In this document: in pieces, positions 1-64,000 of the stretch | How positions within the stretch are numbered: position 1 is the first letter of the stretch | How the letters are laid out: every line of letters begins with the position of its first letter | DNA from: Verrucomicrobiota bacterium | Lineage (GTDB): Bacteria; Verrucomicrobiota; Verrucomicrobiia; Limisphaerales; UBA8199 | Assembly (NCBI GenBank): GCA_049518415.1 | Contig: JBEKRX010000028.1 | Location: 4,604 to 68,603 of the forward strand | Direction of reading: 5' to 3' | Length of the DNA stretch: 64,000 bases | The notes under the pieces: generated by a model | Told to the model about the DNA's origin: nothing | Seen by the model: the letters and a program-made list of their open reading frames with translations, nothing else | Database searches by the model: none | Translations under genes and position numbers: made by a program

Positions 1-23
1 GCTCTGCCGGGGGAGAAGGAAGT

Positions 24-1673
24 ATGGGCCGTCGGCGAGACATGAAACGGCTCGGCAACAACCAGAGTGAAATGACGCCGCCGGATTCCACTTTTCAGTT
101 CACGGCCCAGCATAGGCGCCGGGTCCTGTGCCTCTTCCCGGCGTACGGCTGGTCGTTTGCCACGTTCAACTACGCTTTCCCACTGATGGGCTCGGTCAAG
201 GCGTTCATGCCTCCGCAGGGCATCCTGCTCATCGCCGCGCTGGCACCGGCCCGCTGGGAAATCAGGTTCATCGACGAGAACGTCCGGCCCGCCACGGAGG
301 AGGACCTGCGCTGGGCCGAGGTGGTGTTCACCACCGGCATGCACCTCCAACGGGAACAAATTCAGGAGGTCATCGTCCGCGCGCACCGGGCGGGCAGGTT
401 GGTGGTGCTGGGCGGCCCGTCGGCGTCCTCCGCGCCGGAATGGTATCCCGAGGCCGACATCATCCACTGCGGGGAAGTGGGTGACGCCACCCGGCGGCTG
501 TTCGAGCTCATCGACCACGCCTCCGAGCGCTTGCCGCGACAGCTCATCCTCCGCACCGTTGAACGCGTGCCGATGACCGAGTTGCCGATGCCCGCCTATC
601 ACCTGATCAACACCCGCAACTACCTCCTGTGCACGGTGCAGTTCTCCAGCGGTTGCCCCCATAGCTGCGACTACTGCGACATCCCCGCCCTCTACGGGCG
701 CCGCCCCCGGCATAAGAACCCGGCGCAAATCATCCGCGAACTGGATTTCCTGGCCGCCGCCGGCACGCCCTCGATTTATTTTGTGGACGACAATTTCATC
801 GGCGACCCGCAGGCCACCCGCGAATTGCTCGAGCGCTTGGTGGCCTGGCAGGATAAATGGGACGGCCAGGTGCGCCTGTCCTGTGAGGCGACGCTGCGCT
901 TGGCGGAGTACCCGGATATCCTGGCGCAGATGAGGGAGGCCTTTTTCACCAACGTGTTTTGCGGCGTGGAAACGCCCGAATCCGGCGCCCTGCGCGCGAT
1001 TAAGAAAACCGTCAACCTCCAAAAGCCGATCCTGGATGTCATCGACGCGCTCAACGGCTACGGGATGGAGGTGGCCGTGGGCCTGATCATGGGGTTGGAC
1101 ACCGACACTGAGCAAACCCCACTGGCCATCGCCGAGTTTATCCGCGCCTCCCGGGCGCCCATCCAGGCCGTCAACATCCTCTACGCGCTGCCCAAGACCC
1201 CGCTCTACGAGCGCCTGCAGGAGGCCGGGCGGATCGTTTTGGACGACCACCGCGACTCCAACATCCAATTCCTTCAGCCCTATGAGCAAGTGGTGGCCAA
1301 CTGGCGGCGGGTTATCGCCGAGGCTTACGAGCCCAAGGCCCTTTACCAGCGTTACGCCACACAGGCCGAAAAAACCTACCCCCACCGTCGTCGCCCCAGG
1401 CACCCACTCCTCCAAGCCACGCCGCGCAACCTCCGCCGCGCATTCTCAATCCTCACCCGGCTGATCTGGCGTGCCGGCCTCCAGGCCGATTACCGCGCCG
1501 AGTTTTGGTCCATGTTCTGGACCCAATTGCGCCAGGGTCGGATCGAGAACATCTTCCAGATCGCCATGGTCGCCTACCATCTCATCAGCTACGCCCGCGA
1601 CTGCGTCGCCGGCCGCATGCACGCCTCCAACTACGCCCACCGAATTCGACCGCAGCCAACCGGTTCGCAATGA
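24..1673 (+). CDS. B12-binding-domain radical SAM protein (DUF4070-type C-terminus)
   Basis: 549-aa ORF. CxxxCxxC cluster motif (SSGCPHSCDYCDI) follows an N-terminal B12-binding-like Rossmann segment (VVLGGPSASS). Long helical C-terminal tail as in DUF4070 proteins. Start uncertain (in-frame M at 24, 42, 72). Confidence 0.8.
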   Translation: MGRRRDMKRLGNNQSEMTPPDSTFQFTAQHRRRVLCLFPAYGWSFATFNYAFPLMGSVKAFMPPQGILLIAALAPARWEIRFIDENVRPATEEDLRWAEVVFTTGMHLQREQIQEVIVRAHRAGRLVVLGGPSASSAPEWYPEADIIHCGEVGDATRRLFELIDHASERLPRQLILRTVERVPMTELPMPAYHLINTRNYLLCTVQFSSGCPHSCDYCDIPALYGRRPRHKNPAQIIRELDFLAAAGTPSIYFVDDNFIGDPQATRELLERLVAWQDKWDGQVRLSCEATLRLAEYPDILAQMREAFFTNVFCGVETPESGALRAIKKTVNLQKPILDVIDALNGYGMEVAVGLIMGLDTDTEQTPLAIAEFIRASRAPIQAVNILYALPKTPLYERLQEAGRIVLDDHRDSNIQFLQPYEQVVANWRRVIAEAYEPKALYQRYATQAEKTYPHRRRPRHPLLQATPRNLRRAFSILTRLIWRAGLQADYRAEFWSMFWTQLRQGRIENIFQIAMVAYHLISYARDCVAGRMHASNYAHRIRPQPTGSQ

Positions 1674-3226
1674 CATCACCGATGAAAACAAACCCATTCC
1701 ACAACTCGACAGCGAAGCGCCCGGCAGCGCCCGCCCCTGGATTCGTTGAGAAAACCCGGCCAAACCCGGACTCAGCAGGCGACCGAGCCACTCTGGCGGC
1801 AATCGCGCGCCAGGCAATGATTGAGCGCAACCTGGAGCCGGACTTCCCGCCGGCGGCGCTGCAAGAGTTGGCGGCCATCGGCGCGCCTGCCGGCGCGAGC
1901 GACGACGCGCGCGACATGCGCGATCGGCTTTGGGCGTCCATTGACAACGACGACTCCCTCGACCTCGACCAGGTTACGGTGGCCGAGCCGCTCGCGGGCG
2001 GGCGGGTCAGAATCCTCGTGGCGGTGGCGGACGTGGACGCACTGGTGCGAAAAGGCTCGGCGATCGACGGCCATGCGTCGCATAACACGACCTCCGTCTA
2101 TACGCCCGCCGCGATCTTCCCCATGCTCCCCAAGGCGCTGTCCACCGGTCTGACGTCGTTGAACGAGAACCAAGACCGGATTGCCGTGGTGGCGGACATG
2201 GTGTTCGAGGCAGAGGGTTCGCTCGCCGCGTCGGACCTCTACCGGGCGCGCGTCCGAAACCGCGGGAAACTGGCTTACCGAAGCGTCGCGGCGTGGCTGG
2301 ATGGCCAGGGCGCGGCGCCCCCGCGAATCCTGGAGGTCCCGGGCCTTGACGAGAACCTCCGCATCCAGGACCGCGTCGCGCAGCGGCTGGTGGAACTGCG
2401 GCACCGCCACGGCGCGCTCAGCCTCGAGACGATCGAGGCGAAGGCCGTCTTCGAGGGCGATGTCCTTTCCGACCTGGAGCTGGATCGAAAGAACCGGGCG
2501 ACGCAGTTGATCGAGGACTTCATGATTGCGGCGAACGGAGTGACCGCGACCTACCTCGAATCGAAGAGATTCCCTTCCCTCCGACGGGTCCTGAGGTCTC
2601 CGGAACGTTGGGACCGCATCGCGCAGCTCGCGTCCGGCTTCGGGGACCGGCTCCCCAAGGAGCCGGATGCCGTGGCCCTGGAAGCCTTCCTGGCGCGGCG
2701 ACGCCAGGCGGCCCCGGAGAAGTTCCCCGACCTCTCCCTGGCCGTGGTCAAGCTCATCGGGAGAGGAGAGTACGCGCTCGATCTACCCGGCGGGGAGCCG
2801 CCCGGACACTTCGGGCTGGCGGTGAAGGATTACACGCACTCCACTGCGCCGAACCGGCGCTTCCCCGATCTCATCACGCAACGGCTCCTGAAGGCGGCGC
2901 TGGCGGGAGCGCCGCTGCCCTACACCATTCCGGAGTTGGTGGAACTCGCCAAGCACTGCACCGATCGGGAGGACGCCGCGACGAAAGTCGAGCGGCGGGT
3001 CCGGAAGTCGGCAGCGGCGCTGCTCCTGTCCGGCAGGATAGGGGAGGCATTCGACGCCATCGTCACCGGCGCCTCGCCGAAGGGAACGTGGGTGCGGCTC
3101 TTCCAGCCACCGGCGGAAGGGAGGCTGGAGCGCGGGTGCCAGGGTCTCGACGTGGGCGACCACGTCCGCGTCAAGCTGGTCCACACCGACGTCGAGCGCG
3201 GTTTCATCGACTTCGCGCGCGACTGA
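1670..3226 (+). CDS. RNB-domain exoribonuclease (RNase II/R family)
   Basis: ATG at 1670 overlaps the upstream stop (ATGA). RNB signature HFGLAVKDYTHSTAPNRRFPDLITQR and an S1-like C-terminal segment (GTWVRLFQPPAEGRLE, HVRVKLVHTDVERGFIDF). The 1505 start in the ORF track lies inside the upstream gene. Confidence 0.85.
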   Translation: MTSPMKTNPFHNSTAKRPAAPAPGFVEKTRPNPDSAGDRATLAAIARQAMIERNLEPDFPPAALQELAAIGAPAGASDDARDMRDRLWASIDNDDSLDLDQVTVAEPLAGGRVRILVAVADVDALVRKGSAIDGHASHNTTSVYTPAAIFPMLPKALSTGLTSLNENQDRIAVVADMVFEAEGSLAASDLYRARVRNRGKLAYRSVAAWLDGQGAAPPRILEVPGLDENLRIQDRVAQRLVELRHRHGALSLETIEAKAVFEGDVLSDLELDRKNRATQLIEDFMIAANGVTATYLESKRFPSLRRVLRSPERWDRIAQLASGFGDRLPKEPDAVALEAFLARRRQAAPEKFPDLSLAVVKLIGRGEYALDLPGGEPPGHFGLAVKDYTHSTAPNRRFPDLITQRLLKAALAGAPLPYTIPELVELAKHCTDREDAATKVERRVRKSAAALLLSGRIGEAFDAIVTGASPKGTWVRLFQPPAEGRLERGCQGLDVGDHVRVKLVHTDVERGFIDFARD

Positions 3227-3236
3227 CGCCCCCCTC

Positions 3237-4634
3237 ATGAGCAACCGTGGTTTGCCAAAGGACAGGGTTCACGAACGAGCGGTGAAGCATAGCCGGAGGC
3301 TGTCGCTGGGGAGGCTGTCGGCCTACGTGGGGGCTTGCCTTGGTGCGCTGGTCCTGGCCGTGGCGGTGCTCATCCTTGGGTTCGGTGGTGCGATCCTCAA
3401 CGGGTATGGCAAAAGGAAGGCAGAGCGAGCGTTTGCCCAAGCGCATCCAGGGCAGGCGTTGCGGATCGGCAAACTGGATTACGCGGTGGGCGCCAATCGC
3501 CTGGTCGCTCAATCTGTGACACTGAGTGCAACCAACACGAGCCTCAAGGCCGGCGGGATTTCGCTGACGGGCGTGCGCTGGGCGCGGCTTCTTTGGGGAA
3601 CGGCTGCTCTGGCTGATGTCCTCGCCAAGGCCAGTCTCGAGGCGACGAATCTGGATGTGGAATTCCCCCAGGCGCACTACGGGCTGCGCTGCGCGCGGCT
3701 GCGAGCGTCGGTGCCGGGTTCGGAACTGATCGGCGAAGGGACCGAGCTGCGGCCGTTGGTCGGAGACGAAGAATTTTTTGCCGCGCACGAATTTCGAACG
3801 ACGCGGTTTCATGTGGTCGTGCCTGAGTGCCGAGTGTTGGGTCTGGCGTATGGCGAACTGCTCCAGGGAAAGTCGTACCGAGCCAGGTCGGTCCACTTTT
3901 CCCGGCCCACCTTCGATGCGTTGGTCAATCGTGACAAGCCGGCGGAGCCGTTCGTGCAGCGTCCGCTCATGGTGCACGAGGCGCTGGCCGCCATCCGGCA
4001 ACCGCTGCAGGTCGATAGCCTCAGTATCACCAACGGCCACCTGAGATACTGCGAGCGGGTGGCCGTTGGAGCCGACCCCGCCGTGCTGACGTTCGGGGCA
4101 GTGAGTCTGTCCGCCGCGGGCATCGCCAACCGGGGCGGAGCGGCTGCCGCCATCCAACTCCGGGCGCAGGGCGACCTCATGAACGCCGGAACGATGAAGG
4201 TGCTGATGACGATTCCGGTCACTTCACGGGACTTCTCGCTCCACTATTCCGGTTCGCTCAGCGCGATGGACCTGACCCGCCTTGATGCGTTCCTTGATAT
4301 TGCGGAACACACCCGGATTAAGTCCGGCAGCGCGCAAGAGGCGGCGTTCGAAATCGATGTGACCGCGGGCCAGGCTCGCGGCCGTGTGCGCGCGATCTAC
4401 CGGGATTTGGAGATCGCTGTGCTCGGCAAACAAACCGGCAGCGAAAAGGGATTGGGCAATCGCGTCACCTCGTTCTTAGCGAACGTGTTTAAAATCCGGA
4501 ATGCCAACGCTCCGGACGCATCGGGCTCGATGAAGGAGGGGGAGGTAAACTACACGAGAGGACCGGACGAGGAGTTTCTGCAATTTGCTTGGTTCGCCCT
4601 GCGGAGCGGAGTCCTGGATGTCATCAGCCATTGA
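3237..4634 (+). CDS. membrane-anchored hypothetical protein
   Basis: 465-aa ORF starting 10 nt after the RNB stop. Basic N-terminus followed by one hydrophobic helix (LGALVLAVAVLILGFGGAIL). No catalytic motif recognised. A DUF748/AsmA-like architecture is only a guess. Confidence 0.6.
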   Translation: MSNRGLPKDRVHERAVKHSRRLSLGRLSAYVGACLGALVLAVAVLILGFGGAILNGYGKRKAERAFAQAHPGQALRIGKLDYAVGANRLVAQSVTLSATNTSLKAGGISLTGVRWARLLWGTAALADVLAKASLEATNLDVEFPQAHYGLRCARLRASVPGSELIGEGTELRPLVGDEEFFAAHEFRTTRFHVVVPECRVLGLAYGELLQGKSYRARSVHFSRPTFDALVNRDKPAEPFVQRPLMVHEALAAIRQPLQVDSLSITNGHLRYCERVAVGADPAVLTFGAVSLSAAGIANRGGAAAAIQLRAQGDLMNAGTMKVLMTIPVTSRDFSLHYSGSLSAMDLTRLDAFLDIAEHTRIKSGSAQEAAFEIDVTAGQARGRVRAIYRDLEIAVLGKQTGSEKGLGNRVTSFLANVFKIRNANAPDASGSMKEGEVNYTRGPDEEFLQFAWFALRSGVLDVISH

Positions 4635-4766
4635 CGCGCGAGGTGAGCAAAGCGGTCGCGGCGGACTTGCCGATGGAAACTAAGACCCCTGGCAAAACAA
4701 CCACGGAAAAGACCAAGCCATGAAAATCACGATTGAGACACCTGTGGGGAAGAGAAAGAAAGAACC

Positions 4767-5126
4767 ATGAAAAACCCCAACTATTGCGACCTCCTTTACG
4801 TCGAGGAACTCATCGGCCCCGACACGGTCAACACCATGCCGCCAGCCACGCTCGAGGCGTTCCGCGATCACGGGCGTGCCCGGCCCACCCTGACGGAGAA
4901 CGTCGAAGAAGCGATCCGCATCATGGCTTTCGTCGGACACGCCGGCCTGCCCTTCAAGGAACTCACCGATAAGCTGCTGGAGGACGGCGTGAAGCAGTTC
5001 GCGGAGGCTTTTGCCAAATTGCTCAAGGCCACCAACCGCCGCGGCAAGGCCTTCGACCACGAGCCAACGGAATTTCTGAGGCTTAAGTTGCTGAAGGAAT
5101 TGTCCAAGGGGCGACATCACTCGTGA
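4767..5126 (+). pseudogene. transaldolase C-terminal fragment (roughly the last 95 residues)
   Basis: KNPNYCDLLYVEELIGPDTVNTMPPATLEAFRDHGRARPTL matches the conserved C-terminal block of transaldolases. The in-frame sequence upstream hits a stop at 4734-4736 and is not transaldolase-like, so about 250 N-terminal residues including the catalytic core are missing. Confidence 0.6.
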
Positions 5127-5151
5127 GCTCAAGCATCAACCGGCCGAAGGT

Positions 5152-5838
5152 ATGCAACACATCGAACAACATTTCTCCGGGAGCGATGCCGTCCGCGACG
5201 TGGTGATTGGCATGGCGGATGGGTTGACGGTGCCGTTCGCCTTGGCTGCGGGCATCTCCGGCGCGTTGACCTCCACGCACATTGTCGTCACGGCCGGGCT
5301 GGCGGAGATTGCCGCGGGCTCCATCGCGATGGGACTGGGCGGCTACCTGGCAGCCAGGAGCGACCTGGAGCACTTCTTCAACGAGCGACGGCGCGAAGAA
5401 CAAGAGATTGTGGAGAAAGCGGACGTCGAAAAGCAGGGAATCGTGGACATCTTCCAGCAGTATGGGGTGACGGCAGAGGAATGCGCATCCATCGTCACCG
5501 CGCTCGAACGGAAGCCCGAAGCGTGGCGGGATTTTATGATGCGCTTCGAGTTGGGTTTGGAAGAGCCGAACCCCAAACGGGCCATTCGCAGCGCCCTCAC
5601 CATCGGGGGGTCTTACATCGTCGGCGGTCTGGTGCCGCTGGCGCCTTACATGCTGATGCACGATTCCGGGCGGGCGCTGGGGGTCTCGGCCGCCATCACG
5701 CTGCTGGCCCTGGCGGTGTTTGGCTTTGTGAAAGGCCACTTCACCGGCGTTCCCAAGCTGAAGGGAGCGCTGCAGACGGCCCTGGTTGGCAGCCTGGCGG
5801 CGGCGGTGGCCTATCTCATCGCCAAATTCGTTGCCTGA
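5152..5838 (+). CDS. VIT1/CCC1-family iron/manganese transporter
   Basis: 228-aa ORF with the family N-terminal block (VRDVVIGMADGLTVPFALAAGISGA), a central acidic cytoplasmic helix region (ERRREEQEIVEKADVEKQ) and C-terminal TM helices. Confidence 0.85.
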   Translation: MQHIEQHFSGSDAVRDVVIGMADGLTVPFALAAGISGALTSTHIVVTAGLAEIAAGSIAMGLGGYLAARSDLEHFFNERRREEQEIVEKADVEKQGIVDIFQQYGVTAEECASIVTALERKPEAWRDFMMRFELGLEEPNPKRAIRSALTIGGSYIVGGLVPLAPYMLMHDSGRALGVSAAITLLALAVFGFVKGHFTGVPKLKGALQTALVGSLAAAVAYLIAKFVA

Positions 5839-5854
5839 TTTGAAGTCTCGCCTG

Positions 5855-7720
5855 TTACAGTGAACGGCCCATTCCGTTCGCCGCCCGAGGATTCAAGTAA
5901 TTGGCCAAAGCCATCACTGGAAAGGTCTTGGGATACGCCGGGTATTCCATGTACAAAATGCCGGGATGTCCAGTCCCGACCACGGAGCCATCCCGCCAGG
6001 ATTCCGACTCGTCCCGGGTTTCGAGGAGGTAATGGACGACCTTGGGGACAGTATCGGTATGTTGCAGGCCCATCTGGCAGAGAAACTCCAGCACCCACGC
6101 GGTTTGCGTCGGGGTGCTGGCCCCTCGGCCCCGATGCCCATCATCAAGGTAGGACAGCGTCGATTCGCCGAATCCGCCATCGGCATTCTGAAAACTCATG
6201 AGCGTCCGGGCGGCCCTCTGGAGGTAGGGCGCTTGCGGGGATTCTCCGGCCCGCAGCAGCCCGGTGCCGGCCTGGGTGGTCCCGTAGAGGGTGTTGATCC
6301 CCCAGCGGCCTTCCCAAAGGCCCGTGCCGGAATCCTGGGTCCGACGTAGAAAGCGGGCCGCCCGCCTGACCGCTCGGGAGCCATCCAAGGTCAATCCATA
6401 AGCGCCCAGTGCTGCCAGCACATGGCCCGTGTTATCCGCCGAGCTGTCATCAAACAATTTCACCGAATCGCTTAGCTCCTTGGTGAACAGCTTCACCATC
6501 CGGCTTCCGACGTTGTTCTTGTCAAAGGCTCCCCAGCCGCCGTCGGAGTTTTGCCGGTCCAAAAGCCACTGCAGTCCCTTTTTCCGGGAGTCCGCCGCGC
6601 CTGTTCTGCGGGTGAATCGCGCCATCTTCTCCAGGAACACCAGCGCCCTGGACGTGTCATCGACGTCCGGGTATTGCTCGAAGTCCCGGCCGTAGGGGAA
6701 GCCGCCTTCAGCAGTCTGCAGTTCATAGAGATTCTCGGCGGCCTGCACCAGCGGAGTGCTCGTTTCGCCGGCCTGGGCCAGGGCCTGGGCCGAAAGGATG
6801 GTATCCCAGACACCGCCGTCCATCAGGCAGCCGAGGTAGTTACCCTTGCCATGGTCGAAATACAGCCCATCCACGAACTCTAATCCCCGCTTTATTGCTG
6901 ACGGGATGGCGGGAAAACGCCCGGGATGCTTCCGGTAAAAATGGTCCAGCGCGGCGACGCTGAACAGGGTCGAGACCGTGTAGCCGCCCCAGCTTCCATG
7001 TTTCCGCTGCTGCCGGAGGATTTTTTTGACCATGAATCCGTCATACCAGGCAGAGGGTTGCGCTTCTCCTTGGCTGGGCTGCCACGGATTTCTGGCATAA
7101 AGCTCGCTCAAGTCAAATTCCGGCCCAAACGTGCCGCGGACCTTCCTGGAAACGCGATTATGCCGGAGGTAGGCCATGGGGATCAGGTGGGGAATGACCC
7201 ACTGGGAAAACTCCCGGTAGTTCAGCGGCAGCGCCTCCAGGAAAATCAGGTAGGGGATTTCGCAGATGTCCTCCCATCCCCGCACTCCGAAGAGCGCCAG
7301 GAAGGTTTTGGTGAACTGATTGGCGGAATCGATCCCCCCGGCATCCAGGATGAATTTTCTGGCCGAATGGATCGCCGGTTCTACGTTTGCGGTCGAGATC
7401 GAGGTTCTGAACAACTTAAGCGCGGCATAGTTGAGCAGGGTCGCATTGATGTCACCCGAAGGAAGCGCCGGGTCCCGGGCCTGCCTCCAGGAGCCGTCCG
7501 GCAATTGGGCTTTCAGAAGGATTCCGGCCAGGCGGTTTAAGTCCAGCCGGGAGGAGAATCCCCGGAACCGGAGCCATTCCAGAAACAGCGCATAGAGCGA
7601 AATATAATGGGACCCCAGGTGGGCGGGAAAACTCCAGCAGCCTTGGCTGTCCTGTTGGCCCAACAGGGTGTTAACCGATTGCTTCAGGATCGTTTGCACC
7701 TTATGCTTTGATAAACTCAT
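5855..7720 (-). CDS. shc: squalene-hopene cyclase
   Basis: 621-aa ORF with repeated QW-type motifs (QDSQGCWSF, LPDGSWRQ, QRKHGSWGG, QTAEGGFPYG, QNSDGGWGAF, QDSGTGLWEG, QNADGGFGES) and the class II cyclase DxDD motif (PDVDDTSRA). Confidence 0.85.
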   Translation of the reverse strand: MSLSKHKVQTILKQSVNTLLGQQDSQGCWSFPAHLGSHYISLYALFLEWLRFRGFSSRLDLNRLAGILLKAQLPDGSWRQARDPALPSGDINATLLNYAALKLFRTSISTANVEPAIHSARKFILDAGGIDSANQFTKTFLALFGVRGWEDICEIPYLIFLEALPLNYREFSQWVIPHLIPMAYLRHNRVSRKVRGTFGPEFDLSELYARNPWQPSQGEAQPSAWYDGFMVKKILRQQRKHGSWGGYTVSTLFSVAALDHFYRKHPGRFPAIPSAIKRGLEFVDGLYFDHGKGNYLGCLMDGGVWDTILSAQALAQAGETSTPLVQAAENLYELQTAEGGFPYGRDFEQYPDVDDTSRALVFLEKMARFTRRTGAADSRKKGLQWLLDRQNSDGGWGAFDKNNVGSRMVKLFTKELSDSVKLFDDSSADNTGHVLAALGAYGLTLDGSRAVRRAARFLRRTQDSGTGLWEGRWGINTLYGTTQAGTGLLRAGESPQAPYLQRAARTLMSFQNADGGFGESTLSYLDDGHRGRGASTPTQTAWVLEFLCQMGLQHTDTVPKVVHYLLETRDESESWRDGSVVGTGHPGILYMEYPAYPKTFPVMALANYLNPRAANGMGRSL

Positions 7721-7828
7721 GACAGTCGGGCGAAAAAGTGGCCTCGTCTGTGGCTCTCCATGGTGGGGAGTGGCCTGCCCAGAACTTGACGAAAGACTCC
7801 TCTCGCTCAGGCCTCACAATACTGATCT

Positions 7829-8104
7829 TCAAGACGGAGTCGGGACCCCCGGACTCGCCGCCACGCCTGGCTGCGAAACCATACTGCAGGTGGACGTGCC
7901 GAGGGACGGCGATGGGATTGAGACCCGAACGTTGCGGAGGTGGTCCAATATTCCGAACACGTGCAGCAGCCAAAGGACTACGACCACCACCACCACGATA
8001 TTGAGGATCTTTTTGATCTTGCCATCCATGGGGATGTAGGTGTTGACGAGCCAGAGCAGGACTCCGACAACGATGAGAGTGATGACAATTGTAATTAACG
8101 ACAT
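7829..8104 (-). CDS. small hydrophobic membrane protein (Thivi_2564-like)
   Basis: N-terminal 60 aa form two hydrophobic helices (MSLITIVITLIVVGVLLWLVNTYIPMDGKIKKILNIVVVVVVVLWLLHVFGIL), resembling a recurrent small membrane-protein family. The C-terminal tail may be read-through. Confidence 0.55.
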   Translation of the reverse strand: MSLITIVITLIVVGVLLWLVNTYIPMDGKIKKILNIVVVVVVVLWLLHVFGILDHLRNVRVSIPSPSLGTSTCSMVSQPGVAASPGVPTPS

Positions 8105-8569
8105 AATTTTACCTGTTCTTCCTTATGTGTTCTTTCTTTGGGTGCGGGTTCATGTCTGTGCGGCATCCTTTAGCGTGTGGTGTGCCAGGGGTGCTCCGCG
8201 CTGGGCGGGACAGCAAGTTCAGTTCGGGGTGGTCGCTACTGTAAAACTCGCAACCGCCCTGCCGGCAACCACTTGCCTCGCACTTTCGATTGAGCCAGGA
8301 ACGGAAAATACCGGGCCGGGTCAAAAGCCCCGACTCCGCCAGACCTCGGTTGCGTCTGCAAAATGCAAGACGAAGCGGCCTCGATAGCGCAATACGCACG
8401 GTTCGTTGATCGGCGCTCGTGCAAACTGCACGAGCATTATGTTCCGCTCGGCCGTGCTAAAGTCCATTCAAGAGACTCTAACTGGCTTTGAACCAACAGG
8501 TTGCAGAAAGCCGCGGGAAGTTGGCTCTCCGCTAGCTAAGACGGCAAGGGAAAACTCAGCAAAGCCAAC

Positions 8570-8776
8570 GTGAAATCCTTGGATTCTGACTACCCGCAGA
8601 GCGATTTGACGTATTCGGAACCGCCCTCTGCATTTCCATGTTCAGCGAGAATATCCGAGCCGACCAAGACGTTGCTGGCAAAGCCGTTCCAGCTCAATGA
8701 ACTGCTCGACAAGGTTCGTACGCTGCTGGACGCGGCCGCTCCTCTGCCGATACGAAGACCGTGGTGTGCGGATTAG
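8570..8776 (+). pseudogene. possible remnant of a response-regulator receiver C-terminus
   Basis: Only the last ~25 residues look receiver-like (TLLAKPFQLNELLDKVRTLL). No phospho-acceptor region found upstream in the frames I read. GTG start. Confidence 0.25.
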
Positions 8777-8810
8777 CCTGGAGAAAAATAAGGTCTAGAC
8801 ACCGTGCATT

Positions 8811-11054
8811 TTGCATGATATGTTAATGCGTCCCTCATTGGCCGGACGCGTGTGCGCTCGACTCGACGCAGGGAAGCGCATGATTTATCGATTTCGACAC
8901 GGGATTATCGGGCCGTTAGCCATCTTTTGGCTGATCGTCACGGTAGCCAGCGTGGTGATGGGAGCGGTGGCCTGGAACCGCTTTTCCCGCAGCATCGACG
9001 CATCGGCTGAGGCCGAGCAGTTTCGCGAGTCGATGAATCAACTCTTCTCGGTTTTGCAGGACGCCGAGGCCAGCCAGCGAGGTTACCTACTGACGGGGAA
9101 CGGGGCTTACCGTGAAGCCTTCACGAACCTGGCCCGTACTTTCCCTGAGGCATTCGAGCGGCTGGCTGCGTCCGCGAGGCACGACCCGGCGGGGCAAACG
9201 GACTTAATCGAGCTGCGTCGTCTGGTTGACCTCGAACTGGCGGACCTGAGCCAAGCCATCGCGCGGCGCGCCGAGAAAGATCCCGCAGGGTCAGAGGTGG
9301 CCGCCAGTGCCGAGCAAACCAGGACGACGATGGACCGCATCCGTGAGATCATCAAACGGCGGCACGATAATCGGCTGGATTTCCTGTCCGCCGCCGGCGA
9401 GGCCACCCGCCACGAAATGAAATTGGTCCACCAAATGACCTGGATGGCCGGGTTGCTCGGGATTGGGGCGGGGTTGTTCGCGCTGTATTTTTACCGGATC
9501 GATTATTACCAGGAGCGAGCGCGGCGGGAGTTGCTGGAAGAGAAGCTGCACGCGGAGCAAGCGGTCCGGGAGAAGAGCGCCTTCCTGGCCAACATGAGCC
9601 ATGAGATTCGCAGCCCCATGAACGCGATTCTCGGTTTCAGCGAACTGTTGGAGCCGGAGGGGCTGACGCCGAAGCAATCGCAATATGTGCGGGCCATTCG
9701 CGACAGCGGCGCGGCGTTGCTGCATCTGATCAACGACATTCTGGACCTGTCCAAGCTCGAGGCGGGCAAGTTGGAACTGCACCCCGATCCCACGGATATG
9801 CGGGATTCGTGCGAGTTTCTGCGCACCGTTTTCGGGCAGCAGGCCGTAATGAAATCGCTCCAACTTCAGTTCGAGCTCTCACCCAACCTGCCCCGTGCGT
9901 TGTTGCTGGATCGCCTGCGGTTGCGCCAGGTGCTGGTGAACTTGCTCAGCAATGCCATTAAGTTCACCGACCGGGGTTGCGTTAAGACGCGAGTCTCCTG
10001 GGAAAGCCAGGGAGACAGCCGCAGCGGGACGCTGTTGATCGACGTGGAGGACACCGGCATCGGAATCCCGGCTGAGGAACTGGAGGAAGTTTTCAAACCT
10101 TTTGTTCAGGCGGACTCTCTGCGAACGGCGGAAAAGGAAGGAACCGGCATTGGGCTGACTATCGTCAAGCGCCTCACCGAGTTGATGGGGGGCAGCCTGG
10201 CTGTCAAGAGCGCGGTTGGCCAAGGCACGGTCTTCCACTTGCGTTTCGCGAATGTTCCCGTCTCGGGGCGGTTGCCGGTGGGAGATCACGCCGAACCGGG
10301 CGGAGCGGTGGACTTCAATGACTTCGCGCCGGCCACGCTGCTGATGGTGGATGACAACAAGACCAATCGAGCCTTGATGGCTGGGATATTTGAGAAGACC
10401 CATCACCAAGTCCATTTTGCCAACAACGGTCAGGAAGCGTTGGAGTGTCTGGGGAAGGCAAAGCCCGATGTGGTATTGCTGGATATCCGAATGCCGGTGA
10501 TGGACGGGCGGACGACCCTGGCGGAGATTCGCAAGCAAGCGAGTCTGGTGTCGCTGCCGGTCATCGCGGTCACTGCCTCGAGCAGGGCCGGCGAAGAGAC
10601 GGAGCTGCAGCGCCAGTTCAGCGGCTACATTCGCAAGCCCTTCTCGCGCCAAACGCTCTTTGTAGCGCTGGCTCAGTTTCTCCAAAGGGCCTCGCCCGGC
10701 AATGGACTGGAGAGTCAGAATCTCGGGGAAACCCTCCAGAGTATTCCCATCCCTTCGTCCGACCAGGCCGCTCAGTGGCAGGAACTGGCTCTGGAACTGC
10801 GCCGCCAGGAGGCAACCGAATGGCCGACGTTGCGGGAGAGCCTGGCGGTTAATGAGACGCGGGCCTTTGCGCACAAGCTCTTTCTCCTCGGCCAGGCGGC
10901 GCAATGTGGTCCACTGGCCACTTATGCCGCCACGCTCACGACGCTGGCCGACGCCTACGCCATCGGCCAAATGGAACGTCATCTGGCTGCGTTCCCCAAA
11001 CTGGTCGAGTCCATAGAAAGCTCTTTGGCCCAGGCCCAACTGCAACCAGTATGA
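8811..11054 (+). CDS. hybrid sensor histidine kinase (CHASE3-like sensor, HisKA, HATPase, receiver, HPt)
   Basis: CHASE3-like N-terminus (LQDAEASQRGYLLTGNGAYREAF) after one TM helix. H-box SHEIRSPMNAILGF, ATPase blocks (DTGIGIP, GTGIGLTIV), receiver (LLMVDDNKTNR, VVLLDIRMPVMDG, KPF) and an HPt-like helix (FAHKLFLLGQAAQCG). Start may be the ATG at 8880. Confidence 0.9.
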   Translation: MHDMLMRPSLAGRVCARLDAGKRMIYRFRHGIIGPLAIFWLIVTVASVVMGAVAWNRFSRSIDASAEAEQFRESMNQLFSVLQDAEASQRGYLLTGNGAYREAFTNLARTFPEAFERLAASARHDPAGQTDLIELRRLVDLELADLSQAIARRAEKDPAGSEVAASAEQTRTTMDRIREIIKRRHDNRLDFLSAAGEATRHEMKLVHQMTWMAGLLGIGAGLFALYFYRIDYYQERARRELLEEKLHAEQAVREKSAFLANMSHEIRSPMNAILGFSELLEPEGLTPKQSQYVRAIRDSGAALLHLINDILDLSKLEAGKLELHPDPTDMRDSCEFLRTVFGQQAVMKSLQLQFELSPNLPRALLLDRLRLRQVLVNLLSNAIKFTDRGCVKTRVSWESQGDSRSGTLLIDVEDTGIGIPAEELEEVFKPFVQADSLRTAEKEGTGIGLTIVKRLTELMGGSLAVKSAVGQGTVFHLRFANVPVSGRLPVGDHAEPGGAVDFNDFAPATLLMVDDNKTNRALMAGIFEKTHHQVHFANNGQEALECLGKAKPDVVLLDIRMPVMDGRTTLAEIRKQASLVSLPVIAVTASSRAGEETELQRQFSGYIRKPFSRQTLFVALAQFLQRASPGNGLESQNLGETLQSIPIPSSDQAAQWQELALELRRQEATEWPTLRESLAVNETRAFAHKLFLLGQAAQCGPLATYAATLTTLADAYAIGQMERHLAAFPKLVESIESSLAQAQLQPV

Positions 11055-11067
11055 GAGGAAGCCGCCT

Positions 11068-12207
11068 GTGCCTGGCGCAGAGTTCCAAATGAATGCTCCC
11101 ATCATAGAAACGAACACTGGCTGCCTGCTCGTCGTCGATGACCAGGAGCTCAACATCCAGGTCATCGGCGCTGCCCTGGGCCAGCTTGGGTTCGAGATTC
11201 TGCCGGCGACCGGCGGAGCGCAGGCCTTCCAGCGGTTGGCGGTCCGGCGACCCGACCTCATCCTGCTCGATCTGCTAATGCCGGACATCGACGGATTCGA
11301 GGTTTGCCGCCGAATTCGCGAGAACGTGGATTGGGCTGAGATTCCCATCATTTTCCTTTCTTCGGCGGACGACAAGGGCCTGATCGTTCGGGCGCTGGAA
11401 AGCGGCGGCGTGGACTACATCACCAAGCCCTTCAACCACGCCGAATTGGTGACGCGCGTCCGCACCCACCTGGCGCTCAAAAAGGCCCGCGACGAGTTGA
11501 AGCAACTCGCCGAGGACCGGGATGAATTGCTCGGCATCCTTACCCACGACCTCAAGAACCATCTGGGCGGCATGGACATGAGCGCCCAATTGCTCCGTGA
11601 CCGTACCGAGGCGATGGCGGACCCCAAATTGCGGCTGATGGCGGAGAATATCTCGCATTCGAGCAGCCAGATGCTCGCCTTCGTGAAAGAGTTTTTAGCC
11701 AATGCTTCGGCGGACCACGGCCTGAACCTCAAGACCGAGCCGGTCAATCTATCGGCTGCGGCCGCTCGCGCGGTCCAACAACACCAGGAGGCGGCTAAGG
11801 GCAAGCAACTCGTTTTTAAGGTCGTTCTCCCGCCCAACGGCGTGCTCGTGCAGGCCGATGGCGCCGCCCTCAACCAAGTGCTCGATAATCTCCTGTCCAA
11901 CGCCATCAAGTTTTCTCCGCCCGGCAAGCAGATTCGCCTCACGGTCTGCCCGCCGGGTGCCAGGTACGTGGAATGCCAGGTTCAGGATGAAGGGCCCGGG
12001 TTCAGCGAAAACGATAAGGTGCGGATGTTTCGCCGCTATGGCCGCCTTTCGGCGCGGCCCACGGGAGGCGAGCCTTCCACCGGCCTGGGACTGAGCATCG
12101 TCAAGAAGCTCGTGCTGGCGATGCATGGTGAATTGGCTTGCGAAAGCACGCCGGGCAACGGCGCTACGTTCGCCTTCCGCTTGCCACGCGCTGTCACCCC
12201 GCAGTGA
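11068..12207 (+). CDS. receiver-domain histidine kinase (REC-HisKA-HATPase)
   Basis: LLVVDDQELN, LILLDLLMPDIDG and KPF form the receiver. It is followed by the H-box LTHDLKNHLGG and ATPase blocks (DEGPGFS, GLGLSIVK). Alternative ATG start at 11089. Confidence 0.9.
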   Translation: MPGAEFQMNAPIIETNTGCLLVVDDQELNIQVIGAALGQLGFEILPATGGAQAFQRLAVRRPDLILLDLLMPDIDGFEVCRRIRENVDWAEIPIIFLSSADDKGLIVRALESGGVDYITKPFNHAELVTRVRTHLALKKARDELKQLAEDRDELLGILTHDLKNHLGGMDMSAQLLRDRTEAMADPKLRLMAENISHSSSQMLAFVKEFLANASADHGLNLKTEPVNLSAAAARAVQQHQEAAKGKQLVFKVVLPPNGVLVQADGAALNQVLDNLLSNAIKFSPPGKQIRLTVCPPGARYVECQVQDEGPGFSENDKVRMFRRYGRLSARPTGGEPSTGLGLSIVKKLVLAMHGELACESTPGNGATFAFRLPRAVTPQ

Positions 12208-12345
12208 TCTGCAATCCTATGAGCAAACTCAAAACCCCAGCGCCGGATGCCAATGATGCAGCGCAGATTTCTCCCGCTTCGGAAGCGGGAGAAATCTGCG
12301 CTGTGGGGATGAAGGCGGCGCCAGGAGCAGGACTTGCTTGAGCCT

Positions 12346-13710
12346 ATGGACTTCCTGGTGATCGACGACGACAAGACGTTCCGGGACGCGACGTGCTTGC
12401 TCATCGACGGCGAAGGCCATTACGCGGAAGCCGCCTGCTCTGGAGAGTTGGGCCTCACGGAATTAAAGGAAGGGAAATTCGATGCGGTCCTTCTGGATCT
12501 TAATCTTGGGCCGGAAAAAGGCCTCGACATCCTTGAGCAGATTCTCAAGCGGCAGCCCAACCTGCCGGTGGTGATGTTCACCGCGCAGGGCAGCGTGAAA
12601 AACGCGGTGGAGGCCATGCGGCGCGGCGCGGTGGATTTTTTGGAAAAGCCGTTCACCCGCGAACAGTTTCATCTGGTGCTCGCCCGGGTGCAGCGCTTCC
12701 ACGAGCTCAACCAGAACATCGAGCGGTTGGAACGGGAAATTAAGGACAGCAACGCTCAGAGTCCTGAGATTCTTTTGGATTCCAGCCTGCCACTGATGAA
12801 AGAGGTGATGGACGCCCTGCTGCGAGCGGCGAAAACACCGGCCTCAATTCTGATCCTGGGCGAAAGCGGCACCGGCAAGAGCGTGATGGCCCGCGCCGTG
12901 CACCAGCAAAGCCATCTGGCGGATCGGCCTTTTATTACCGTGAGCTGTCCGAGTCTGTCCAAGGAACTGCTGGAAAGCGAACTGTTCGGCCACGTCAAAG
13001 GCGCGTTCACCGGCGCCCTGCGGGACCATTGGGGCAAAGTCAAAGCCGTCGCGGGCGGGACCCTTTTCCTCGACGAGATCGGCGACCTGCCGATGGAAAT
13101 CCAGCCCAAGTTGCTTCGCCTTCTTCAAGAACGTGAATACGAGCGGGTGGGCGAGAATGTCACGCGCCAGGCCGAGGTGCGCATCATCGCCGCCACCAGC
13201 CGCGATCTTAAGCGGCGCGTCGCCGAGGGCGCCTTCCGGGAAGACCTGTATTTTCGGCTCAATGTTATCACGGCGGAAATGCCTCCCCTCCGCCAGCGCC
13301 AAGGCGACCTCATTCGCTTTGCCGGGCATTACTTCAAGCATTTTGCCGCTCTCTGTGGGCGCCGTCTGGATGGTTTTTCCGAAGAGGCTTCTGCCGCCAT
13401 CCGTGCCTACTCCTGGCCGGGCAACCTCCGTGAGTTGCGCAACGCCATCGAACGCGCTGTGATTATGGTCAAAGGAAACAAGATTAACCTGGAAGACCTC
13501 CCCGCGGAATTGCGCGGCCAGACAGTTGCCGGAGCCAATGGCAGCGCTGCCGCCTTGCAGGTTGGCGCGTTGGTTTCCATGGAGCAATTGGAGGAAGCGC
13601 ACCTGCGCAAAGTGCTGGAACGAACCTCCAACCTGGCCGAAGCGGCTCAGGTCCTGGGGATTGATCAAGCCACGCTCTACCGGAAACGTAAAAGAATGGG
13701 ATTGGAATAA
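12346..13710 (+). CDS. sigma-54-dependent response regulator (NtrC/Fis family)
   Basis: Receiver (FLVIDDDKTFRD, AVLLDLNLG). AAA+ sigma-54 interaction domain (GESGTGKSVMARAVH, ESELFGHVKGAFTGA). C-terminal Fis-type HTH (AAQVLGIDQATLYRKRKRMGL). ATG at 12346 preferred over TTG at 12334. Confidence 0.9.
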   Translation: MDFLVIDDDKTFRDATCLLIDGEGHYAEAACSGELGLTELKEGKFDAVLLDLNLGPEKGLDILEQILKRQPNLPVVMFTAQGSVKNAVEAMRRGAVDFLEKPFTREQFHLVLARVQRFHELNQNIERLEREIKDSNAQSPEILLDSSLPLMKEVMDALLRAAKTPASILILGESGTGKSVMARAVHQQSHLADRPFITVSCPSLSKELLESELFGHVKGAFTGALRDHWGKVKAVAGGTLFLDEIGDLPMEIQPKLLRLLQEREYERVGENVTRQAEVRIIAATSRDLKRRVAEGAFREDLYFRLNVITAEMPPLRQRQGDLIRFAGHYFKHFAALCGRRLDGFSEEASAAIRAYSWPGNLRELRNAIERAVIMVKGNKINLEDLPAELRGQTVAGANGSAAALQVGALVSMEQLEEAHLRKVLERTSNLAEAAQVLGIDQATLYRKRKRMGLE

Positions 13711-13931
13711 TGGCTTTGACGGATGCAGGGTTTTGCCACTGGTAACAGCCCAGTGCTTCTTGCGCTTCCTGCCCGCCGGGCGAGTTAACTCCGCCAATTC
13801 CGGCATTTCCCAACTCATTTTTCCTGCGGCGATTTCAAGCAGCGCGACGCCCGCTACGACGCCTGCCTGTCGGCAGGCAGGCCAGTTCGGTTATCGGCCA
13901 TGCTTGAGCCTGGTTGATGCCTGCCCCCGCC

Positions 13932-15749
13932 TCACGGCCAGCGCAGGCGGTAGAAACGGCCAGGATAATGCGTCCACTGGGGATCGCTGAAATAGAACGA
14001 GTCGCCGGTGAGGGTGTTCGTGGCCAGCGGATACCAGGTGGGATTGGCGAGATTCGTGCTGGCCTCCACCACGACGACGAGATCGGAGGTGCCGGTAATA
14101 TTGAACCCAAATTGATTGGTCCGCACACCAAAGTTGGGGTCGCTGGTTTGCACCTGGGGGTTCCACAGCAAGGCTGGGAGACCGGCGAAAGGGGAACTCC
14201 AGCCCGTGGTCCCAGGCAAGTAATAGACGGTCGCGTTGTTGTCACCGTAGAACGGAACCGAGCCAACGCTGGGGGCGTTACCCTTGAAATAGACCCCCGT
14301 CAGGTTGGTGCAGCCCTCGAACGCCCCGCTCCCGATGTTGGTGACGCTGTTGCCTATCGTGACGCTGGTCAGGCTGGTGCAGCCTTCGAACGCCCCGCTC
14401 CCGATGTTGGTGACGCTGTTGCCTATCGTGACGCTGGTCAGGCTGGTGCAGGAATAAAAGGCAGACCCGATGCTGGTGACGCTGTTGGCAATCGTGTAAC
14501 TTCCAGCTTTGCCCCCCGGATATTGAATGAGCGTGGTCTGGCTCTTGTTGAACAAGACCCCATCCACACTGCTATAGAAAGAGTTGAGCGCATCGACCGT
14601 TATCGCTGTCAGGCTGGTGCAGTCCTCGAACGCAGCGACCCCGATGTTGGTGACGCTGTTCGGGATCGTGACGCTGGTGAGGCTGTTGCAGAATACGAAC
14701 GCCCCCCACCCGATGCTGGTGACGCTGTTGCCTATCGTGACGCTGGTCAGGCTGGTGCAGTAATAGAACGCCTCGCCTCCGATGCTGGTGACGCCGTTGG
14801 GGATTATGACGCTGGTCAGGCTGGTGCAGCCCTCGAACGCAAAGGCCCCGATGCTGGTGACGCTGTTGCCTATCGTGACGCTGGTCAGGCTGGTGCAGTT
14901 ATCGAACGCATAGTTTTCGATGTTGGTGACGCTGTTGGGGATTATGACGTTGGTCAGGTTGGTGCAGCCCTCGAACGCGCAGGCCCCGATGTCGGTGACA
15001 CCGTTTCCTACTGTGACGCTGGTCAGGCTGGTGCAGAGAGAGAACGCAGCGTATTCGATGCTGATGACGCCGTTGCCTATCGTCACGCTGGTCAGGCTGA
15101 TGCAGCCCTCGAACGCCCCCCACCCGATGCTGGTGACGCTGTTGGGGATTATGACGCTGGTCAGGCTGAAGCAGCAATAGAACGCCTGGTCTCCGATGTT
15201 GGTGACGCTGTTGGGGATTATGACGCTGGTCAGGTTGGTGCAGTAAAAGAACGCCAAGTCCGCGATGTTGGTAACGCTGTTGGGGACCGTGTAGCTTCCG
15301 GCTTTGCCCCCCGGACATTGGATGAGCGTCGTCTGGCTCTTGTTGAACAAGACCCCATCCACACTGCTGTAGAAAGAGTTGAGCGCATCGACCGTTATCG
15401 CTGTCAGGCTGGTGCAGTCCTCGAACGCAGCGACCCCGATGTTGGTGACGCTGTTCGGGATCGTGACGCTGGTGAGGCTGTTGCAGCCATCGAACGCCCG
15501 GTGCCCGATGCTGGTGACCAGCAAGCCATTGATCGTGCTGGGGATGGTCACATCACCGCCAGGACCGGTGTATCCTGTGATGGTGATGGTGCCATTGTTG
15601 GTCGTGTAATAGTAATCCTGGGCTTCCACCGTGGCAGGCAGCGTCAACAGCAACAGCAACGGCAGCAGCCTCGTGGCGCAGGCGGTTCTTGAACGTGTGG
15701 CCTTAGCCTTCGGGCAGGCCGTTCCCGCAATGGAGGTTTCTGTTTTCAT
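13932..15749 (-). CDS. secreted BspA-type leucine-rich-repeat protein
   Basis: Signal-like N-terminus (RLLPLLLLLTLPATVEAQ), then more than 20 units of a 23-aa repeat (IPNSVTNIGxxAFxxCTSLTSVT). A non-repeat C-terminal domain ends in FYRLRWP. ATG at 15749 chosen so that the signal peptide is N-terminal. Confidence 0.85.
   Translation of the reverse strand: MKTETSIAGTACPKAKATRSRTACATRLLPLLLLLTLPATVEAQDYYYTTNNGTITITGYTGPGGDVTIPSTINGLLVTSIGHRAFDGCNSLTSVTIPNSVTNIGVAAFEDCTSLTAITVDALNSFYSSVDGVLFNKSQTTLIQCPGGKAGSYTVPNSVTNIADLAFFYCTNLTSVIIPNSVTNIGDQAFYCCFSLTSVIIPNSVTSIGWGAFEGCISLTSVTIGNGVISIEYAAFSLCTSLTSVTVGNGVTDIGACAFEGCTNLTNVIIPNSVTNIENYAFDNCTSLTSVTIGNSVTSIGAFAFEGCTSLTSVIIPNGVTSIGGEAFYYCTSLTSVTIGNSVTSIGWGAFVFCNSLTSVTIPNSVTNIGVAAFEDCTSLTAITVDALNSFYSSVDGVLFNKSQTTLIQYPGGKAGSYTIANSVTSIGSAFYSCTSLTSVTIGNSVTNIGSGAFEGCTSLTSVTIGNSVTNIGSGAFEGCTNLTGVYFKGNAPSVGSVPFYGDNNATVYYLPGTTGWSSPFAGLPALLWNPQVQTSDPNFGVRTNQFGFNITGTSDLVVVVEASTNLANPTWYPLATNTLTGDSFYFSDPQWTHYPGRFYRLRWP
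14538..14691. repeat. 154-nt intragenic duplicate, copy 1 (LRR gene)
   Basis: Differs at a single position (gctatagaaa vs gctgtagaaa) from 15333-15486, 795 nt away in the same reading frame. Confidence 0.9.
15333..15486. repeat. 154-nt intragenic duplicate, copy 2 (LRR gene)
   Basis: Near-identical to 14538-14691. Weaker similarity extends about 35 nt further to lower coordinates in both copies. Confidence 0.9.
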
Positions 15750-15887
15750 AGTTTTCCGCCTGCTAAATTGATGGCTGATAAATAGCAGGAATGCGGGAGG
15801 ACGCGCAACTGGATTCCAGGAAATCGGCGGCGGCGAAGACCTGGCGGCGCTGGCCCACTCCGCCACGGCCCGCTACGGTCGCCAGTA

Positions 15888-15973
15888 TCAGACGCTGTTC
15901 GCTCGCGGCAGGGACACGTCCACCGGCCAGAACGTGGGCGCCATCCTGGACTCGTCCAGCGGATGGGGCGTTT
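15888..15973 (+). repeat. gene-end fragment repeat, copy 1
   Basis: tcagacgctgttcgctcgcggcagggacacgtc...aacgtgggcgccatcctggactcgtccagcggatggggcgtt translates as QTLFARGRDTS..NVGAILDSSSGWGV. Paralogous to 17035-17111, with a 9-nt (3-codon) insertion relative to that copy. Confidence 0.7.
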
Positions 15974-16146
15974 TCGGCAGTCGCCCGCAGCATACTTCCG
16001 AGGGCGGACAAGCAGGAGGCGGGACCGCCGCAGTTGAAGGGGCGAGGGGGATGCGGGAAGATTTGCCGACCAGCCCGACAGGCGATGTTTCCCATCACCT
16101 GCCAGAAGACCCCAGCTCGGCGCTGGCGAGGCCGCGGCTAGGCTCC

Positions 16147-16374
16147 TCAGGCGCCGGAGAGCGTCCCACCGGTATGATGCTGCGGAGTTTTTGTCACGGC
16201 ACCATAACCAGATTCGATTTCAAGAAATTTTCGACCTTCGGCTTTGCCAGCTTCATAGTTGGGGTCGCTGGGAGAGAACAGCGAGATGATGGCCCCACTG
16301 ACCACGACGAGCACAATCAGCCCCAATCCGTAATGCGCAATCTCCTCCAAGCAACCCAAATCCTCCCTTTGCAT
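16147..16374 (-). CDS. small hypothetical membrane protein
   Basis: 75-aa ORF with one hydrophobic helix (YGLGLIVLVVVSGAIISLF). Locally lower GC. No homology recognised. Confidence 0.35.
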   Translation of the reverse strand: MQREDLGCLEEIAHYGLGLIVLVVVSGAIISLFSPSDPNYEAGKAEGRKFLEIESGYGAVTKTPQHHTGGTLSGA

Positions 16375-16489
16375 CGGCTAAGCCTTTGCCAGTCCCCCAG
16401 GAAGGATGGTCGATTTTGGGCTGCCGACTTTGGGCTTTACAATTTGAAGCGGCGGCAGTAATCTTTGTTTCGTTAGCTGGAGCAAATGA

Positions 16490-16936
16490 ATGAGAATTGA
16501 AACACTCGCGCTCTTGATAATAGGGACAGCGTTCGGTTGCAGGATTTTCGTGTGGCTGAGGGAGGCAACCCGCACTCCTGACCCTTGGGGACCTGAGGTG
16601 GAGGAGGCGGTTGAAGCGGAAGATGCGACGCCGTTATGCCCTCATTGCCTGGCTCCTCAGGAACACAACGGTTGGTTTTGCCCGGAGTGCGGCCACACCT
16701 GCGGGCAATACGGTAATTATCTGCCCAGTGTTTACATTTTCTCCATCGGCCAAGGAGTCAGAGGCGGAGTTGAGCAACGTAACCCGTGGAGTCCTCTTGT
16801 GACGGCGGGTTATGTTTTCATCGCGCTGGGCTACTTTACCGTGGTCGCGCCGGTATATTGCCTGTTCCTTTTCATAAACCGCTCACGTAGTAGGCGTCTG
16901 CAAGAGGCTGAAGCCAACGCATCGGAAGCAATTTGA
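16490..16936 (+). CDS. zinc-ribbon membrane protein, hypothetical
   Basis: 148-aa ORF with an N-terminal TM helix, a CPHC...CPEC zinc-ribbon pair and a C-terminal TM segment (YVFIALGYFTVVAPVYCLFLF). Visibly AT-richer than the flanks. Confidence 0.5.
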   Translation: MRIETLALLIIGTAFGCRIFVWLREATRTPDPWGPEVEEAVEAEDATPLCPHCLAPQEHNGWFCPECGHTCGQYGNYLPSVYIFSIGQGVRGGVEQRNPWSPLVTAGYVFIALGYFTVVAPVYCLFLFINRSRSRRLQEAEANASEAI

Positions 16937-17034
16937 ACCGTGCGTCCGTAGGAACGAATCCTGGCAGTTTTGATCCGCTTGCCCGGCGCACAAATACCGA
17001 CGGCTCCGGCTGCCTTTCGGGCAGCCGGAACGAT

Positions 17035-17111
17035 TCAGACGCTGTTCGCTCGCGGCAAGGACACGTCGAACGTGGGCGCGGTCCTCGACACGTCCAGCGG
17101 GTGGGGCGTTT
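17035..17111 (+). repeat. gene-end fragment repeat, copy 2
   Basis: Translates as QTLFARGKDTSNVGAVLDTSSGWGV followed by TAG at 17111-17113. Its reading frame is closed upstream by TAG at 16949, so it is an orphan 3' fragment. Confidence 0.7.
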
Positions 17112-17383
17112 AGGGCAGGCCGTCGAGGGTGTCGGACCTGGAGCGCGAGCTGTCCAAGCACCTGGTCGTGCGGCTCACCAACGCCGCGACATCGATGGAC
17201 ATCTGCGTCGTCCACCTGCGCAGGCCGATCGGCAGCGACGGCGTCGAGAAGTAGCGGAACCAGTGCCGAGCGCTGCTGCGGTGGGCGATGCGGCACCTGG
17301 CCAAGAACCGCAAGGCCAACGTGCGGCGCGATGTAGCTGTCCGGGGAAGGCAGGATTGTTCTGAATCCGCGTTTGCAAAACTG

Positions 17384-17857
17384 CTAAACGGTCGTCTTGT
17401 CCTTGGATTGCTTGCCCGTGATCTGTTCAATGACCACCCGCCACAACCGGATTTTACCGAGTGACGTTTCCGGGAAGCGCCATTCCCGCCCCGAATAATG
17501 TCTCATAATTTGATTCAGCGCATGGAGTCGGCGCTGAGGATCGGTCACTTCTTCAATCCGCCCAAATCCGATCACACTGAAGAAAGAAAATGACCAGTGA
17601 CAGGGATTGGAGTCGTGCGAAACGAGCCTGACCTCATGCTCCAACTCGAAGCACACCCGATCATTGAAGGCCATAAAGTCGATTTTCATGCCCTCGGGAG
17701 CGGTGTGGAAATAAAGGCACGTTCCATCATAGCCAAAGGACAGAGGAACGATGTAGGGCGTTTTGTCCTTGCACAATCCCAAGCGGCAAATCTGGGCTTG
17801 GGCCATGATTTGACCAATCAGTTGCTCGCTCGTGATTTCTTTGTCGCTGCGTCTCAT
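17384..17857 (-). CDS. pyridoxamine 5'-phosphate oxidase-family (FMN-binding split-barrel) protein
   Basis: 157-aa ORF. MRRSDKEITSEQLIGQIMAQAQICRLGLCKDKTPYIVPLSFGYDG...LYFHTAPEGMK is typical of the Pyridox_ox_2/NimA-like group. Confidence 0.8.
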   Translation of the reverse strand: MRRSDKEITSEQLIGQIMAQAQICRLGLCKDKTPYIVPLSFGYDGTCLYFHTAPEGMKIDFMAFNDRVCFELEHEVRLVSHDSNPCHWSFSFFSVIGFGRIEEVTDPQRRLHALNQIMRHYSGREWRFPETSLGKIRLWRVVIEQITGKQSKDKTTV

Positions 17858-18125
17858 GACGTGTAATCATCTTCGTTCCCTGCCAGCACCCTAGCTTGAG
17901 CCCTTGGCCAGCCGAAATCAACATCTTCGACGGGCATTTCACGGGCGCAAGTAGGCGCAGCCAAATGGCTTGCGCGGGTGTCTTGTCGCGGCAAATCCAC
18001 CGCCGCGGCCGGTTACAGCCAGGCCTCCTTCTCAAGGATCGTCGGCTTGCCGTCGCTCTTCCACAGGGCTTTGACGCCAACTCGGAAGCCGCCGACGCCA
18101 AATGTGCCGGTTGATCCCGGTCTGG

Positions 18126-18923
18126 CTATTTCAAGTGCCAGCGGATGGTGTAACGCCAGTTGTCCTGTGGCTTGTAAGCCTGCGCTCCTCTTTCGCTGAT
18201 GGTAAATTCACCCGTGCTACGGTTGTCAACCTCGTCGGTGCAAACATCCTCGTCCACATCGTCGAGCTGCAACTTGAAACTGCATTTTTGACCGGCCTGA
18301 ATCTTTGGCAGCTCCAGGGCGATGGGGATGGTGACCTGGTTCTTGTCGTAGCCCTTGCCTTCAACGTGGTAACGGCGGGTCACGCCCTCGACCTTTGCCT
18401 CAAAATAAAGGAACCAGGTTGCACTTTGCGGCGTATCCGCCATCTCAATTTCATCGATTACCAGGGTTGCCGATTCGGCGGTTGCCTTGACACGCCGGTA
18501 AATGTCCAGGCTGGGCCGCTGTTGTTCTCGCTCCTTGTCAAAATTTGACGCCATCGTCCAGGCGTCCCCCTCCAACCGGTAGATGGAGACGTATTCGTCG
18601 TCCACGTCTCGGAGGTCGGAGGCGGACCCTCCGGCGCGAATCTTTAGGAAATGGGCGGCGTTGAACGGGCCAAGCTTGTCCAGTTTCAGATCGCCCTCGG
18701 CATACAAAACCACTCGGCCTTCGGCTCCCAGAATCTGGAAGGCGAATTTGTCCTTCTTGACAGTGATCGTCTGCGTGTAGTCCTGGCCCTGTTCGCTGAC
18801 CTTCTTGACGGACCATTTACCCGCCAGCGCTTCCAGGTCGTCCACCGCCAGAGCAGCGTGACTAAGGAGGGCGGCGGCCAGGGGCAGGCCAAACAGTAAT
18901 CGGTTGATGCTCATGCCATGCAT
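18126..18923 (-). CDS. secreted hypothetical protein with TIGR03067-like lipocalin-type N-terminal domain
   Basis: Signal peptide (LLFGLPLAAALLSHAALA), then LAGKWSVKKVSEQGQ...IYRLEGDAWTMASN, which resembles the PVC-specific TIGR03067 domain. The second half is unassigned. Confidence 0.7.
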   Translation of the reverse strand: MHGMSINRLLFGLPLAAALLSHAALAVDDLEALAGKWSVKKVSEQGQDYTQTITVKKDKFAFQILGAEGRVVLYAEGDLKLDKLGPFNAAHFLKIRAGGSASDLRDVDDEYVSIYRLEGDAWTMASNFDKEREQQRPSLDIYRRVKATAESATLVIDEIEMADTPQSATWFLYFEAKVEGVTRRYHVEGKGYDKNQVTIPIALELPKIQAGQKCSFKLQLDDVDEDVCTDEVDNRSTGEFTISERGAQAYKPQDNWRYTIRWHLK

Positions 18924-19002
18924 GGTGTTGGTTTTCTGTCACATTCCTAGAGCGGCGCTGTGGTGTCAAGTGCGTCCTGATTACGATTCCGGTCCACGGT
19001 AG

Positions 19003-19293
19003 TTAGGGCATGACTTTTTTCGTGCAACCAGTGGCAACGTGGCGATTGCCCAGCAATCCGCCTCTCAAGGGGTGCGTCTGTGCTCCTGTAAAGCCAGCCG
19101 ACCAGCGATGCGTCTGGCCCCAGAGCTCTTTCCCGGCATGTGCGCCGGTCTTGGCGCGGCGGAGCACCATTTCGCTGCCGCAACGCGGGCATTTGGGCCG
19201 CGCCGGAGAGGTGGCAGACGGCGCTGGCTGGTTCGACGCCACCCCGCTTGTGAAAGGAATCTCGGCCAGCCAAATTTCACCGGCCCTTGGCAT
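19003..19293 (-). pseudogene. decayed toxin-like ORF (MazF/PemK-like N-terminus joined to a C4 zinc-ribbon-like segment)
   Basis: MPRAGEIWLAEIPFTSG resembles the start of PemK/MazF toxins, but the conserved core is absent. KCPRCGSEMVLRRAKTGAHAGKELWG resembles a topoisomerase-type C4 zinc finger lacking its second Cys pair. Confidence 0.3.
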
Positions 19294-19468
19294 CGTCGTA
19301 GAGTCCCTCGTCTTGGGGCACGTAACTGTTCAGGAAGGCAGCGTGATCGCCCAAGGCCAGCGGCGCGCCCGCGCGTTGTTGTCCGGCCGCCGCATGGCGA
19401 CCGGCCATCCAAGCCGACAATTTCTCGAAATCCTCCGCCGGGAGCAGAAACCCACCCGCCTGGCTTAA
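19277..19468 (-). pseudogene. antitoxin C-terminal remnant
   Basis: The frame reads GGFLLPAEDFEKLSAWMAGRHAAAGQQ...LYDDAKGR-stop and overlaps the downstream ATG (19293) by 17 nt, a typical TA layout. It has no start codon and is closed by a stop at 19469-19471, so the N-terminus is lost. Confidence 0.35.
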
Positions 19469-19513
19469 TCATCGGTTCTCATTGTCAGGCGGTTTCTGTT
19501 TTCCCAGGATAAT

Positions 19514-19590
19514 TGGCGCGTCCGGCAGGACTTGAACCTGCAACCTTCTGATCCGAAGTCAGAAGCTCTATCCAATTGAGCTACGGACGC
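19514..19590 (-). tRNA. tRNA-Arg (anticodon UCG), CCA encoded
   Basis: The reverse complement folds as a cloverleaf: acceptor GCGTCCG/CGGACGC, D stem GCTC/GAGC, anticodon stem TCTGA/TCAGA with loop CTTCGGA (anticodon TCG), T stem GCAGG/CCTGC with loop TTCAAGT, then GCCA. Confidence 0.92.
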
Positions 19591-19749
19591 TTAAGAACCA
19601 CCGCGGTTTTTCGAGGTCTTCGCGGCCTCTTTTCGGGCGGCGGCAGGCTGATCCACTGCCAGGATGAGAAGCCAGCAAGGACCGACTCTTCGCTTAAACC
19701 ACATATCAACCGCTGGGCGCATTGTCGCAAAGAAACCGGGCGGGCGCAA

Positions 19750-19969
19750 GACCCTCTGGCTGGTTGTGCACGCTTTCCCGTTGAGCATCGGGCAAAGGAT
19801 GCACGCCAGCTTCCGTGCGGCAGCCGTCACCGCCTTGGGCGCTCCCAAGGGCGACCCCAATGCGGAGGTTCAGGCCACAGCCACGTTTGATGGCCTCTAT
19901 ATCGCCCCCGGCCAGGGCATCCGGTGGAAGGTGGTTTCCGCGCCGGACGGGCCAGCGACGGCCTGGCAC
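19750..19969 (-). mobile_element. IS110-family transposase C-terminal remnant (frameshifted)
   Basis: GAPKAVTAAARKLACILCPMLNGKA matches the conserved C-terminal helix of IS110-type transposases (KK-AxVAVARKLaxIL..ML). Upstream similarity is weak and in another frame. No catalytic N-terminal domain is present. Confidence 0.4.
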
Positions 19970-20129
19970 GCCAGCCTGGCTTTGGAAGCGCAGGGAGCGG
20001 CCCGGTGAAATATGGCGGGCCCGGACACCGTTCTTCGGACCTGCCAGAGCACGTGTTGAGCACCATCATGCGGCACTTCTGTCCGAGGACAATTTGCCGG
20101 CGTTCATGGTGTCGGAACGGAGCTGGCGC

Positions 20130-20792
20130 TCATTCGTGATAACCGTCCCGGGCCATGAGCACCTTGCGCAGTTGGCTCACGCTCACGCGGGGCCACTCGA
20201 GCTTGCCCAGGTAGGTGTTGACCTTTTCGCGGTCGAAGGCCTCGGGGTCGAACCTTCCACCGAGCCATTCCAGCATGGACTTGTGCTCCTTGTGGCGGGG
20301 ATTCTTGATGATTTTGAGCAGGTTCGCGTAGCCCCAGACGCCGCCGCAGTCCTCGGGCGGACAGGCGCGTGCGCCGTCGAGGCACCGCGCCATCCCAGCA
20401 AGCGCCCGGTCAGGCCCGGTAAGCTTCCCCACGGTGATGACGTGGCTCCAGGAATCGCCGAAGTCGTATTCGTAGCGGAGCACAGCGCCAGCCCGTGGCC
20501 TGGCGTTCATCAGGATGGTGTTGTTGTCGTCGAGCATCGGCGGGTCGCCTCCATACTCCTCCAGTTGGAAGGCGGGATCGGAGCAGACCTGGTCGCCGAA
20601 GCGGAACTGGTGCAGGTGGCTGTTGGTCCAGCCCATCGCCACTTGGAGCACGGCGTGGAGCCAGCCAAGGTTGGCGTTGCCGGGCACTTGGAGCCGGCGC
20701 CAGACAGGCGGTTTCGTCCCGCTCAAGACGACCTTCAGGCGGCAGATGGGGGCGCCGGCTTTCGCGCCGGTGGGTTCAATGTGGGGGATCAT
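20130..20792 (-). CDS. plasmid pRiA4b ORF-3-family protein
   Basis: 220-aa ORF with family hallmarks (ICRLKVVLSGTKPPVWRRLQVP, WTNSHLHQFRFG, YEYDFGDSWSHVITV, CPPEDCGGVWGY). Confidence 0.85.
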   Translation of the reverse strand: MIPHIEPTGAKAGAPICRLKVVLSGTKPPVWRRLQVPGNANLGWLHAVLQVAMGWTNSHLHQFRFGDQVCSDPAFQLEEYGGDPPMLDDNNTILMNARPRAGAVLRYEYDFGDSWSHVITVGKLTGPDRALAGMARCLDGARACPPEDCGGVWGYANLLKIIKNPRHKEHKSMLEWLGGRFDPEAFDREKVNTYLGKLEWPRVSVSQLRKVLMARDGYHE

Positions 20793-20875
20793 AGGTGGGT
20801 GGTGGGGTGGCGGCGGTTTCCAGTTCCTGGTCGGCTTCGAGGGGTCCGACTACGGCTTCGTCGAGGTTGACTCAT

Positions 20876-23137
20876 TCACGGAGCCAGAACTGCGCCCTGG
20901 CTGGCATTGCTCACGAGCTTTTGGTAGCGGGCGAGCCAGCCGGTCAAGTCGCGTGGCACGGGCTGCCAGGCGAGTTTGCGCTCGGCCAGTTCGGTGTCCG
21001 GGACCAGGGTGTCGATGCGCCGATTGGGGAAATCGATGCGGAGGCGGTCGCCGTTGCGGAGCAGGGCGATGGGGCCGCCCTGGGCGGCCTCGGGGGAGAC
21101 ATGGCCGATGCAGGCGCCGGCGGTGCCGCCGCTGAAACGGCCATCGGTGACCAGGGCCACCTTGTCGCCCAGACCCATGCCGGCGAGGTAGCTGGTCGGG
21201 GAGAGCATTTCCTGCATACCCGGGCCGCCGCGCGGGCCTTCGTTGCGAATGACGACGACATCCCCCGCCTTGACCTTGCCGGCGAGGATGCCTTCGCAGG
21301 CTTGCTCCTGGCTCTCGAAGATGAGGCAGGGGCCTTCGAACACGAAGGCCGGGCCGCACTGGGCCTTGAAGGCGTCGCTGATGCCGGCGGTCTTGACGAC
21401 ACTGCCTTCCGGGCCCAGTTGACCGAAGAGGATCGCCAGGCCGCCCTCGGCCGTGTAAGCGGTCTCCCTGGTGCGGATGCAATCCTGCGGGTCGAACCGG
21501 AAGGCCGGGTCGTAGGGCATGAGGCCGCTGGTCTGGGTCTGCTGGAACTGGGCCGGCCGGAATTCGTGGTAGGCCTTGGCGATCTGCCAGTGGCGCAGCC
21601 GGCCGGCGCGCAGGAGGGAGCCGATCTTCTTTTCGCCGGTCTTGGCGTACTGCCAGAGGACCAGCACCGGGGTCTGCTTGAGGCTGCCCAATTCGGCGCG
21701 CACCAGGCCGGCCCAGTCGGCGAACTTCTGTTGCAGCCCCGCCTCGATGGCCGCCGCGCCCTTCCAAGTGAGGTTGGCGTCCACCTGGCATTCGGCATCG
21801 TCGCAGAACAAAGCGGCGGCGGCGGGGGCGTCGGCGGCGTTGAAGGCCGCCGCCAGGCGCCAGAGGGTGATGGCGCGGGGGTCGCCCGGGAAGAAGAGCA
21901 TCGGTTTGGGGGCGAGATTGCCGGTGGGAGTCCGGGCGACCGGGCCGAGTTTGTCGTTCGGGTCGAGCACGGGCACCGAGCAACCGGAGAGGCGGGCGGC
22001 CCTGGCCCAGGGGGTGCATTGCGGGGAGCGGAGGTCCCAGGCGGCGATGTTCTCGCCGAGGGTGCTGCCGGTGACGGTCTTGCAGGTGAGGGTGAGGGCG
22101 CCGAGGCGCTGGAGTTCGCCCAGGATGGTGTGAATGCCGCCCGCGCGCTGGACATCCTGGAGGTGGTAGTTGGAGGAGGGCGACACCTTGCAGAGGCAGG
22201 GCACGCGCCGGGAGATGGCATCGATGCGCTGGATGTCGTAAGGGATGCCGGCCTCGCGGGCGATAGCCAGGGTGTGGAGGACAGTGTTAGTAGAGCCGCC
22301 CATGGCGACGTCAAGGGCGATGGCGTTGTCGAAAGCTTCCAGGGTGGCGATGTCGCGGGGTTTCAAATCCGCCTCGATGAGTTTAAGGATAGCGCGGGCG
22401 GCCGCTGCATAGAGGGCCTCACGTTCTTTGGAGACGGCGAGGATGGTGCCGTTGCCTGGCAGGGCCAGGCCGAGGGCTTCGCAAAGGCAGTTCATGGAGT
22501 TGGCGGTGAACATGCCGGAGCAGGAACCGCAGGTTGGGCAGGCGCTCTGCTCCAGCCTCAGGAGTTGCTCGGCGGAGAGCTTGCCGCTTTGCAGTTCCCC
22601 CACCCCTTGGAACACGGAGATCAAGTCGGATTTCTGCGTCGCCGGGCGCAAGTGGGCCGGCAACTCGCCCTCGGCCTGCTGGGCGATACCGGCGGCCATC
22701 GGGCCGCCGCTGACGAAGATGGCCGGGATGTTCACCCGCATCGCCGCCATCAACATACCCGGCACGATCTTGTCGCAGTTTGGGATGCAGACCATGCCGT
22801 CAAAGCAATGGGCGCGGACCATGGACTCGACGCAGTCGGCAATCAACTCGCGCGAGGGCAGTGAATATTTCATGCCGCCATGGCCCATGGCGATGCCGTC
22901 ATCCACGCCGATGGTGTTGAAGATAAAGGGCACGCCGCCGGCGGCCCGGACCAGGCGTTTGACCAGCAGGCCGACCTCGTTCAGGTGCGCGTGGCCGGGG
23001 ATGCAATCGGTGTAGGAATTGACGATGGCGACGAACGGCTTGTCCCAGTCGGCTTCGGACTCGATGGCGCCGGTGGCGCGCAAGAGGGAGCGGTGCGGCG
23101 CGCGTTCAAGGCCTTTCTTAATAATATCAGAGCGCAT
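20876..23137 (-). CDS. ilvD: dihydroxy-acid dehydratase with a large internal insertion
   Basis: Collinear with long-form IlvD ([81 protein letters not shown]). It is 753 aa against about 616 aa for the E. coli type. The extra residues fall at aa ~372-525. Confidence 0.9.
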
Positions 23138-23299
23138 AATTCTAAAACTCAGACGTTATATCCATGCCTGCGAAAAGGCAGGGGCAAGGTAGCAGGGGCC
23201 GCCCCGCTTGTCACGCTCGGGGAGGGGAAGCCCCGCGGGCGGGGAATCGGAGGGGGGGCATTGCTGCCCGCACCCAAAAGGCGGCAAGTCCCGATGCGT

Positions 23300-24514
23300 T
23301 CACCGGCTGAAGATTCCCGGCAGCCCGCGCCACAGGCCAGGCCGGGCCGGGTTGAAGAGGGCCTCCCTGGCGTTTTGCAAATCGAACTGCATCCAGATGC
23401 CGAGGCTGTTTGCGCCGCGGCCGTGAGACCGGATGGCGTCCACGCCGTATTCGTAACCGAGCATGATTTTGACCGAAGCGCTGCGGTAGAGCAGGCCGCC
23501 GCCGACGCCCTTGTGCCAACTGCCCGGCTGTTCGAGGCCCGGCAGGTAGTCGAGCACGGCGGTGGCGGCGGTGGCATTGAGGTTCCAGTGGTGCCGCCGG
23601 TCCAGGGGCAGCAAGTAACTCCCGCTGACCAACAGGAACTGCCGGGCGCTGAGTTCCTGGAAATAGTAGCCGGGCAGGGAGAGGGGAAACTCGGAAATGA
23701 GGGGGAGCAAACCGCCCAACCGGTAGGCGCTGAAGCGGTCGGCCGCGATGCTGGTGCCGGTGGTCAAGTTGAGATAAAGGCTGTGTTTGCGTTCGGGCAG
23801 GGTGTAGGCCAGGAAGGCTTCGCCCCAGAACAAATGGGAGTGGGGCTCCAAACGCCTGGGGTCGCCCGCAAAGCCGTAAGTGCCGGCCTCCGTGCGGAAC
23901 AGGCCCTCGTACCAGAGCGAGAGTTCCATCGCCAGCGAAGGGAAGAGGGTCGGTTCCCGCCCGCCCCACCGCAGGCCGGCCCGGACGTTGAAGGTCGTGT
24001 GGTCGGGCGGGAGGCGGAAATCGCTGGCGGTGTCATCGTTGCGGCCGTAGGTGCTGTAGTGGGCCAGGCCGCGCAACACGCCGTTGAGGGGGACCGTGTG
24101 GCCGGGATTGAACAGGTGATAGAGGCTGACTCCGCCTTCGCCGTCGTGGCCGTCAAACGATTCGTGGGGATAGAAAGTCCCCCGGCGAATCTCTTCATAA
24201 GTGTCGGCCCAACCGCCGCCGGCCAGGTCGAGCCCCAGGTCGGTGTGCTCGCCCAGGAGGCCGTGGATGCCGAGTTCTGAGTCCAGGTAAACGGGCGCCA
24301 CGGCCAGGCGCAGGGTCAGGTTGGTGCGCAGGAAACCGGGCTGGTTGCGATAATAGAACGCATAACCCGAGAGCGGGGGATGTCCTTCCAGGGCCTGATT
24401 GTAGCCGAGTTGAATCAGTTCGCGTTTGACCGGGTCAATCTGGCCCTGGACCCCCAGAGGGCTGAGGCAACCCGACAGGCAAAGCAGCAAAAACCAGCGG
24501 CGCGAAACAATCAC
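23300..24514 (-). CDS. outer-membrane beta-barrel protein (Omp85/surface-antigen-like), putative
   Basis: GTG at 24514 gives a signal-like N-terminus (RRWFLLLCLSGCLSPLGVQG). The alternating beta-strand pattern and aromatic C-terminal region (IMLGYEYGVD...GIWMQFDL) suit a barrel. The longer track ORF runs through a non-coding repeat array. Confidence 0.55.
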   Translation of the reverse strand: MIVSRRWFLLLCLSGCLSPLGVQGQIDPVKRELIQLGYNQALEGHPPLSGYAFYYRNQPGFLRTNLTLRLAVAPVYLDSELGIHGLLGEHTDLGLDLAGGGWADTYEEIRRGTFYPHESFDGHDGEGGVSLYHLFNPGHTVPLNGVLRGLAHYSTYGRNDDTASDFRLPPDHTTFNVRAGLRWGGREPTLFPSLAMELSLWYEGLFRTEAGTYGFAGDPRRLEPHSHLFWGEAFLAYTLPERKHSLYLNLTTGTSIAADRFSAYRLGGLLPLISEFPLSLPGYYFQELSARQFLLVSGSYLLPLDRRHHWNLNATAATAVLDYLPGLEQPGSWHKGVGGGLLYRSASVKIMLGYEYGVDAIRSHGRGANSLGIWMQFDLQNAREALFNPARPGLWRGLPGIFSR

Positions 24515-24605
24515 GCGGCCAGTTCCTAACCAAATGGCCGGGGGATGGCAAGTGGTTAGCGACCCCACAGGGGAGGTCCGAGGCGCGTCCTGACACTGCC
24601 CGCGA

Positions 24606-24644
24606 GCGCGGGCGGAGTGGAATTGGCGGCGGTGTCGGGATGCG
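24606..24644 (+). repeat. 39-nt dispersed element, copy 1 (GGAATTGGCGG core)
   Basis: gcgcgggcggagtggaattggcggcggtgtcgggatgcg matches 29159-29197 with 2 mismatches. Confidence 0.85.
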
Positions 24645-24703
24645 CCCGTGCTGAGCTGTGGCATTCTTTTTAAGCCGCAGCCGGGCCAGGTTTTTGGCAA
24701 AAA

Positions 24704-24829
24704 TTGCCAACGTAGCCAATGCAGCCAATGTAGCCAATGGGGTGGTCCGGCAGGCTGGGGCACGTGGCCAATGCAGCCAATGTGGCCAATCCAGCCAATG
24801 GGGCCAATGCAGCCAATGGGGCCAATGGG
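24704..24829 (+). repeat. two blocks of tandem 9-bp GCCAAT repeats
   Basis: Block 1 (24704-24739) is ttgccaacg tagccaatg cagccaatg tagccaatg. Block 2 (24764-24829) has seven units (gtggccaatg cagccaatg tggccaatc cagccaatg gggccaatg cagccaatg gggccaatg). A related array lies in opposite orientation at 60601-60636. Confidence 0.9.
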
Positions 24830-25003
24830 GTCTTCCGCCAGGTTGCGGTCCCGCCGCAGCGGGACGCCGCCGTGGTTCTCTGGCCTGCTTTATTTGCTAC
24901 TAATTCTCTTGCTCTAAAGCCATCGGGAAAAGGGGTCTGGACAGCAACGGCAAGGCCGGAAAACGCTTTCCAGATAATTGAGGGACCACGGCGGCCGTCC
25001 CTC

Positions 25004-25387
25004 ATGGACCGTGAGGAAAATCGCCCCGGTTTCCCTCAATTACGCTGGCGGCGCTCATTTATTGGGAGCGAGGCTTTTCGGAAGGAACTGCTGGCGCAAG
25101 TGAGCCAGCGAGCCGGTTTGGAGCACTGCGGCAAAGAGATTGAGGAATCGGCGGAGGCGAAGCCCCAGCGGCTTGTGGCCGAAGAGCTCAAGGAGTCAGG
25201 CTGGACGGAGTTGGAGCTGGGCGCGCGCCGGAGGGGCCATCCGGCGAAGGTGGCCACCGCCTTGCGACTGCGGCAAGAGACGACGATGACGCTGTCTTGG
25301 ATTGCCGAACGGCTGTGGATGACCGGTGAGTTAACGATACTAAGAACTGACCGGTTTTCTTCGCGTTCGCTGAGCTTGGCCGGTTAG
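25004..25387 (+). pseudogene. C-terminal fragment of a PVC-typical protein family whose full-length members carry an N-terminal IS200/Y1-transposase-like domain
   Basis: RRSFIGSEAFRKELLAQVSQRAGLEHCGKEIEESAEAKPQRLVAEELKESGWTELELGARRRGHPAKVATALRLRQETTMTLSWIAERL matches, from memory, the conserved tail (GSEEFR..LL, GDPxKLAIAARLRxETT.TLkWIA.RL) of that family. No N-terminal domain in any frame upstream. Confidence 0.45.
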
Positions 25388-25500
25388 CCGGGGGAATGGC
25401 GTATGCGGCCGCAACCCAGGCGCTGACCCGCCTCGGCCGGCGCATGGAATGAACTGCGGAATTGCGTGAGCAACTGGCCACAATTCAAAAGCGAATGTGG
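25369..25500 (+). repeat. 132-nt direct repeat, left copy (brackets the three-gene cassette)
   Basis: gctgagcttggccggttagccgggggaatggcgtatgcggccgcaacccaggcgctgacccgcctcggccgg...caattcaaaagcgaatgtgg aligns without large gaps to 28288-28418, roughly three quarters identical by eye. Confidence 0.8.
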
Positions 25501-25677
25501 AAAAGTATGGATGCGATCCCCCTCTTTTGCCTGTTCTCCGCAGTCCGCACGAGGTCAGGCCGGCGGAGAAGAGGACCAAGGGCCGGAAGAGGAGGGAACA
25601 GATGGACGTGCAAACCGAAGAATGATCGTTGCCAAAGCTCTGAGAATGAGGTAAACAAACCGGAATGTTTTCAATAA

Positions 25678-26361
25678 ATGTCGGCAAACAATCGAACACC
25701 TGAAGCGGAGGGGCTGTATGTGGTCGTCGTTGGATCGTTCAATCCTGCGATTTTCCATCCTGAATGGTTTCTGCGTCAGGGCCTGATTGGGGATCAGGAT
25801 GCCAAGGACGCCAAAATCATGGTGGTGAGCAGCGAAGTGACTGACGTGCGCTTGTGCGGGCTCAGGCTGCTGTGCATTTCCGAACGGCTCTCGCTGGGCA
25901 CGTCGAACGTTTCACAGACGGCGCGGCTTCAGGATATGCTGATACAGATGTGCACTCTGCTTCCGCATACGCCCATCACGGCCTGCGGCATCAACCCGGA
26001 GGCGCACTACCAAGTGGGCAGTAAGGCGTACTGGCACAAGATTGGCCATACTCTGGCTCCAAAAGAGCTCGTTTGGAGCGAATTGGTCAACCAGCCGGGG
26101 ATGCGGTCGCTGACAATCAAAGCCCCGCGTGAAGGGGGGTTCCCCGGCGAAGTCAACATCACCGTACAACCATCGGCAAAGTTCTGGCCGGGGATTTTCG
26201 TGCGCTCGAATTACCACTATGGACTGCCGCCTGATTCCGCTCATGCCGGGGGCGCGGAACTTCTGCTGAAGTTCCTTAAGGCGGAATGGAATCCCGCTTG
26301 CGAAATGGCTCGGCGTGTGGCAAAAATGATCTTTGACAAGATCAAACCGGACGATGGCTGA
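25678..26361 (+). CDS. hypothetical protein, cassette gene A (no family recognised)
   Basis: 227-aa ORF with an ATG start, clean coding appearance and locally lower GC. Its stop overlaps the next gene's ATG (ATGGCTGA). Confidence 0.75.
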   Translation: MSANNRTPEAEGLYVVVVGSFNPAIFHPEWFLRQGLIGDQDAKDAKIMVVSSEVTDVRLCGLRLLCISERLSLGTSNVSQTARLQDMLIQMCTLLPHTPITACGINPEAHYQVGSKAYWHKIGHTLAPKELVWSELVNQPGMRSLTIKAPREGGFPGEVNITVQPSAKFWPGIFVRSNYHYGLPPDSAHAGGAELLLKFLKAEWNPACEMARRVAKMIFDKIKPDDG

Positions 26362-26944
26362 GGCGCCCTCAACGATGGAAGTAGCCGTTCGGGGGTTGGA
26401 TGAGGTTCGTGATGTCCCTCAACCAGCCGACACGCGGCATTTCCTGTTTGCGCAGGAGGACGGCCACTTGGTCGTGCGGGAACCGGTGAGGGACGATGCT
26501 GCGTCCGAGGCGGTTTCTGCAACAGCGGTGCCCCCGTTGTCAGCGGAGACAATAACGATGCCGGGCCGGCCCGAAAGAGTGCTGGTGCTGCGTGCCCAGC
26601 ACGTGAGCACGCGCGCGGACGACCGCTACATCTTGCTGAAGAAATACGAGGGGGTTGTGACCTCCAGAGGGAAGCAGAGCTTTACCGCACGCCTTTTTGA
26701 GAACGTCAGCGATTACCCAGTGGTTGAAGCCGAGTTTGATTTGGAGGAACTTTCTGAACCAGACCGGGGGCTGGCTGTCGAAGGCGCGGGCTTGGTGTGG
26801 ACCATCGGATACCGTTATGACGGAAGCACGCGGAAGCGCGAGTCTGCGATTTATCTGCGGCGGCTGCCGTCCTGGTCGGACAAAGAAATCGAGCAAAGCA
26901 GTCGTGCGGCTGAGGAACTGACGCGTGGCATCCAGTGGGAATAG
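26354..26944 (+). CDS. hypothetical protein, cassette gene B (no family recognised)
   Basis: 196-aa ORF from the ATG at 26354 (alternative start at 26333), overlapping gene A by 8 nt and gene C by 20 nt. The N-terminal third is acidic and disordered-looking. The C-terminal part looks folded (RYILLKKYEGVVTSRGKQSFTARLFE...WTIGYRYDGSTRKRESAIYLRRL). Confidence 0.65.
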   Translation: MAEAPSTMEVAVRGLDEVRDVPQPADTRHFLFAQEDGHLVVREPVRDDAASEAVSATAVPPLSAETITMPGRPERVLVLRAQHVSTRADDRYILLKKYEGVVTSRGKQSFTARLFENVSDYPVVEAEFDLEELSEPDRGLAVEGAGLVWTIGYRYDGSTRKRESAIYLRRLPSWSDKEIEQSSRAAEELTRGIQWE

Positions 26945-28070
26945 TCAAGAAGTTCCTCCTGAATCTCGGGAATTGGAAGTTTCCATCTTCGGGCCGGGTT
27001 TCGGCGAATGCGTCGTTCTGCATCTGGGTGGGGGCCATTGGGGAGTGGTCGATTCCTGCCTGGACCCCGGGTCCAAGCGGCCTGCCGCGCTCCACTATTT
27101 CCAATCAATCGGCATAAACGCTGAAGCTTCCGTGCGGTTTGTCGTGGCCACGCATTGGCACGACGATCACATCCAGGGCATCAGCAGTCTTTTCCAGGAG
27201 GCCAAGACGGCTGTATTTGCCTGCACGGAAGCTGTAGGCAAGCCTGAGTTTAGTGAGGTTCTGGCGGCATGGACAGGGACACGATACCTTGCAGGTGGGT
27301 CGGGCGTTGACGAGCTTCGGGCCGTTCTCACCGAGTTGAAGAAGCGGCAGCCGGCAACGCGCTACCCGACACCCAAGCTGGCATCGGCGAACAAGGTATT
27401 GTGGGAGCTGGCAGGCAATCTATCCGCGACGGTGAAGGCGCTGTCGCCCTCAGACGCTGCTGTCATGGCGACCATGGCGCAGCTTCGGAAAGCCATGCCC
27501 AAGTTTTCAAGAGCGCGAAGACGTTTGCCAAATCTGACACAAAACGACGCATCAGTGGTGCTGTCCGTGCGGGTAGCCGACCACCTCACACTGCTCGGAG
27601 CGGATTTGGAGGTGCGGAATGATCGCGGCCTCGGCTGGATGGCCATCGTGGATGGAATTGGTTCCGGAGCCGCGGTGCATCAGGGTTTCAAAGTGGCGCA
27701 TCATGGATCACCCAACGCCGATCACGACGAAATATGGAACCGGCTGTTGATGCCGCAGCCGTGGGCGGCGACCACGCCGTTCGTTTCAGGGAGCGTGCGT
27801 CTGCCCTCAGTGACCGATTGCAGGCGTATTTTTAATCGTGCCCGTGCGTCCTACCTGACGGCCCCCCCACACCCAACTAAATTCCGTGATCCCGATCGAA
27901 CGGTCGAAAGGACCGTGCGCGAGGCCACGATCTCGGCACATTTTGTGCCGGGCAAGTATGGCCACGTCAGGCTCCGCAAGAGAGTTGATGAGCCAGTGGA
28001 TGGCGCATGGCGGGTGGAGATGTTTGGGCACGCATTGAAATTGGAAGATTATTTGGCCTCAGCGCAGTAG
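26925..28070 (+). CDS. metallo-beta-lactamase-fold hydrolase (ComEC/Rec2-type MBL domain), cassette gene C
   Basis: 381-aa ORF (GTG start) with the HxHxDH motif (VVATHWHDDHIQGI), a downstream Asp/His set (LLGADLE, FKVAHHGSPNADH) as in ComEC-like MBL domains, and an extra C-terminal region of about 90 aa. Confidence 0.85.
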   Translation: MASSGNSQEVPPESRELEVSIFGPGFGECVVLHLGGGHWGVVDSCLDPGSKRPAALHYFQSIGINAEASVRFVVATHWHDDHIQGISSLFQEAKTAVFACTEAVGKPEFSEVLAAWTGTRYLAGGSGVDELRAVLTELKKRQPATRYPTPKLASANKVLWELAGNLSATVKALSPSDAAVMATMAQLRKAMPKFSRARRRLPNLTQNDASVVLSVRVADHLTLLGADLEVRNDRGLGWMAIVDGIGSGAAVHQGFKVAHHGSPNADHDEIWNRLLMPQPWAATTPFVSGSVRLPSVTDCRRIFNRARASYLTAPPHPTKFRDPDRTVERTVREATISAHFVPGKYGHVRLRKRVDEPVDGAWRVEMFGHALKLEDYLASAQ

Positions 28071-28287
28071 AGCGTCCTGCGACCTGACTTCGGTTCTGGG
28101 CGTTCGAGTTCGGATTAAAGAGCGGGATTGCGAGGCGGGGTGCGTTGGTCTCCCCGCGCGCTTGCGATAGAGGTCCTCGTGTTAAGCCATTGGCTGTAGG
28201 CGATTTGCGGTGCAGGTTTGAAAATCGGAGGTCGCCATTTCAATTTGGCCGTCATGGCTTGGGCGCAGGGCGGGCAACTGCCGTTGG

Positions 28288-28418
28288 CTGAGCTTGGCCC
28301 GTTAGCCGGGGGAATGGGGTATGCAGTCGTAGCCCAGGCCCTGACCCACTTGGGCCGGCCAACGGAACGAACTCGGGAATCCCGTCGGCAAATAGCACCA
28401 ATTCAAAAGTAAATGGGT
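28288..28418 (+). repeat. 132-nt direct repeat, right copy
   Basis: gctgagcttggcccgttagccgggggaatggggtatgcagtcgtagcccaggccctgacccacttgggccgg...caattcaaaagtaaatggg. Partner of 25369-25500. Confidence 0.8.
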
Positions 28419-28497
28419 TCTTCCGAAAGGTTGGTGTGTGGGCGCGGCGTTTTGGCAGCCTGAGGCCTTGGTCAAGACTTGCTCCGCCATGGCCCTC

Positions 28498-28884
28498 TAA
28501 CCATTCAATTGAACAGAAGAGAATGAAGCGAACGAAGGCCCCGCTCAGCCGGAGAGATTCCAAGTCGAACCGCTAATCTGCGCTAATAAACGCTAATAAG
28601 GACGCGGTTCAGGCAGGAGTCTGGCACTTCCAGGCGTGTTCACCACGCGGAGGCCCGCGAGACAGATGCCCCAGGTGATAGGCGCCCGGTGCATGCTTAT
28701 CGCGGGGGCCGAGTCCGCTGAGCCGTAACCATTCAATTGAACAGAAGAGAACGAAGCGAACAAAGGCCCCGCTCAGCCGGAGAGATTCCAAGTCGAACCG
28801 CTAATCTGCGCTAATAAACGCTAATAAGGACAGGCTTGAGGCAGGAGTCTGGCACTTCCAGCCGTGTTCACCGCGCGGAGGCCC
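28498..28884 (+). repeat. tandem 228-nt-period repeat (two copies share about 159 nt)
   Basis: 28498-28656 and 28726-28884 both read taaccattcaattgaacagaagaga..ggccccgctcagccggagagattccaagtcgaaccgctaatctgcgctaataaacgctaataagga..gcaggagtctggcacttccag..cgtgttcacc..cgcggaggccc, with few mismatches. Confidence 0.9.
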
Positions 28885-29033
28885 CGGAGGTCGCCCCCCC
28901 CGCCCCTGGCGACCTCCAGCTACTATCTGTCAACCCTCCGGGTTGCAGGCCGAGCACGACCGGGGCCCCGGAGGTCGCCCCCCCGCCCCTGGCGACCTCC
29001 GGCTACTATCTGTCAACCCTCCGGGTTGCAGGC
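28880..29033 (+). repeat. two tandem 71-nt double-hairpin modules (period 83 nt)
   Basis: 28880-28950 and 28963-29033 differ at one base. Each has a 10-12-bp stem (c)cggaggtcgcc / ggcgacctcc(gg) around an 11-nt C-rich loop, and a second hairpin caaccc-tcc-gggttg. Confidence 0.9.
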
Positions 29034-29047
29034 CTGGGCCCGCGAGA

Positions 29048-29165
29048 TAGATTCCAGAGCCTACCGGGCGGAAGGATGCCGTGCTGGGCGCGGGGGTTCA
29101 GATTTGAGATTTCGGATTTCAGATTCCAGAGCCTACAGGGCGGAAGGACGCCGGGTTGGGCGCGG
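29048..29165 (+). repeat. 46-nt direct repeat x2 (period 72 nt)
   Basis: agattccagagcctaccgggcggaaggatgccgtgctgggcgcggg (29048-29093) and agattccagagcctacagggcggaaggacgccgggttgggcgcggg (29120-29165), separated by gattt/gagattt low-complexity sequence. Confidence 0.9.
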
Positions 29166-29197
29166 GTGAAGTGGAATTGGCGGCGGTGTCGGGATGC
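29159..29197 (+). repeat. 39-nt dispersed element, copy 2 (GGAATTGGCGG core)
   Basis: gcgcgggtgaagtggaattggcggcggtgtcgggatgcg, 67 nt upstream of the VOC-family gene start. Partner at 24606-24644. Confidence 0.85.
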
Positions 29198-29263
29198 GGC
29201 CGGCCGCATTCGGATTTTGGATTTCGGGTTTCGCCGGGAGGTATTCCGGGCTATGGTGAGGGC

Positions 29264-29653
29264 ATGAGCAAGGCCAAGAAACTGCTCCATACGAGGTATC
29301 GGGTGAACGACCTGGAGCGGACAGTCAAATTCTATAAAGAGGTGCTCGGGTTGGCCGAGGTGGGCCGCCACAAATCCCCGCGCGGCTCGGAGTTGGTCTT
29401 TTTGAAGGCGCCGGAGAGTGAAGAATTGGTTGAGTTGTGCCATTTTCCGGGCGGCGGCCCGGTGCAGGTGCAGGCGGATTTGACGCACCTGGCCTTTGAA
29501 GTGGAGAGCCTGGAGGAGTTTGGAGGGCACCTGGCCCGGCTGGGCCTGAGCTATTCCGAGGGCCCGGATTATGATCGGCGCGGCGGCGGCATCGCCTTTA
29601 TGGACGCGCCGGAGGGGTATGAGATCGAACTGATCCAGGCCGGCCAGCAGTGA
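29264..29653 (+). CDS. VOC-family protein (glyoxalase I-like)
   Basis: 129-aa ORF from the ATG at 29264. LLHTRYRVNDLERTVKFYKEVLGL...HLAFEVESLEEF...GYEIELIQ is typical of lactoylglutathione lyase-type VOC domains. Confidence 0.8.
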   Translation: MSKAKKLLHTRYRVNDLERTVKFYKEVLGLAEVGRHKSPRGSELVFLKAPESEELVELCHFPGGGPVQVQADLTHLAFEVESLEEFGGHLARLGLSYSEGPDYDRRGGGIAFMDAPEGYEIELIQAGQQ

Positions 29654-29677
29654 CCTTGCCGATTGGGAATTGGAAAT

Positions 29678-30520
29678 ATGAAGTTGCTGGCCCGCCAATT
29701 CGAATATTTGTTTCCGCGCCCGGCGCTGGTGATGGGCATAGTGAACGTGACCCCGGACTCGTTTTCGGATGGCGGGAGGTTCCCGGCGGCGGGGGCGGCG
29801 GCGGCCTATGGGTTGGAACTGGTGGAGCAAGGAGCGGAAATCCTGGATGTCGGCGGGGAATCGACCCGCCCTGGGGCCAGGCCGGTGAGCGAGGCTGAGG
29901 AGTTGCGCCGGGTGATGCCGGTGGTCGAACAACTGGCCGGGCGGCTCCGGGTGCCGATTTCCATCGACACGATGAAGCCCGGGGTGGCCCGGGCGGCCCT
30001 CGGGGCGGGGGCCAGCCTGGTGAACGACGTGGGGGCCAACCGGGAAGAGCCGACGATGTGGCGGGTGGTGGCAGAGGCGGGGGCGGGTTACGTGTGCCTG
30101 CACATGCAGGGAACGCCGCAAACGATGCAGCGCCAGCCGGTCTATCGGGACGTGGTGCGGGAGGTGGGGGAGTTTTTTATTGAGCGCCTGAAGCGATTGA
30201 AGGATTGCGGAGTGGGGTGGGAGCAGGTTATACTGGACCCTGGGATCGGTTTCGGCAAGACGCTGGAGCACAACTTGCAGTTGCTCGGGGCGTTGCGGAG
30301 TCTGGCCGGGTTAGGGCGGCCGCTGCTGGTCGGGGTTTCGCGCAAGTCTTTTATGGGCGAACTGCTGGGGGCGGGGCCGGCGGCGCGGCTGCCGGCGGGC
30401 CTGGCCTGCGCCTGCCTGGCGGTAGCCGCGGGCGTGCAAATCATCCGCGCGCACGAGGTGCCCCAAACCGTGCAGGCCATTCGGATGGCTGAAGCGATCC
30501 TGGCGCGAACAAACGTGTAA
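29678..30520 (+). CDS. folP: dihydropteroate synthase
   Basis: PALVMGIVNVTPDSFSDGGRF, ILDVGGESTRPGA, ISIDT, LVNDV, ILDPGIGFGK and VGVSRKSF blocks. ATG at 29678 (TTG at 29663 possible). Confidence 0.9.
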   Translation: MKLLARQFEYLFPRPALVMGIVNVTPDSFSDGGRFPAAGAAAAYGLELVEQGAEILDVGGESTRPGARPVSEAEELRRVMPVVEQLAGRLRVPISIDTMKPGVARAALGAGASLVNDVGANREEPTMWRVVAEAGAGYVCLHMQGTPQTMQRQPVYRDVVREVGEFFIERLKRLKDCGVGWEQVILDPGIGFGKTLEHNLQLLGALRSLAGLGRPLLVGVSRKSFMGELLGAGPAARLPAGLACACLAVAAGVQIIRAHEVPQTVQAIRMAEAILARTNV

Positions 30521-30531
30521 GCTCGGCTTTC

Positions 30532-31452
30532 GTGGAAAACCTTTGGCATATCGTGACCGGCCTCTGGACGCAGATATTCGGCGGCTGGCGGCCGGTGGTG
30601 GAAATCCTCATCCTCACGGTGGGCATTTACGGCGCCCTGCGGTTCGTCCGGGGGACGCGGGGCGCGCCGGTGGTGATGGGTTTTCTGGTGGCGCTGCTGG
30701 CGCTGGTGCTGATGAGCTTTGTGCTGGGGCTCAAAGTGCTGCAGTACCTGCTGGGAGCGTTCTACGCGTTTTTCCTGCTGGCGGTGCTGGTGATTTTCCA
30801 GCCCGAGTTGCGGCGGATGTTGGCGGAACTGGGCAATTTGCCGCTCCTGGCGACCGTCCGCGAGCAACGCGAGAACATCGAGGTCATCATTCAGACGGTC
30901 GAACGCCTGGCGGAGGTCCGCATCGGCGCGCTCATCGCCATCGAGCAATCCATCCACCTCCAGGAGGCGGTGGAATCGGGCATTATCGTCGACTGTGTGG
31001 CCACGCCCGAGATGTTGGAAACGATTTTCTTCCCGAATAACGCGATTCACGACGGGGGCGTCATTATCCGGGGCGACCGGATTGCGTTCGCGGCCTGCAT
31101 CTTTCCCCTGACGCAACGCCGGGATTTGAACCCGTCGCTGGGCACGCGCCACCGCGCGGCCATCGGTCTGAGCGAAGAAACCGACGCGGCGGTGGTGGTC
31201 GTGTCCGAAGAGACCGGGGGGATTGCTTACGCCTGCAAAGGGCAATTGGTGCGCAACGTGACGCTGGAGGAATTGCGGGCCTTCCTGACCTCGGTGTTCG
31301 TGACTCCCGCCCGCTCGCGCAACTGGCTCGCCTGGATTCGGTCCTGGACCACCGAACGGGCCAAACCGGGGCCGGTCCATGCGGCCCGGGCCGACGCCCC
31401 GTCCACGGCCTCAACCGCGGGCGCCACAACCACGACGGGCCTGGCCAAATGA
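30532..31452 (+). CDS. cdaA: diadenylate cyclase CdaA (three N-terminal TM helices plus DAC domain)
   Basis: DAC-domain blocks IGALIAIEQ, HDGGVIIRGDRIAFAACIFPLT and GTRHRAAIGLSEETDAAVVVVSEETG follow hydrophobic N-terminal helices. Unusual long Ala/Thr-rich C-terminal tail. Confidence 0.9.
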   Translation: MENLWHIVTGLWTQIFGGWRPVVEILILTVGIYGALRFVRGTRGAPVVMGFLVALLALVLMSFVLGLKVLQYLLGAFYAFFLLAVLVIFQPELRRMLAELGNLPLLATVREQRENIEVIIQTVERLAEVRIGALIAIEQSIHLQEAVESGIIVDCVATPEMLETIFFPNNAIHDGGVIIRGDRIAFAACIFPLTQRRDLNPSLGTRHRAAIGLSEETDAAVVVVSEETGGIAYACKGQLVRNVTLEELRAFLTSVFVTPARSRNWLAWIRSWTTERAKPGPVHAARADAPSTASTAGATTTTGLAK

Positions 31453-31874
31453 TCACTTTCCTGCGCAACCTCATTGTCAAGGACCTGGGCCTGAAGGTCT
31501 TCTCGCTGGTCCTGGCCATCCTGATTTATTGCACGATCAGCTTTGCCATTAGGAACGAGGTCCCTTCCCTCCCGTCGCTCGGGATGGCCAGTGATGTCCG
31601 TCGCTTCCACAACCTGCCGGTCCTGGTGGTGTCTTCGGCCGCCGACGTGCGCCGGTTCAAGGTGACTCCGGAAACGGTCGCCGTGACGGTCCAAGGGGAC
31701 CCCCAGGTGCTGGCGGGCCTGGAAAGCAGCGAAATCCGGGCGCTGGTGGACCTGACCGGGATCGCCCCCGCCAGCCACCTCCGCAAGCGCATCGAGGTGT
31801 CCACCCCGGCAGGCGTCACGCACCTCCGGGTCCTGCCGACCGAGGTGCAGGTCATCTTCCCGCCCGACCATTGA
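31449..31874 (+). CDS. cdaR: YbbR-like (CdaR-type) single-domain protein
   Basis: The ATG overlaps the cdaA stop (ATGA). N-terminal anchor LGLKVFSLVLAILIY typical of YbbR/CdaR proteins, then one beta-rich domain. Only 141 aa, whereas Firmicute CdaR has several YbbR domains. Position between cdaA and glmM supports the call. Confidence 0.65.
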   Translation: MITFLRNLIVKDLGLKVFSLVLAILIYCTISFAIRNEVPSLPSLGMASDVRRFHNLPVLVVSSAADVRRFKVTPETVAVTVQGDPQVLAGLESSEIRALVDLTGIAPASHLRKRIEVSTPAGVTHLRVLPTEVQVIFPPDH

Positions 31875-31935
31875 ACCGGCCGTTCCGGCTCGGCTTTTGC
31901 CTTCTCCATGGCTTGATTAGGATATTCCCGACGAC

Positions 31936-33318
31936 ATGACTAAAGTGAAGCGAATCTTCGGCACCGATGGCGTGCGTGGAACGGCCAATGTCGAACCGGT
32001 CACGGCCGAAACGGCCCTCAGACTGGGCCGGGCGGCCGGGCATGTTTTCAAGAGCCTCCAAACCCAGGCGCGCGACCGCATCCGCCACCGCATAGTGATC
32101 GGCAAAGACACCCGCCTGTCCGGTTACATGCTCGAAAACGCCCTCTCCTCCGGCATCCTTTCGATGGGGGTGGACGTCTTGCTGATCGGCCCGCTGCCCA
32201 CCCCCGGCGTGGCCTACGTCACCCGCAGCCTCCGCGCCGATGCCGGCATCGTCATCACCGCTTCGCACAATCGCTACGACGACAACGGCATCAAGTTCTT
32301 CCGCGCCGACGGCTACAAGCTGGAGGACAAGATCGAGCAGCAAATCGAAGGCCTGGTCTTCAGCGGCGAGATCGAAAACATCCGCCCGACGGCGGACCAA
32401 ATCGGCAAAGCGGTGCGGATCGACGACGCCCTGGGCCGCTACATCGAGCACGCCAAGGCCTCCTTCCCGCGCGGCCTCATTCTGGAGGGCCTGCGCATCG
32501 TCGTGGACTGCGCCCACGGCGCCAGCTACAAGTCCACCCCCTGCGTCCTGCGCGAATTAGGGGCCGACGTCATCATCTATGGCAACCAACCCGATGGCAA
32601 AAACATCAACCAGGACTGCGGCTCCATGCACCCCGGCCTCCTTTGCCAGAAAGTCTGGGAGCACCGCGCCGACGTCGGCCTGGCCCACGACGGCGACGCC
32701 GACCGCGCCTTGTTGTGCGACGAAGCCGGCAAGCTGATCGATGGCGACGACATCATGGCCATCGCCGCCCTGGACCTCCTGGCCCAGGACGCCCTCCACG
32801 AAAAAACCCTGGTGGCCACCGTCATGAGCAACGCCGGCCTCGACGCCGCCATTCAGGCGGCCGGCGGGCGGGTCGTCCGCACGCCCGTCGGCGACAAGAG
32901 CGTCATGGACGAAATGCTGCGGCACGGCTTCAACCTCGGCGGCGAGCAGAGCGGGCATATCATCTTCCGCGATTTGAGCACCACGGGCGACGGCCTGGTG
33001 GCCGCCCTCCAGGTCCTGCGCATCATGAAAACCAAAGGCGCCTCCCTTGCTCGCCTGGCCCAGTGCTGGACCCGCTTTCCCCAACTGCTCACCAATATCC
33101 TCGTCCGCGAAAAGCGCCCTTTCGCCGAGTTGGACTGTGTCTCGCAGCTCGTGGCCGACGCCCAAAGCGAATTGCAGGCCCAGGGCGGGCGCGTGCTCCT
33201 GCGCTACTCCGGCACCGAACCCAAGGCGCGCCTGCTCCTGGAAGGACGCGACCCCGCCGCGCTCAGCCGCTGGTCAAATAAGATCGCCGAGGCCATCAAA
33301 AAGCAAGTCGGAGCGTAG
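31936..33318 (+). CDS. glmM: phosphoglucosamine mutase
   Basis: IFGTDGVRG, active-site loop TASHNRYDDNGIKFF, metal loop AHDGDADR and GGEQSGH sugar-binding block. 460 aa. Confidence 0.95.
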   Translation: MTKVKRIFGTDGVRGTANVEPVTAETALRLGRAAGHVFKSLQTQARDRIRHRIVIGKDTRLSGYMLENALSSGILSMGVDVLLIGPLPTPGVAYVTRSLRADAGIVITASHNRYDDNGIKFFRADGYKLEDKIEQQIEGLVFSGEIENIRPTADQIGKAVRIDDALGRYIEHAKASFPRGLILEGLRIVVDCAHGASYKSTPCVLRELGADVIIYGNQPDGKNINQDCGSMHPGLLCQKVWEHRADVGLAHDGDADRALLCDEAGKLIDGDDIMAIAALDLLAQDALHEKTLVATVMSNAGLDAAIQAAGGRVVRTPVGDKSVMDEMLRHGFNLGGEQSGHIIFRDLSTTGDGLVAALQVLRIMKTKGASLARLAQCWTRFPQLLTNILVREKRPFAELDCVSQLVADAQSELQAQGGRVLLRYSGTEPKARLLLEGRDPAALSRWSNKIAEAIKKQVGA

Positions 33319-33324
33319 CGCGCC

Positions 33325-34113
33325 TCAGGGCAGGCTGAGGAGCTCCGCGCGCAGGCGCCCGACAAACTGACTGGGCATCCGGGGATCAAGCGACCCCGGC
33401 ACAAACCGTTCCGGCCCCACGTGGCCGTCGCAGAATACCGCCTCGGCCTTTTGCGCATGACGGAAATGTCCATTGGGTTGATTGGTGCTGTTGTCCAGGT
33501 AGTACCATTCCTCGAGCATCGGGTTGGCGGGTGAAGCGGGCGCTTGCCAGGTGTTCACTTGGGCGGCATCCGCCAGCAACACGGTGCCGGCCGGCCGTAG
33601 CAGCCGGCTCAGATTGATCGGCGCCTGCCCCGGCGCCGCCGAAAGGTAAAGATTGTAGCCGTATCCGTAAGTGGCGCCGCGCGCCTTGGCTTTGAACTGC
33701 GACAGGAAGTAATTGAAGGCGGGGCAGAGCTCGACCCCGCGTCCTTGCAGATAGGGATACAGGGCGCCGCAGGTGGCGTCGAAGGCGCGCGCGCCTTCTG
33801 CGCCCGGCCCCATCCAACCAAACCAGTAAAGCTGCCCGCCATTGGTATAAGCGCCGCCATACCGGAAACAGTTGCCGCCGTTGTCGTCCCAGTAGAGGTT
33901 GGCTGCCAACTCAAGCTGGTGCAGGTTGCTGAGGCACTTGATGCGTTGGGCCGAGGCCTTGCTCCGGGACAACGCCGGCAAGAGCAGCGCCGCCAGAACG
34001 GCGATGAGGGCGATGACGACCAGCAGCTCGAGGAGCGTGAAGGCAGAGCCCAGGGACTGCTGGCCCCGCTCTTTCTGGCCGGAGGGCTGACAGACACGCG
34101 CGCCGCTTTTCAT
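33325..34113 (-). CDS. prepilin-type N-terminal cleavage/methylation protein with DUF1559 (H-X9-DG) domain
   Basis: GSAFTLLELLVVIALIAVLAALLLPALSRSK N-terminus and C-terminal HFRHAQKAEAVFCDGHV motif. ATG at 34113 lies 2 nt after the upstream stop. Confidence 0.85.
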   Translation of the reverse strand: MKSGARVCQPSGQKERGQQSLGSAFTLLELLVVIALIAVLAALLLPALSRSKASAQRIKCLSNLHQLELAANLYWDDNGGNCFRYGGAYTNGGQLYWFGWMGPGAEGARAFDATCGALYPYLQGRGVELCPAFNYFLSQFKAKARGATYGYGYNLYLSAAPGQAPINLSRLLRPAGTVLLADAAQVNTWQAPASPANPMLEEWYYLDNSTNQPNGHFRHAQKAEAVFCDGHVGPERFVPGSLDPRMPSQFVGRLRAELLSLP

Positions 34114-34115
34114 GG

Positions 34116-35111
34116 TCACTCCACTTGCACGCGATAACACGCCCGGTCGGCCGGCGCGCCCGGGTCTTGCAAGGCCAGGTTGGTGCCGTTGCCGGCCGTG
34201 GCTGGCGAAACGGCCGTCCAGGATTGGAAATCAGCGGTGCGTTGGAGCGTGTAGAGCCGGTTGGTGAGACTGAGGAACTCAACCTGCCAGGCGCCGTTGG
34301 TGAATCGGCCGGCGAGGTTGGGAGGCGGAGGCGCGGCGAGGCTCACCCGGAAGTTGTCCACCGTGCCATGGGCGAGAATGGAACCGGCAAAGGAGGGGTC
34401 CTGCCCGGCATCACTGTAACTGCACACGGCCACGTGATCGACGCGAAAGTCCCGGAAAGAGGCCCCGAGATAGGCGTCCCCGAGCGGCCCGAAGGGCAGG
34501 CCGTTGCAGGTCAGGCTCGTGCGCAGGACCCGCTCGGCAGCAGTGTAGGCCAGGTCCACCTGGAAGGAGTCGTTCGGGCTCAACGTCAGCGAGCCAAAAC
34601 CGCCGCTGGACCAGTTTGTGCCGGTCCAATCACAGAACATGACGGTCACCGAAGGCCCCCAAACCCAGGCCCCCCCTGGGTCGGGAAAGAAACTGAATTC
34701 GACGAGGTCCGGAGAATCGGACCCCGTCCCGCGCACAAAACCGGTTTGGGTGGCCTGCGCCAGGTTGATGAGCCCCACCGACAGCTCGAAAGGATAGGGC
34801 TTGTCCGGATTGACGCCCGCGGCGAAGTCGCTCAACCGCAAGTCGAAGCCGAGGCTGAAATCCGCCTCTTGGCCCAGCACGGTTCCCAGGGGATGCGCGA
34901 AATAACTGTTGGGGCGCGAGGAATCCCAGGTGACTTGGAGGTCGTGGTTCGTGGGATTCCATTGGAAAAGGTTGGTGTCGCCCAATACTCGCCAACCCCG
35001 CCCGGCCGGGTCGGTGGAGAAATCCTCCTGGAAAGTAATGGCGGCAGAACCAATGCCAATGGTGGCAAACCAGCCCGCCAGGGCCAGCGCAGACCAACGG
35101 ATTCCATGCAT
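34116..35111 (-). CDS. secreted hypothetical protein (first gene downstream of the cobalamin riboswitch)
   Basis: 331-aa ORF with a signal-like N-terminus (WSALALAGWFATIGIGSAA) and beta-rich composition. The C-terminal module ends in YRVQVE, similar in style to the LRR protein's terminus. No family recognised. Confidence 0.75.
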   Translation of the reverse strand: MHGIRWSALALAGWFATIGIGSAAITFQEDFSTDPAGRGWRVLGDTNLFQWNPTNHDLQVTWDSSRPNSYFAHPLGTVLGQEADFSLGFDLRLSDFAAGVNPDKPYPFELSVGLINLAQATQTGFVRGTGSDSPDLVEFSFFPDPGGAWVWGPSVTVMFCDWTGTNWSSGGFGSLTLSPNDSFQVDLAYTAAERVLRTSLTCNGLPFGPLGDAYLGASFRDFRVDHVAVCSYSDAGQDPSFAGSILAHGTVDNFRVSLAAPPPPNLAGRFTNGAWQVEFLSLTNRLYTLQRTADFQSWTAVSPATAGNGTNLALQDPGAPADRACYRVQVE

Positions 35112-35210
35112 AAGCTGATCTTTCTACCGCGCGCGCAGGAACAACCCAGGGCCTGCCCGCGCAGCTCTTGTTACCAACAGGTTTGGCTAGAGAGACCAGC
35201 GCGGAGTCAG

Positions 35211-35252
35211 AAAATAAAAAACCTTCAGACCCCGACAAATCAGAGAATGAAG
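35211..35252 (-). terminator. possible intrinsic terminator / riboswitch expression platform
   Basis: The minus strand reads CCTTCA-(20 nt)-TGAAGG followed by TTTTTTATTTT, a conspicuous U-run in a high-GC genome. The stem is short and the loop long, so this is weak. Confidence 0.3.
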
Positions 35253-35393
35253 GCATTCGACGAATCCGGCCGCGCACCCGCCCGGCCGGCTGGCCTCATC
35301 CTTCTCTTTGACGGAGAAGTCGGCCGTTCGGACGGCAGGTCTGCCTGCCGGCGCCCGGAGGCGGCCACGCCTCCGTGAAACGGCCGTGACGAG

Positions 35394-35547
35394 CACAGCC
35401 AAACCGATATCCTGACTTCGGGCTGGGGACCTCGCTCCCGCCTTCCCGGTCTCGCCCAGGCGAGGCCAGTGGCTTTGGGAGTCTGTAACCCGTTACAGTG
35501 GCGCAACCGTCCCCGATTCTCACGGGGTTCCCTGACGCTTGGCTGTG
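35394..35547 (-). promoter_or_regulatory. cobalamin (B12) riboswitch
   Basis: The minus strand reads CACAGCCAAGCGUCAGGGAACCCCGUGAGAAUCGGGGACGGUUGCGCCACUGUAACGGG..AGCCACUGGCC..GACCGGGAAGGCGGG..AGCCCGAAGUCAGGAUAUCGGUUUGGCUGUG. It has a 9-bp P1 helix (CACAGCCAA/UUGGCUGUG), GGGAA, GUGAGAAUC, GCCACUG and GGGAAGGC blocks, and a B12-box-like 3' segment. Confidence 0.85.
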
Positions 35548-35667
35548 TCTTTTCAAAGAACAGCCTTTACCTATCCCGCCGCGCGCCCATTGCCAAGAAA
35601 AATCTTTGCTTGCTCTGCGCCAAGTTCAACTTGCAACTTCCACCCCCGCGTCCGACACTCCCGCGCC

Positions 35668-36465
35668 ATGAACCGCATCGAGCAGAGATTCGCCCGGCTC
35701 AAGCGCGAAGGCAGAAAGGGATTCATTGTCTATATCGGCGCGGGGGACCCGGACCTGGAGGCCACCCGGCAACTGGCGCTGGCGTTCGACAAACTGGGCG
35801 TGGATGTGTTGGAACTCGGGGTGCCTTTCAGCGACCCGCTCGCCGACGGGCTGGTGAACCAGCTTGCGGCCCAGCGCGGCCTGGCGTCGGGCACCACGCC
35901 GCCAGGTGTCCTGGCCACCGTTTCGGCCATCCGGAGGCAATCGGAGCTGCCGATCGTCCTCTATATCTATTTCAACCTGGTGCACCGTTACGGCCTGGAG
36001 CGCTTCATCGCGCACGCCGCCCGGGCCGGCGTGGACGGCTTGCTGGTGCTGGACCTGCCGCCGGAAGAGGGCGAAAGCTACGACCCGCTCATGCGGCAGG
36101 CGGGGCTCTGTCCGATTTACCTGGTCGCGCCGACCACGCCGGAGGAGCGCATTGAATTGATTGTCAAGCGCGGCGCCGGTTTCATCTATTACGTCTGCCG
36201 CGAAGGGGTCACCGGCATGCAGGCCCAGGTCGCGGACGGCCTGGCGCCCATGGTCGCCAGGATCCGGGCGCATACCGATTTGCCGATTGCGGTCGGTTTT
36301 GGAATCTCGACCCCGGAACAAGCCAGGACGGTGGCCGCGACCGCCGAAGCGGTCGTCGTCGGGAGCGCGATTGTGGACCAGATTGCCCAACTGGGGCGAG
36401 ACCCCGCCCTGGTCCGCCGGGTGGCCGAATTTGTAAAACCCCTGGCGGCGGCCGTCAAGGGCTGA
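35668..36465 (+). CDS. trpA: tryptophan synthase alpha chain
   Basis: 265-aa ORF from the ATG at 35668. FIVYIGAGDP, VLELGVPFSDPLADG and GFGISTPEQ blocks. Confidence 0.9.
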   Translation: MNRIEQRFARLKREGRKGFIVYIGAGDPDLEATRQLALAFDKLGVDVLELGVPFSDPLADGLVNQLAAQRGLASGTTPPGVLATVSAIRRQSELPIVLYIYFNLVHRYGLERFIAHAARAGVDGLLVLDLPPEEGESYDPLMRQAGLCPIYLVAPTTPEERIELIVKRGAGFIYYVCREGVTGMQAQVADGLAPMVARIRAHTDLPIAVGFGISTPEQARTVAATAEAVVVGSAIVDQIAQLGRDPALVRRVAEFVKPLAAAVKG

Positions 36466-36557
36466 GCGCCAGGGCTTTGGTTTTGAGGGCGCCAATAGCT
36501 TCCAATGGCTCTCCCCCCAGACCAGGGCGGATAGAAATGTAATACAGGGCCTCGAAC

Positions 36558-37691
36558 ATGAAAAAAAACCTCAAGGCCGAAGATCGTTTCGTCATCATCC
36601 TGGCGGGCGGGCGAGGCGAGCGGTTCTGGCCGGTGAGCCGGGAGCAGACGCCTAAACAACTGCTGGCATTGCTGGGCAATCGTTCGTTTCTGCAACAGGC
36701 GGTCGACCGGGTGCTGCCGCTGGCGCCGCTCCACAATATCCTGGTCATCACCAACGAAATCCAGGCCCCGGCAGTGCGCCAACAACTGCCGCAACTGCCC
36801 AGCGAGAATATTATCGCCGAGCCGGTGGGCCGCGACACCTGCGCCGCGGTCACCCTGGGCGCCGCCCTGGTGGGCGCCCGCTCGACCACGGCCGTGATGG
36901 CCGTCCTGCCCGCCGACCATGTCATCCCCGACGAGCAGAAGTTCCAACAGGTCCTGGCCGACGCCTTCGACCTGGCCGGGCGCGGGCAGGCCATTCTCAC
37001 CATCGGCATCAAGCCGACCGAGCCGGCTACCGGCTACGGCTACATTCGCGTGGGCGAACCGCTGCCACCGCCCCCAGGGGTCAAGGCCTACAAGACCGCC
37101 TTCTATCGGGCCAGGCAGTTCGTCGAGAAGCCCAATTACAAACAGGCCCTGAAATACCTCAGCCGCGGCCAGTACCGCTGGAACGCCGGCATGTTCCTCT
37201 GGTCGTTTGCGACGATCACCGAAGGCTTGCACAAGCATCAGCCGGCAATGTACCAGGCCTGCCAGCGCTGGTTCAAAGCGGCCGGCGCTGCGGCCAAACT
37301 CAAACCGCTCCTCGCCAGGGAATATCCCGCGCTCAAGAAAATCTCGATCGACTACGCGCTCCTGGAGCACGCGCAGAATGTGATTGTGGCCGACGGCGCG
37401 TTTCCCTGGGACGACCTCGGCTCCTGGACGGCGTTGGCCCGGCATCTCAAGGCCGACCCCGAAGGCAACTGCGCGGTGGCCGATTTCATCCATCTGGATG
37501 GCGCCCGCAACCTCATCTTCGACGCCCGCACTCCCCAGCGGCGCACGCCGATCGCCCTCGTCGGCCTGTGCGATGCCATTCTGGTCCAGACGGACGACGC
37601 CACCCTGCTGGCCCACAAAAGCCAGGCGCAGAAGGTCAAGCAATTGGTCAAAAAACTGGCCGAGCATCCCAAGCTCAAGCACCTGGTCTGA
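36558..37691 (+). CDS. mannose-1-phosphate guanylyltransferase (nucleotidyltransferase domain only)
   Basis: FVIILAGGRGERFWPVSREQTPKQLL (GGxGxRxWPxSR), EPVGRDTCAAV, GYGYI and WNAGMFLW blocks. No C-terminal isomerase/cupin domain. Confidence 0.85.
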   Translation: MKKNLKAEDRFVIILAGGRGERFWPVSREQTPKQLLALLGNRSFLQQAVDRVLPLAPLHNILVITNEIQAPAVRQQLPQLPSENIIAEPVGRDTCAAVTLGAALVGARSTTAVMAVLPADHVIPDEQKFQQVLADAFDLAGRGQAILTIGIKPTEPATGYGYIRVGEPLPPPPGVKAYKTAFYRARQFVEKPNYKQALKYLSRGQYRWNAGMFLWSFATITEGLHKHQPAMYQACQRWFKAAGAAAKLKPLLAREYPALKKISIDYALLEHAQNVIVADGAFPWDDLGSWTALARHLKADPEGNCAVADFIHLDGARNLIFDARTPQRRTPIALVGLCDAILVQTDDATLLAHKSQAQKVKQLVKKLAEHPKLKHLV

Positions 37692-38055
37692 CCCGCATGT
37701 TTCGCAGCCCGGCCCAGGCGCGTGTCGGGCAGGCCGTCCACGACCTTGCCCGTTCGCGCAGCGAAACACCACAACCGCTCCGAAAGTCCATTGGGCGTCA
37801 TCCGCGGGCATTCTTCAATAACCAACGATCGTTTTTCGATTCTCAATTTTCAATTCACCTAAAAGAAGCGCTGGCTCAGCGCACTGTTGCAATCGCAGCG
37901 AAATGAGAGGGTCGTTTTCCGGGCAGCCAGCGTGAGAAGCCTGGGGGTGGGGGCCGATTACAAACGGGGGACGATTTTTTAGTTGCCCTTGAGATTGCAT
38001 TATGATATCAACACGATAGCAATGACAGGCCCAAGCGCAAAGGGCCAATACTAAT

Positions 38056-39072
38056 ATGAATACTCTAAATGCGGCCGTGAATCGTGAGAAAGTCGTCAAA
38101 GTCCTGAACGGGTGGGTGATGTTGCCGATTGTCTTCATTCTCTTTTTCGGGGCGATCGCTTTATTTATCTATTCCCTCAGCCCCGGCGCCCGGGTTGAGG
38201 ACCATCCCGTGTGGAGTCTTTTCGTGAGCTCGCTGCTGATCGAAATTGCGGCCATCATCATGTTTAAGGGATTCTTCGCGCTGCAACCGAACGAGGCCAG
38301 GGTGCTGGTGTTGTTTGGCGCCTACAAGGGCACGGTGCGGGCGCCGGGGTTTCATTGGGGCAATCCGTTCTACTCGAACGGTCCGGACCAGCCCGGGCCG
38401 CTGCGCGTTATGGCGGAATGGCAGGCCAATCTTGCTGCGCGCAAGGCCGGCGGGGCGGAACCGGGCCGCAAGAGGCAGGCGCGCTTCAAATTTTCGCTGC
38501 GGACCCGCAACTTCAACAGCGAGAAGCTCAAGGTCAATGACAAGCGGGGCAATCCGATTGAGATTGCGGCGGTGGTGGTCTGGCGCGTGGAGGACACGGC
38601 GCAGGCGGCCTTTGAGGTGGATGACTATGAAAACTACGTGCGGGTGCAAAGCGAGTCGGCCATCCGGCACCTGGCCAGCGCCTACGCCTACGACTATGGC
38701 GAAGAGCATGAAGTCACCCTGCGCAGCGGGATGGACGAAGTCTCCCAGGCGCTGAAAGTGGAGTTGCAGGCGCGTCTGGACAAGGCGGGGGTGCTGGTGG
38801 AAGAGGCGCGTTTGACGCACCTGGCGTATGCGCCGGAGATCGCCCAGGCGATGCTGCGGCGGCAGCAGGCGGAGGCGGTGATTGCCGCGCGGCAAAAGAT
38901 CGTCCATGGCGCCGTCAGCATGGTGGAAATGGCCTTGCGAGAACTGGCTGAGAAACAGGTGGTGCAACTGGACGACGAACGCCGGGCCGCCATGGTGAGC
39001 AACCTCATGGTCGTGCTTTGCGGCGAGGCCGAAGTGCATCCGGTGGTGAACACGGGAACGCTTTACGCGTGA
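38056..39072 (+). CDS. SPFH/band-7 domain membrane protein
   Basis: Two N-terminal TM helices, then [30 protein letters not shown] and a coiled C-terminal [20 protein letters not shown] segment typical of SPFH proteins. Confidence 0.85.
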
Positions 39073-39079
39073 ACTGGGC

Positions 39080-39292
39080 ATGGCCGAACGCAAACCGTTC
39101 CTGTTGCGCATGGCGCCCGAACTTTGGGCCGACCTCGAGGCCTGGGCGAAGGATGAACTGCGGAGTGTCAACGGCCAAATCGAATACCTCCTCAAACAGG
39201 CCGTGCAGAAGCGCAAGGGTCCGCGCCGCCAAACCAACCCGGGCGCCGAGGGTCCGGACCTGACCCGCACGCGGGGGAGGGATGCTGGGTGA
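39080..39292 (+). CDS. Arc/ribbon-helix-helix-like small protein
   Basis: 70-aa ORF 7 nt after the SPFH stop. [38 protein letters not shown] has the strand-helix-helix pattern of Arc/MetJ-type proteins. Confidence 0.6.
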
Positions 39293-39384
39293 AGCCAGAG
39301 GTCAGAGGTCGGAAGTCAGAAGGCAGAAGCAAATCTGAATGCCGAGAGCAGAAATCCGAAACAAGAATTGAACAAACGAGTATT

Positions 39385-40872
39385 ATGAAAAGCTCAGGCG
39401 TATCACTAACCCGAATATTTCACACTGGCGCGGCCGGAGGGCCGGCTGCCAGCCGGCTTTGGCGGTTCGAATGCGCAAAGCCGGCAAGCTGCCGGCGCTC
39501 GGTCCTGTCGGCCTTCCGTGGGAGGTGTGAAATATTCGGGTTGACGCTGGTTCTGGCAACTGCGGTTGCGAGTGTGCCACTGGCCGCCGGCCCGGAATCC
39601 GGCGATGTCACCGAGTCGGGCAAACGGTTTGTTGACTTGCTGGCCAAGGAAGACTTCGCCGGCGCCTTCGCGCAGTTCGACCCAAGAGTGAAGCAGGCCC
39701 TGCCGGAAACCAAGCTGCGCGAAACCTGGCAGGCCCTCCAGGCCCAGAGCGGCCCCTTCAAGAAGACGCTCGCGGCCCGCGCCGAAAAGCAGATGGGCTA
39801 TGACGTTGTCCTCGTCACCTGCGAATTCGCGCGAGCGACTTTGGACACGAAAGTGGTCTTTGACGCCAAACGCCAGGTCGCCGGCTTGTTCTTTGTCCCG
39901 ACCCGGCCCGCCGCTACGGCGACCCCGCCTCCCTACGCCCGGACCAATGCTTTCCGTGAGCAGCAACTCACGGTCGGCAGCGGCCAATGGGCCCTGCCCG
40001 GCACCTTGAGCGTGCCCACCGCCGGCGGCCCTTGGCCCGCCCTGGTGCTGGTCCATGGCTCCGGGCCGCAGGACCGCGACGAGACCCTCGGGGCCAACAA
40101 GCCCTTCCGGGACCTGGCCTGGGGACTGGCGACCAGAGGCATTGCCGTCCTGCGCTACGAGAAACGCACCAAGGAACATGGCCTCAAACTCATGGCCGCC
40201 CTCCACAAGCTCACGTTGCAGGAAGAGACCATTGATGACGCCCTGAGCGCCGTCGCCCGGCTCCGTGCCACCGCCGGCCTGGATGCCAAACGCATCTTTG
40301 TCCTGGGCCACAGCCTGGGCGGCCTCGCTGTTCCCAGGATCGGCAAGGCCGACCCGGAGCTCGCCGGGTTGATTATCCTGGCCGGTTCCACCCGGCCCCT
40401 GGAGGACATCATCGTCGAGCAGGTGGATTACCTCGTCTCGCTGGATGCGTCCAAAGCCGCCGAAGCCAGCCCCAAGCTCGCCGAAATCAAGGCGGACGTG
40501 GCCAAGGTGAAAAAACTCACCGCGGCCGATGCCTCCTCGACGAACCTGCTGCTGGGCGCCCCGGTGGTGTACTGGCTGGACTTGCGCGCCTACGATGCCC
40601 CGGCTACCGCCCGGACGCTCAAACAACCCCTGCTCATCCTCCAGGGCCAGCGCGATTACCAGGTCACCCAGGCGGATTTCGACGGCTGGAAAAAGGCGCT
40701 CGGGGCTTCCCCCAACATCACCTTCAAGCTGTATCCGACGCTCAACCACCTCTTCATCGCCGGCGAAGGCAAGAGCACCCCGGACGAATACGAGCAAAGC
40801 GGCCATGTCGCGGAGACGGTGGTGGCGGACATTGCCGCCTGGATCCTGGCCCGGAATAGCGCCGGCCGATAG
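39385..40872 (+). CDS. secreted alpha/beta hydrolase with DUF3887-like N-terminal domain
   Basis: DUF3887-like segment (FVDLLAKEDFAGAFAQFDPRVKQALPETKLRETWQAL), then a hydrolase core (LVLVHGSGPQDRDE, nucleophile elbow GHSLGG, C-terminal NHLF). Start uncertain (track ORF begins at 39289). Confidence 0.8.
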   Translation: MKSSGVSLTRIFHTGAAGGPAASRLWRFECAKPASCRRSVLSAFRGRCEIFGLTLVLATAVASVPLAAGPESGDVTESGKRFVDLLAKEDFAGAFAQFDPRVKQALPETKLRETWQALQAQSGPFKKTLAARAEKQMGYDVVLVTCEFARATLDTKVVFDAKRQVAGLFFVPTRPAATATPPPYARTNAFREQQLTVGSGQWALPGTLSVPTAGGPWPALVLVHGSGPQDRDETLGANKPFRDLAWGLATRGIAVLRYEKRTKEHGLKLMAALHKLTLQEETIDDALSAVARLRATAGLDAKRIFVLGHSLGGLAVPRIGKADPELAGLIILAGSTRPLEDIIVEQVDYLVSLDASKAAEASPKLAEIKADVAKVKKLTAADASSTNLLLGAPVVYWLDLRAYDAPATARTLKQPLLILQGQRDYQVTQADFDGWKKALGASPNITFKLYPTLNHLFIAGEGKSTPDEYEQSGHVAETVVADIAAWILARNSAGR

Positions 40873-41038
40873 CACCCCGGCCCTTCCTTCCGCCAAAAAT
40901 CCCAAGACAGAACGGAAACGCTGGAACAGCTCCGACGTGACGAGAAGTGGCTTGCTCGCGCGAGGGACGCGATTTGCGCATATTGGCGGGAAAGCAACGC
41001 CCGCAAGGCAGCCTCTGCGCATGGGAAGACGCCCGTCG

Positions 41039-41872
41039 TCAAAAGTAGCTCAGGAATTGCTGCATAAGCTCAAACGCGCGGCGAGCTTGCATCGCCTGTG
41101 TTTCCGCATCAACCGCACCGTGAAACTCCACGACTTGTCCCGGGCCAAAAGCGTCCACACTGGCAAATTTTTCCCGCAGGATTTCGAGTGCTCGGGCAAC
41201 TTCCTTCTCTTTGAGCCCGTTCTTCCAAACGGTAGCCAACGCGTTCATGCCGTCCGGAAAGTGTTCGAGACAATAGCAGAAATCGTACGCATCTTTGGGC
41301 TTGTCTCGCCCGGCCAAAGCATGTGCCTTCATCACCAGGAAGTCTGGCAGTGATGCGATGCGCCAGCGCACCTTGTTATTGGCCCCGCGCACTGTCCTGC
41401 CCGAAACCTCCATCCTTACCGGTGCGCGGAATGCCGCACCACAGGCATCCGCCTGCAAAACCCGGAAACCTTCCAGAAGTTTGGGCCGATTCCTTTTCAG
41501 CTTCACTTGCCGCGACGCCAGGAATTCGACTTCCACTTCAACCGGCTTCTCGCCGTCCTTCAAGTCCACCTCGACCACGAGTTGAAACGGTTTCGCTCCA
41601 CGTTTGTAGCGGCCAGTGTCCAGCAGCAGCTTGAGCAAGTCAGCATATCGGCCATCGGCGAGTTTCTTCGCATCGAGAGCCAGGTCCACGTCAATGCTCC
41701 CAACGTGTGGTTCGTCCGCTTGTTCCAACAGGAGATCGGGCACCCAACCACCGACGACCACAAGACAGTCTTCAAACGCCGCCAATACCTGCCCAAGGTC
41801 AACCAGAACGCGCCGAGCGGCTTCGACTTGGCGCGGACTGTAGTCGTCACGCTGGCGAGGTTCGGGATTCAC
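41039..41872 (-). CDS. nucleotidyltransferase, AbiEii/AbiGii-toxin-like
   Basis: The GTG at 41872 overlaps the upstream stop (GTGA). NTase-fold motif LVVVGGWVPDLL...GSIDVDLALD and C-terminal GRDKPKDAYDFCYCLEHF as in AbiEii-type proteins. Confidence 0.7.
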   Translation of the reverse strand: MNPEPRQRDDYSPRQVEAARRVLVDLGQVLAAFEDCLVVVGGWVPDLLLEQADEPHVGSIDVDLALDAKKLADGRYADLLKLLLDTGRYKRGAKPFQLVVEVDLKDGEKPVEVEVEFLASRQVKLKRNRPKLLEGFRVLQADACGAAFRAPVRMEVSGRTVRGANNKVRWRIASLPDFLVMKAHALAGRDKPKDAYDFCYCLEHFPDGMNALATVWKNGLKEKEVARALEILREKFASVDAFGPGQVVEFHGAVDAETQAMQARRAFELMQQFLSYF

Positions 41873-42984
41873 AATAAACCTCGCGCTTTCCAGGCACGCT
41901 TGAGATTCTGTTCCAGCAACGCTTCGGCGGCCTCTTCGCCGCGTCCGCCGCAATGAAACAAGTCCACGTAAGTTTGCACCGCGTTGGTGCAAGCCAGCCG
42001 GTCGGCCTCTCCTTCCCGTAGATAGAATACGCCCTCATCGGCGGGGATGAGCACCACGAGGTTTTCGCCTGAGTCCACGAGCTTCGCTTCGGCCGCGTCC
42101 CGAAAAGCGTCCTCCCATTCCGCACTGACAAACACCCACGTTTTGGGTTGTCGCACATGCGGTGCCTGGAAATCTGCGGCAGAGAACGCGGCGTAAGCTG
42201 CGTGTCCTCCGATGATGGATTCAAGTGGGGCGAGTTTCTCTTGCAGTTGCCGGCCTTGCAGCAGTGTGAAATAACTGCGGCGCTGGTGACGGTCAAAGCG
42301 GTAAGCGTCGCGCCACGCCGTCAGTAATTCGAGCGGAGCATGCAACTTGAAGCCGCCGTCTGGCAGATCCTCAATAAATGCTTCGTCGTGGAGATGGCGG
42401 ACGACTTTGTTTACCAAACCAATGCTGACGTTAGGTTGAGAGTGAAGTCGCAAGTCTTGTTGAGTCCATTTCCGCCCGGCATTGTCCGTTGCGAGCAGTG
42501 CGCGGATGACACGCGCTGCTTCAGGAGTGCCGAGATTGGCTGAGCGTCGCTGAGGGCCATGTACAGGCTCTTGACCCGTTCTTTCGAGGTGCAACACGCC
42601 GGGCACGCTCAGGCGATAGTTGCCCGCAAGATCGAACCAACTCCAACCATGTTTCTGGCAGATTTCTGCCATTCGTGGCGAAATATACGGCGCGGCAAAA
42701 ACAAACACCTGAGGTTTGCTTGCAGGTTGATAATAATGGGTGACGTCAACGTAAGGAAACTGGGAAGGGCGCGGGTCGGCCTTGCACTCGACGTGTAACT
42801 CGGCCGTAATGCCACCCGGCAGCGGCAAGGTGGCTGTTATATCGAATCCAGCATCATCCCTGAATGCTGCCAGAGCCCGCTGGACTTTCCAGTCCTTCAG
42901 CCACGGCACACCTCCAAGCAATTCACGAAGCTTGTCTGCGACTGCCTTTTCCAGCGCGAAACCAGATATCCGCGCCTTGTTCAT
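41869..42984 (-). CDS. AbiEi-antitoxin-like protein with N-terminal PD-(D/E)xK nuclease-like module
   Basis: The N-terminus has D..(E)xK spacing (AGFDITATLPLPGGITAELHVECKAD). The middle is a winged-helix-like segment (WTQQDLRLHSQPNVSIGLVNKVVRHLHDEAFIE). The C-terminus (TWVFVSAEW...NLVVL...VQTYVDLFHCGGRGEEAAEALL) resembles the AbiEi C-terminal domain. Confidence 0.65.
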   Translation of the reverse strand: MNKARISGFALEKAVADKLRELLGGVPWLKDWKVQRALAAFRDDAGFDITATLPLPGGITAELHVECKADPRPSQFPYVDVTHYYQPASKPQVFVFAAPYISPRMAEICQKHGWSWFDLAGNYRLSVPGVLHLERTGQEPVHGPQRRSANLGTPEAARVIRALLATDNAGRKWTQQDLRLHSQPNVSIGLVNKVVRHLHDEAFIEDLPDGGFKLHAPLELLTAWRDAYRFDRHQRRSYFTLLQGRQLQEKLAPLESIIGGHAAYAAFSAADFQAPHVRQPKTWVFVSAEWEDAFRDAAEAKLVDSGENLVVLIPADEGVFYLREGEADRLACTNAVQTYVDLFHCGGRGEEAAEALLEQNLKRAWKARGLL

Positions 42985-43000
42985 GGATTCGGCACTTTCA

Positions 43001-43033
43001 CGTTTTCGTGAACATAGGCGTTTTCGTGAACAT
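43001..43033 (-). promoter_or_regulatory. two perfect 15-bp direct repeats (candidate operator) upstream of the AbiEi-like gene
   Basis: cgttttcgtgaacat at 43001-43015 and again at 43019-43033 (3-nt spacer), starting 17 nt upstream of the ATG at 42984. Confidence 0.5.
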
Positions 43034-43100
43034 GCTCAAGCGCATTTTTTGTCTTTTTAAGCAACGAAGTAAACGAAGTGGGGTCACGTCTGAATGGCAG

Positions 43101-43457
43101 TTAGTTAAGCCCTAAGGTCTTCTTGCTGAGCATCTTGCGTCGAGAGGTGCTGGGCAGATGCTTCCACATGTAATCCAGGGTGAGCCGGTACATTTGACTG
43201 AGGAGGTCCTTAACCTTGCGTTGGTTGGCGATGGCCCGTTTCAGCCAGGCAAACTGCTCCGGACTCAAGGCAGCGGTGACCGTCTTGCCCTGCACCCGGC
43301 GGGACCACTGGTAACGTGGTCCGCCTTGGCCCGGTAACTTGCGTTCCAGGACGCTGCCCAGCGCGATCCAGCCAATTTGTTCCAACCGGGCGCGCAAGCG
43401 CCGATAGGCGGCTGGGAGTTGGGCGTCGGCGGCCGGTTTAGCTCGTTGCATGAACAA
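43101..43457 (-). CDS. hypothetical protein (DUF6788-like)
   Basis: 118-aa ORF. GSVLERKLPGQGGPRYQWSRRVQGKTVTAALSPEQFAWLKRAIANQRKVKDLL resembles, from memory, small DUF6788 proteins, which are often seen in mobile contexts. Here it lacks the usual Cys pair. Confidence 0.5.
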   Translation of the reverse strand: MFMQRAKPAADAQLPAAYRRLRARLEQIGWIALGSVLERKLPGQGGPRYQWSRRVQGKTVTAALSPEQFAWLKRAIANQRKVKDLLSQMYRLTLDYMWKHLPSTSRRKMLSKKTLGLN

Positions 43458-43578
43458 AAGACTAGCATGGGCGTCAATAGGACAGTGTAAATACTGTCTT
43501 ATGACCCCTGACTTCCCTGCCTGGTCCGGCGGCTTCGCCGCTCAGGTCCACCGCTTGGGCACTCATGCCCCGGCTGGG

Positions 43579-46500
43579 CTACTTTTGCGCGAAACGCGCC
43601 AGGACGGTCGCGGAGCCGAGGTTGCCGGGCAGTTGCACCCAGTCGCCTTTGAATTGGCGCCACGGTTTGCCGTTGAGCGTGACCGAGGCCAAGGGGCGCT
43701 GGTGGGGGTCGCGAAAGCGGAGGCGGAGTTCCTTGGGCGGATTGCGGCGGGGGCCATCGACTTGGGCGGTGATTTCACTCTCGCCAGCCGTGTAAAGCAC
43801 GCCGGCCGGGCCGAACCAGGTGGCGGCGTGTTGGAGGCCGCACTGCCGGCCCGGCAGGAGCCAGTCGCGGGGCACGGCCTGGCCCAGCAGGAGGGCGTCG
43901 CCCTCCTCGCGCAGGAAGACCTGGCGCAGCCAGCCGCAGGCATTGGCCTCGTCGGAGCTTTTGTAATGGTCGCCGCGCCAGTCACCCATGTTGGGCAGGG
44001 CGTGCTCGGTGTTCATGTGGACGTCCGGGAAGTGGCTTACGGCAATGGCGTTGAACATGGCGCGGAGGGCGTGCTTGACGTCGTCGCGGCGGAGATAAGG
44101 CTCCACGTCCAGGAGCAGGCAGGCCTGCATGGACATCCCGCCGCGCCCGAACCAGTCGCGGTCGAAATCGTCGAGCGTGTAGCCGTACTGGTTGGAGAGA
44201 TAGAGATTGTCTTCGTAATCCTTGAGAATCCACTGGGCTTCCGGGGCGCGCGGGTCCAGGGCGCCGGTGATGAGGAGGTGCAAGGCGCCTTCGAGGGTTT
44301 CGCAAATCCAGCCGAAGCTGCGGCCGCGGCGCTGGACGTAGGAAGGGAAATGCGGCACGGCGGTGCCGTCGCGCAGGCGCACCACGGGCGAGCGTTGGGC
44401 GGCCTGGCGAAAGTTGCCCAGGAGGCGGGCGTGAAAGGCGTCGGCCGCCTGGCGGATGCGTTTGGCTTCGGGATGCTGGAGCTGTTCCAAAGCCCAGGCC
44501 GCGGAGTCAAGTCCGCGCCAGGTGTAGCAGCTTGTCGAAAGCCAGGTCCACCAATCGCCGATGTCTTCGAGGCTGCCGGCGGGCAGGAGGCCGCGTTCGA
44601 GTTCCTGCCGGCCGGCGGTGCGCGCGCTCTCACGGATGATCCAATCGGCCCCGGCCAGCAGGCCCGGGGCGGCGTGGCGCAGCCAGGCCCGGTCGCGGGT
44701 AAAGCGGTAATGCTCGGCCAGGCACCAGAGAATCCAGCCGTGATGCTGGTTGTAGCCGCCGGCCTCGTAACCGCCGGCGCCGTAGAGGACGCCTTGGCGG
44801 GAGGAGAAGTCGCCGGGCAAGCCAACAGTGCCTTGATAGTGGAGCCAGGCCTCCAGGCATTGGCCGGCCTCCTGGTGATAGCCGCGGCGGTCCAAGTCCA
44901 CCACCATCATGCAGGACTCGTTCCCGTAGGCGCCGTAACTGAAGGAACCGACGCGCGCAAACCGGCGCTCGCTGTTCGGCTCACGCTCGCAGTTGATGAG
45001 CAAGTGCCCGGCGTGGGCGCGATAAAATTCGTCGAGCACCGGCTCCGGGGTGGTTAGCCGCGCGCTTTCATTGAGCCGCCGCCGCCAATAGCCGGCCACG
45101 GCGGCCCGCTCGGTCTCGAAGTCCAGCCGCCCCAGGGCCGCCTGTTCGGATTTGTCCGCCAGCACCAGATAAGGGATTTTGACCACGACCGTTTTGGACT
45201 CGCCCGGCGGCAGGGTCCAGGTCCAGTTCAGGGTTTGGCCGGCCAGGGCGGGCGGGCCATCGGCGAGGACTTGTGCGCGGAGGTTCTGAGCGAGCCAGAG
45301 CCGGCCCTGCTCGTCGGGGCGCAAGGCCTTTGGCGCCTCGGCGGCACCGTAGGTCAGAGGCAGGAGGGCGGTCCGGGGCGCCGCCGAGATGTTGGTCATC
45401 ACGAACCGGGCCAGGAACACGGTCAAGGCGTCGGCGGGCGGCGCCGGGGCGTCCGCACGGGCGCCATCCAGTTCGGTGACCAGGGCGGTTTGGGAGATTC
45501 TGAGTCCGTTGATTTCCCAGGTGGTATGGCAGATGGGGAGGCAGTCCTCCTGGAGGTGGCGTTCAACCGGTTGGGGCAGCGCGCCGAAACCAACGCGCAC
45601 CGGGTCCGGTTCCAGGCTCAGCCGGGGCGTGTCGTTGCCGGGGCGATGCAGGAGATAGTGGTCGTTGGAGCGAAAGAGCACCGCGCCGTTGGCCTCCAAC
45701 TGGAAGCGCTGCCGTCCGCCATCCAGGCCGAGTGGGAAATAGATGTGAGATTTTTTTGGGGGCATGTTGTTCCAGGCGGCGCGCCAGGTCTGCTCCGGCA
45801 GTTGGGCGACGCGGTCATAGAGGGTGCTGGCGTGCCGGTCCCGTTGCGCGGCGGCCACGGCGGGGTAAGCGCGGGTGTCCGCGCCGGGCAAAACCGCCAC
45901 GCCGAAACACGGCAGGAAGAGGGCTTCCTGGGCCACGTCCTCGGCGCGAAAGGTGAAGACCGCCGGGCCGTTCCTGACGGTGACCAGGGTGCGGTCGAGC
46001 GTGTTCGGGTCGGCATTGGCCGCGGCCTTGAGGGTGATGCGGTAATCGCGCGCGGAAAGCCGCTGGACGCTCTGGACCTCGCCATTGAAGGCGGTCACCT
46101 GCGGCCGGCGCGGAGATTTGGCCCACGCCAGCCGGACCATGCGCTGCTGGTAAACCGAATCGGTAAAGGCCTCCAGGCGGGCAATCCTGGGGAGGGCGCC
46201 GCCCGACTGCAGGCGGAGCTTGAGGGTGTAACGGAAGCGGGCCGCGTAGTCCTTGAGTTGGGGATACTCCTTCTCATTGACCGGGCGGAACGAAAAGGTG
46301 ACCCGGGAGCCATCGGCCTTCGCCTCGGCGTCGGCCAGGCGCCAGCCGCCGTTGTACCAATTGCCCAGTTCCATCCAGCCGACGTCGCCGCCGCCCGGCT
46401 GGCGGTCTTTAGGCAGATGTTGTTGCGGCCAGCGGCTGCCCCAGTATTCCAGGCGGAGGCTGGCGGGCGGCGGGGCGGGGCCATCGAACTGGACGGTGAC

Positions 46501-46644
46501 CTGGTGAATCTCGCGCGGGTCTTCCCAGCAGAGGCCGTTGCCCTCGGGCAAGGGAAGGCCGAATGGGGCGGCATCAAACGAGGCCGCGGCGCAACTGCAG
46601 AGCGAGGCGAGGCAAAGGCAAGTGGAGCGCAAGGGCAGGTTCAT
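43579..46644 (-). CDS. large secreted protein, possibly glycoside-hydrolase-like (alpha/alpha toroid region)
   Basis: 1021-aa ORF with a signal peptide (LCLASLCSCAAAS). The central and C-terminal region (GGYNQHHGWILWCLAEHYRFTRDRAWL, GLLPAGSLEDIGDWW) resembles six-hairpin glycosidase folds. Function not established. Confidence 0.8.
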   Translation of the reverse strand: MNLPLRSTCLCLASLCSCAAASFDAAPFGLPLPEGNGLCWEDPREIHQVTVQFDGPAPPPASLRLEYWGSRWPQQHLPKDRQPGGGDVGWMELGNWYNGGWRLADAEAKADGSRVTFSFRPVNEKEYPQLKDYAARFRYTLKLRLQSGGALPRIARLEAFTDSVYQQRMVRLAWAKSPRRPQVTAFNGEVQSVQRLSARDYRITLKAAANADPNTLDRTLVTVRNGPAVFTFRAEDVAQEALFLPCFGVAVLPGADTRAYPAVAAAQRDRHASTLYDRVAQLPEQTWRAAWNNMPPKKSHIYFPLGLDGGRQRFQLEANGAVLFRSNDHYLLHRPGNDTPRLSLEPDPVRVGFGALPQPVERHLQEDCLPICHTTWEINGLRISQTALVTELDGARADAPAPPADALTVFLARFVMTNISAAPRTALLPLTYGAAEAPKALRPDEQGRLWLAQNLRAQVLADGPPALAGQTLNWTWTLPPGESKTVVVKIPYLVLADKSEQAALGRLDFETERAAVAGYWRRRLNESARLTTPEPVLDEFYRAHAGHLLINCEREPNSERRFARVGSFSYGAYGNESCMMVVDLDRRGYHQEAGQCLEAWLHYQGTVGLPGDFSSRQGVLYGAGGYEAGGYNQHHGWILWCLAEHYRFTRDRAWLRHAAPGLLAGADWIIRESARTAGRQELERGLLPAGSLEDIGDWWTWLSTSCYTWRGLDSAAWALEQLQHPEAKRIRQAADAFHARLLGNFRQAAQRSPVVRLRDGTAVPHFPSYVQRRGRSFGWICETLEGALHLLITGALDPRAPEAQWILKDYEDNLYLSNQYGYTLDDFDRDWFGRGGMSMQACLLLDVEPYLRRDDVKHALRAMFNAIAVSHFPDVHMNTEHALPNMGDWRGDHYKSSDEANACGWLRQVFLREEGDALLLGQAVPRDWLLPGRQCGLQHAATWFGPAGVLYTAGESEITAQVDGPRRNPPKELRLRFRDPHQRPLASVTLNGKPWRQFKGDWVQLPGNLGSATVLARFAQK

Positions 46645-46893
46645 AGTTCGTAAGGAGGTTTGGTCAGCACAAAGTGCTTAGCGCAAAGCGACAAGGGCTG
46701 TAAAGCGCCAATTCCCAGGGAAGGTGATTTTATCGTTGAGGGGACCCGCCGCCAGATGATGAGAGAAATCTGAACGGCGCACAGAGAAAGCGGAATTCGT
46801 GCCGGTGAGCTCTGAACACCAGGGCTGGCCGTCGTCCCGCTGGGGTCGAAACGCTCCTGTTGTTCGAGGGCCTCGGCCTTCGGCCTTCGCGTT

Positions 46894-49377
46894 TTAGGGC
46901 GGGGTCGCCTGGCTGGCGGTAAACAATCCGGTCTTGGCTAGGATGGACAAGTAATCGACGAGGATATGCTCGGTCTCGGCCAGGGCGGCATCCGCAGCGG
47001 GGGGCTTGTTTTCCAGGAGGTCGTTGGCGAGGTCGTCCTGGGCGGCCGCCACGTCCGCTTTGGTGGCGAGGGCGGCATTGGTGCCGGCGATGGGGGCGCC
47101 CGGGTGCTTGAGGGGCGAGACCCCGGCCAGGGAGTTGGTTTTTTCAACCGGCGGCGGCAGGCCGGGTTGGTCGAGTTGCCGGAGAGTCAGTTCATGGACA
47201 ATCACATCCTGGGGCGGCTTGCGGGCGAGGCGTTCTTGCTGGCGGGCCTGGTCGCGGGCGGCGTCTTCCTCGTTTTGCTTGAGGCGCTGCTTTTCATTGA
47301 GGGAGACGCTCTTGTCGGCCAGGAGTCTCTTGTAGAGTTCAATGTCCTGGCGGATGTAAGCGTATTCGGGGTCGGTGGCGAGGCGCTCGGCGGAACGTTT
47401 GCGCAATTCAGGCAGGTACGGGGCCACGAGGTTGGTAGGCTCATATTGGGCGCTGGGGATGGGACGGCCGGCCGGGAGCGGGTTATCGAGCGTGCTCTCG
47501 CCGATCTCCTTGGATTCGCCCAGGACCGAAGGGAGGATGAGGTCGGGGATGACCCCGGTTTTCTGCGAGGAGGCGCCGCTGGGGCGATAGAATTTCTTGA
47601 TGGTGATTTTCATGGCGCCGGGGTCGTTGGCCAGGGCCGGGCGATGGGTCAAGTTGGTGTAACAGGCATTGACCGGGACCAGGCTTTGGACGGTGCCTTT
47701 GCCGTGGGTGGAGGTATCACCGACGATTAAGGCGCGGCCATAGTCCTGCAAGGCGCCGGCGAGGATTTCGGAGGCGGAGGCGCTCAAGCGGCTGGTCAGC
47801 ACAATCAGCGGCCCCCCGTAAACCAGGGCGTGGTCGGGGTCGGGGTCCTGCTCGATGACGCCGTTGTAGTTTTCCACCTGGACGACGGGGCCTTCCTTGA
47901 TGAACAGGCCGGTGAGCTTGATGGCTTCATCGAGGGAGCCGCCGCCGTTGTGGCGCAGGTCCAGGATGAGGCCGCTGACGTTTTCCTTTTTGAGTTTGGC
48001 GAGCAGTCTGCGGACATCCGCCGAGGTGCTCTTGGAGGCGGACGGGCTGTGGGTAGTGGTGAGGTCCATGGTGGCATAGAAGGAGGGCAGGTCGATGACG
48101 CCCAGGCGGAGGTTGCCGTTGCGGGCGTCGGGCAGTTCGAGCACCTTGGCCTTGGCCTCCTGGTCTTCGAGTTTGATCTCTTCGCGGACGAGGGTGACGC
48201 AGCGGCGGGCGGAGGCATCTGCGGCGGCGGGCAGAATCGTGAGGGTAACCTGGGTGCCCTTGGGCCCGCGAATAAGCTGCACCGCCTTTTGGAGCCGCAT
48301 GTCGACCAGGTCCACCGGGGGCGAATTGCTCTGGGCGACGGCCACAATGCGGTCGCCCTCCTTGATCTGCTTGCTCTTGGAGGCCGGTCCGGGCAGGAGA
48401 TGGTTAACGATGCAATAGCCGTCTTCGGGGCGCAGTTCGGCGCCAATACCTTCCAATCTCAGGTTCATGGCAATCTGAAAGTTCTCCAACTCCGCATGGT
48501 TCATGTAATCGGAGTGGGGGTCATAGACGTGGGCCAGGGTGGTGAGGTAGATGCCGAGGACGTCATCGTCATTCAATTCCGCAAAGGTGCGCAGGGTGCG
48601 GTGATAGCGGCGGCGGAGGGTATCGAGGATCTCCTCGTGTTCCGTTTTGGGTTTGGCGGCCAATTGGTTGTGGGCCGGGCCGGGGTTGGCCGGTGGGGCG
48701 GGCTCGGTCATGGCTTCCTTGGGCGAATCCGACCTGGTGGAGGCGTGAGCGGCCTTCTTTTTGGCGCCGAGGTTAACGAGCTTCTCCTGCAGGTACTCGG
48801 CGCGGAGCCGGTCACGCCAAAGACACTTGGCCTCCTCGAGGTCCTTGGGGTAAGGGAGGTCTTTGCGGTTGATGACTACGCGCTCGTCGGTGTCGAAAGT
48901 GAACTCGGCGTGGTCGAGCAAGTCGTCGACGCAGGCCACGTGCTGTTCGAGCCGCTCCATAAAGCGGTTGAAGATGGCGCAGGCCGGGGTGGTATCCGCG
49001 GTAGCCGCGCCCCGGGTGAGGCGATGGAGGTTGGTGCGGTAGTGGTCGAACTGGGCGAGGTCGGACTGGAGAAAATGGAGGTGTTGGGAGTCATAGGTTT
49101 CCAGGTAGCGGCCGAAGAACCTGGTGGAAACGTCGGCGTTGAAGGCCTGGTGCAGGAATTGGGAATGCTCCAGCATCCAGGCCGTGGTGAAGGCGATCTT
49201 GCCGTCGTCGGGGCCCGGCTTGACGGGGTGAAAGGCGTTGGTCGAGGATTCGGAGATTTCCGCCCTGGCGGCCGCGGGTGGGCTGGCAGGGGCGCTGGAC
49301 TCGGCAGAAAAGAGCGGCCAGGCCAGGTTGCCACTGGCCAGGAGCAGGAGGATTCGCAACAAAAAACGGTTCATCAT
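46894..49377 (-). CDS. prc: carboxy-terminal processing (tail-specific) protease, S41 family
   Basis: Signal peptide from the ATG at 49377. S41 catalytic region (LILDLRHNGGGSLDEA, TSRLSASASEILAGALQDYGRALIVGDTSTHGKGTVQ), a PDZ-like segment and a long C-terminal extension as in Prc. Confidence 0.9.
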   Translation of the reverse strand: MMNRFLLRILLLLASGNLAWPLFSAESSAPASPPAAARAEISESSTNAFHPVKPGPDDGKIAFTTAWMLEHSQFLHQAFNADVSTRFFGRYLETYDSQHLHFLQSDLAQFDHYRTNLHRLTRGAATADTTPACAIFNRFMERLEQHVACVDDLLDHAEFTFDTDERVVINRKDLPYPKDLEEAKCLWRDRLRAEYLQEKLVNLGAKKKAAHASTRSDSPKEAMTEPAPPANPGPAHNQLAAKPKTEHEEILDTLRRRYHRTLRTFAELNDDDVLGIYLTTLAHVYDPHSDYMNHAELENFQIAMNLRLEGIGAELRPEDGYCIVNHLLPGPASKSKQIKEGDRIVAVAQSNSPPVDLVDMRLQKAVQLIRGPKGTQVTLTILPAAADASARRCVTLVREEIKLEDQEAKAKVLELPDARNGNLRLGVIDLPSFYATMDLTTTHSPSASKSTSADVRRLLAKLKKENVSGLILDLRHNGGGSLDEAIKLTGLFIKEGPVVQVENYNGVIEQDPDPDHALVYGGPLIVLTSRLSASASEILAGALQDYGRALIVGDTSTHGKGTVQSLVPVNACYTNLTHRPALANDPGAMKITIKKFYRPSGASSQKTGVIPDLILPSVLGESKEIGESTLDNPLPAGRPIPSAQYEPTNLVAPYLPELRKRSAERLATDPEYAYIRQDIELYKRLLADKSVSLNEKQRLKQNEEDAARDQARQQERLARKPPQDVIVHELTLRQLDQPGLPPPVEKTNSLAGVSPLKHPGAPIAGTNAALATKADVAAAQDDLANDLLENKPPAADAALAETEHILVDYLSILAKTGLFTASQATPP

Positions 49378-49692
49378 GGTTTTCAATGTGCTAAATCTTA
49401 GCACAGGTTCGACGGTTCACACTACCGAATGTTCATTGGCGGCCGGAAATTTCAGCCGTGCGACCAGTCGGCAGCATGGCAGAGCCGGGGAGGTTGGGCA
49501 AGAGCCGGGTTGGGAGGGCGGGGGCGGCTGCTTACACGGATGCCGGAGCGGCCAGCGGGGCTGACGTCCCCCATCCGGCGAACGTCGAGGGGGTGCCCAA
49601 GCCGCATCGCGACGGCATGCCCGGTGTCAACCTCCATTGCTCAGCGCGGCGCAGCCGCAACCAAGGGGACAAGGGATTCGAGAATTGGGAAT

Positions 49693-49719
49693 TGGAAATT
49701 TCAAACTGGAAATTTCAAA
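49693..49719. promoter_or_regulatory. tandem palindromic GAAATTTC sites
   Basis: tggaaatttcaaa at 49693-49705 and 49707-49719. Each contains the perfect 8-bp palindrome GAAATTTC. They lie in the prc/clpS divergent intergenic region, about 130 nt upstream of clpS. Confidence 0.4.
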
Positions 49720-49847
49720 ATGAGCTATCTCCTGTCTCCTGCCTAATGCCGGCGGCGTTTTAAGGCTTCAACGCTCCAAGGCTGGAACATCCACCTGACT
49801 GCTCCGCTTGGCTCGACAAGCGGGGCTGGGGCGTATATTTTGCGGGT

Positions 49848-50156
49848 ATGGCGGAGACAGTCGCGCCAGAATTGCTGCCCGGAACCATCCCGGCGGCAGA
49901 AGAGAAGGCCCGGTCGAGCCTGGAGCCAGGGTACCTGGTTATTTGCTGGAACGACCCGGTCAATTACATGGATTACGTGACGCACGTGTTCCAGGCCGTT
50001 TTCGGCTGGGCGCGCCCAAAGGCAGAGTTCCACATGCGCCAGGTCCATGAGCAGGGCAAGAGCGTGCTGGCGCGCGAGAGCATGGAGAAGGCGGAGCATT
50101 ATGTGCACCAACTCCAGAAGTACAGCCTGCACGCCACCATGGAGCGGGACGAGTGA
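49848..50156 (+). CDS. clpS: ATP-dependent Clp protease adaptor ClpS
   Basis: YLVICWNDPVNYMDYVTHVFQAVFGWARPKAEFHMRQVHEQGKSVL matches the ClpS core. Confidence 0.9.
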   Translation: MAETVAPELLPGTIPAAEEKARSSLEPGYLVICWNDPVNYMDYVTHVFQAVFGWARPKAEFHMRQVHEQGKSVLARESMEKAEHYVHQLQKYSLHATMERDE

Positions 50157-50611
50157 ACCTGATTCGGGCAACCAAAAAGCAGCTTGAATTTCACCTGGCC
50201 AGGCGGGAGCAGCACCTGTTGCTGAGCCTGCTCAAGCTCTATCCCTGCCTGCCCTCGGCCCACCAACCGCTGAGCCAGGCGGGCGGGCTGCCCGACCAGG
50301 AGACCAGCCAGCGCCTGCTGGCGGAGGCGCTGGCGGAGCAACGGGAGGAGAACCGGGGGCAACTGCAGGCCCTGCTGGGCGACCCGGGGCGATTCCGGGA
50401 AGAGGAGACCGGCTGGCGGCTTTCGCTCTCGCGGGCCGACCTGGAGTGGCTGCTCCAGGTCCTGAATGACATTCGGGTCGGGAGCTGGGTCCTGCTCGGC
50501 TCGCCCGAGGAACCGCTCGCCGGGCTGGACGAGAAAACCGCTCCGCACTATTGGGCGATGGAAATGTCCGGTCAAATGCAGATGCAGTTTCTTGAGGCGT
50601 TGCAAGGTTGA
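50153..50611 (+). CDS. hypothetical protein (DUF2017-like by position)
   Basis: The GTG overlaps the clpS stop (GTGA). 152-aa helical protein with DLEWLLQVLNDIRV. ClpS-adjacent DUF2017 proteins occupy this position in other phyla. The assignment is tentative. Confidence 0.55.
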   Translation: MNLIRATKKQLEFHLARREQHLLLSLLKLYPCLPSAHQPLSQAGGLPDQETSQRLLAEALAEQREENRGQLQALLGDPGRFREEETGWRLSLSRADLEWLLQVLNDIRVGSWVLLGSPEEPLAGLDEKTAPHYWAMEMSGQMQMQFLEALQG

Positions 50612-50646
50612 AGGGTTGAAGCGTCGCGCTGGTTATCAGTCTAATC

Positions 50647-51327
50647 ATGGGCCTGACGATACTGGACAGAGGGCTGCGATTTCCTGACCCGCGTCTGGCG
50701 GAGGCGGAGGGGTTGGTGGCGGTGGGGGGCGATCTGTCCGTGCCGCGCTTGCTGCTGGCGTATCGCTCGGGACTGTTTCCCTGGACGGTGGCGCCCATCA
50801 CATGGTGGTCGCCGGACCCGCGCGCGATTTTCGAGTTGGACGGCTTCCGTGTTTCGCGCAGCCTGGGCAGGGTAATTCGGCGGGGGGTGTTTCAAATCAC
50901 GCTGGACCGGGCCTTTGGCGAGGTGATGGCGGGCTGCGCGGCGCCCGCGCCGGGGCGGCGGGGCAGGTGGATTACGCGGGAGTTTGTGGAGGCCTACACG
51001 GAGCTGCACCGGCAAGGCCATGCCCACAGCTTGGAATGTTGGCAAGGAGCAGAATTGGCGGGCGGCATTTACGGGGTGGCCATCGGGGGGTTTTTCGCGG
51101 GCGAATCGATGTTCCACCGCGTCAGCAATGCGTCCAAGGTGGCCCTGTTCCACCTGGTGGAACAGTTGCGCCGGCGCGACTTTAGCTTATTTGACATCCA
51201 GATGCTGACGCCGGTTACCGCGCAACTGGGCGCCGTCAACCTCCCGCGCGAGGAGTATCTGGAGCGGTTGCAACGAGCGGTGGCCAGGGAGCGGACATTT
51301 CGGGACGACTCGCGCACAAAGTTTTGA
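50647..51327 (+). CDS. aat: leucyl/phenylalanyl-tRNA--protein transferase
   Basis: LLLAYRSGLFPW, WWSPDPRAIF, FGEVMAGCA and GIYGVAIGGFFAGESMFH blocks. Confidence 0.9.
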   Translation: MGLTILDRGLRFPDPRLAEAEGLVAVGGDLSVPRLLLAYRSGLFPWTVAPITWWSPDPRAIFELDGFRVSRSLGRVIRRGVFQITLDRAFGEVMAGCAAPAPGRRGRWITREFVEAYTELHRQGHAHSLECWQGAELAGGIYGVAIGGFFAGESMFHRVSNASKVALFHLVEQLRRRDFSLFDIQMLTPVTAQLGAVNLPREEYLERLQRAVARERTFRDDSRTKF

Positions 51328-51399
51328 CAGGCCAATATTTTGGTCCAGATTGTGCCTGCGGGGCAAGTCGAACGGTGCAAGTCTGACGCCCTTGGCAAT

Positions 51400-51960
51400 A
51401 TGCCTGGAAACGAACAGTTTTTGAAGGGCCAGTTGCTGCTGGACAGCGGCCAATTGCGGGGCTCGTTTTTCCAACGGACCGTGGTGCTCATTTGCCAGCA
51501 CGACGCCGAAGGGGCCTTCGGTCTGGTGCTCAATCGCGCCACGGGCAGCAAAGTCGGTGACATGATCGTGGCCGACTTGCCGGACAGGCTCAAGGCCTGT
51601 CCTCTCTACCTGGGGGGACCGGTCCAGCCGTCGGCGTTGAGTTATTTGCATAGCGACGCCTTTATCCCGGGGGCCAACGTGATGCCCAACTTGAGCCTGG
51701 GCCATTCGCTGGACACGCTGCTGGAGCTGGGCGAATCGTATTCGCCGACCCAAAAGCTCAAGCTTTTCGCGGGCTACGCCGGCTGGAACCCGGGTCAACT
51801 GGAGGACGAGATGAAGCGCAAGGCCTGGCTGACCCATCCGGCGTCGCTCGAGTTGGTTTTTGACGCCCAGCCCGAGCGGCTCTGGCAACGAATCCTGCGC
51901 CAGAAAGGCTGGCAATACAAATTGCTGGCCCAGATGCCAGAGGATCTTTCGCTGAATTAG
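51400..51960 (+). CDS. YqgE/AlgH-family protein
   Basis: LKGQLLLDSGQLRGSFFQRTVVLICQHDAEGAFGLVLNR and YLGGPVQP are family hallmarks. ATG at 51400. Confidence 0.85.
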   Translation: MPGNEQFLKGQLLLDSGQLRGSFFQRTVVLICQHDAEGAFGLVLNRATGSKVGDMIVADLPDRLKACPLYLGGPVQPSALSYLHSDAFIPGANVMPNLSLGHSLDTLLELGESYSPTQKLKLFAGYAGWNPGQLEDEMKRKAWLTHPASLELVFDAQPERLWQRILRQKGWQYKLLAQMPEDLSLN

Positions 51961-52184
51961 GGGCTCGCGCAACCACTCGCGATGGACCGGCGGAGCGTGA
52001 GTGGGGTGGGTGGGTGAGTGAGCGAGCGGGGGCCAAAGCGGCGTCTGGCGACGCGTCGGGATTGCCGCCGCCGCAAATCGGTCTTGGGGCTTTTAAGCGC
52101 CGCCGCGGCTTGCCGGCTGGGAAGGCTGCCCGGCGGGTCCGGACGTCCCCTGGAGGAAAAGCAAGATGGTCGAGATCGTCACGG

Positions 52185-52796
52185 CTAAGCGGGCTTGGGG
52201 GCAAACACGCGGGCGGGATTGCCGACCGCGACGTGATGCGGCGGCACGTCATGCGTGACGACGGCGCCGGCGCCGATGACGGCGCGGTCGCCGATGGTGA
52301 CGCCTTTGAGGATCAGGGCCCGGGCGCCCACGAACACGCCCCGGCCGATCTTGACCGGCCGGGCATTGGCCTGGCATTCGTCGGCCCAACCCCACTCGCC
52401 CGCGGGCCGATGAAAGTCGTGATCGATCACCATCGCCCCCGCGCCCATGATGGTGCCCTGGCCGACTTGGATGGAGACGCCGGCGCAGAGCGCCGTGGCG
52501 CTGATGCCCACCTTGGGCCCCAGGATTAACTGCGCCCCCGGGCCCATGGCCCTGAGGGCGGAGGGTTGAAAGCACGCCAGCGGATTGGCCCGCACGGAAC
52601 TGCCGACGCGAACCCCATCCCCCAGCACGATGCGCGCCCCCTTGACCACGCTGATCAACGGCCGGCCCAGGAACAGGCACCGGCCCTGGAATTCCACGCC
52701 TTTTAACTGCGCCTCCCAGCGCCACAGCCGGGAGGGCCACAGGCGCACTCGCCCAAGGATCGCGCCGAGGAAAATTGCCAGAGTATGATTGCTCAT
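52185..52796 (-). CDS. hexapeptide-repeat (left-handed beta-helix) acyl/acetyltransferase
   Basis: IGRGVFVGARALILKGVTIGDRAVIGAGAVVTHDVPPHHVAVGNPARV is the classic sugar O-acetyltransferase C-terminus. Confidence 0.8.
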   Translation of the reverse strand: MSNHTLAIFLGAILGRVRLWPSRLWRWEAQLKGVEFQGRCLFLGRPLISVVKGARIVLGDGVRVGSSVRANPLACFQPSALRAMGPGAQLILGPKVGISATALCAGVSIQVGQGTIMGAGAMVIDHDFHRPAGEWGWADECQANARPVKIGRGVFVGARALILKGVTIGDRAVIGAGAVVTHDVPPHHVAVGNPARVFAPKPA

Positions 52797-53091
52797 GCGA
52801 GCACTCAGCATACAGCCTGCTCCCGCCTCAGACAGTCAAAAAAAGGCGGCTTTTCGCGTTGGGCTTGCCCGCGCGCTTCAGGAGCGCCTCCGGATGGAAA
52901 GCGGCCTCCCAGTCCGGAAGCCCGATTGTGCCAGGCCTCGGTTGTCGCCCGGGCCTGAGGCGGAGGCCCGTCAGGAGGAAGCCCACCGCGGAGCGGGTGG
53001 TCCCCACGTAGAACGAAACGTCCGGGAGGAACTCCTCGCAAACCCCCGAGCAGGATGCGCAGGCCTGGTTGAAGACAAGCGAACTTGCGAA

Positions 53092-53874
53092 TTATGGGGC
53101 GGATGTGAAGAAATTTGTGGAGGTGGATTTGGCTTTGATCACCTCCTCCCAGAGGGGCAGAGAGGAGGTCTTTTTTTCCAGGAGCCAGAGCGGCGTGTGG
53201 CAATAGGTTCGCAGCGGGCCGGGCAATCGCCGGCTGGTGAACGGGTGCAGGCCAAACCCGTGGACCTCGAGGAGTTTGAAATGGCCGTTAAGCTGGAGGA
53301 ACCGGCTGAAGGACCAAATGGCAAACCCACGGACATGGGCGTCCAGGATGACCATGGTGGTTGGCTGGCGGCCTAAGAGCAGCAGCAGGCAATTGTGCAG
53401 CGCCGAGATGTTGGGAACACTGAGCATCAAATGCCCTCCAGGCTTGAGCACGCGGTGCATCTCACCAAGCGGGCCGAAGATGTTCTTCAGATGCTCCAGA
53501 ACCTGGTTACAGATCACAATGTCGTAGCTCCCATCGGCGTCTGGAAATCGCTGGGTTTCCAGGTCCACGCGCTGGAACTCAATGATTTCGCGCACCTTCG
53601 GGGTGCGCAGGTCGCGCCAGTCATAAATGACGGCCCTCTCCGGGCGGCTGAGTTGGTCGCGGTAGCCCGCGGTGTGCCAGCCGGTATAGCCGCCGAGCTC
53701 GAGCAGCGTGTGGCTGTCTTGGCCGTAATGTTTGACCATCGCGGCGATAGCCTGGCGCACCCTAAACTGCGTTTTGTCGTGCCTGGTCGTGCCCACCTTC
53801 GCTGAAGGTTCGTACTCCAGCAGATACTGCTCCATTGACCCTCGGGCATATTTCCGGCTTGCGACGGATCCCAT
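53092..53874 (-). CDS. class I SAM-dependent methyltransferase
   Basis: LLELGGYTG (motif I-like), YDIVICNQVLEHL and VLKPGGHLMLSVPN. ATG at 53874 chosen. The upstream extension in the track looks non-coding. Confidence 0.75.
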   Translation of the reverse strand: MGSVASRKYARGSMEQYLLEYEPSAKVGTTRHDKTQFRVRQAIAAMVKHYGQDSHTLLELGGYTGWHTAGYRDQLSRPERAVIYDWRDLRTPKVREIIEFQRVDLETQRFPDADGSYDIVICNQVLEHLKNIFGPLGEMHRVLKPGGHLMLSVPNISALHNCLLLLLGRQPTTMVILDAHVRGFAIWSFSRFLQLNGHFKLLEVHGFGLHPFTSRRLPGPLRTYCHTPLWLLEKKTSSLPLWEEVIKAKSTSTNFFTSAP

Positions 53875-54210
53875 GACCCCGATCTTAAATTGCCGCCGGG
53901 AGGTGTCAAGCCCGTGCCGGGGTGGGTTGGGCGCATCTTGACGGTGCCACCGAACCCAAGGCGCACGCGCAGGAGCGAGCCAGAGCCGACTTTCCCCGCT
54001 TCCTTGATGACCCCGGGGCCAGCCTGTGGCGGCGAGGCCTGGAGGGCGGCGCGAGCGCGGAAGCATTGCCTGCACGCTGAGCCTTCAGCCCTGGCCTTGG
54101 TTCCAGGGCGGCGGCGCCAGGCGGATCGCCTGCCCTTTGAGCTTTACGCTCTCCACCGCCTCCGCCATTGTGATTTGGCGCCGATGGGACGCGCTGTCGC
54201 AGTCCCGGAT

Positions 54211-55407
54211 ATGCCAAAGCAAACGCTAACCGTGGCCTGGATTTCCGACTTCCCGGTCGAGTGGCTGCCGGATTTGCCGGAGGCCCTGCGCGCCTGGCCG
54301 CGGCGGCACCCGGCCACCTGGCAGATGGTGCTGCTTTCCGAATTGGAAAAGGACCCGGCGCTCCGGGTGCATGTGATCCTGTTGCGCCATCGCCTGGAGC
54401 GGGCCTTCTGTTTCGAGAGGAACCGGACGGTGTTTCATGTGCTCAAGGCCGCGCCCTGGCTGCGGGTCGCCTCGGTTTTCTGGGCCGATACGCTGCTGAT
54501 CCGCCGGGTCTGCCGGCGGATTGGGCCGGACCTGGTCCATGCCTGGGGCATGGAGAAAGGCGCCCCTTTGATTGCCCATCGGCTTGGGCGGCCGTATGTG
54601 ATGACGGTGCAGGGCCTTTTCGGCTGGTACCGGGAGCGGGTGCCGCTGGGGCGCTACGACCGGTTCATCGAGCGGTTGGAACGTGTCAGCCTGCGCCGGG
54701 CGCCCGTCGTGACGACTGAATCCGATTACGCCGTGCGGTATCTGAAGGCCCGCTATCCGCAGCTCCGCATCCAGCAGGCGGAACACGCCCCCAACCAGGC
54801 CTTTTTCCAGGTCCGCCGCCAGCCCCAAGTGCAGCCGATTCGGTTTATCTCGATCGGGACGCTCAGTTTTCGCAAAGGAACGGATTTGCTGTTTCGGGCC
54901 CTGGAGCGGCTGCGGGCGGAGCTGGCCTTCACCCTCGAGGTCATTAGCGGGCCCAATCGGCAATACCTGGCGTCGCTCCGGCCCACGGTTTCCGAGGCCC
55001 TCTGGCAACAGGTCGAGTTCAAGCATCATCTCCTGCCGGCGGAAGTGGCCAAAGAACTGGAAAGGCCCACCCTCATGCTCCTGCCCACACGCGCCGATGT
55101 CAGTCCCAATGCGGTCAAAGAATGCGTGGTGGCGGGCGTGCCGGTGGTGGCCTCGAGCATCGGGGGCGTGCCGGACTATGTCGCTGCGGGCCGGAATGGG
55201 TTGCTCTTTCCACCAGGCGATCTCGAGGGATTTCTGGCGGCGATCCGGACGGCCGTGCAGCATCCGCTGTTCGGCCGGGGCCAGGTGGACGCGGCCACCC
55301 TGGCCCAAAGCCGCGATTACCTTTCGCCAGCCCGCATGGCCCGCAACTTTCTGGCGGCCTACCAGGCGGCGCTCAGCCCGGCCGCGGGCCAGTCGCCTTC
55401 CCGGTGA
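54211..55407 (+). CDS. glycosyltransferase family 4
   Basis: ATG at 54211. GT-B C-terminal domain (ISIGTLSFRKGTDLL, LLPTRADVSPNAVKECVVAGVPVVASSIGGVPDYV..GRNGLLFPPGD). Confidence 0.85.
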   Translation: MPKQTLTVAWISDFPVEWLPDLPEALRAWPRRHPATWQMVLLSELEKDPALRVHVILLRHRLERAFCFERNRTVFHVLKAAPWLRVASVFWADTLLIRRVCRRIGPDLVHAWGMEKGAPLIAHRLGRPYVMTVQGLFGWYRERVPLGRYDRFIERLERVSLRRAPVVTTESDYAVRYLKARYPQLRIQQAEHAPNQAFFQVRRQPQVQPIRFISIGTLSFRKGTDLLFRALERLRAELAFTLEVISGPNRQYLASLRPTVSEALWQQVEFKHHLLPAEVAKELERPTLMLLPTRADVSPNAVKECVVAGVPVVASSIGGVPDYVAAGRNGLLFPPGDLEGFLAAIRTAVQHPLFGRGQVDAATLAQSRDYLSPARMARNFLAAYQAALSPAAGQSPSR

Positions 55408-55583
55408 GGGAGTAGCCTGCCCTGATGCCGTCGTAAGGACGTACTGCGAAGACTCTGCGGCCGGCACGCGTTGGACCGGCCGGCCGGGCGGCCGGGGGCG
55501 GGGGAAGGCTGCCGTTGCTTGGCTGACGAAGCATCTTTGCCCTGGTTTTGGTTGCCGCTCCGCCGGGCTGCGAAGAATGGGGG

Positions 55584-57128
55584 TTAAACGCCCAGCGGCT
55601 TGCGCACCCCGGGCGAGAGGCGGAACCGGCTCATGACCAGGGCAGGTTCAGGGGCCGCGACGTGTGGTTTGGCGACACCCCCGTTGAGGCTGACGCTCAA
55701 GCCGAGCAGGCCGACGAACGTGGCCAGGTCACTGTAGAGCGAGCCGAAGAGCGTCAGGAAGAAGATGATTTTCGCCAGGTAGAAGGCAAACAGGAAGGTG
55801 TTGAGCTTTTCGAAAGCCGGGTCGCCATACTTGTAATTCTGATAAAACACCCGCGCCCCCGCCACCATAAACCAGACAAAGCAAACCACCCCAAGAATTC
55901 CAAAGGGGATGATGATCGACAACGGGCCGTTGTGGTAGTCGCCTGTCAGTTCGCTGCCCTCGGGGGTGGCTTGGGAACGAAGGCTCATCCGGGCAATATC
56001 AACGTCGCCCGGGTTGAAGCCGTAGCCTTTGCCGAGGAAGAGGTAGTGCGGGACCTCCGGGAGGACATGCTCCCACATTTCCAGCCGCCATTCCGTGGAG
56101 TATTGCGCGTCCAGTTTGACTGCCGGATCGATGGGGACGGGCAAAAAGGCGAGCGTGCGCTGCACCGAGAGGGGCAGGTGGGTGGCAAAACCCATCAACA
56201 ACGCCCCGCCCACGACCGTGAAGGCGATCACGACCGGAAACACCCGGGTCCGATAAAGGCCTTCCAGCCAAAAGAGGGCGGTCATCAAGAGCAGGAACTG
56301 AGCCAGCAACGAGCGGAACCCGCCCAACAGGCCAATAAAAACGAAGAGCAGAAAAACCAGCAACCGGAGCGGGTTGCGCAAGTCGAAAAGCTGGCGCAGG
56401 TTGTAGCGCGCCAGCAGGGCGCAGAACACCCCCATGCCCAACATGGTTAGCCCGCCCGACCGCATGATCACGCTGGTTCTGCCAACCGGGCTACTGTCCA
56501 GCGCCGCCAGGTTCTCGACGGGGAATATAAAAAACAGGAAGTTAAAGGCGGGATTGATCATCCCGGCCAGATTGCCGATCGCCAGCGTCGTATAGCCGAG
56601 GAAGAAAAGCGAGACGCAGAGCGTCGCCCGTTGGGGAGGGATCCGCCGGCCGGTGATGGCAAAGTAGCCCAGGATGGCGCCCAGGATCAGGAAGTAGCGC
56701 TTGCCGCCATAGACTTCGCTCCCAAAGGCCCGCAGACCGATGCCGCCCGTCAACCGCGCGGTCATCACCACCACCAGCGCCAGGAAAATCAAAGACCAGG
56801 TCACCGAGGGCACCGAAAGGAATCTCCGCTCCCGGTTCAGGGCGTACTGCAGGATGGAAATCGGCAGACTGACGGCGGTCAACCCCATCCACAATTGCGG
56901 GTGGCCCGGCAGGAAAAAGATGACGGCGGTCACGTTCCAGGAGGCAATCAACCATAGGTGATGCCAGCGCAAGAGCAGCGGGATCATCAAGACAAACAGG
57001 ACCATCCCGACGGCGGTAAACGTGGTGAGGTCCATCGGCGTCGCCAGCAGGTAACCCAGGAACACCGCCAGGGGCAGGCAAAGCCCATAGACCAGTAACG
57101 ACCGCAGCAAGGAGGAGGCGCTGGTCAT
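55584..57128 (-). CDS. O-antigen ligase/polymerase-like (Wzy_C) polytopic membrane protein, paralog 1
   Basis: At least 10 hydrophobic helices. Periplasmic loop TGDYHNGPLSIIIPFGILG. Clearly paralogous to the adjacent gene. Confidence 0.8.
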   Translation of the reverse strand: MTSASSLLRSLLVYGLCLPLAVFLGYLLATPMDLTTFTAVGMVLFVLMIPLLLRWHHLWLIASWNVTAVIFFLPGHPQLWMGLTAVSLPISILQYALNRERRFLSVPSVTWSLIFLALVVVMTARLTGGIGLRAFGSEVYGGKRYFLILGAILGYFAITGRRIPPQRATLCVSLFFLGYTTLAIGNLAGMINPAFNFLFFIFPVENLAALDSSPVGRTSVIMRSGGLTMLGMGVFCALLARYNLRQLFDLRNPLRLLVFLLFVFIGLLGGFRSLLAQFLLLMTALFWLEGLYRTRVFPVVIAFTVVGGALLMGFATHLPLSVQRTLAFLPVPIDPAVKLDAQYSTEWRLEMWEHVLPEVPHYLFLGKGYGFNPGDVDIARMSLRSQATPEGSELTGDYHNGPLSIIIPFGILGVVCFVWFMVAGARVFYQNYKYGDPAFEKLNTFLFAFYLAKIIFFLTLFGSLYSDLATFVGLLGLSVSLNGGVAKPHVAAPEPALVMSRFRLSPGVRKPLGV

Positions 57129-57159
57129 GACCTTCCAGGATGATAGAGCAGCCACGGCA

Positions 57160-58683
57160 TCATAGTCGGGAAAAAGTCGCCAGGGCCGGTGCCGCAGAGG
57201 CCTCGGCCTCGCTGCGCGCGGCCGGCCACCCATTCAGGCTGACACTGAAACCGAGCAGCCCGGCGAAGGTGTAAAAATCAAGATACAGGGCGCCGAAAAT
57301 CAGGAAGAAAAAGGCCGCCTTGGCCACATAGGCCGCGAGCAGAAAGGTGTTGACCCGGTGCAACTGCGGCAGGCCGAGGCGGTAGTTGTGGTATAAATAC
57401 CGCCATCCTGCGAGGAGAAACCACCCAAACCCGATCGCTCCGAAGAGCCCAAAGGGCATCAGCACCGAAAGCGCCCCATTATGATAGTCCCCCGCCAGAG
57501 CGGCAGTGACGGAACTTCCGCCCGGCTGCTGCGGGCCGGCCAACTGGGAGATGAACAACTCATCCGGATCCAGCGAGTAGCCTTTTCCTTTGAGCAAGTA
57601 TTTGGGGACCTCCGGCAGCACGTCCCGCCACATCCCGAGCCGCCATTGGTTGGATTGTTCAACGTTTTCCCGTACGGCCGGATCGACTGGCACGGGCAGA
57701 AAGCTCAAAGAGCGCTGGACCACGAACGGCAGTTTGTCCAGTTGACACATGACCACCACGCCGGCCAGGGCGCCGGCGCCTGCCAAAAGGGGTAGCAAGC
57801 GCGTCCGGTGCAGCCCTTCCAGCCAGAACATCACCGCAAAGGTCAGGACAAAGAGGATCAGCGCCGAGCGGTAGCCCGAGGCCATGCAGCCGACGGCGGC
57901 CAGCAGGAAGAGGAACAGGCGGCCTGGCCGGCCCAGTTGCAGCACCCCCCGCACCCCGTAGCGCGCCAGCAAATACCCAGACAGCGCGGCCGAGGCCATC
58001 ACCAGCCCGCCCATACGCGCCAGGCCGGAGGGAAGAGCGAAGTCACGCGTCACCTGCTCCGACACGGTGCCAATCGGGAACCAATCAAAAAGGAAATAGA
58101 ACTTCGGCCCCGCCGCGTAGGCCAGGTTGCTGATCACCGCCGTCAGGCCGGGCAAAAAAAACATCGCCACATAGGCCTTCGCCCGGGCTGGCGGAATCCG
58201 CTCGCTGGTAAACGCGAAGAAGCCCGCCAGCGCCGCCAGCAGGTAAAAGTAGCCTCGCCCGCCCTGGCGACCCGAACCGAGAATCCTGAGTCCAAAGCCG
58301 CCAGTCAGCAAGGCCGTGATCACCACCACCGCCCCAAAGAAGAGCAGCGGCCGGGCCAGCGACGGGATATACAGGAACTGTTTGTGCGGGTTCACCGACC
58401 GGTTGAGCACGGCAATCAACAGGCTCGCAAACGCCATCACCACCCACAACAAGGGCCGGCCCGGAACGAAGAACGGGGTGAGTGCCAGGTTCCAGCTCAG
58501 CACCAGCAGGGGATGGTGCCACTTCATCATCAGCGGCACGCTCAGCGTAGTGAGCACCAGCAGCACCACCACCAGGCTCTCAGGTTCCAATGGCTCGGCC
58601 AGAAAATAACCCAGCAGCACCGCCAGCGGCATGCAGATGCCCAGAATCAGGTGCGCCCGGGGTACCCTAATCGTATTTGCCAT
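57160..58683 (-). CDS. O-antigen ligase/polymerase-like (Wzy_C) polytopic membrane protein, paralog 2
   Basis: Same architecture as paralog 1. Collinear similarity throughout (AGDYHNGALSVLMPFGLFG; C-terminal FAGLLGFSVSLNG vs FVGLLGLSVSLNG). Confidence 0.8.
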   Translation of the reverse strand: MANTIRVPRAHLILGICMPLAVLLGYFLAEPLEPESLVVVLLVLTTLSVPLMMKWHHPLLVLSWNLALTPFFVPGRPLLWVVMAFASLLIAVLNRSVNPHKQFLYIPSLARPLLFFGAVVVITALLTGGFGLRILGSGRQGGRGYFYLLAALAGFFAFTSERIPPARAKAYVAMFFLPGLTAVISNLAYAAGPKFYFLFDWFPIGTVSEQVTRDFALPSGLARMGGLVMASAALSGYLLARYGVRGVLQLGRPGRLFLFLLAAVGCMASGYRSALILFVLTFAVMFWLEGLHRTRLLPLLAGAGALAGVVVMCQLDKLPFVVQRSLSFLPVPVDPAVRENVEQSNQWRLGMWRDVLPEVPKYLLKGKGYSLDPDELFISQLAGPQQPGGSSVTAALAGDYHNGALSVLMPFGLFGAIGFGWFLLAGWRYLYHNYRLGLPQLHRVNTFLLAAYVAKAAFFFLIFGALYLDFYTFAGLLGFSVSLNGWPAARSEAEASAAPALATFSRL

Positions 58684-59148
58684 TGCAGAGCCAGAGTAGC
58701 ACGAAATCCAGCCCGGCACGCAACCTCTTTCTTTCCTCTGCCGCCTTAGGCCACTCCTGGCGGAGGGAGCGCCGAACTGGCTTTGGGCGCGCTCCCGAGC
58801 CGCGCGCTCCGGGGCGCCGGTTTAGCCCAGAGCATAGCTACTCTGGCGGGATCGTTGGACGAAGAACGCCTGAGATGCTTTGATCGCCGATGCCGGATCC
58901 GAACCAGCGGGGTTACCTGCCTGTCTGACACCTCTCTTGACCGTTCCAGGTTGGCCGGCGCCACCTAATACGGTCCGATCAACGGCTGGGGTTTCCGCGA
59001 GTTCCTGCAAGCACTGAGCCTCCCCCGCCACCTGGAGCAAGGCGCGGCGGCTGGCCGGGGAGGTCCCAGGGCCCCGAGATTTGAGCCGCAGGCCATCCGC
59101 TTTCTCGCTTGACGCGCCGAAGTCGGTGATTACTTTCACCGGCACCTA

Positions 59149-60402
59149 ATGAAGTTACTTCAAAGGATATCGGTCTTCGGGTTGGGAAAACTGGGAGCTT
59201 GCATCGCCGCGACTTTGGCCCAGCGCGGTTTCGAGGTGTTGGGGGTGGACATCGATCCGGAAAAAGTGCGCAAGCTCAACGAAGGCTTGCCGCCGGTCGA
59301 AGAGCCGCTCCTGGCGGAAACGATTCAAGCCGGGCGCTCGCGACTGCGCGCCACCATGGACCATCGCGAGGCGGTGGCCACCGACGCTTCCTGTTTCATC
59401 CCGCCTTCGCCGAGCCTGCCGGACGGGAGTTTTTCCAACGAATTCTTGTTGAAGGCCATGCAGCCCATGGCCAAGGCCTGCAAAGACACGGGGAAAAAAG
59501 GCCATGTTTTTGTCTGTAATTCCACCACCACGCCCGGCTCGGTGGATCAGGTTCTGATTCCGATGCTCGAACGCGAACTGGGCGGAACTTGCGGACGCGA
59601 TTTTGGGTTTTGCTACAACCCGGCATTCATCGCGCTGGGCAACGTCGTCAACGGACTGCTGGAGCCGGACCTGGTTCTAATCGGGGAATCGGATCGGGCG
59701 AGCGGCGCGGCGCTGGAGGCGCTTTACAAAAAATACAATCGCAATCAGCCGCGGATTGCGCGGATGTCCATCGTCAGCGCGGAACTGACCAAGATTTCCG
59801 TGAACAGTTACATCACGATGAAGATCAGTTTCACGAACCAGTTGCGGATGATTGCCGAACAATTTCCGAAGGCAGACATCCACGCCATTCTGGAGGCCAT
59901 CGGCAGCGACAGCCGGATCGGCCCGAAATATCTTCGCCCCGGCTTGAGCTACGGCGGCCCGTGTTTCCCGCGCGACAACCGCGTGCTCGCTTATACCGCC
60001 CGGCAGGCCGGCCTGGAAGCGCCGCTGGCGGAAGCCTCCGATCGCGTCAATCAGCGGACGAACCAGGACCTGTTTGAAAAAGTGCGGAAGCAGGTGGAGG
60101 AGAAAGGTCTCGTGGCGGTTTTGGGGCTTGCCTACAAGCCGGACACTTATATTACCGAGGAAGCGGCCGGGCTTTACCTGGCGCAGCAACTCAAACGCCA
60201 CGGCTATCGCGTCATCGTCCATGATTACGGGGCCAATCCGTCCAATGCGCCCAGTCTCCACGAATTCGAATACCTTGCCGATCCGGCGACGCTGCAAAAT
60301 CGCGAGGACGTCAAACTGGCGGTTGTTTGCTGCCCCTGGCCGCAGTATCGCTCGCTCCGGGTGGCGAAGCACACGAAGGTTCTTTCGCCCTGGAAGACGT
60401 AG
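59149..60402 (+). CDS. UDP-glucose/GDP-mannose dehydrogenase-family nucleotide-sugar dehydrogenase
   Basis: N-terminal Rossmann (ISVFGLGKLGACIAATLAQRG), catalytic Cys block (YGGPCFPRDN) and C-terminal UDP-binding domain (VAVLGLAYKPDT). Confidence 0.9.
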   Translation: MKLLQRISVFGLGKLGACIAATLAQRGFEVLGVDIDPEKVRKLNEGLPPVEEPLLAETIQAGRSRLRATMDHREAVATDASCFIPPSPSLPDGSFSNEFLLKAMQPMAKACKDTGKKGHVFVCNSTTTPGSVDQVLIPMLERELGGTCGRDFGFCYNPAFIALGNVVNGLLEPDLVLIGESDRASGAALEALYKKYNRNQPRIARMSIVSAELTKISVNSYITMKISFTNQLRMIAEQFPKADIHAILEAIGSDSRIGPKYLRPGLSYGGPCFPRDNRVLAYTARQAGLEAPLAEASDRVNQRTNQDLFEKVRKQVEEKGLVAVLGLAYKPDTYITEEAAGLYLAQQLKRHGYRVIVHDYGANPSNAPSLHEFEYLADPATLQNREDVKLAVVCCPWPQYRSLRVAKHTKVLSPWKT

Positions 60403-60600
60403 GGCGGCTCTGGAAATCTTCCTTCGCGCCGCAGCCCGCGAAGCCCCGCCTTCATTGGCGATCTGCGATTTGCGGCTTGCGAATCCTTCTGCCCTCCCCG
60501 CACCAAGAGCCATCGCCCCTCGCCAATCGAAAATCATGGGCCCAGTTTGGCATTCACCGGGTGAAGGCTATCGCGCGTCTTGGGCGGGATGCCAAACGCT

Positions 60601-60636
60601 CCATTGGCTGGATTGGCTGCATTGGCTGCATTGGGA
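60601..60636 (-). repeat. tandem 9-bp GCCAAT repeat array (four units), inverted relative to 24704-24829
   Basis: The plus strand reads ccattggct ggattggct gcattggct gcattggga, followed by gggaattttggcggtg, which resembles the GGAATTGGCGG core. It sits in a convergent intergenic region. Confidence 0.85.
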
Positions 60637-60683
60637 ATTTTGGCGGTGTTTTTGTTCCTGCCGCCGCCGCCGGCAGGCCCGGG

Positions 60684-61550
60684 TCATAGTTTGTCCAGGC
60701 CGATATTCGAGGAAAACTCGGTCTTGTCGCGCATGTGCTTTCTGAGATGCCAGCCGCCGGGGATCAGATCGCATTTGCCCAGCACGATCAATTTCTCCGC
60801 CTGCCGCTTGAGCCGCGCATAATAGCCGAGCATCTTGCCGACGACGCCGCCGGGCACGCCGTATTCCGCCCGGATGCGCGCCGACTCCCTGGCCATGTTC
60901 ATCACCACGCGTTTATCCGCGGATTGCCCGTGTTGATGGTAGCGGTATCGCACGACGTAGGCGCGAATGTGGCCGATGGAGCAATTGGCGAAAGCCATCC
61001 GCGTGAGGAATTCAAGGTCACACGAGTTTTTGAAATCTTTGTAGCGCAACCCGCCGAGGCGCTGGTAAGTTCTCTTGCGGACAAAGAGGGTTTGATGCTG
61101 GGCCACCCCGAAGCCGAAACGGACAATTTGCGGATCCCAACACGCTTCTTCGCGGCGGAAGATCTCGCGGCCGTGGTCGTCCACAAAAATTATGTCGCCG
61201 AACAATCCATCCCACTCCGGATGCGCCCGGAGCGCGGCGGCGACTTTCGTGAGAACCCCTTCGCAATAACAATCGTCCGCATTCAGAATCGCCACCGCTT
61301 CACCCGTGGCCATTTGAATGCCTTTATTCATCGCGTGATAATGGCCTTCGTCCTTTTCGGAAATCCAAATCAGGTGCGGATACTCGCGCAGAATATCGAG
61401 CGTGCCATCGGTCGAACCGCCGTCCAGGATCAGGTGCTCGACGTTTTTGTAGTCCTGTTCCCGCACGCTCAGAATGGTCTCGCGAATCGTGTGCGCGCTG
61501 TTAAGAGAGGGCGTCACCAGGGTGATTTTGGGATCGTTGCTGGTTTGCAT
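60684..61550 (-). CDS. glycosyltransferase family 2
   Basis: ITLVTPSLNSAHTIRETILSVREQDYKNVEHLILDGGSTDGT and AILNADD (DxD-type) blocks. Confidence 0.9.
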   Translation of the reverse strand: MQTSNDPKITLVTPSLNSAHTIRETILSVREQDYKNVEHLILDGGSTDGTLDILREYPHLIWISEKDEGHYHAMNKGIQMATGEAVAILNADDCYCEGVLTKVAAALRAHPEWDGLFGDIIFVDDHGREIFRREEACWDPQIVRFGFGVAQHQTLFVRKRTYQRLGGLRYKDFKNSCDLEFLTRMAFANCSIGHIRAYVVRYRYHQHGQSADKRVVMNMARESARIRAEYGVPGGVVGKMLGYYARLKRQAEKLIVLGKCDLIPGGWHLRKHMRDKTEFSSNIGLDKL

Positions 61551-61592
61551 GACAATTTTACCACCGCGAACCGGATTGCAAAATGCCGATCT

Positions 61593-62522
61593 TCAGTCGG
61601 CAGACAAGCCTTTGGCCAGGTTCTCGGTCATCGCGGGCCGGTCATCGCTCGACGAAACGCCGGGTCCGGAGAGGCGCCGCAGCTCAACCAGGTCGTGGCC
61701 GTCGACAATCCCCTCGACCACCGCGCGCACTTCGAAACCGGCGGCGGGCCAGTTGCGGCGAATGTGGCCGGGCGAAAGGATGGTTGAGCCGTAGCTTCGG
61801 TCGATGCCCACCATGAGACTTGTCACGCGGAGCGTGTCCTGGTTCCGGACATTCTCGCGCCAGTCGCCGTATTCCTTGTAATAGAAACCCTCGCGGTCGA
61901 GATGAGCGCGGAGGGTGGCCTCCTGCGCGTCCATCCCCTTGCAGCGGTACTTGATGCTGGTATATCCTTCGGTGGTCAGGAAACACCAACCGCCGGGCTT
62001 GATCACGCGCGCCAGTTCTTTGAGCCATGGCCCCTGGTCCTCCGGGCTGAGGTGCGAAAAAACGGAGACGGCATAAACCAGGTCAAAAGAACCACTCTCG
62101 TAAGGCAGCGGCGGAGAGAATCGCGATACGCAGGCCTTAACCCGCGGGTAGTTTTTCTGCACGAAGGCAACCGAGGTATCGTCCACATCGCACGCATAGA
62201 AGGAGGGCGCCGGGCAGTTGCGCGTGAAATGGAGCAGGGGGCGCGCAACGCCACAACCAAAATCGAGGACGCGTATGTTCTCGTCCAGTCGAATGCCTTC
62301 ACGCCGCGCACAGGCGTAAATGGGGTGGAAGATGCGCAGGCCGCCGAGGTAATAATCCCAGATCGCCTTGCCCCCGGTTTTGCGTATGCTTGAGTTTGGC
62401 GGCACCGGAAAATCAATCACCCCCGCCAGGCGCCCAAGCAAAACGGCGCAGTTCTGGACCTGATTCAGGCCAAGTTTGAGCAACTTCTTCGGAAGTCCGT
62501 AATTACTCAGCATATCTTTCAA
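61593..62522 (-). CDS. class I SAM-dependent methyltransferase
   Basis: RVLDFGCGVARPL (motif I), FDLVYAVSVFSHL and IKPGGWCFLT. Confidence 0.8.
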   Translation of the reverse strand: MKDMLSNYGLPKKLLKLGLNQVQNCAVLLGRLAGVIDFPVPPNSSIRKTGGKAIWDYYLGGLRIFHPIYACARREGIRLDENIRVLDFGCGVARPLLHFTRNCPAPSFYACDVDDTSVAFVQKNYPRVKACVSRFSPPLPYESGSFDLVYAVSVFSHLSPEDQGPWLKELARVIKPGGWCFLTTEGYTSIKYRCKGMDAQEATLRAHLDREGFYYKEYGDWRENVRNQDTLRVTSLMVGIDRSYGSTILSPGHIRRNWPAAGFEVRAVVEGIVDGHDLVELRRLSGPGVSSSDDRPAMTENLAKGLSAD

Positions 62523-62631
62523 CCCTGAGAGGGGAACCTAAGGAATTGTTTTTCTGAAAATCACCGCTGGATACGACTCGATTCACAGCACGATGTCAAG
62601 CCCAATCCTCGGAAGGTGTGACATTCTGTGA

Positions 62632-62838
62632 CATTCTGGGCCGGCCCCCATCAGCGTGGCCCGCGGCGGGCGCATCGTGCTGGGCGATGGCGTGGGGATG
62701 TTCAGCGCCGTGCGGGGCAATCCCCTGGCCGAAGTTCCGAGGCAATCCGCGCAATCCCGGCAACCAGACCGGCGCGGAAAAGTGAGTTCCCTCCCGCAGT
62801 CAAAGCTTGCGAGCCGTGATGCCCCGGAACCAACTTAA
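62632..62838 (+). pseudogene. fragment of a hexapeptide acetyltransferase paralog
   Basis: GPAPISVARGGRIVLGDGVGMFSAVRGNPLAE aligns with GRPLISVVKGARIVLGDGVRVGSSVRANPLAC of the intact gene at 52185-52796. No start codon, no beta-helix body, and it overlaps the 3' end of the next gene. Confidence 0.5.
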
Positions 62839-63621
62839 CCGGTTTCCGCTCATGGCCACCGCGATGCCCAGCAGCCAGTTGCAGACCCGGTAGGGCATGG
62901 CCTTCCGCGCGAGCCGATCGGCGGAAGTCAAATAGGTCTCGAAGCGAAGGTCGGTCAGCCCCAGCGGCGCCAGCATCCGCCTCACTTCGCTTTCGGTATA
63001 GCCTTTGGTCCCCAGGCTTTCGAAGCGATGCCACATCACCCAGCGCAAGCTTTTCCACGGCCGCCCCTTCAGCAAGGCCTGGGTGAGCCAGCGCCGGTAA
63101 ATGCAAAGCGAATGCCGGTTGTAGAGCATGACTTTGATTTCCCCGCCGGGCCGCACCACGCGTACGAGGTCGGCCAGCGCCTTTTCGGTGTTGGGCGTAT
63201 GGTGCAACACCCCCCACGAATAGCCCAAGTCGAAGGAATTCGGCGGGAACGGGAGGTCTTCGGCATCGGCGACTTTGAGGCTCTCGGGCGCGGGCAAACC
63301 GTACACCTGGATGCGATGGCTCAGGTTGGCCACGGCCTCCTCCGTCAGGTCCACTCCCGACACCACGGCTCCGGCGCGCAGCCACTGAATGAAGTCGGTG
63401 CCGGCGCCGAACCCGACCTCGAGCACGCGCTTTCCCCGGTAGCGCGTGAATTGCGCGAACGCATGGATGAAAGGCTGGTCGGTGTAGCGCCACTGCTCGA
63501 TTTGTTCGAAGTATTCGCGGGTGAATTTCTCCGCCCGGGCATGCCCCGTGTCACAGCTCTGGCGGTTCCAGAACTCCTTCACCTGGGCTTTAAGGTCGGC
63601 GGATTCTTCGGTCATAAACAT
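62800..63621 (-). CDS. class I SAM-dependent methyltransferase
   Basis: RVLEVGFGAGTDF (motif I), VSGVDLTEEAV, FDLGYSWGVLHH and VRPGGEIKVML. Confidence 0.85.
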   Translation of the reverse strand: MFMTEESADLKAQVKEFWNRQSCDTGHARAEKFTREYFEQIEQWRYTDQPFIHAFAQFTRYRGKRVLEVGFGAGTDFIQWLRAGAVVSGVDLTEEAVANLSHRIQVYGLPAPESLKVADAEDLPFPPNSFDLGYSWGVLHHTPNTEKALADLVRVVRPGGEIKVMLYNRHSLCIYRRWLTQALLKGRPWKSLRWVMWHRFESLGTKGYTESEVRRMLAPLGLTDLRFETYLTSADRLARKAMPYRVCNWLLGIAVAMSGNRLSWFRGITARKL

Positions 63622-63695
63622 TCGTTTGGTTGCCAGCCTACCACAACCCGCGAACCTTCGGCAACCGAGTGTTAAACCCGTGAATCGGCAAATAG

Positions 63696-64000
63696 TCAGC
63701 GGAGAGAACAGCCGCGCCCTGGCGGATTGCCAGGTCGCTTTGCTTGCGGCTGCGCCGAGTCATTGGAGCCAACGGCCCCTGCCGGCCGAGAGGCCAAACG
63801 GCGCCCGTATTCGGCCAGCAGCCGGTCGCCGTAGTCCTGCCAGGTGTTTTGCAGCGAACCCTTGCGATAGGCGGCCTCTCCCATCCGCCGGTTCAAGTCC
63901 CGGTCGGTTGCGAGCTTCAACATGGCCGCGGCGATCTCCGCCGGGTTCCGAGAGACGATGAAACCCTCGGTCCCCTCAGTTACAACCGTGGTGGCGCCGC
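63696..64000 (-). CDS. glycosyltransferase (GT4-like) C-terminal part, 5'-truncated by the window edge
   Basis: The frame is open to position 64000. GTEGFIVSRNPAEIAAAMLKLATDRDLNRRMGEAAY is the usual GT4 C-terminal helix region. Confidence 0.6.
   Translation of the reverse strand, partial: GATTVVTEGTEGFIVSRNPAEIAAAMLKLATDRDLNRRMGEAAYRKGSLQNTWQDYGDRLLAEYGRRLASRPAGAVGSNDSAQPQAKRPGNPPGRGCSLR

Follow-up and report, generated by a model that had tools for sequence, protein, structure and literature searches.

A cobalamin riboswitch on the minus strand of the window (the whole 64-kb stretch of DNA that was analysed) precedes two adjacent genes, A and B, for uncharacterised exported proteins, and since this combination recurs in all related loci that could be checked, it has the look of an as yet undescribed module for B12 scavenging. 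The best explanation, which we consider probable without regarding it as settled, is an operon specific to Limisphaerales/Pedosphaera-type Verrucomicrobiota that is repressed by B12 and serves the capture or scavenging of corrinoids at the cell envelope; there are no binding or expression data. The initial annotation had put the locus forward as a candidate new B12-responsive surface module, which is supported in that the riboswitch is significant and its link to the genes recurrent, while the binding of corrinoids by either protein and the surface location are inferred. No report of an A-B module was found in the searchable literature (DUF1559 with riboswitch; cobalamin riboswitch with Verrucomicrobia or pilin; Limisphaerales or Pedosphaera with B12). 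The features of the locus, in the order of transcription, are as follows.

35385..35557, minus strand: cobalamin riboswitch aptamer (RF00174), 66.8 bits (gathering score 31.5), E 2.6e-14
35255..35384, minus strand: leader from aptamer to terminator, from 32 compact leaders aligned and folded with RNAalifold
35211..35254, minus strand: intrinsic-terminator-like hairpin and U-run, a putative expression platform, about -17 kcal/mol, z -4.0 vs shuffles
35114..35200, minus strand: conserved 5'UTR helix, from an alignment of 20 UTRs
34116..35111, minus strand: gene A, 331-aa secreted protein without a family match, from the ORF and public gene calls
33325..34113, minus strand: gene B, 262-aa prepilin-type protein with an H-x9-DG motif, starting 2 nt past the A stop

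The aptamer and its leader

An RF00174 match had been expected on the minus strand near 35394-35547, and the Rfam covariance-model search returned it at the coordinates listed above, with an alignment that spans the full model (positions 1-189). All of the conserved elements named beforehand, from the closing helix to the B12-box-like element, are visible in the alignment and the sequence: the P1 helix CACAGCCAA/UUGGCUGUG, GGGAA, the CCCCGUGAGAAUCGGGG hairpin, GCCACUG, GGGAAGGC, and the B12-box-like CCCGAAGUCAGGAUA. Among 12 aligned aptamers the conserved core (GGGAA, GCCACUG, and GGGAAGGC) is invariant and P1 varies compensatorily, as in CACAGCC/GGCUGUG vs CACCGCC/GGCGGUG. The window RNA is a genuine cobalamin riboswitch aptamer, from which cobalamin binding and a change in expression are inferred. 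The Rfam search found no second riboswitch in the 64-kb window.

Downstream of the aptamer, the leader has a junction-like fold with three hairpins, one that is variable and covaries, one that reads CUUCUC-CGUCAAA-GAGAAG, and a GC-rich one that is again variable. It also contains GCUCGUC and the invariant GGAUGAGGCC, and its folding is far stronger than that of shuffled sequences (z -4.5). The aptamer is the only significant Rfam family in the leader, and neither the extra junction nor the start-proximal helix matched any. The hairpin and U-run that had been noticed 3' of the aptamer are real and read GCCUUCA..CUCUGA-UUUG-UCGGGG..UGAAGG followed by UUUUUUAUUUU (35254-35211). The terminator motif GCCUUCAUUC occurs in 72 of 74 leaders, most of which have a hairpin and T-run, and in 61 aligned copies 91.8% of the cells are paired vs 36-57% when the partners are slid. 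Covariation in this stem is slight: two pairs show double changes, and 54 of 500 shuffles reach as many. The test is uninformative, and the stem is conserved in sequence. A terminator scan missed the hairpin because of its internal loop.

The conserved 5'UTR helix consists of the arms GCUGGUCUCUC (35200-35190) and GAAAGAUCAGC (35124-35114), ends 2 nt before the AUG, and surrounds a variable inner hairpin which covaries among the 20 UTRs. Both arms were found in 68 of the 74 leaders, with the AUG located 1-4 nt past the 3' arm.

The OFF logic of the switch is inferred. With ample B12, binding of the ligand to the aptamer would let the terminator form so that transcripts end before A, and the helix next to the start codon may close as well. 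Under B12 shortage, the terminator 5' arm would pair elsewhere, which would permit read-through, and A and B would be made together. The search for an anti-terminator gave two segments of comparable energy that compete, GGGAAGGCGG in the aptamer core and the invariant GAAGGAUGAGGC, either of which may be the partner of the 5' arm. As in the classical OFF switches of the E. coli and Salmonella btuB and cob leaders, there is a full-length aptamer with P1, B12 box, and conserved core, and a downstream terminator that could form alternatively. In contrast to these, the A-B leader is unusually long and strongly conserved in sequence, carries the extra junction and the start-proximal helix, and precedes genes of new types.

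A riboswitch that does not control A and B, being an orphan or terminated leader RNA or acting on the divergent trpA gene, is very improbable. Although a strong terminator separates the aptamer from A, a terminator placed 3' of an aptamer is the normal design of an OFF switch. The distance from the aptamer to the AUG (about 270 nt) and the absence of any sigma-70-like promoter in a sigma-70 promoter scan would also suit such a lack of control, but the aptamer lies on the strand of A and reads towards it, and the entire leader is conserved as far as the AUG. The trpA gene is on the opposite strand, and at other loci unrelated genes take its place while the riboswitch-A link persists.

The two proteins

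Public gene callers called exactly A and B on identical contigs. Gene A had been described as a signal-peptide ORF without a recognisable family, which agrees with the lack of any Pfam or NCBIfam match. It encodes a signal peptide, a lectin-like beta-sandwich of ~240 aa (AN), and a C-terminal beta-sandwich of ~70 aa (AC). Searches of all PDB chains and Pfam, with the single sequence as well as with all 30 aligned members, gave nothing meaningful, and a weak Laminin_G_3 match was seen in one of the 30 members. The 1626 homologues of A are all hypothetical proteins of Verrucomicrobiota; the family comprises 316 clusters at 50% identity (E<=1e-30), and a relative is encoded in 253 species-level genomes. 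A role of AC as a general sorting tag was considered and rejected, as AC occurs only together with AN in the window and the loci, bar one ORF in locus L010.

The AF2 model of A has a pLDDT of 86.6. In Foldseek, legume lectins came out on top (E about 3e-8, target-normalised TM about 0.5-0.6), with the bacterial adhesin lectin domains of Aap and SraP also among the closest structural matches. Identity to the lectins is 10-16% at these TM values, so the similarity is at the level of the fold only, and none of the lectin Pfam models matches A. On this model, A defines a new orphan lectin-fold family with a two-sheet beta-sandwich plus an Ig-like domain. The best Foldseek matches are carbohydrate-binding proteins and not B12 binders.

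No relationship of A to BtuG, BtuH, BtuJ, or BtuF can be detected. The DUF4465 B12 binders are beta-jellyrolls that occur in PVC bacteria, and A has only this broad fold class (beta-sandwich/jellyroll) in common with BtuJ/DUF4465. The DUF4465 family model, which we take to be PF14717, did not match A, B, or C even at permissive E-values, and nothing like GTPAY, the BtuJ HI-loop motif (G/N)TPAY(F), is present among the conserved residues of A. BtuG is a YncE-like beta-propeller, PF16819 (bioRxiv 10.1101/2025.08.21.671476). Its seven blades differ from the two-sheet beta-sandwich and Ig-like domain of A, whose sequence matches no Pfam family, PF14717 and PF16819 included, and no solved structure. 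No similarity of A to the BtuH domain appeared in the search of PDB chains, and neither A nor B matches PF01497 (BtuF/Peripla_BP_2).

Gene B had been called a prepilin-type/DUF1559 gene beginning 2 nt after A. The ORF, the gap, and the prepilin-type assignment stand (TIGR02532, 21.3 bits, cutoff 16.3), but the DUF1559 part is only marginal for the window copy by itself, which scores 12.7 bits with PF07596 (DUF1559, SBP_bac_10) against a cutoff of 23.3 (E 0.13) and aligns to the C-terminal part of the model only. Among its orthologues, 41 of 48 match PF07596 at E<=0.01 (best 1.8e-10), some carry precomputed PF07596 matches, and source databases name them “prepilin-type processing-associated H-X9-DG protein”. 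Judged from profile scores, the DUF1559 label holds for the orthologue group, the window copy alone being marginal and sub-threshold. Scores of the window copy are likewise below those required for TIGR04294 (H-X9-DG; 15.2 bits vs a cutoff of 19) and PF07963 (19.0 vs 21.2), the latter being matched by 47 of the 48 orthologues. The H-x9-DG motif is formed by H219...D229-G230, with H219 invariant and D229 nearly invariant among orthologues. The top 120 matches of B share 67-83% identity and form one tightly conserved orthologue group, and in 62 of 65 loci conservation is higher in B than in A.

The N-terminus of B reads AFTLLELLVVIALIAVLAALLLPAL, with an invariant E29, Glu at +5, and a long hydrophobic helix for which profile searches gave GspG and type IV pilins (E 1e-8 to 1e-9). 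An AF2 model built with 48 orthologues is confident in this helix only (pLDDT 45). B shares the prepilin-type leader, the Glu at +5, and the helix with pseudopilins and type IV minor pilins (GspG, ComGC, PilA), and its profile matches GspG, PilA, and geopilin structures as well as the ComGC and GspG NCBIfam models. B differs from these proteins in that the likeness does not go beyond the first ~55 residues past the leader, the globular part is of the DUF1559/H-X9-DG type, and no assembly ATPase, platform, or secretin gene lies near B. In its architecture, H-x9-DG motif, and PVC host, B resembles the DUF1559 (PF07596)/H-X9-DG proteins of Planctomycetes and Verrucomicrobia, from which it differs in being fixed beside A and behind a B12 riboswitch. 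To our knowledge, neither a function nor a regulator has been assigned to this family, which has hundreds of paralogues in each PVC genome. The locus, a sharply defined two-gene unit under a B12 sensor validated by the RF00174 match, gives the first regulatory handle on such a protein.

Recurrence of the operon and its optional genes

A custom model (R1) detected a same-strand riboswitch in 74 of 80 species-level loci with A homologues, that is, in every locus with enough upstream DNA, as the remaining six have only 4-810 nt upstream. The Rfam curated cutoff was passed in all 26 loci tested (13/13 and 13/13), and B is adjacent to A on its downstream side in 66 of 75 loci. The initial annotation had raised the recurrence of RF00174 upstream of A homologues and the co-occurrence of the prepilin-type gene, and both are borne out. 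The riboswitch-A link extends to the distant member L086 and the tandem-domain member L087, and the riboswitch-A-B unit persists among varying flanking genes. The link between the riboswitch and A is not accidental.

The operons are modular. A|B was found in 40 loci and C|A|B in 22, where C is a PEP-CTERM protein that is added in about a third of operons and is sometimes fused to A. Among 269 A-family proteins there are 19 with the order C-AN-AC, 8 with AN-AN-AC, and 1 with C-AN-AN-AC. Other genes added in relatives encode a Cys-rich CWC protein and, in L087, L088, and L079 only, a PF01497 BtuF-type protein inside the operon. None of the C, BtuF-like, and CWC genes is present in the window, so that it is the relatives which supply the best clues to function.

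The C profile matches residues 425-480 and 611-636 of PDB chain 8blw_B (E 1.6e-4, 24.2 bits), a weak similarity of 24 bits in two short collinear stretches, and is weakly similar to BtuH2 (7biz_A, E 0.41). Chain 8blw_B is BtuG1 and 7biz is BtuH2, and the stretches matched by C belong to the C-terminal part of BtuG1, where a BtuH domain has been described (PMC10404256, PMC8941943). At the level of sequence similarity, the BtuH-like C and the BtuF-type genes point to corrinoid acquisition as independent hints. Homology between the domains of A and C was considered and rejected, as an hhalign probability of 97% on full alignments fell to 1% once these were trimmed; the high value was due to shared signal peptides and 5' extensions.

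The A-B operons resemble the Bacteroides btuB loci with BtuG, BtuH, or BtuJ (DUF4465) in having an upstream cobalamin riboswitch, accessory proteins that are exported, rich in beta structure, and from families otherwise unknown, and a variable modular composition with fusions, where BtuG1 combines a propeller with an H-domain and the operons described here show C-A fusions. A further likeness is that the optional C shows weak profile similarity to the BtuH domain and that some operons contain a BtuF-type gene. They differ in that no TonB-dependent BtuB or BtuCD is encoded in or near the A-B operon, in that the proteins are not lipoproteins, and in the host phylum, Verrucomicrobiota, and their obligatory partner is a pseudopilin-type DUF1559 protein without a Bacteroides counterpart. 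Within ±10 kb of A/B, no TonB-dependent receptor, btuB, btuCD, cob, or pilus-assembly gene was found, and ±10 kb around two other window genes there were likewise no btuB, btuCD, cob, or pilus-assembly genes. Without a TonB-dependent receptor, BtuCD, or cob gene within 10 kb, the partner to which a corrinoid would be handed over is unknown.

This lack of a transporter in or near the operon would also suit an adhesion or fibre module induced by B12 starvation, in which A is a glycan-binding lectin and B a pilin-like fibre subunit by which cells attach to B12-producing neighbours or particles instead of binding corrinoid directly. The structures nearest to A are indeed legume lectins and adhesin lectin domains, and B has a bona fide pilin N-terminus; however, the lectin likeness does not go beyond the fold, pilus assembly genes are not adjacent, and the optional genes indicate corrinoid handling, with a BtuH-like C and a BtuF-type protein in three operons. 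We therefore regard adhesion as unlikely.

Proposed corrinoid capture at the envelope

The riboswitch, the conservation of leader and operon, the domain architectures, and the fold of A rest on computational evidence. Under the favoured reading of a B12-repressed scavenging operon, localisation, corrinoid binding, and the identity of the binding protein are all inferred. A would be exported via its Sec signal peptide. B would undergo pseudopilin-like processing, and its N-terminal helix would serve as an anchor or for assembly, leaving exposed a highly conserved DUF1559-type domain rich in aromatic residues. The minimal unit would consist of A and B, to which a PEP-CTERM-anchored BtuH-like C, a CWC protein, or a BtuF-type protein may be added. 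The proposed site of corrinoid capture is outside the cytoplasmic membrane, and a transporter encoded elsewhere would then take over the corrinoid.

B12 may alternatively be only an environmental or metabolic cue for an envelope function of A and B unrelated to corrinoids, such as the secretion of another substrate or surface remodelling. Neither protein has a demonstrated ligand, and the huge paralogous family of DUF1559 and H-X9-DG proteins, of unknown function, leaves room for this. However, the genes under a riboswitch nearly always have to do with the metabolite it senses, and this general rule, the retention of the link in all 74 testable loci from distinct species, and the repeated joining of BtuH-like and BtuF-like genes to the operon make a mere cue distinctly unlikely.

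A bolder form of corrinoid capture can be entertained only tentatively and is doubtful as it stands. A and B would constitute a hitherto unknown corrinoid route of PVC bacteria, in which the DUF1559 pseudopilin either serves as the receptor for B12 or carries a lectin-fold partner that binds it, perhaps on a pseudopilus that can retract, and which replaces or precedes a TonB-dependent step. If true, this would be the first functional assignment in the DUF1559/H-X9-DG family and would imply that other DUF1559 paralogues are substrate-capture modules. Should A, B, or C bind corrinoids at all, B12-binding folds and uptake architectures would extend past the Bacteroides BtuG/H/J paradigm.

B12 is a keystone shared nutrient, and we know of no established route by which the abundant Verrucomicrobiota of soil, peat, and freshwater are supplied with it. 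The related Verrucomicrobiota loci in which the arrangement could be checked are from soil and freshwater.

Riboswitch and leader in the window

The initial annotation had proposed that a cobalamin riboswitch, a 331-aa secreted protein (A) and a prepilin-type/DUF1559 protein (B) form a candidate B12-responsive surface module. An Rfam scan of the whole window returned two matches above the curated thresholds, one tRNA and a full-length RF00174 cobalamin aptamer (66.8 bits, gathering score 31.5, E 2.6e-14), the latter on the minus strand where it had been predicted near 35394-35547. The core motifs expected there were all found, namely the P1 helix CACAGCCAA/UUGGCUGUG, GGGAA, the CCCCG...CGGGG hairpin, GCCACUG, GGGAAGGC and the B12 box. 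The features are as follows.

35385-35557, minus strand: RF00174 cobalamin aptamer
35255-35384, minus strand: leader between aptamer and terminator, with GCUCGUC, a variable covarying hairpin, a CUUCUC/GAGAAG hairpin, the invariant GGAUGAGGCC and a second variable hairpin
35254-35211, minus strand: terminator-like hairpin GCCUUCA..CUCUGA-UUUG-UCGGGG..UGAAGG, then UUUUUUAUUUU; about -17 kcal/mol, z-score -4.0
35114-35200, minus strand: sequence-invariant helix GCUGGUCUCUC/GAAAGAUCAGC enclosing a covarying hairpin and ending 2 nt before the AUG of A
35111-34116, minus strand: A, 331-aa ORF downstream of the riboswitch on the same strand
34113-33325, minus strand: B, 262-aa ORF starting 2 nt past the stop of A
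19514-19590, minus strand: tRNA-Arg(TCG), the only tRNA in the window

Public gene callers, applied to identical metagenomic contigs, call A and B as exactly these two genes, in agreement with the ORFs and 2-nt gap first described, and the hairpin and U-run originally placed at 35211-35252 was likewise borne out.

Among 74 leaders, the terminator 5' arm motif GCCUUCAUUC lies 78-190 nt 3' of the aptamer in 72, and for most copies the terminator hairpin has a folding energy of -13 to -29 kcal/mol and a U-run after it. Of the cells in the terminator stem, 91.8% are paired across 61 aligned copies, compared with 36-57% when the partners are slid; covariation is uninformative here because the stem is conserved in sequence. 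A sensitive Rfam scan of the leader gave no significant family besides RF00174. The conservation of the leader (35255-35384) is far greater than a plain terminator platform needs, and the window riboswitch is an ordinary RF00174 member whose expression platform is unusually long and conserved. The leader has a junction fold with two variable covarying hairpins, in which GCUCGUC and GAGAAGGAUGAGGCC are invariant.

Most cobalamin riboswitches follow OFF logic, and from this usual behavior and the leader anatomy it is inferred, not shown, that B12 would cause termination upstream of A. Complementarity to the terminator 5' arm is present both in the invariant aptamer core GGGAAGGCGG and in GAAGGAUGAGGC, either of which could serve as anti-terminator; the choice between them is not decided. 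The helix GCUGGUCUCUC/GAAAGAUCAGC, 3' of the terminator, has both arms in 68/74 leaders, ends 1-4 nt before the AUG and is kept with either A or C (a PEP-CTERM protein of related operons) as the first gene. No Rfam family matches this helix, which may add a second, translational layer of control.

Persistence of the riboswitch upstream of A

Homologues of A number 1626, all unnamed and from Verrucomicrobiota genomes and metagenomes, and searching 1.84 billion cluster representatives with a profile yielded 316 clusters at E<=1e-30. When one genome per GTDB species was scanned, 253 species-level genomes proved to encode relatives, and the best 80 loci were analyzed. Their labels read Verrucomicrobiota, Limisphaerales, Pedosphaera or subdivision 3, except for a handful of MAGs that are evidently mis-binned: L029, L034, L035, L049, L077 and L079 are titled Binatia, Sulfopaludibacter, Bifidobacterium, Haliangiales or Bifidobacteriaceae, yet carry a Verrucomicrobiota-type operon, which is probably binning contamination.

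The recurrence of RF00174 upstream of A homologues, offered initially as a check, was met at the Rfam curated cutoff and on the strand of the gene in 13/13 loci and again in 13/13 of a second batch. A custom covariance model (R1), built from the aptamers of 12 loci, found one upstream same-strand match in 74/80 (47-185 bits), and the six loci without a match have just 4-810 nt of DNA upstream of A. Two more loci, fetched via a distant member (P0268) and a tandem-domain member (P0003), also carry the riboswitch. Within the limits of the data, then, the association is complete.

In the window the divergent upstream neighbor of the riboswitch is trpA, and the riboswitch might in principle not control A and B at all. 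Flanking genes differ among loci, with malate dehydrogenase, ABC ATPases and others elsewhere, while the riboswitch-A unit stays intact, so regulation on the trpA side cannot explain the association; absence of control over A and B is very unlikely, and the regulatory link from riboswitch to operon is very well supported. The convergent downstream neighbors in the window encode a glmM-type phosphoglucosamine mutase, YbbR, a diadenylate cyclase and FolP. The module often sits beside this conserved glmM-ybbR-cdaA-folP cluster, in the window (30532-33318, plus strand) and in 28 related loci, so that the insertion site is partly syntenic across species although the upstream neighbor varies.

Operon composition and encoded proteins

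ORFs downstream of each riboswitch were classified by BLAST in 75 loci.

Gene order downstream of the riboswitch (75 loci)
A then B: 40 loci
C, A, B: 22 loci
A only: 6 loci
C-A fusion, with or without B: 4 loci
C, A, no B found (short locus): 1 locus
Split A (two ORFs), then B: 1 locus (L001)
Single ORF spanning A and B: 1 locus (L032, 291-2138 after the riboswitch)

The last two may reflect errors of sequencing or assembly, or else a true pseudogene and a true fusion, respectively. B follows A in 66/75 loci, in line with the co-occurrence first suggested. Among 269 family proteins, the N- and C-terminal domains of A (AN, AC) are arranged as AN-AC in 225, C-AN-AC in 19, AN-AN-AC in 8 and C-AN-AN-AC in 1, and this repeated fusion argues for joint action of C and A.

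By inspection, A carries a Sec-type signal peptide; it has no Pfam or NCBIfam match, as its description as a protein of no recognizable family implied. Its AlphaFold2 model (30 homologues, pLDDT 86.6) comprises an N-terminal two-sheet beta-sandwich and a C-terminal beta-sandwich of about 70 residues. In Foldseek against the PDB legume lectins ranked top (E ~3e-8, target-normalised TM ~0.5-0.6, 10-16% identity); an alginate lyase and lectin domains of bacterial adhesins were matched too, and no B12 binder is among the 50 matches listed.

B passes the prepilin N-terminal model, and the matches of its profile to GspG, PilA and geopilin structures do not extend beyond the N-terminal helix. Its DUF1559 label holds for the orthologue group, 41/48 of which match PF07596, but not for the window copy alone, which falls below threshold. 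B carries the motif H219-x9-D229-G230; its AlphaFold model failed, leaving no fold for the globular part. Relative to the window copies, the median identity is 62% for B and 50% for A, and B is the better conserved partner in 62/65 loci. This conservation and its aromatic-rich invariant positions (orthologue alignment) make B as good a ligand-binder candidate as A, and which protein binds remains open.

C is secreted, of about 265 aa, with a PEP-CTERM sorting motif in 29/33 members. Against the whole PDB its profile matched 8blw chain B (E 8.6e-4), improving to E 1.6e-4 and 24 bits with two more divergent members, over two collinear stretches (residues 425-480 and 611-636); 7biz was matched weakly (E 0.41). 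These are, respectively, BtuG1 of Bacteroides thetaiotaomicron with an extra B12-binding BtuH domain, and BtuH2 bound to B12 (PMC10404256, PMC8941943). Judged by profile alone, the likeness of C to a BtuH-type B12 binder appears modest but specific; reported BtuH homologues are from gut Bacteroidetes and three Firmicutes, not Verrucomicrobiota. An apparent profile match between A and C was an artefact, with no detectable homology after removal of signal peptides.

A Peripla_BP_2 gene (PF01497, BtuF/FhuD family) lies between A and B in L087 (8082-8849), L088 (3191-3958) and L079 (5935-6684); in L069 (9173-10288) and L002 (4997-6106) such a gene lies on the same strand at a distance of 3-4 kb downstream. 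A small, cytoplasmic-looking Cys_rich_CWC gene (PF14375, plus DUF5522) sits inside the operon, between C and A or A and B, in 16 loci, including L087 (7711-8085), L079, L065, L054, L027, L014, L018, L036, L069, L072 and L074; we know of no B12 link for it. In L087 an Acido-Lenti-1 RNA motif (RF01687, 9767-9812, plus strand, 42 bits, cutoff 37) follows the stop of B at a distance of about 190 nt.

Inferred function

We consider it reasonably probable, in the absence of experiments, that the operon is a B12-repressed corrinoid-capture module with A and B as its core. This function is inferred because the operon sits under a B12 sensor, its constant members are all exported or envelope proteins rather than enzymes or B12-independent isozymes, BtuH-like and BtuF-type binding proteins have repeatedly been joined or fused into it, and beta-sandwich/jellyroll proteins are well documented among extracellular B12 binders, as exemplified by BtuJ/DUF4465, PVC members included (bioRxiv 10.1101/2025.08.21.671476). 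The main weaknesses are that A is an orphan and structurally closest to sugar-binding lectins, that the window lacks C and a BtuF-like gene, and that no transporter was found in the neighborhood searched. As less favored alternatives, the lectin-like fold and the prepilin helix would also suit a starvation-induced adhesion module of lectin and pilin, and an envelope function unrelated to corrinoids could merely be cued by B12; the recruited BtuH-like and BtuF-type proteins speak for corrinoid capture.

In its mode of action the regulated module would resemble the accessory B12-binding proteins encoded in Bacteroides btuB loci. However, neither A nor B belongs to the BtuG, BtuH, BtuJ or BtuF families, and those loci have no counterpart to the pseudopilin-type DUF1559 protein. 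A full-text literature search found no report of this riboswitch-A-B module, and just four of the papers searched name DUF1559; the riboswitch class and riboswitch-controlled corrinoid scavenging are known, and what would be new is that the scavenging inferred here is built from new protein families.

Elsewhere in the window (~41039-42984, minus strand), the stop of a 371-aa gene of no family is overlapped by the next gene downstream, which weakly matches AbiEii-type nucleotidyltransferase toxins, and the pair may be an AbiE-like toxin-antitoxin system.

Follow-up and report, generated by a model that had tools for sequence, protein, structure and literature searches.

The locus lies at positions 41039-42984 of the window (the whole 64,000-nt stretch of DNA analysed) and consists of two genes on the minus strand. 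The upstream gene (41869..42984) encodes an antitoxin-like protein of 371 aa, built of three domains and belonging to the COG4861/PF09952 (AbiEi_2) class, and the downstream gene (41039..41872) encodes a toxin-like nucleotidyltransferase of 277 aa from the DUF1814/AbiEii/MenT family. Both ORFs, as well as the GTGA overlap at 41869-41872 described in an earlier note on this sequence, were present. The two genes are translationally coupled, the antitoxin stop codon TGA (41871-41869) sharing bases with the toxin start codon GTG (41872-41870). This GTG start is supported by the homologues of the toxin, since their usual length is also 277 aa and their N-terminus MNPEPRQ is conserved; on the same grounds, a longer toxin of 317 aa starting from TTG was ruled out.

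The pair is situated in an islet of lower GC content (0.54-0.59 over ~40.9-43.5 kb vs 0.63-0.70 in the flanks), together with a neighbouring gene for a 118-aa protein matching DUF6788 (E 2e-12), both of which had been pointed out previously. DUF6788 as a third component was ruled out: none of the 71 related loci had it upstream, and it is considered to lie outside the module. An empty-site comparison with one genome of the same genus revealed synteny limited to the hydrolase gene of the left flank. Among the 31 relatives surveyed, the distribution of the module was patchy within both the genus and the family, which, along with the low GC content, counts in favour of horizontal mobility. We regard the module as a horizontally acquired one, with both of its genes intact. 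Phage origin was rejected, as no relatives of the toxin were found in viral contigs.

Upstream of the antitoxin gene, a promoter with a predicted operator was recognized (42996..43039, minus strand), based on repeats and on an arrangement conserved in related upstream regions. Between the -35 element TTGAGC (43039-43034) and the -10 element TATGTT (43016-43011) of the operon lies half-site 1, GTTCACG (43031-43025). Half-site 2, GTTCACG (43013-43007), is overlapped by the -10 element and is followed, after N4, by the inverted half-site 3, CGTGAAA (43002-42996), all on the minus strand. The last half-site is 11 nt away from the ATG here and 12 nt in most related loci. Of 75 related upstream regions, coming from several phyla, 68 showed the array of three half-sites with fixed spacings, while a different half-site, TTTCAGCA, occurred in a paralogous pair of the same genome and in a Bosea plasmid. 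Canonical AbiE operators contain two 23-bp inverted repeats instead of three 7-nt half-sites. Many database homologues of the antitoxin carry a ~40-aa N-terminal extension which represents the translated operator (HVH..VH corresponds to CATGTTCAC repeats); this extension was ruled out as an extra domain and reflects a mis-called start.

As for the downstream protein, it matched the Pfam model AbiEii (PF08843) with 30.1 bits (cut-off 22.5) and the PADLOC AbiEii model at 1.7e-6. The residues G41-G42, S59-I-D61-V-D63 and K193-D-A-Y-D197 were invariant among 20 diverse homologues, so the previous assignment as an AbiEii-type toxin, based on the GG...DVD and KDAYD signatures, is well founded. In this pol-beta-type nucleotidyltransferase, every catalytic motif is intact. 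The accompanying label "type IV" is dated, AbiE having recently been reclassified as type VII (bioRxiv 10.64898/2026.01.19.700257). From the reported linkage with COG4861, the toxin is expected to fall into the subclass COG4849 (PMC3985639). By analogy with related toxins, it would inhibit growth and modify the acceptor stems of tRNAs (PMC7450476, PMC10435456). PDB sequence searches with the toxin and with its profile gave no meaningful match to solved MenT/AbiEii structures, and for this reason a tRNA target and phosphorylation of Ser59 can be suggested by analogy only.

The earlier reading treated the upstream protein as a canonical AbiEi to which a nuclease-like head had been added. Its C-terminal part is indeed AbiEi-like: residues 214-361 (41902..42345, minus strand) matched PF09952 (AbiEi_2), albeit barely above the threshold (22.5 bits, cut-off 21), and 30 of the 32 diverse homologues compared matched it too (best E-value 6e-15). 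The likeness does not extend to AbiEi of the COG5340 type, as the protein did not match the AbiEi_1/3/4 models at E<=1. No match was obtained by phmmer against solved AbiEi/Rv2827c structures, PDB sequence searches with the antitoxin and with the head profile returned nothing meaningful, and an NCBIfam search gave zero matches. Judged from sequence, the protein belongs to the COG4861/PF09952 antitoxin class, PF09952 corresponding to COG4861 (PMC7251935), and not to the COG5340-type AbiEi. Its C-terminal domain is presumed to be the toxin-neutralising part, a role derived from the C-terminal domain of AbiEi (PMC3985639). The middle of the protein, already described as winged-helix-like, is a winged helix-turn-helix (residues ~150-215; 42340..42537, minus strand), presumably responsible for operator binding. 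The AF2 model contained helices 154-164, 175-181 and 188-200 plus two strands, Foldseek retrieved MarR, TubR, CadC and IclR structures, and the corresponding region of homologues matched the Pfam families MarR/MarR_2/Crp/TrmB (MarR_2 at 1e-5). The first ~210 residues of the antitoxin bear no Pfam annotation. Four cysteines (C67, C109, C332 and C345) are invariant in the close subfamily; a metal or Fe-S site formed by them was ruled out, because the wider family does not conserve C332 and C345, and C67 is frequently replaced by V, A or T.

The N-terminal head (residues 1-138; 42571..42984, minus strand) was assigned the PD-(D/E)xK fold on the basis of AF2, Foldseek and sub-threshold Pfam matches of homologues. 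When modelled alone, it reached a pLDDT of 89 and a pTM of 0.84, and its elements followed the order alpha-beta-beta-beta-(alpha)-beta-alpha-beta. Helix 1 carries E12, strand 2 begins with D48, strand 3 ends with E66-C-K68, and the invariant motif D118-L-A-G121-N122 follows the last core strand. The restriction-endonuclease fold proposed by the earlier note was therefore recovered over the first ~135 residues, D48 and E66-x-K68 lying in the expected strands. In the Foldseek comparison, which had been recommended as a check, the best PDB fold matches were almost all PD-(D/E)xK nucleases, among them EndoMS/NucS, MspJI, BstEII, Can2, Hjc and Cap4 (probability up to 0.99, TMq up to 0.57), with weak E-values of 4e-3 at best. 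The head of the 371-aa protein itself had no significant match among curated PD-(D/E)xK sequence families. In divergent homologues, sub-threshold matches were found to NucS_C (four homologues; best 2.2e-4, 21.6 bits, cut-off 24), Mrr_cat (three homologues; 5.4e-4), HSDR_N, Mrr_cat_2, DUF4365 and Hjc. With the C-terminal domain of NucS/EndoMS and the catalytic domains of Hjc, Mrr and MspJI, the head shares the core fold, and its E, D and ExK residues occupy the same elements (helix 1, strand 2 and strand 3, respectively). It differs from them in being fused to a winged helix-turn-helix and an antitoxin domain, and in that its triad is variable throughout the family, the most invariant motif being D-L-A-G-N.

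The head might be a working nuclease or a DNA sensor, in which case the supposed antitoxin would act as a second effector, or as a trigger which, on detecting or cutting invading DNA, releases or complements the nucleotidyltransferase. The 371-aa protein does keep E12, D48, E66 and K68, each at the position that the fold calls for, the full set is retained by 67 of 177 family members, in the 50 members with V66 the residues E12, D48 and K68 are still 92-100% conserved, and defence nucleases (MspJI, Can2, Cap4 and HamA) are among the fold matches. However, acidic and lysine residues were not uniformly conserved among homologues as a whole. While D48 was present in 95% of the family, K68 and E/D66 were present in 83% and 56%, respectively, and a tree of the 177 members implied a minimum of 27 switches between acidic and non-acidic residues at position 66, of 20 switches at K68 and of 22 at E12. 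Even the closest homologues (74% identical) have V at position 66, and the most invariant residues of the head (P73, D118, G121 and N122) lie outside the classical triad. Moreover, the Foldseek E-values were weak and every Pfam nuclease model stayed below its cut-off. We therefore regard this reading as doubtful, and the idea of a second effector is weakened by the repeated changes of the ExK residues. Because E12, E66 and K68 have repeatedly been lost or regained, and only D48 and D118 are tightly held family-wide, the core function of the head is probably something other than nuclease activity; a structural or DNA-binding role is more likely to be the conserved one. A narrower variant, in which only those COG4861-type antitoxins that keep E12/D48/E66/K68 possess a working nuclease or a sensor of DNA ends or structures, coupling detection or cutting of invading DNA to release of a tRNA-modifying toxin, seems quite improbable. 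If it were true, the module would be a dual-effector defence system and not a plain toxin-antitoxin pair.

More than 1,387 full-length homologues of the antitoxin were found. Across many phyla, more than 1,300 full-length homologues carried the head, and at 50% identity there were 169 clusters, nearly all of ~350-400 aa and of the same layout. A second, paralogous pair with the head exists in the same genome, and homologues with the head on proteobacterial plasmids are annotated in RefSeq as AbiEi family antitoxins, accompanied by an AbiEii/AbiGii toxin; in the Bosea plasmid, the antitoxin homologue lies directly upstream of the toxin in the same orientation. The head is thus not a new fusion, its combination with the winged helix-turn-helix and the C-terminal domain being the norm of the family, and it would represent an ancestral, family-wide domain whose catalytic triad has probably not been under uniform selection.

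The genomic association of the two genes was examined as well. In 76 of 81 related loci, the antitoxin gene was immediately followed by the toxin gene, and identity in these loci reached up to ~90% for the toxin vs ~71% for the antitoxin. In the 31 relatives (own genome left out of the count), 11 of the 12 toxin matches whose upstream side was present on the contig adjoined an antitoxin match, the exception being a short fragment at a contig end (G012:C569). At least three antitoxins in relatives were orphans or were placed next to a decayed toxin, and orphan antitoxin homologues preceded an SbcCD-like pair and a TOTE primase-helicase. The latter orphans, as well as the lack of toxicity of MenT2 in two hosts (PMC7450476), would fit a decayed or domesticated remnant, with a non-toxic nucleotidyltransferase and an upstream protein serving as a mere transcription factor. 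We find this highly unlikely, as both genes are intact, all catalytic motifs of the toxin are invariant and the toxin is better conserved than the antitoxin; furthermore, toxins are accompanied by antitoxins while the reverse does not always hold, a pattern expected for an active toxin.

Taken together, it is very probable that the locus is a self-contained toxin-antitoxin module which is horizontally mobile and belongs, within the AbiE/MenAT family, to the COG4861-DUF1814 (MenA2-MenT2-like) branch. The assignment to this branch follows from the Pfam matches, the mapping of PF09952 to COG4861 and the published COG4861-DUF1814 pairing, described in 2014 and exemplified by MenA2-MenT2 (Rv0837c-Rv0836c) of M. 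tuberculosis (PMC3985639, PMC3968373, PMC7450476). By published description, the latter resembles the present pair in having a large putative antitoxin upstream of, and coupled to, a PF08843 nucleotidyltransferase, the antitoxin being larger than the toxin and containing a winged helix-turn-helix and a PF09952 C-terminal domain (PMC3985639, PMC3968373, PMC7450476). In contrast, the present pair comes from a subfamily of verrucomicrobial type, which has a GTTCACG operator of its own. MenT2, the only tested toxin of the COG4861-paired class, showed no toxicity in either M. smegmatis or E. coli (PMC7450476), whereas the 277-aa toxin here has all motifs intact. AbiEi-AbiEii of Streptococcus agalactiae and Lactococcus, MenA3-MenT3 and MenA4-MenT4 (COG5340-COG2253) share with the present pair the bicistronic operon, a DUF1814 toxin with GG, DxD and K..D motifs and a Ser/Thr near the catalytic Asp, an antitoxin with a winged helix-turn-helix and a C-terminal neutralising domain, and repeat operators overlapping the promoter. 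[quoted passage not shown]

In such a module, the winged helix-turn-helix of the antitoxin would bind the half-sites and repress its own operon, the head perhaps assisting through oligomerisation or DNA contacts. The toxin would be neutralised by the C-terminal domain, either through binding or through induced auto-phosphorylation of the invariant Ser59, or both. Ser59 is located two residues before the catalytic Asp61; S78 of MenT3 and T65 of AbiEii would be its analogues, and auto-phosphorylation as a mechanism is known from relatives (PMC11375011; bioRxiv 10.64898/2026.01.19.700257). Self-repression and neutralisation are supported indirectly, by the conserved operator and by orphans occurring among antitoxins but not among toxins. 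By analogy, the toxin, once freed, would halt translation by adding nucleotides to the acceptor ends of tRNAs, which might result in plasmid or island stabilisation or in abortive infection.

COG4861-DUF1814 pairs are abundant, the subfamily alone amounting to thousands of metagenomic copies; plasmids of plant-associated Proteobacteria harbour such pairs too, as does M. tuberculosis with MenA2-MenT2. We know of no experiment on any COG4861-type antitoxin, and of no characterised member among the COG4861-DUF1814 pairs. In the literature searched, no description of a nuclease-fold head as part of an antitoxin was found. The locus is an ordinary instance of a catalogued branch and changes no concept; what is added here is the conserved operator of three half-sites and the occurrence, in relatives, of antitoxins without toxins but not of the reverse.

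The locus represents a known, uncharacterised family, of which it is an intact and ordinary member. As the earlier note had described, its two genes are coupled: the ORF of the 371-aa antitoxin (41869-42984, minus strand) comes first, and its TGA stop codon (41871-41869) overlaps the GTG start (41872) of the 277-aa toxin ORF (41039-41872, minus strand) as GTGA. A toxin start at an upstream TTG (317 aa) is possible on paper but unsupported: hundreds of toxin homologues are typically 277 aa long and share the N-terminus MNPEPRQ. The AbiEii-type identity of the downstream protein was likewise upheld. It matches Pfam AbiEii (PF08843) at 30.1 bits (cut-off 22.5) as well as PADLOC AbiEii, and G41-G42, S59-I-D61-V-D63 and K193-D-A-Y-D197 are invariant across 20 aligned homologues with identities as low as 38%. 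Judged from sequence, the toxin carries the pol-beta nucleotidyltransferase signature of DUF1814 toxins in full.

The pair indeed occupies an islet of lower GC content (0.54-0.59 over approximately 40.9-43.5 kb, versus 0.63-0.70 on both flanks). The islet also holds a DUF6788 gene (118 aa, 43101-43457, minus strand), located 116 nt upstream of the module; none of 71 related loci has DUF6788 upstream. A second copy of this gene is present in the same genome (G000:C67:41654-41815). Further out lie a 1,021-aa ORF (43579-46644, minus strand), whose N-terminus resembles a signal peptide and which matches nothing in Pfam at E<=0.001, and, on the other side, an SPFH/Band 7 gene (38056-39072, plus strand), followed after 8 nt by a 70-aa CopG-like ribbon-helix-helix (RHH_5) ORF (39080-39292, plus strand).

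The antitoxin had been interpreted as a canonical AbiEi that carries an extra domain, and this part of the interpretation did not stand. No match was obtained to COG5340-type AbiEi models or, by sequence, to solved AbiEi structures. The sole Pfam match is PF09952 (AbiEi_2; residues 214-361), barely over the cut-off; the same family is matched by 30 of 32 diverse antitoxin homologues, with E-values down to 6e-15. As PF09952 equals COG4861 (PMC7251935) and the pairing of COG4861 with DUF1814 (COG4849) had already been reported in 2014 by Dy et al. (PMC3985639), the locus belongs to the second known AbiE-like class. An AlphaFold model of the antitoxin (21 homologues as input, pLDDT 75) comprises an N-terminal alpha/beta domain, a winged helix (approximately residues 150-215) and a C-terminal domain. 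One 353-aa protein (P0132) is a natural deletion derivative that joins an antitoxin homologue, up to about residue 250, to the last ~100 residues of the toxin.

The restriction-endonuclease-like fold proposed for the first ~100 aa fared better. Residues 1-138 (the head), modelled by themselves with 30 diverse sequences (pLDDT 89, pTM 0.84), form helix 8-24, strands 33-36, 49-54, 60-67 and 92-98, helix 103-111 and strand 115-118. Residues 70-88 are clearly helical in more distant homologues, which gives the head a classical alpha-beta-beta-beta-alpha-beta core. Three observations led us to accept the assignment: i) the top Foldseek matches in the PDB are nearly all PD-(D/E)xK enzymes (EndoMS/NucS, MspJI, BstEII, Can2, Hjc, VC1899, Cap4, EcoO109I and Card1), with probability up to 0.99 and TM-score up to 0.57, although with weak E-values (4e-3 at best); ii) E12 on helix 1, D48 opening strand 2 and E66-C-K68 closing strand 3 are placed as the fold predicts; and iii) divergent family members show sub-threshold Pfam matches within the PD-(D/E)xK clan, namely NucS_C in four (best 2.2e-4), Mrr_cat in three (5.4e-4), and further HSDR_N, Mrr_cat_2, DUF4365 and Hjc. 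The head thus very likely adopts the PD-(D/E)xK fold. In the literature searched, we found no paper describing this fold of the head.

The head is not unusual. A word-indexed search with the antitoxin returned more than 1,387 proteins, the best 120 of which all span the full length at 61-78% identity. An exhaustive HMMER scan with just the head as query gave 169 clusters (50% identity). Almost all of them are proteins of 350-400 aa with an N-terminal head, or short fragments; PF09952 follows the head in those members checked. In PLSDB, homologues occur on 49 plasmids (of Ralstonia, Agrobacterium, Cupriavidus, Sphingobium, Rhodococcus, Deinococcus and others); in 21 cases the match extends over at least 80% of the query and takes in the head. 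RefSeq names these plasmid pairs "type IV toxin-antitoxin system AbiEi family antitoxin" and "AbiEii/AbiGii toxin family protein".

Conservation of the acidic and lysine residues was uneven. Among 177 full-length family members, D48 is conserved in 95% and both E12 and K68 in 83%, but position 66 is acidic in only 56% and V in 28%, the closest homologues (74% identity) included; P73, D118, G121 and N122 reach 99-100%. A FastTree tree of the 177 members requires at least 27 state changes at position 66, 22 at E12, 20 at K68, 7 at D48 and 1 at D118. The ExK residues have thus been lost and regained many times, which speaks against nuclease activity being the conserved function. An active or ligand-binding site might still be kept in some lineages, that of the window protein included, as this protein has the full set E12/D48/E66/K68, and E12, D48 and K68 are 92-100% conserved even inside the V66 group; we regard this as unlikely.

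Upstream of the antitoxin ATG, a stretch of 15 nt is perfectly repeated in direct orientation, with a period of 18 nt. Of 75 aligned upstream regions, 68 share a fixed architecture: TTGnnn (-35), 1-3 nt, GTTCACG, 11 nt (10 nt in three loci), a second GTTCACG, 4 nt, CGTGAAC, 12 nt in most loci (11 nt in the window), and the start codon. The TAT preceding the second GTTCACG forms with its start the -10 TATGTT. Over all these loci, the heptamer occurs only ~0.47 times per kb. The conserved array is strong indirect evidence for autorepression, of the kind demonstrated by experiment for COG5340 AbiEi and MenA3 (PMC3985639, PMC7319586). Many database entries of homologues (including P0002, P0011, P0036, P0059 and P0087) begin ~40 codons early, their extra 'HVHD..VHG.VK' peptide ("..HVH....VH..") being the translated operator. 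The conserved operator and the under-described nuclease-fold head are useful annotation-level details rather than signs of a new kind of system.

Another contig of the same genome carries a second such pair with overlapping genes (C1, ~101.1-103.0 kb; L082 850-1968 and 1950-2771), 34-38% identical to the window pair; its antitoxin has the head and matches PF09952 at 60 bits. Its repeated upstream half-site (TTTCAGCA / TGCTGAAA) is not that of the window pair, a difference that probably insulates the two systems from one another. Half-site TTTCAGCA is also used by a pair on a Bosea vaviloviae conjugative plasmid (L089).

As for the mechanism, the C-terminal domain of AbiEi by itself confers antitoxicity (PMC3985639). 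MenA1, MenA3 and AbiEi trigger toxin auto-phosphorylation at a Ser/Thr beside the catalytic Asp (MenT3 S78, MenT1 T39, AbiEii T65), on which grounds AbiE was reclassified as type VII (PMC11375011; bioRxiv 10.64898/2026.01.19.700257). The invariant S59, two residues ahead of D61, reproduces the S78-K-D80 spacing of MenT3; by analogy, the antitoxin C-terminal domain may neutralise the toxin via S59 auto-phosphorylation. MenT toxins modify tRNA acceptor stems by adding nucleotides (PMC7450476, PMC10435456), and by analogy only, the window toxin could do the same. A caveat is MenT2: among toxins with a COG4861 partner it alone has been tested, and it was non-toxic in both M. smegmatis and E. coli (PMC7450476).

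Finally, we examined 81 loci from assemblies of Verrucomicrobiota, Planctomycetota, Acidobacteriota, Binatia, Fibrobacterota and others. The nucleotidyltransferase directly follows the antitoxin in 76, several of which (L005, L008, L055 and L057) have a truncated toxin beside an intact antitoxin; five (L001 and L006, which are one and the same contig, L019, L038, L058) lack a toxin match. Within the same loci, conservation is higher for the toxin than for the antitoxin (e.g. 90% versus 71%). No relatives were found on viral contigs. Across 30 relatives and the host genome, close homologues are patchy, being present in one of three same-genus genomes, and nearly all toxin matches directly adjoin an antitoxin match, the exception being a short fragment at a contig end (G012:C569) with its upstream side out of view. 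Antitoxins without toxin occur on G002:C12, G004:C102 and G011:C13, and G002:C8 has a toxin stub beside a frameshifted antitoxin. An active, antitoxin-dependent toxin would produce this pattern of orphan antitoxins with no toxin shown to lack its antitoxin. Some toxin-less antitoxin homologues sit 80-113 nt upstream of other conflict-type genes: a Metallophos (SbcD-like) and SMC/AAA_15 (SbcC-like) pair in L001, L006 and L086 (L001 7289-8404 and 8401-11190), and a TOTE-system AEP primase-helicase in L038 (5256-7646). This could be toxin replacement, or merely a defence-island neighbourhood.
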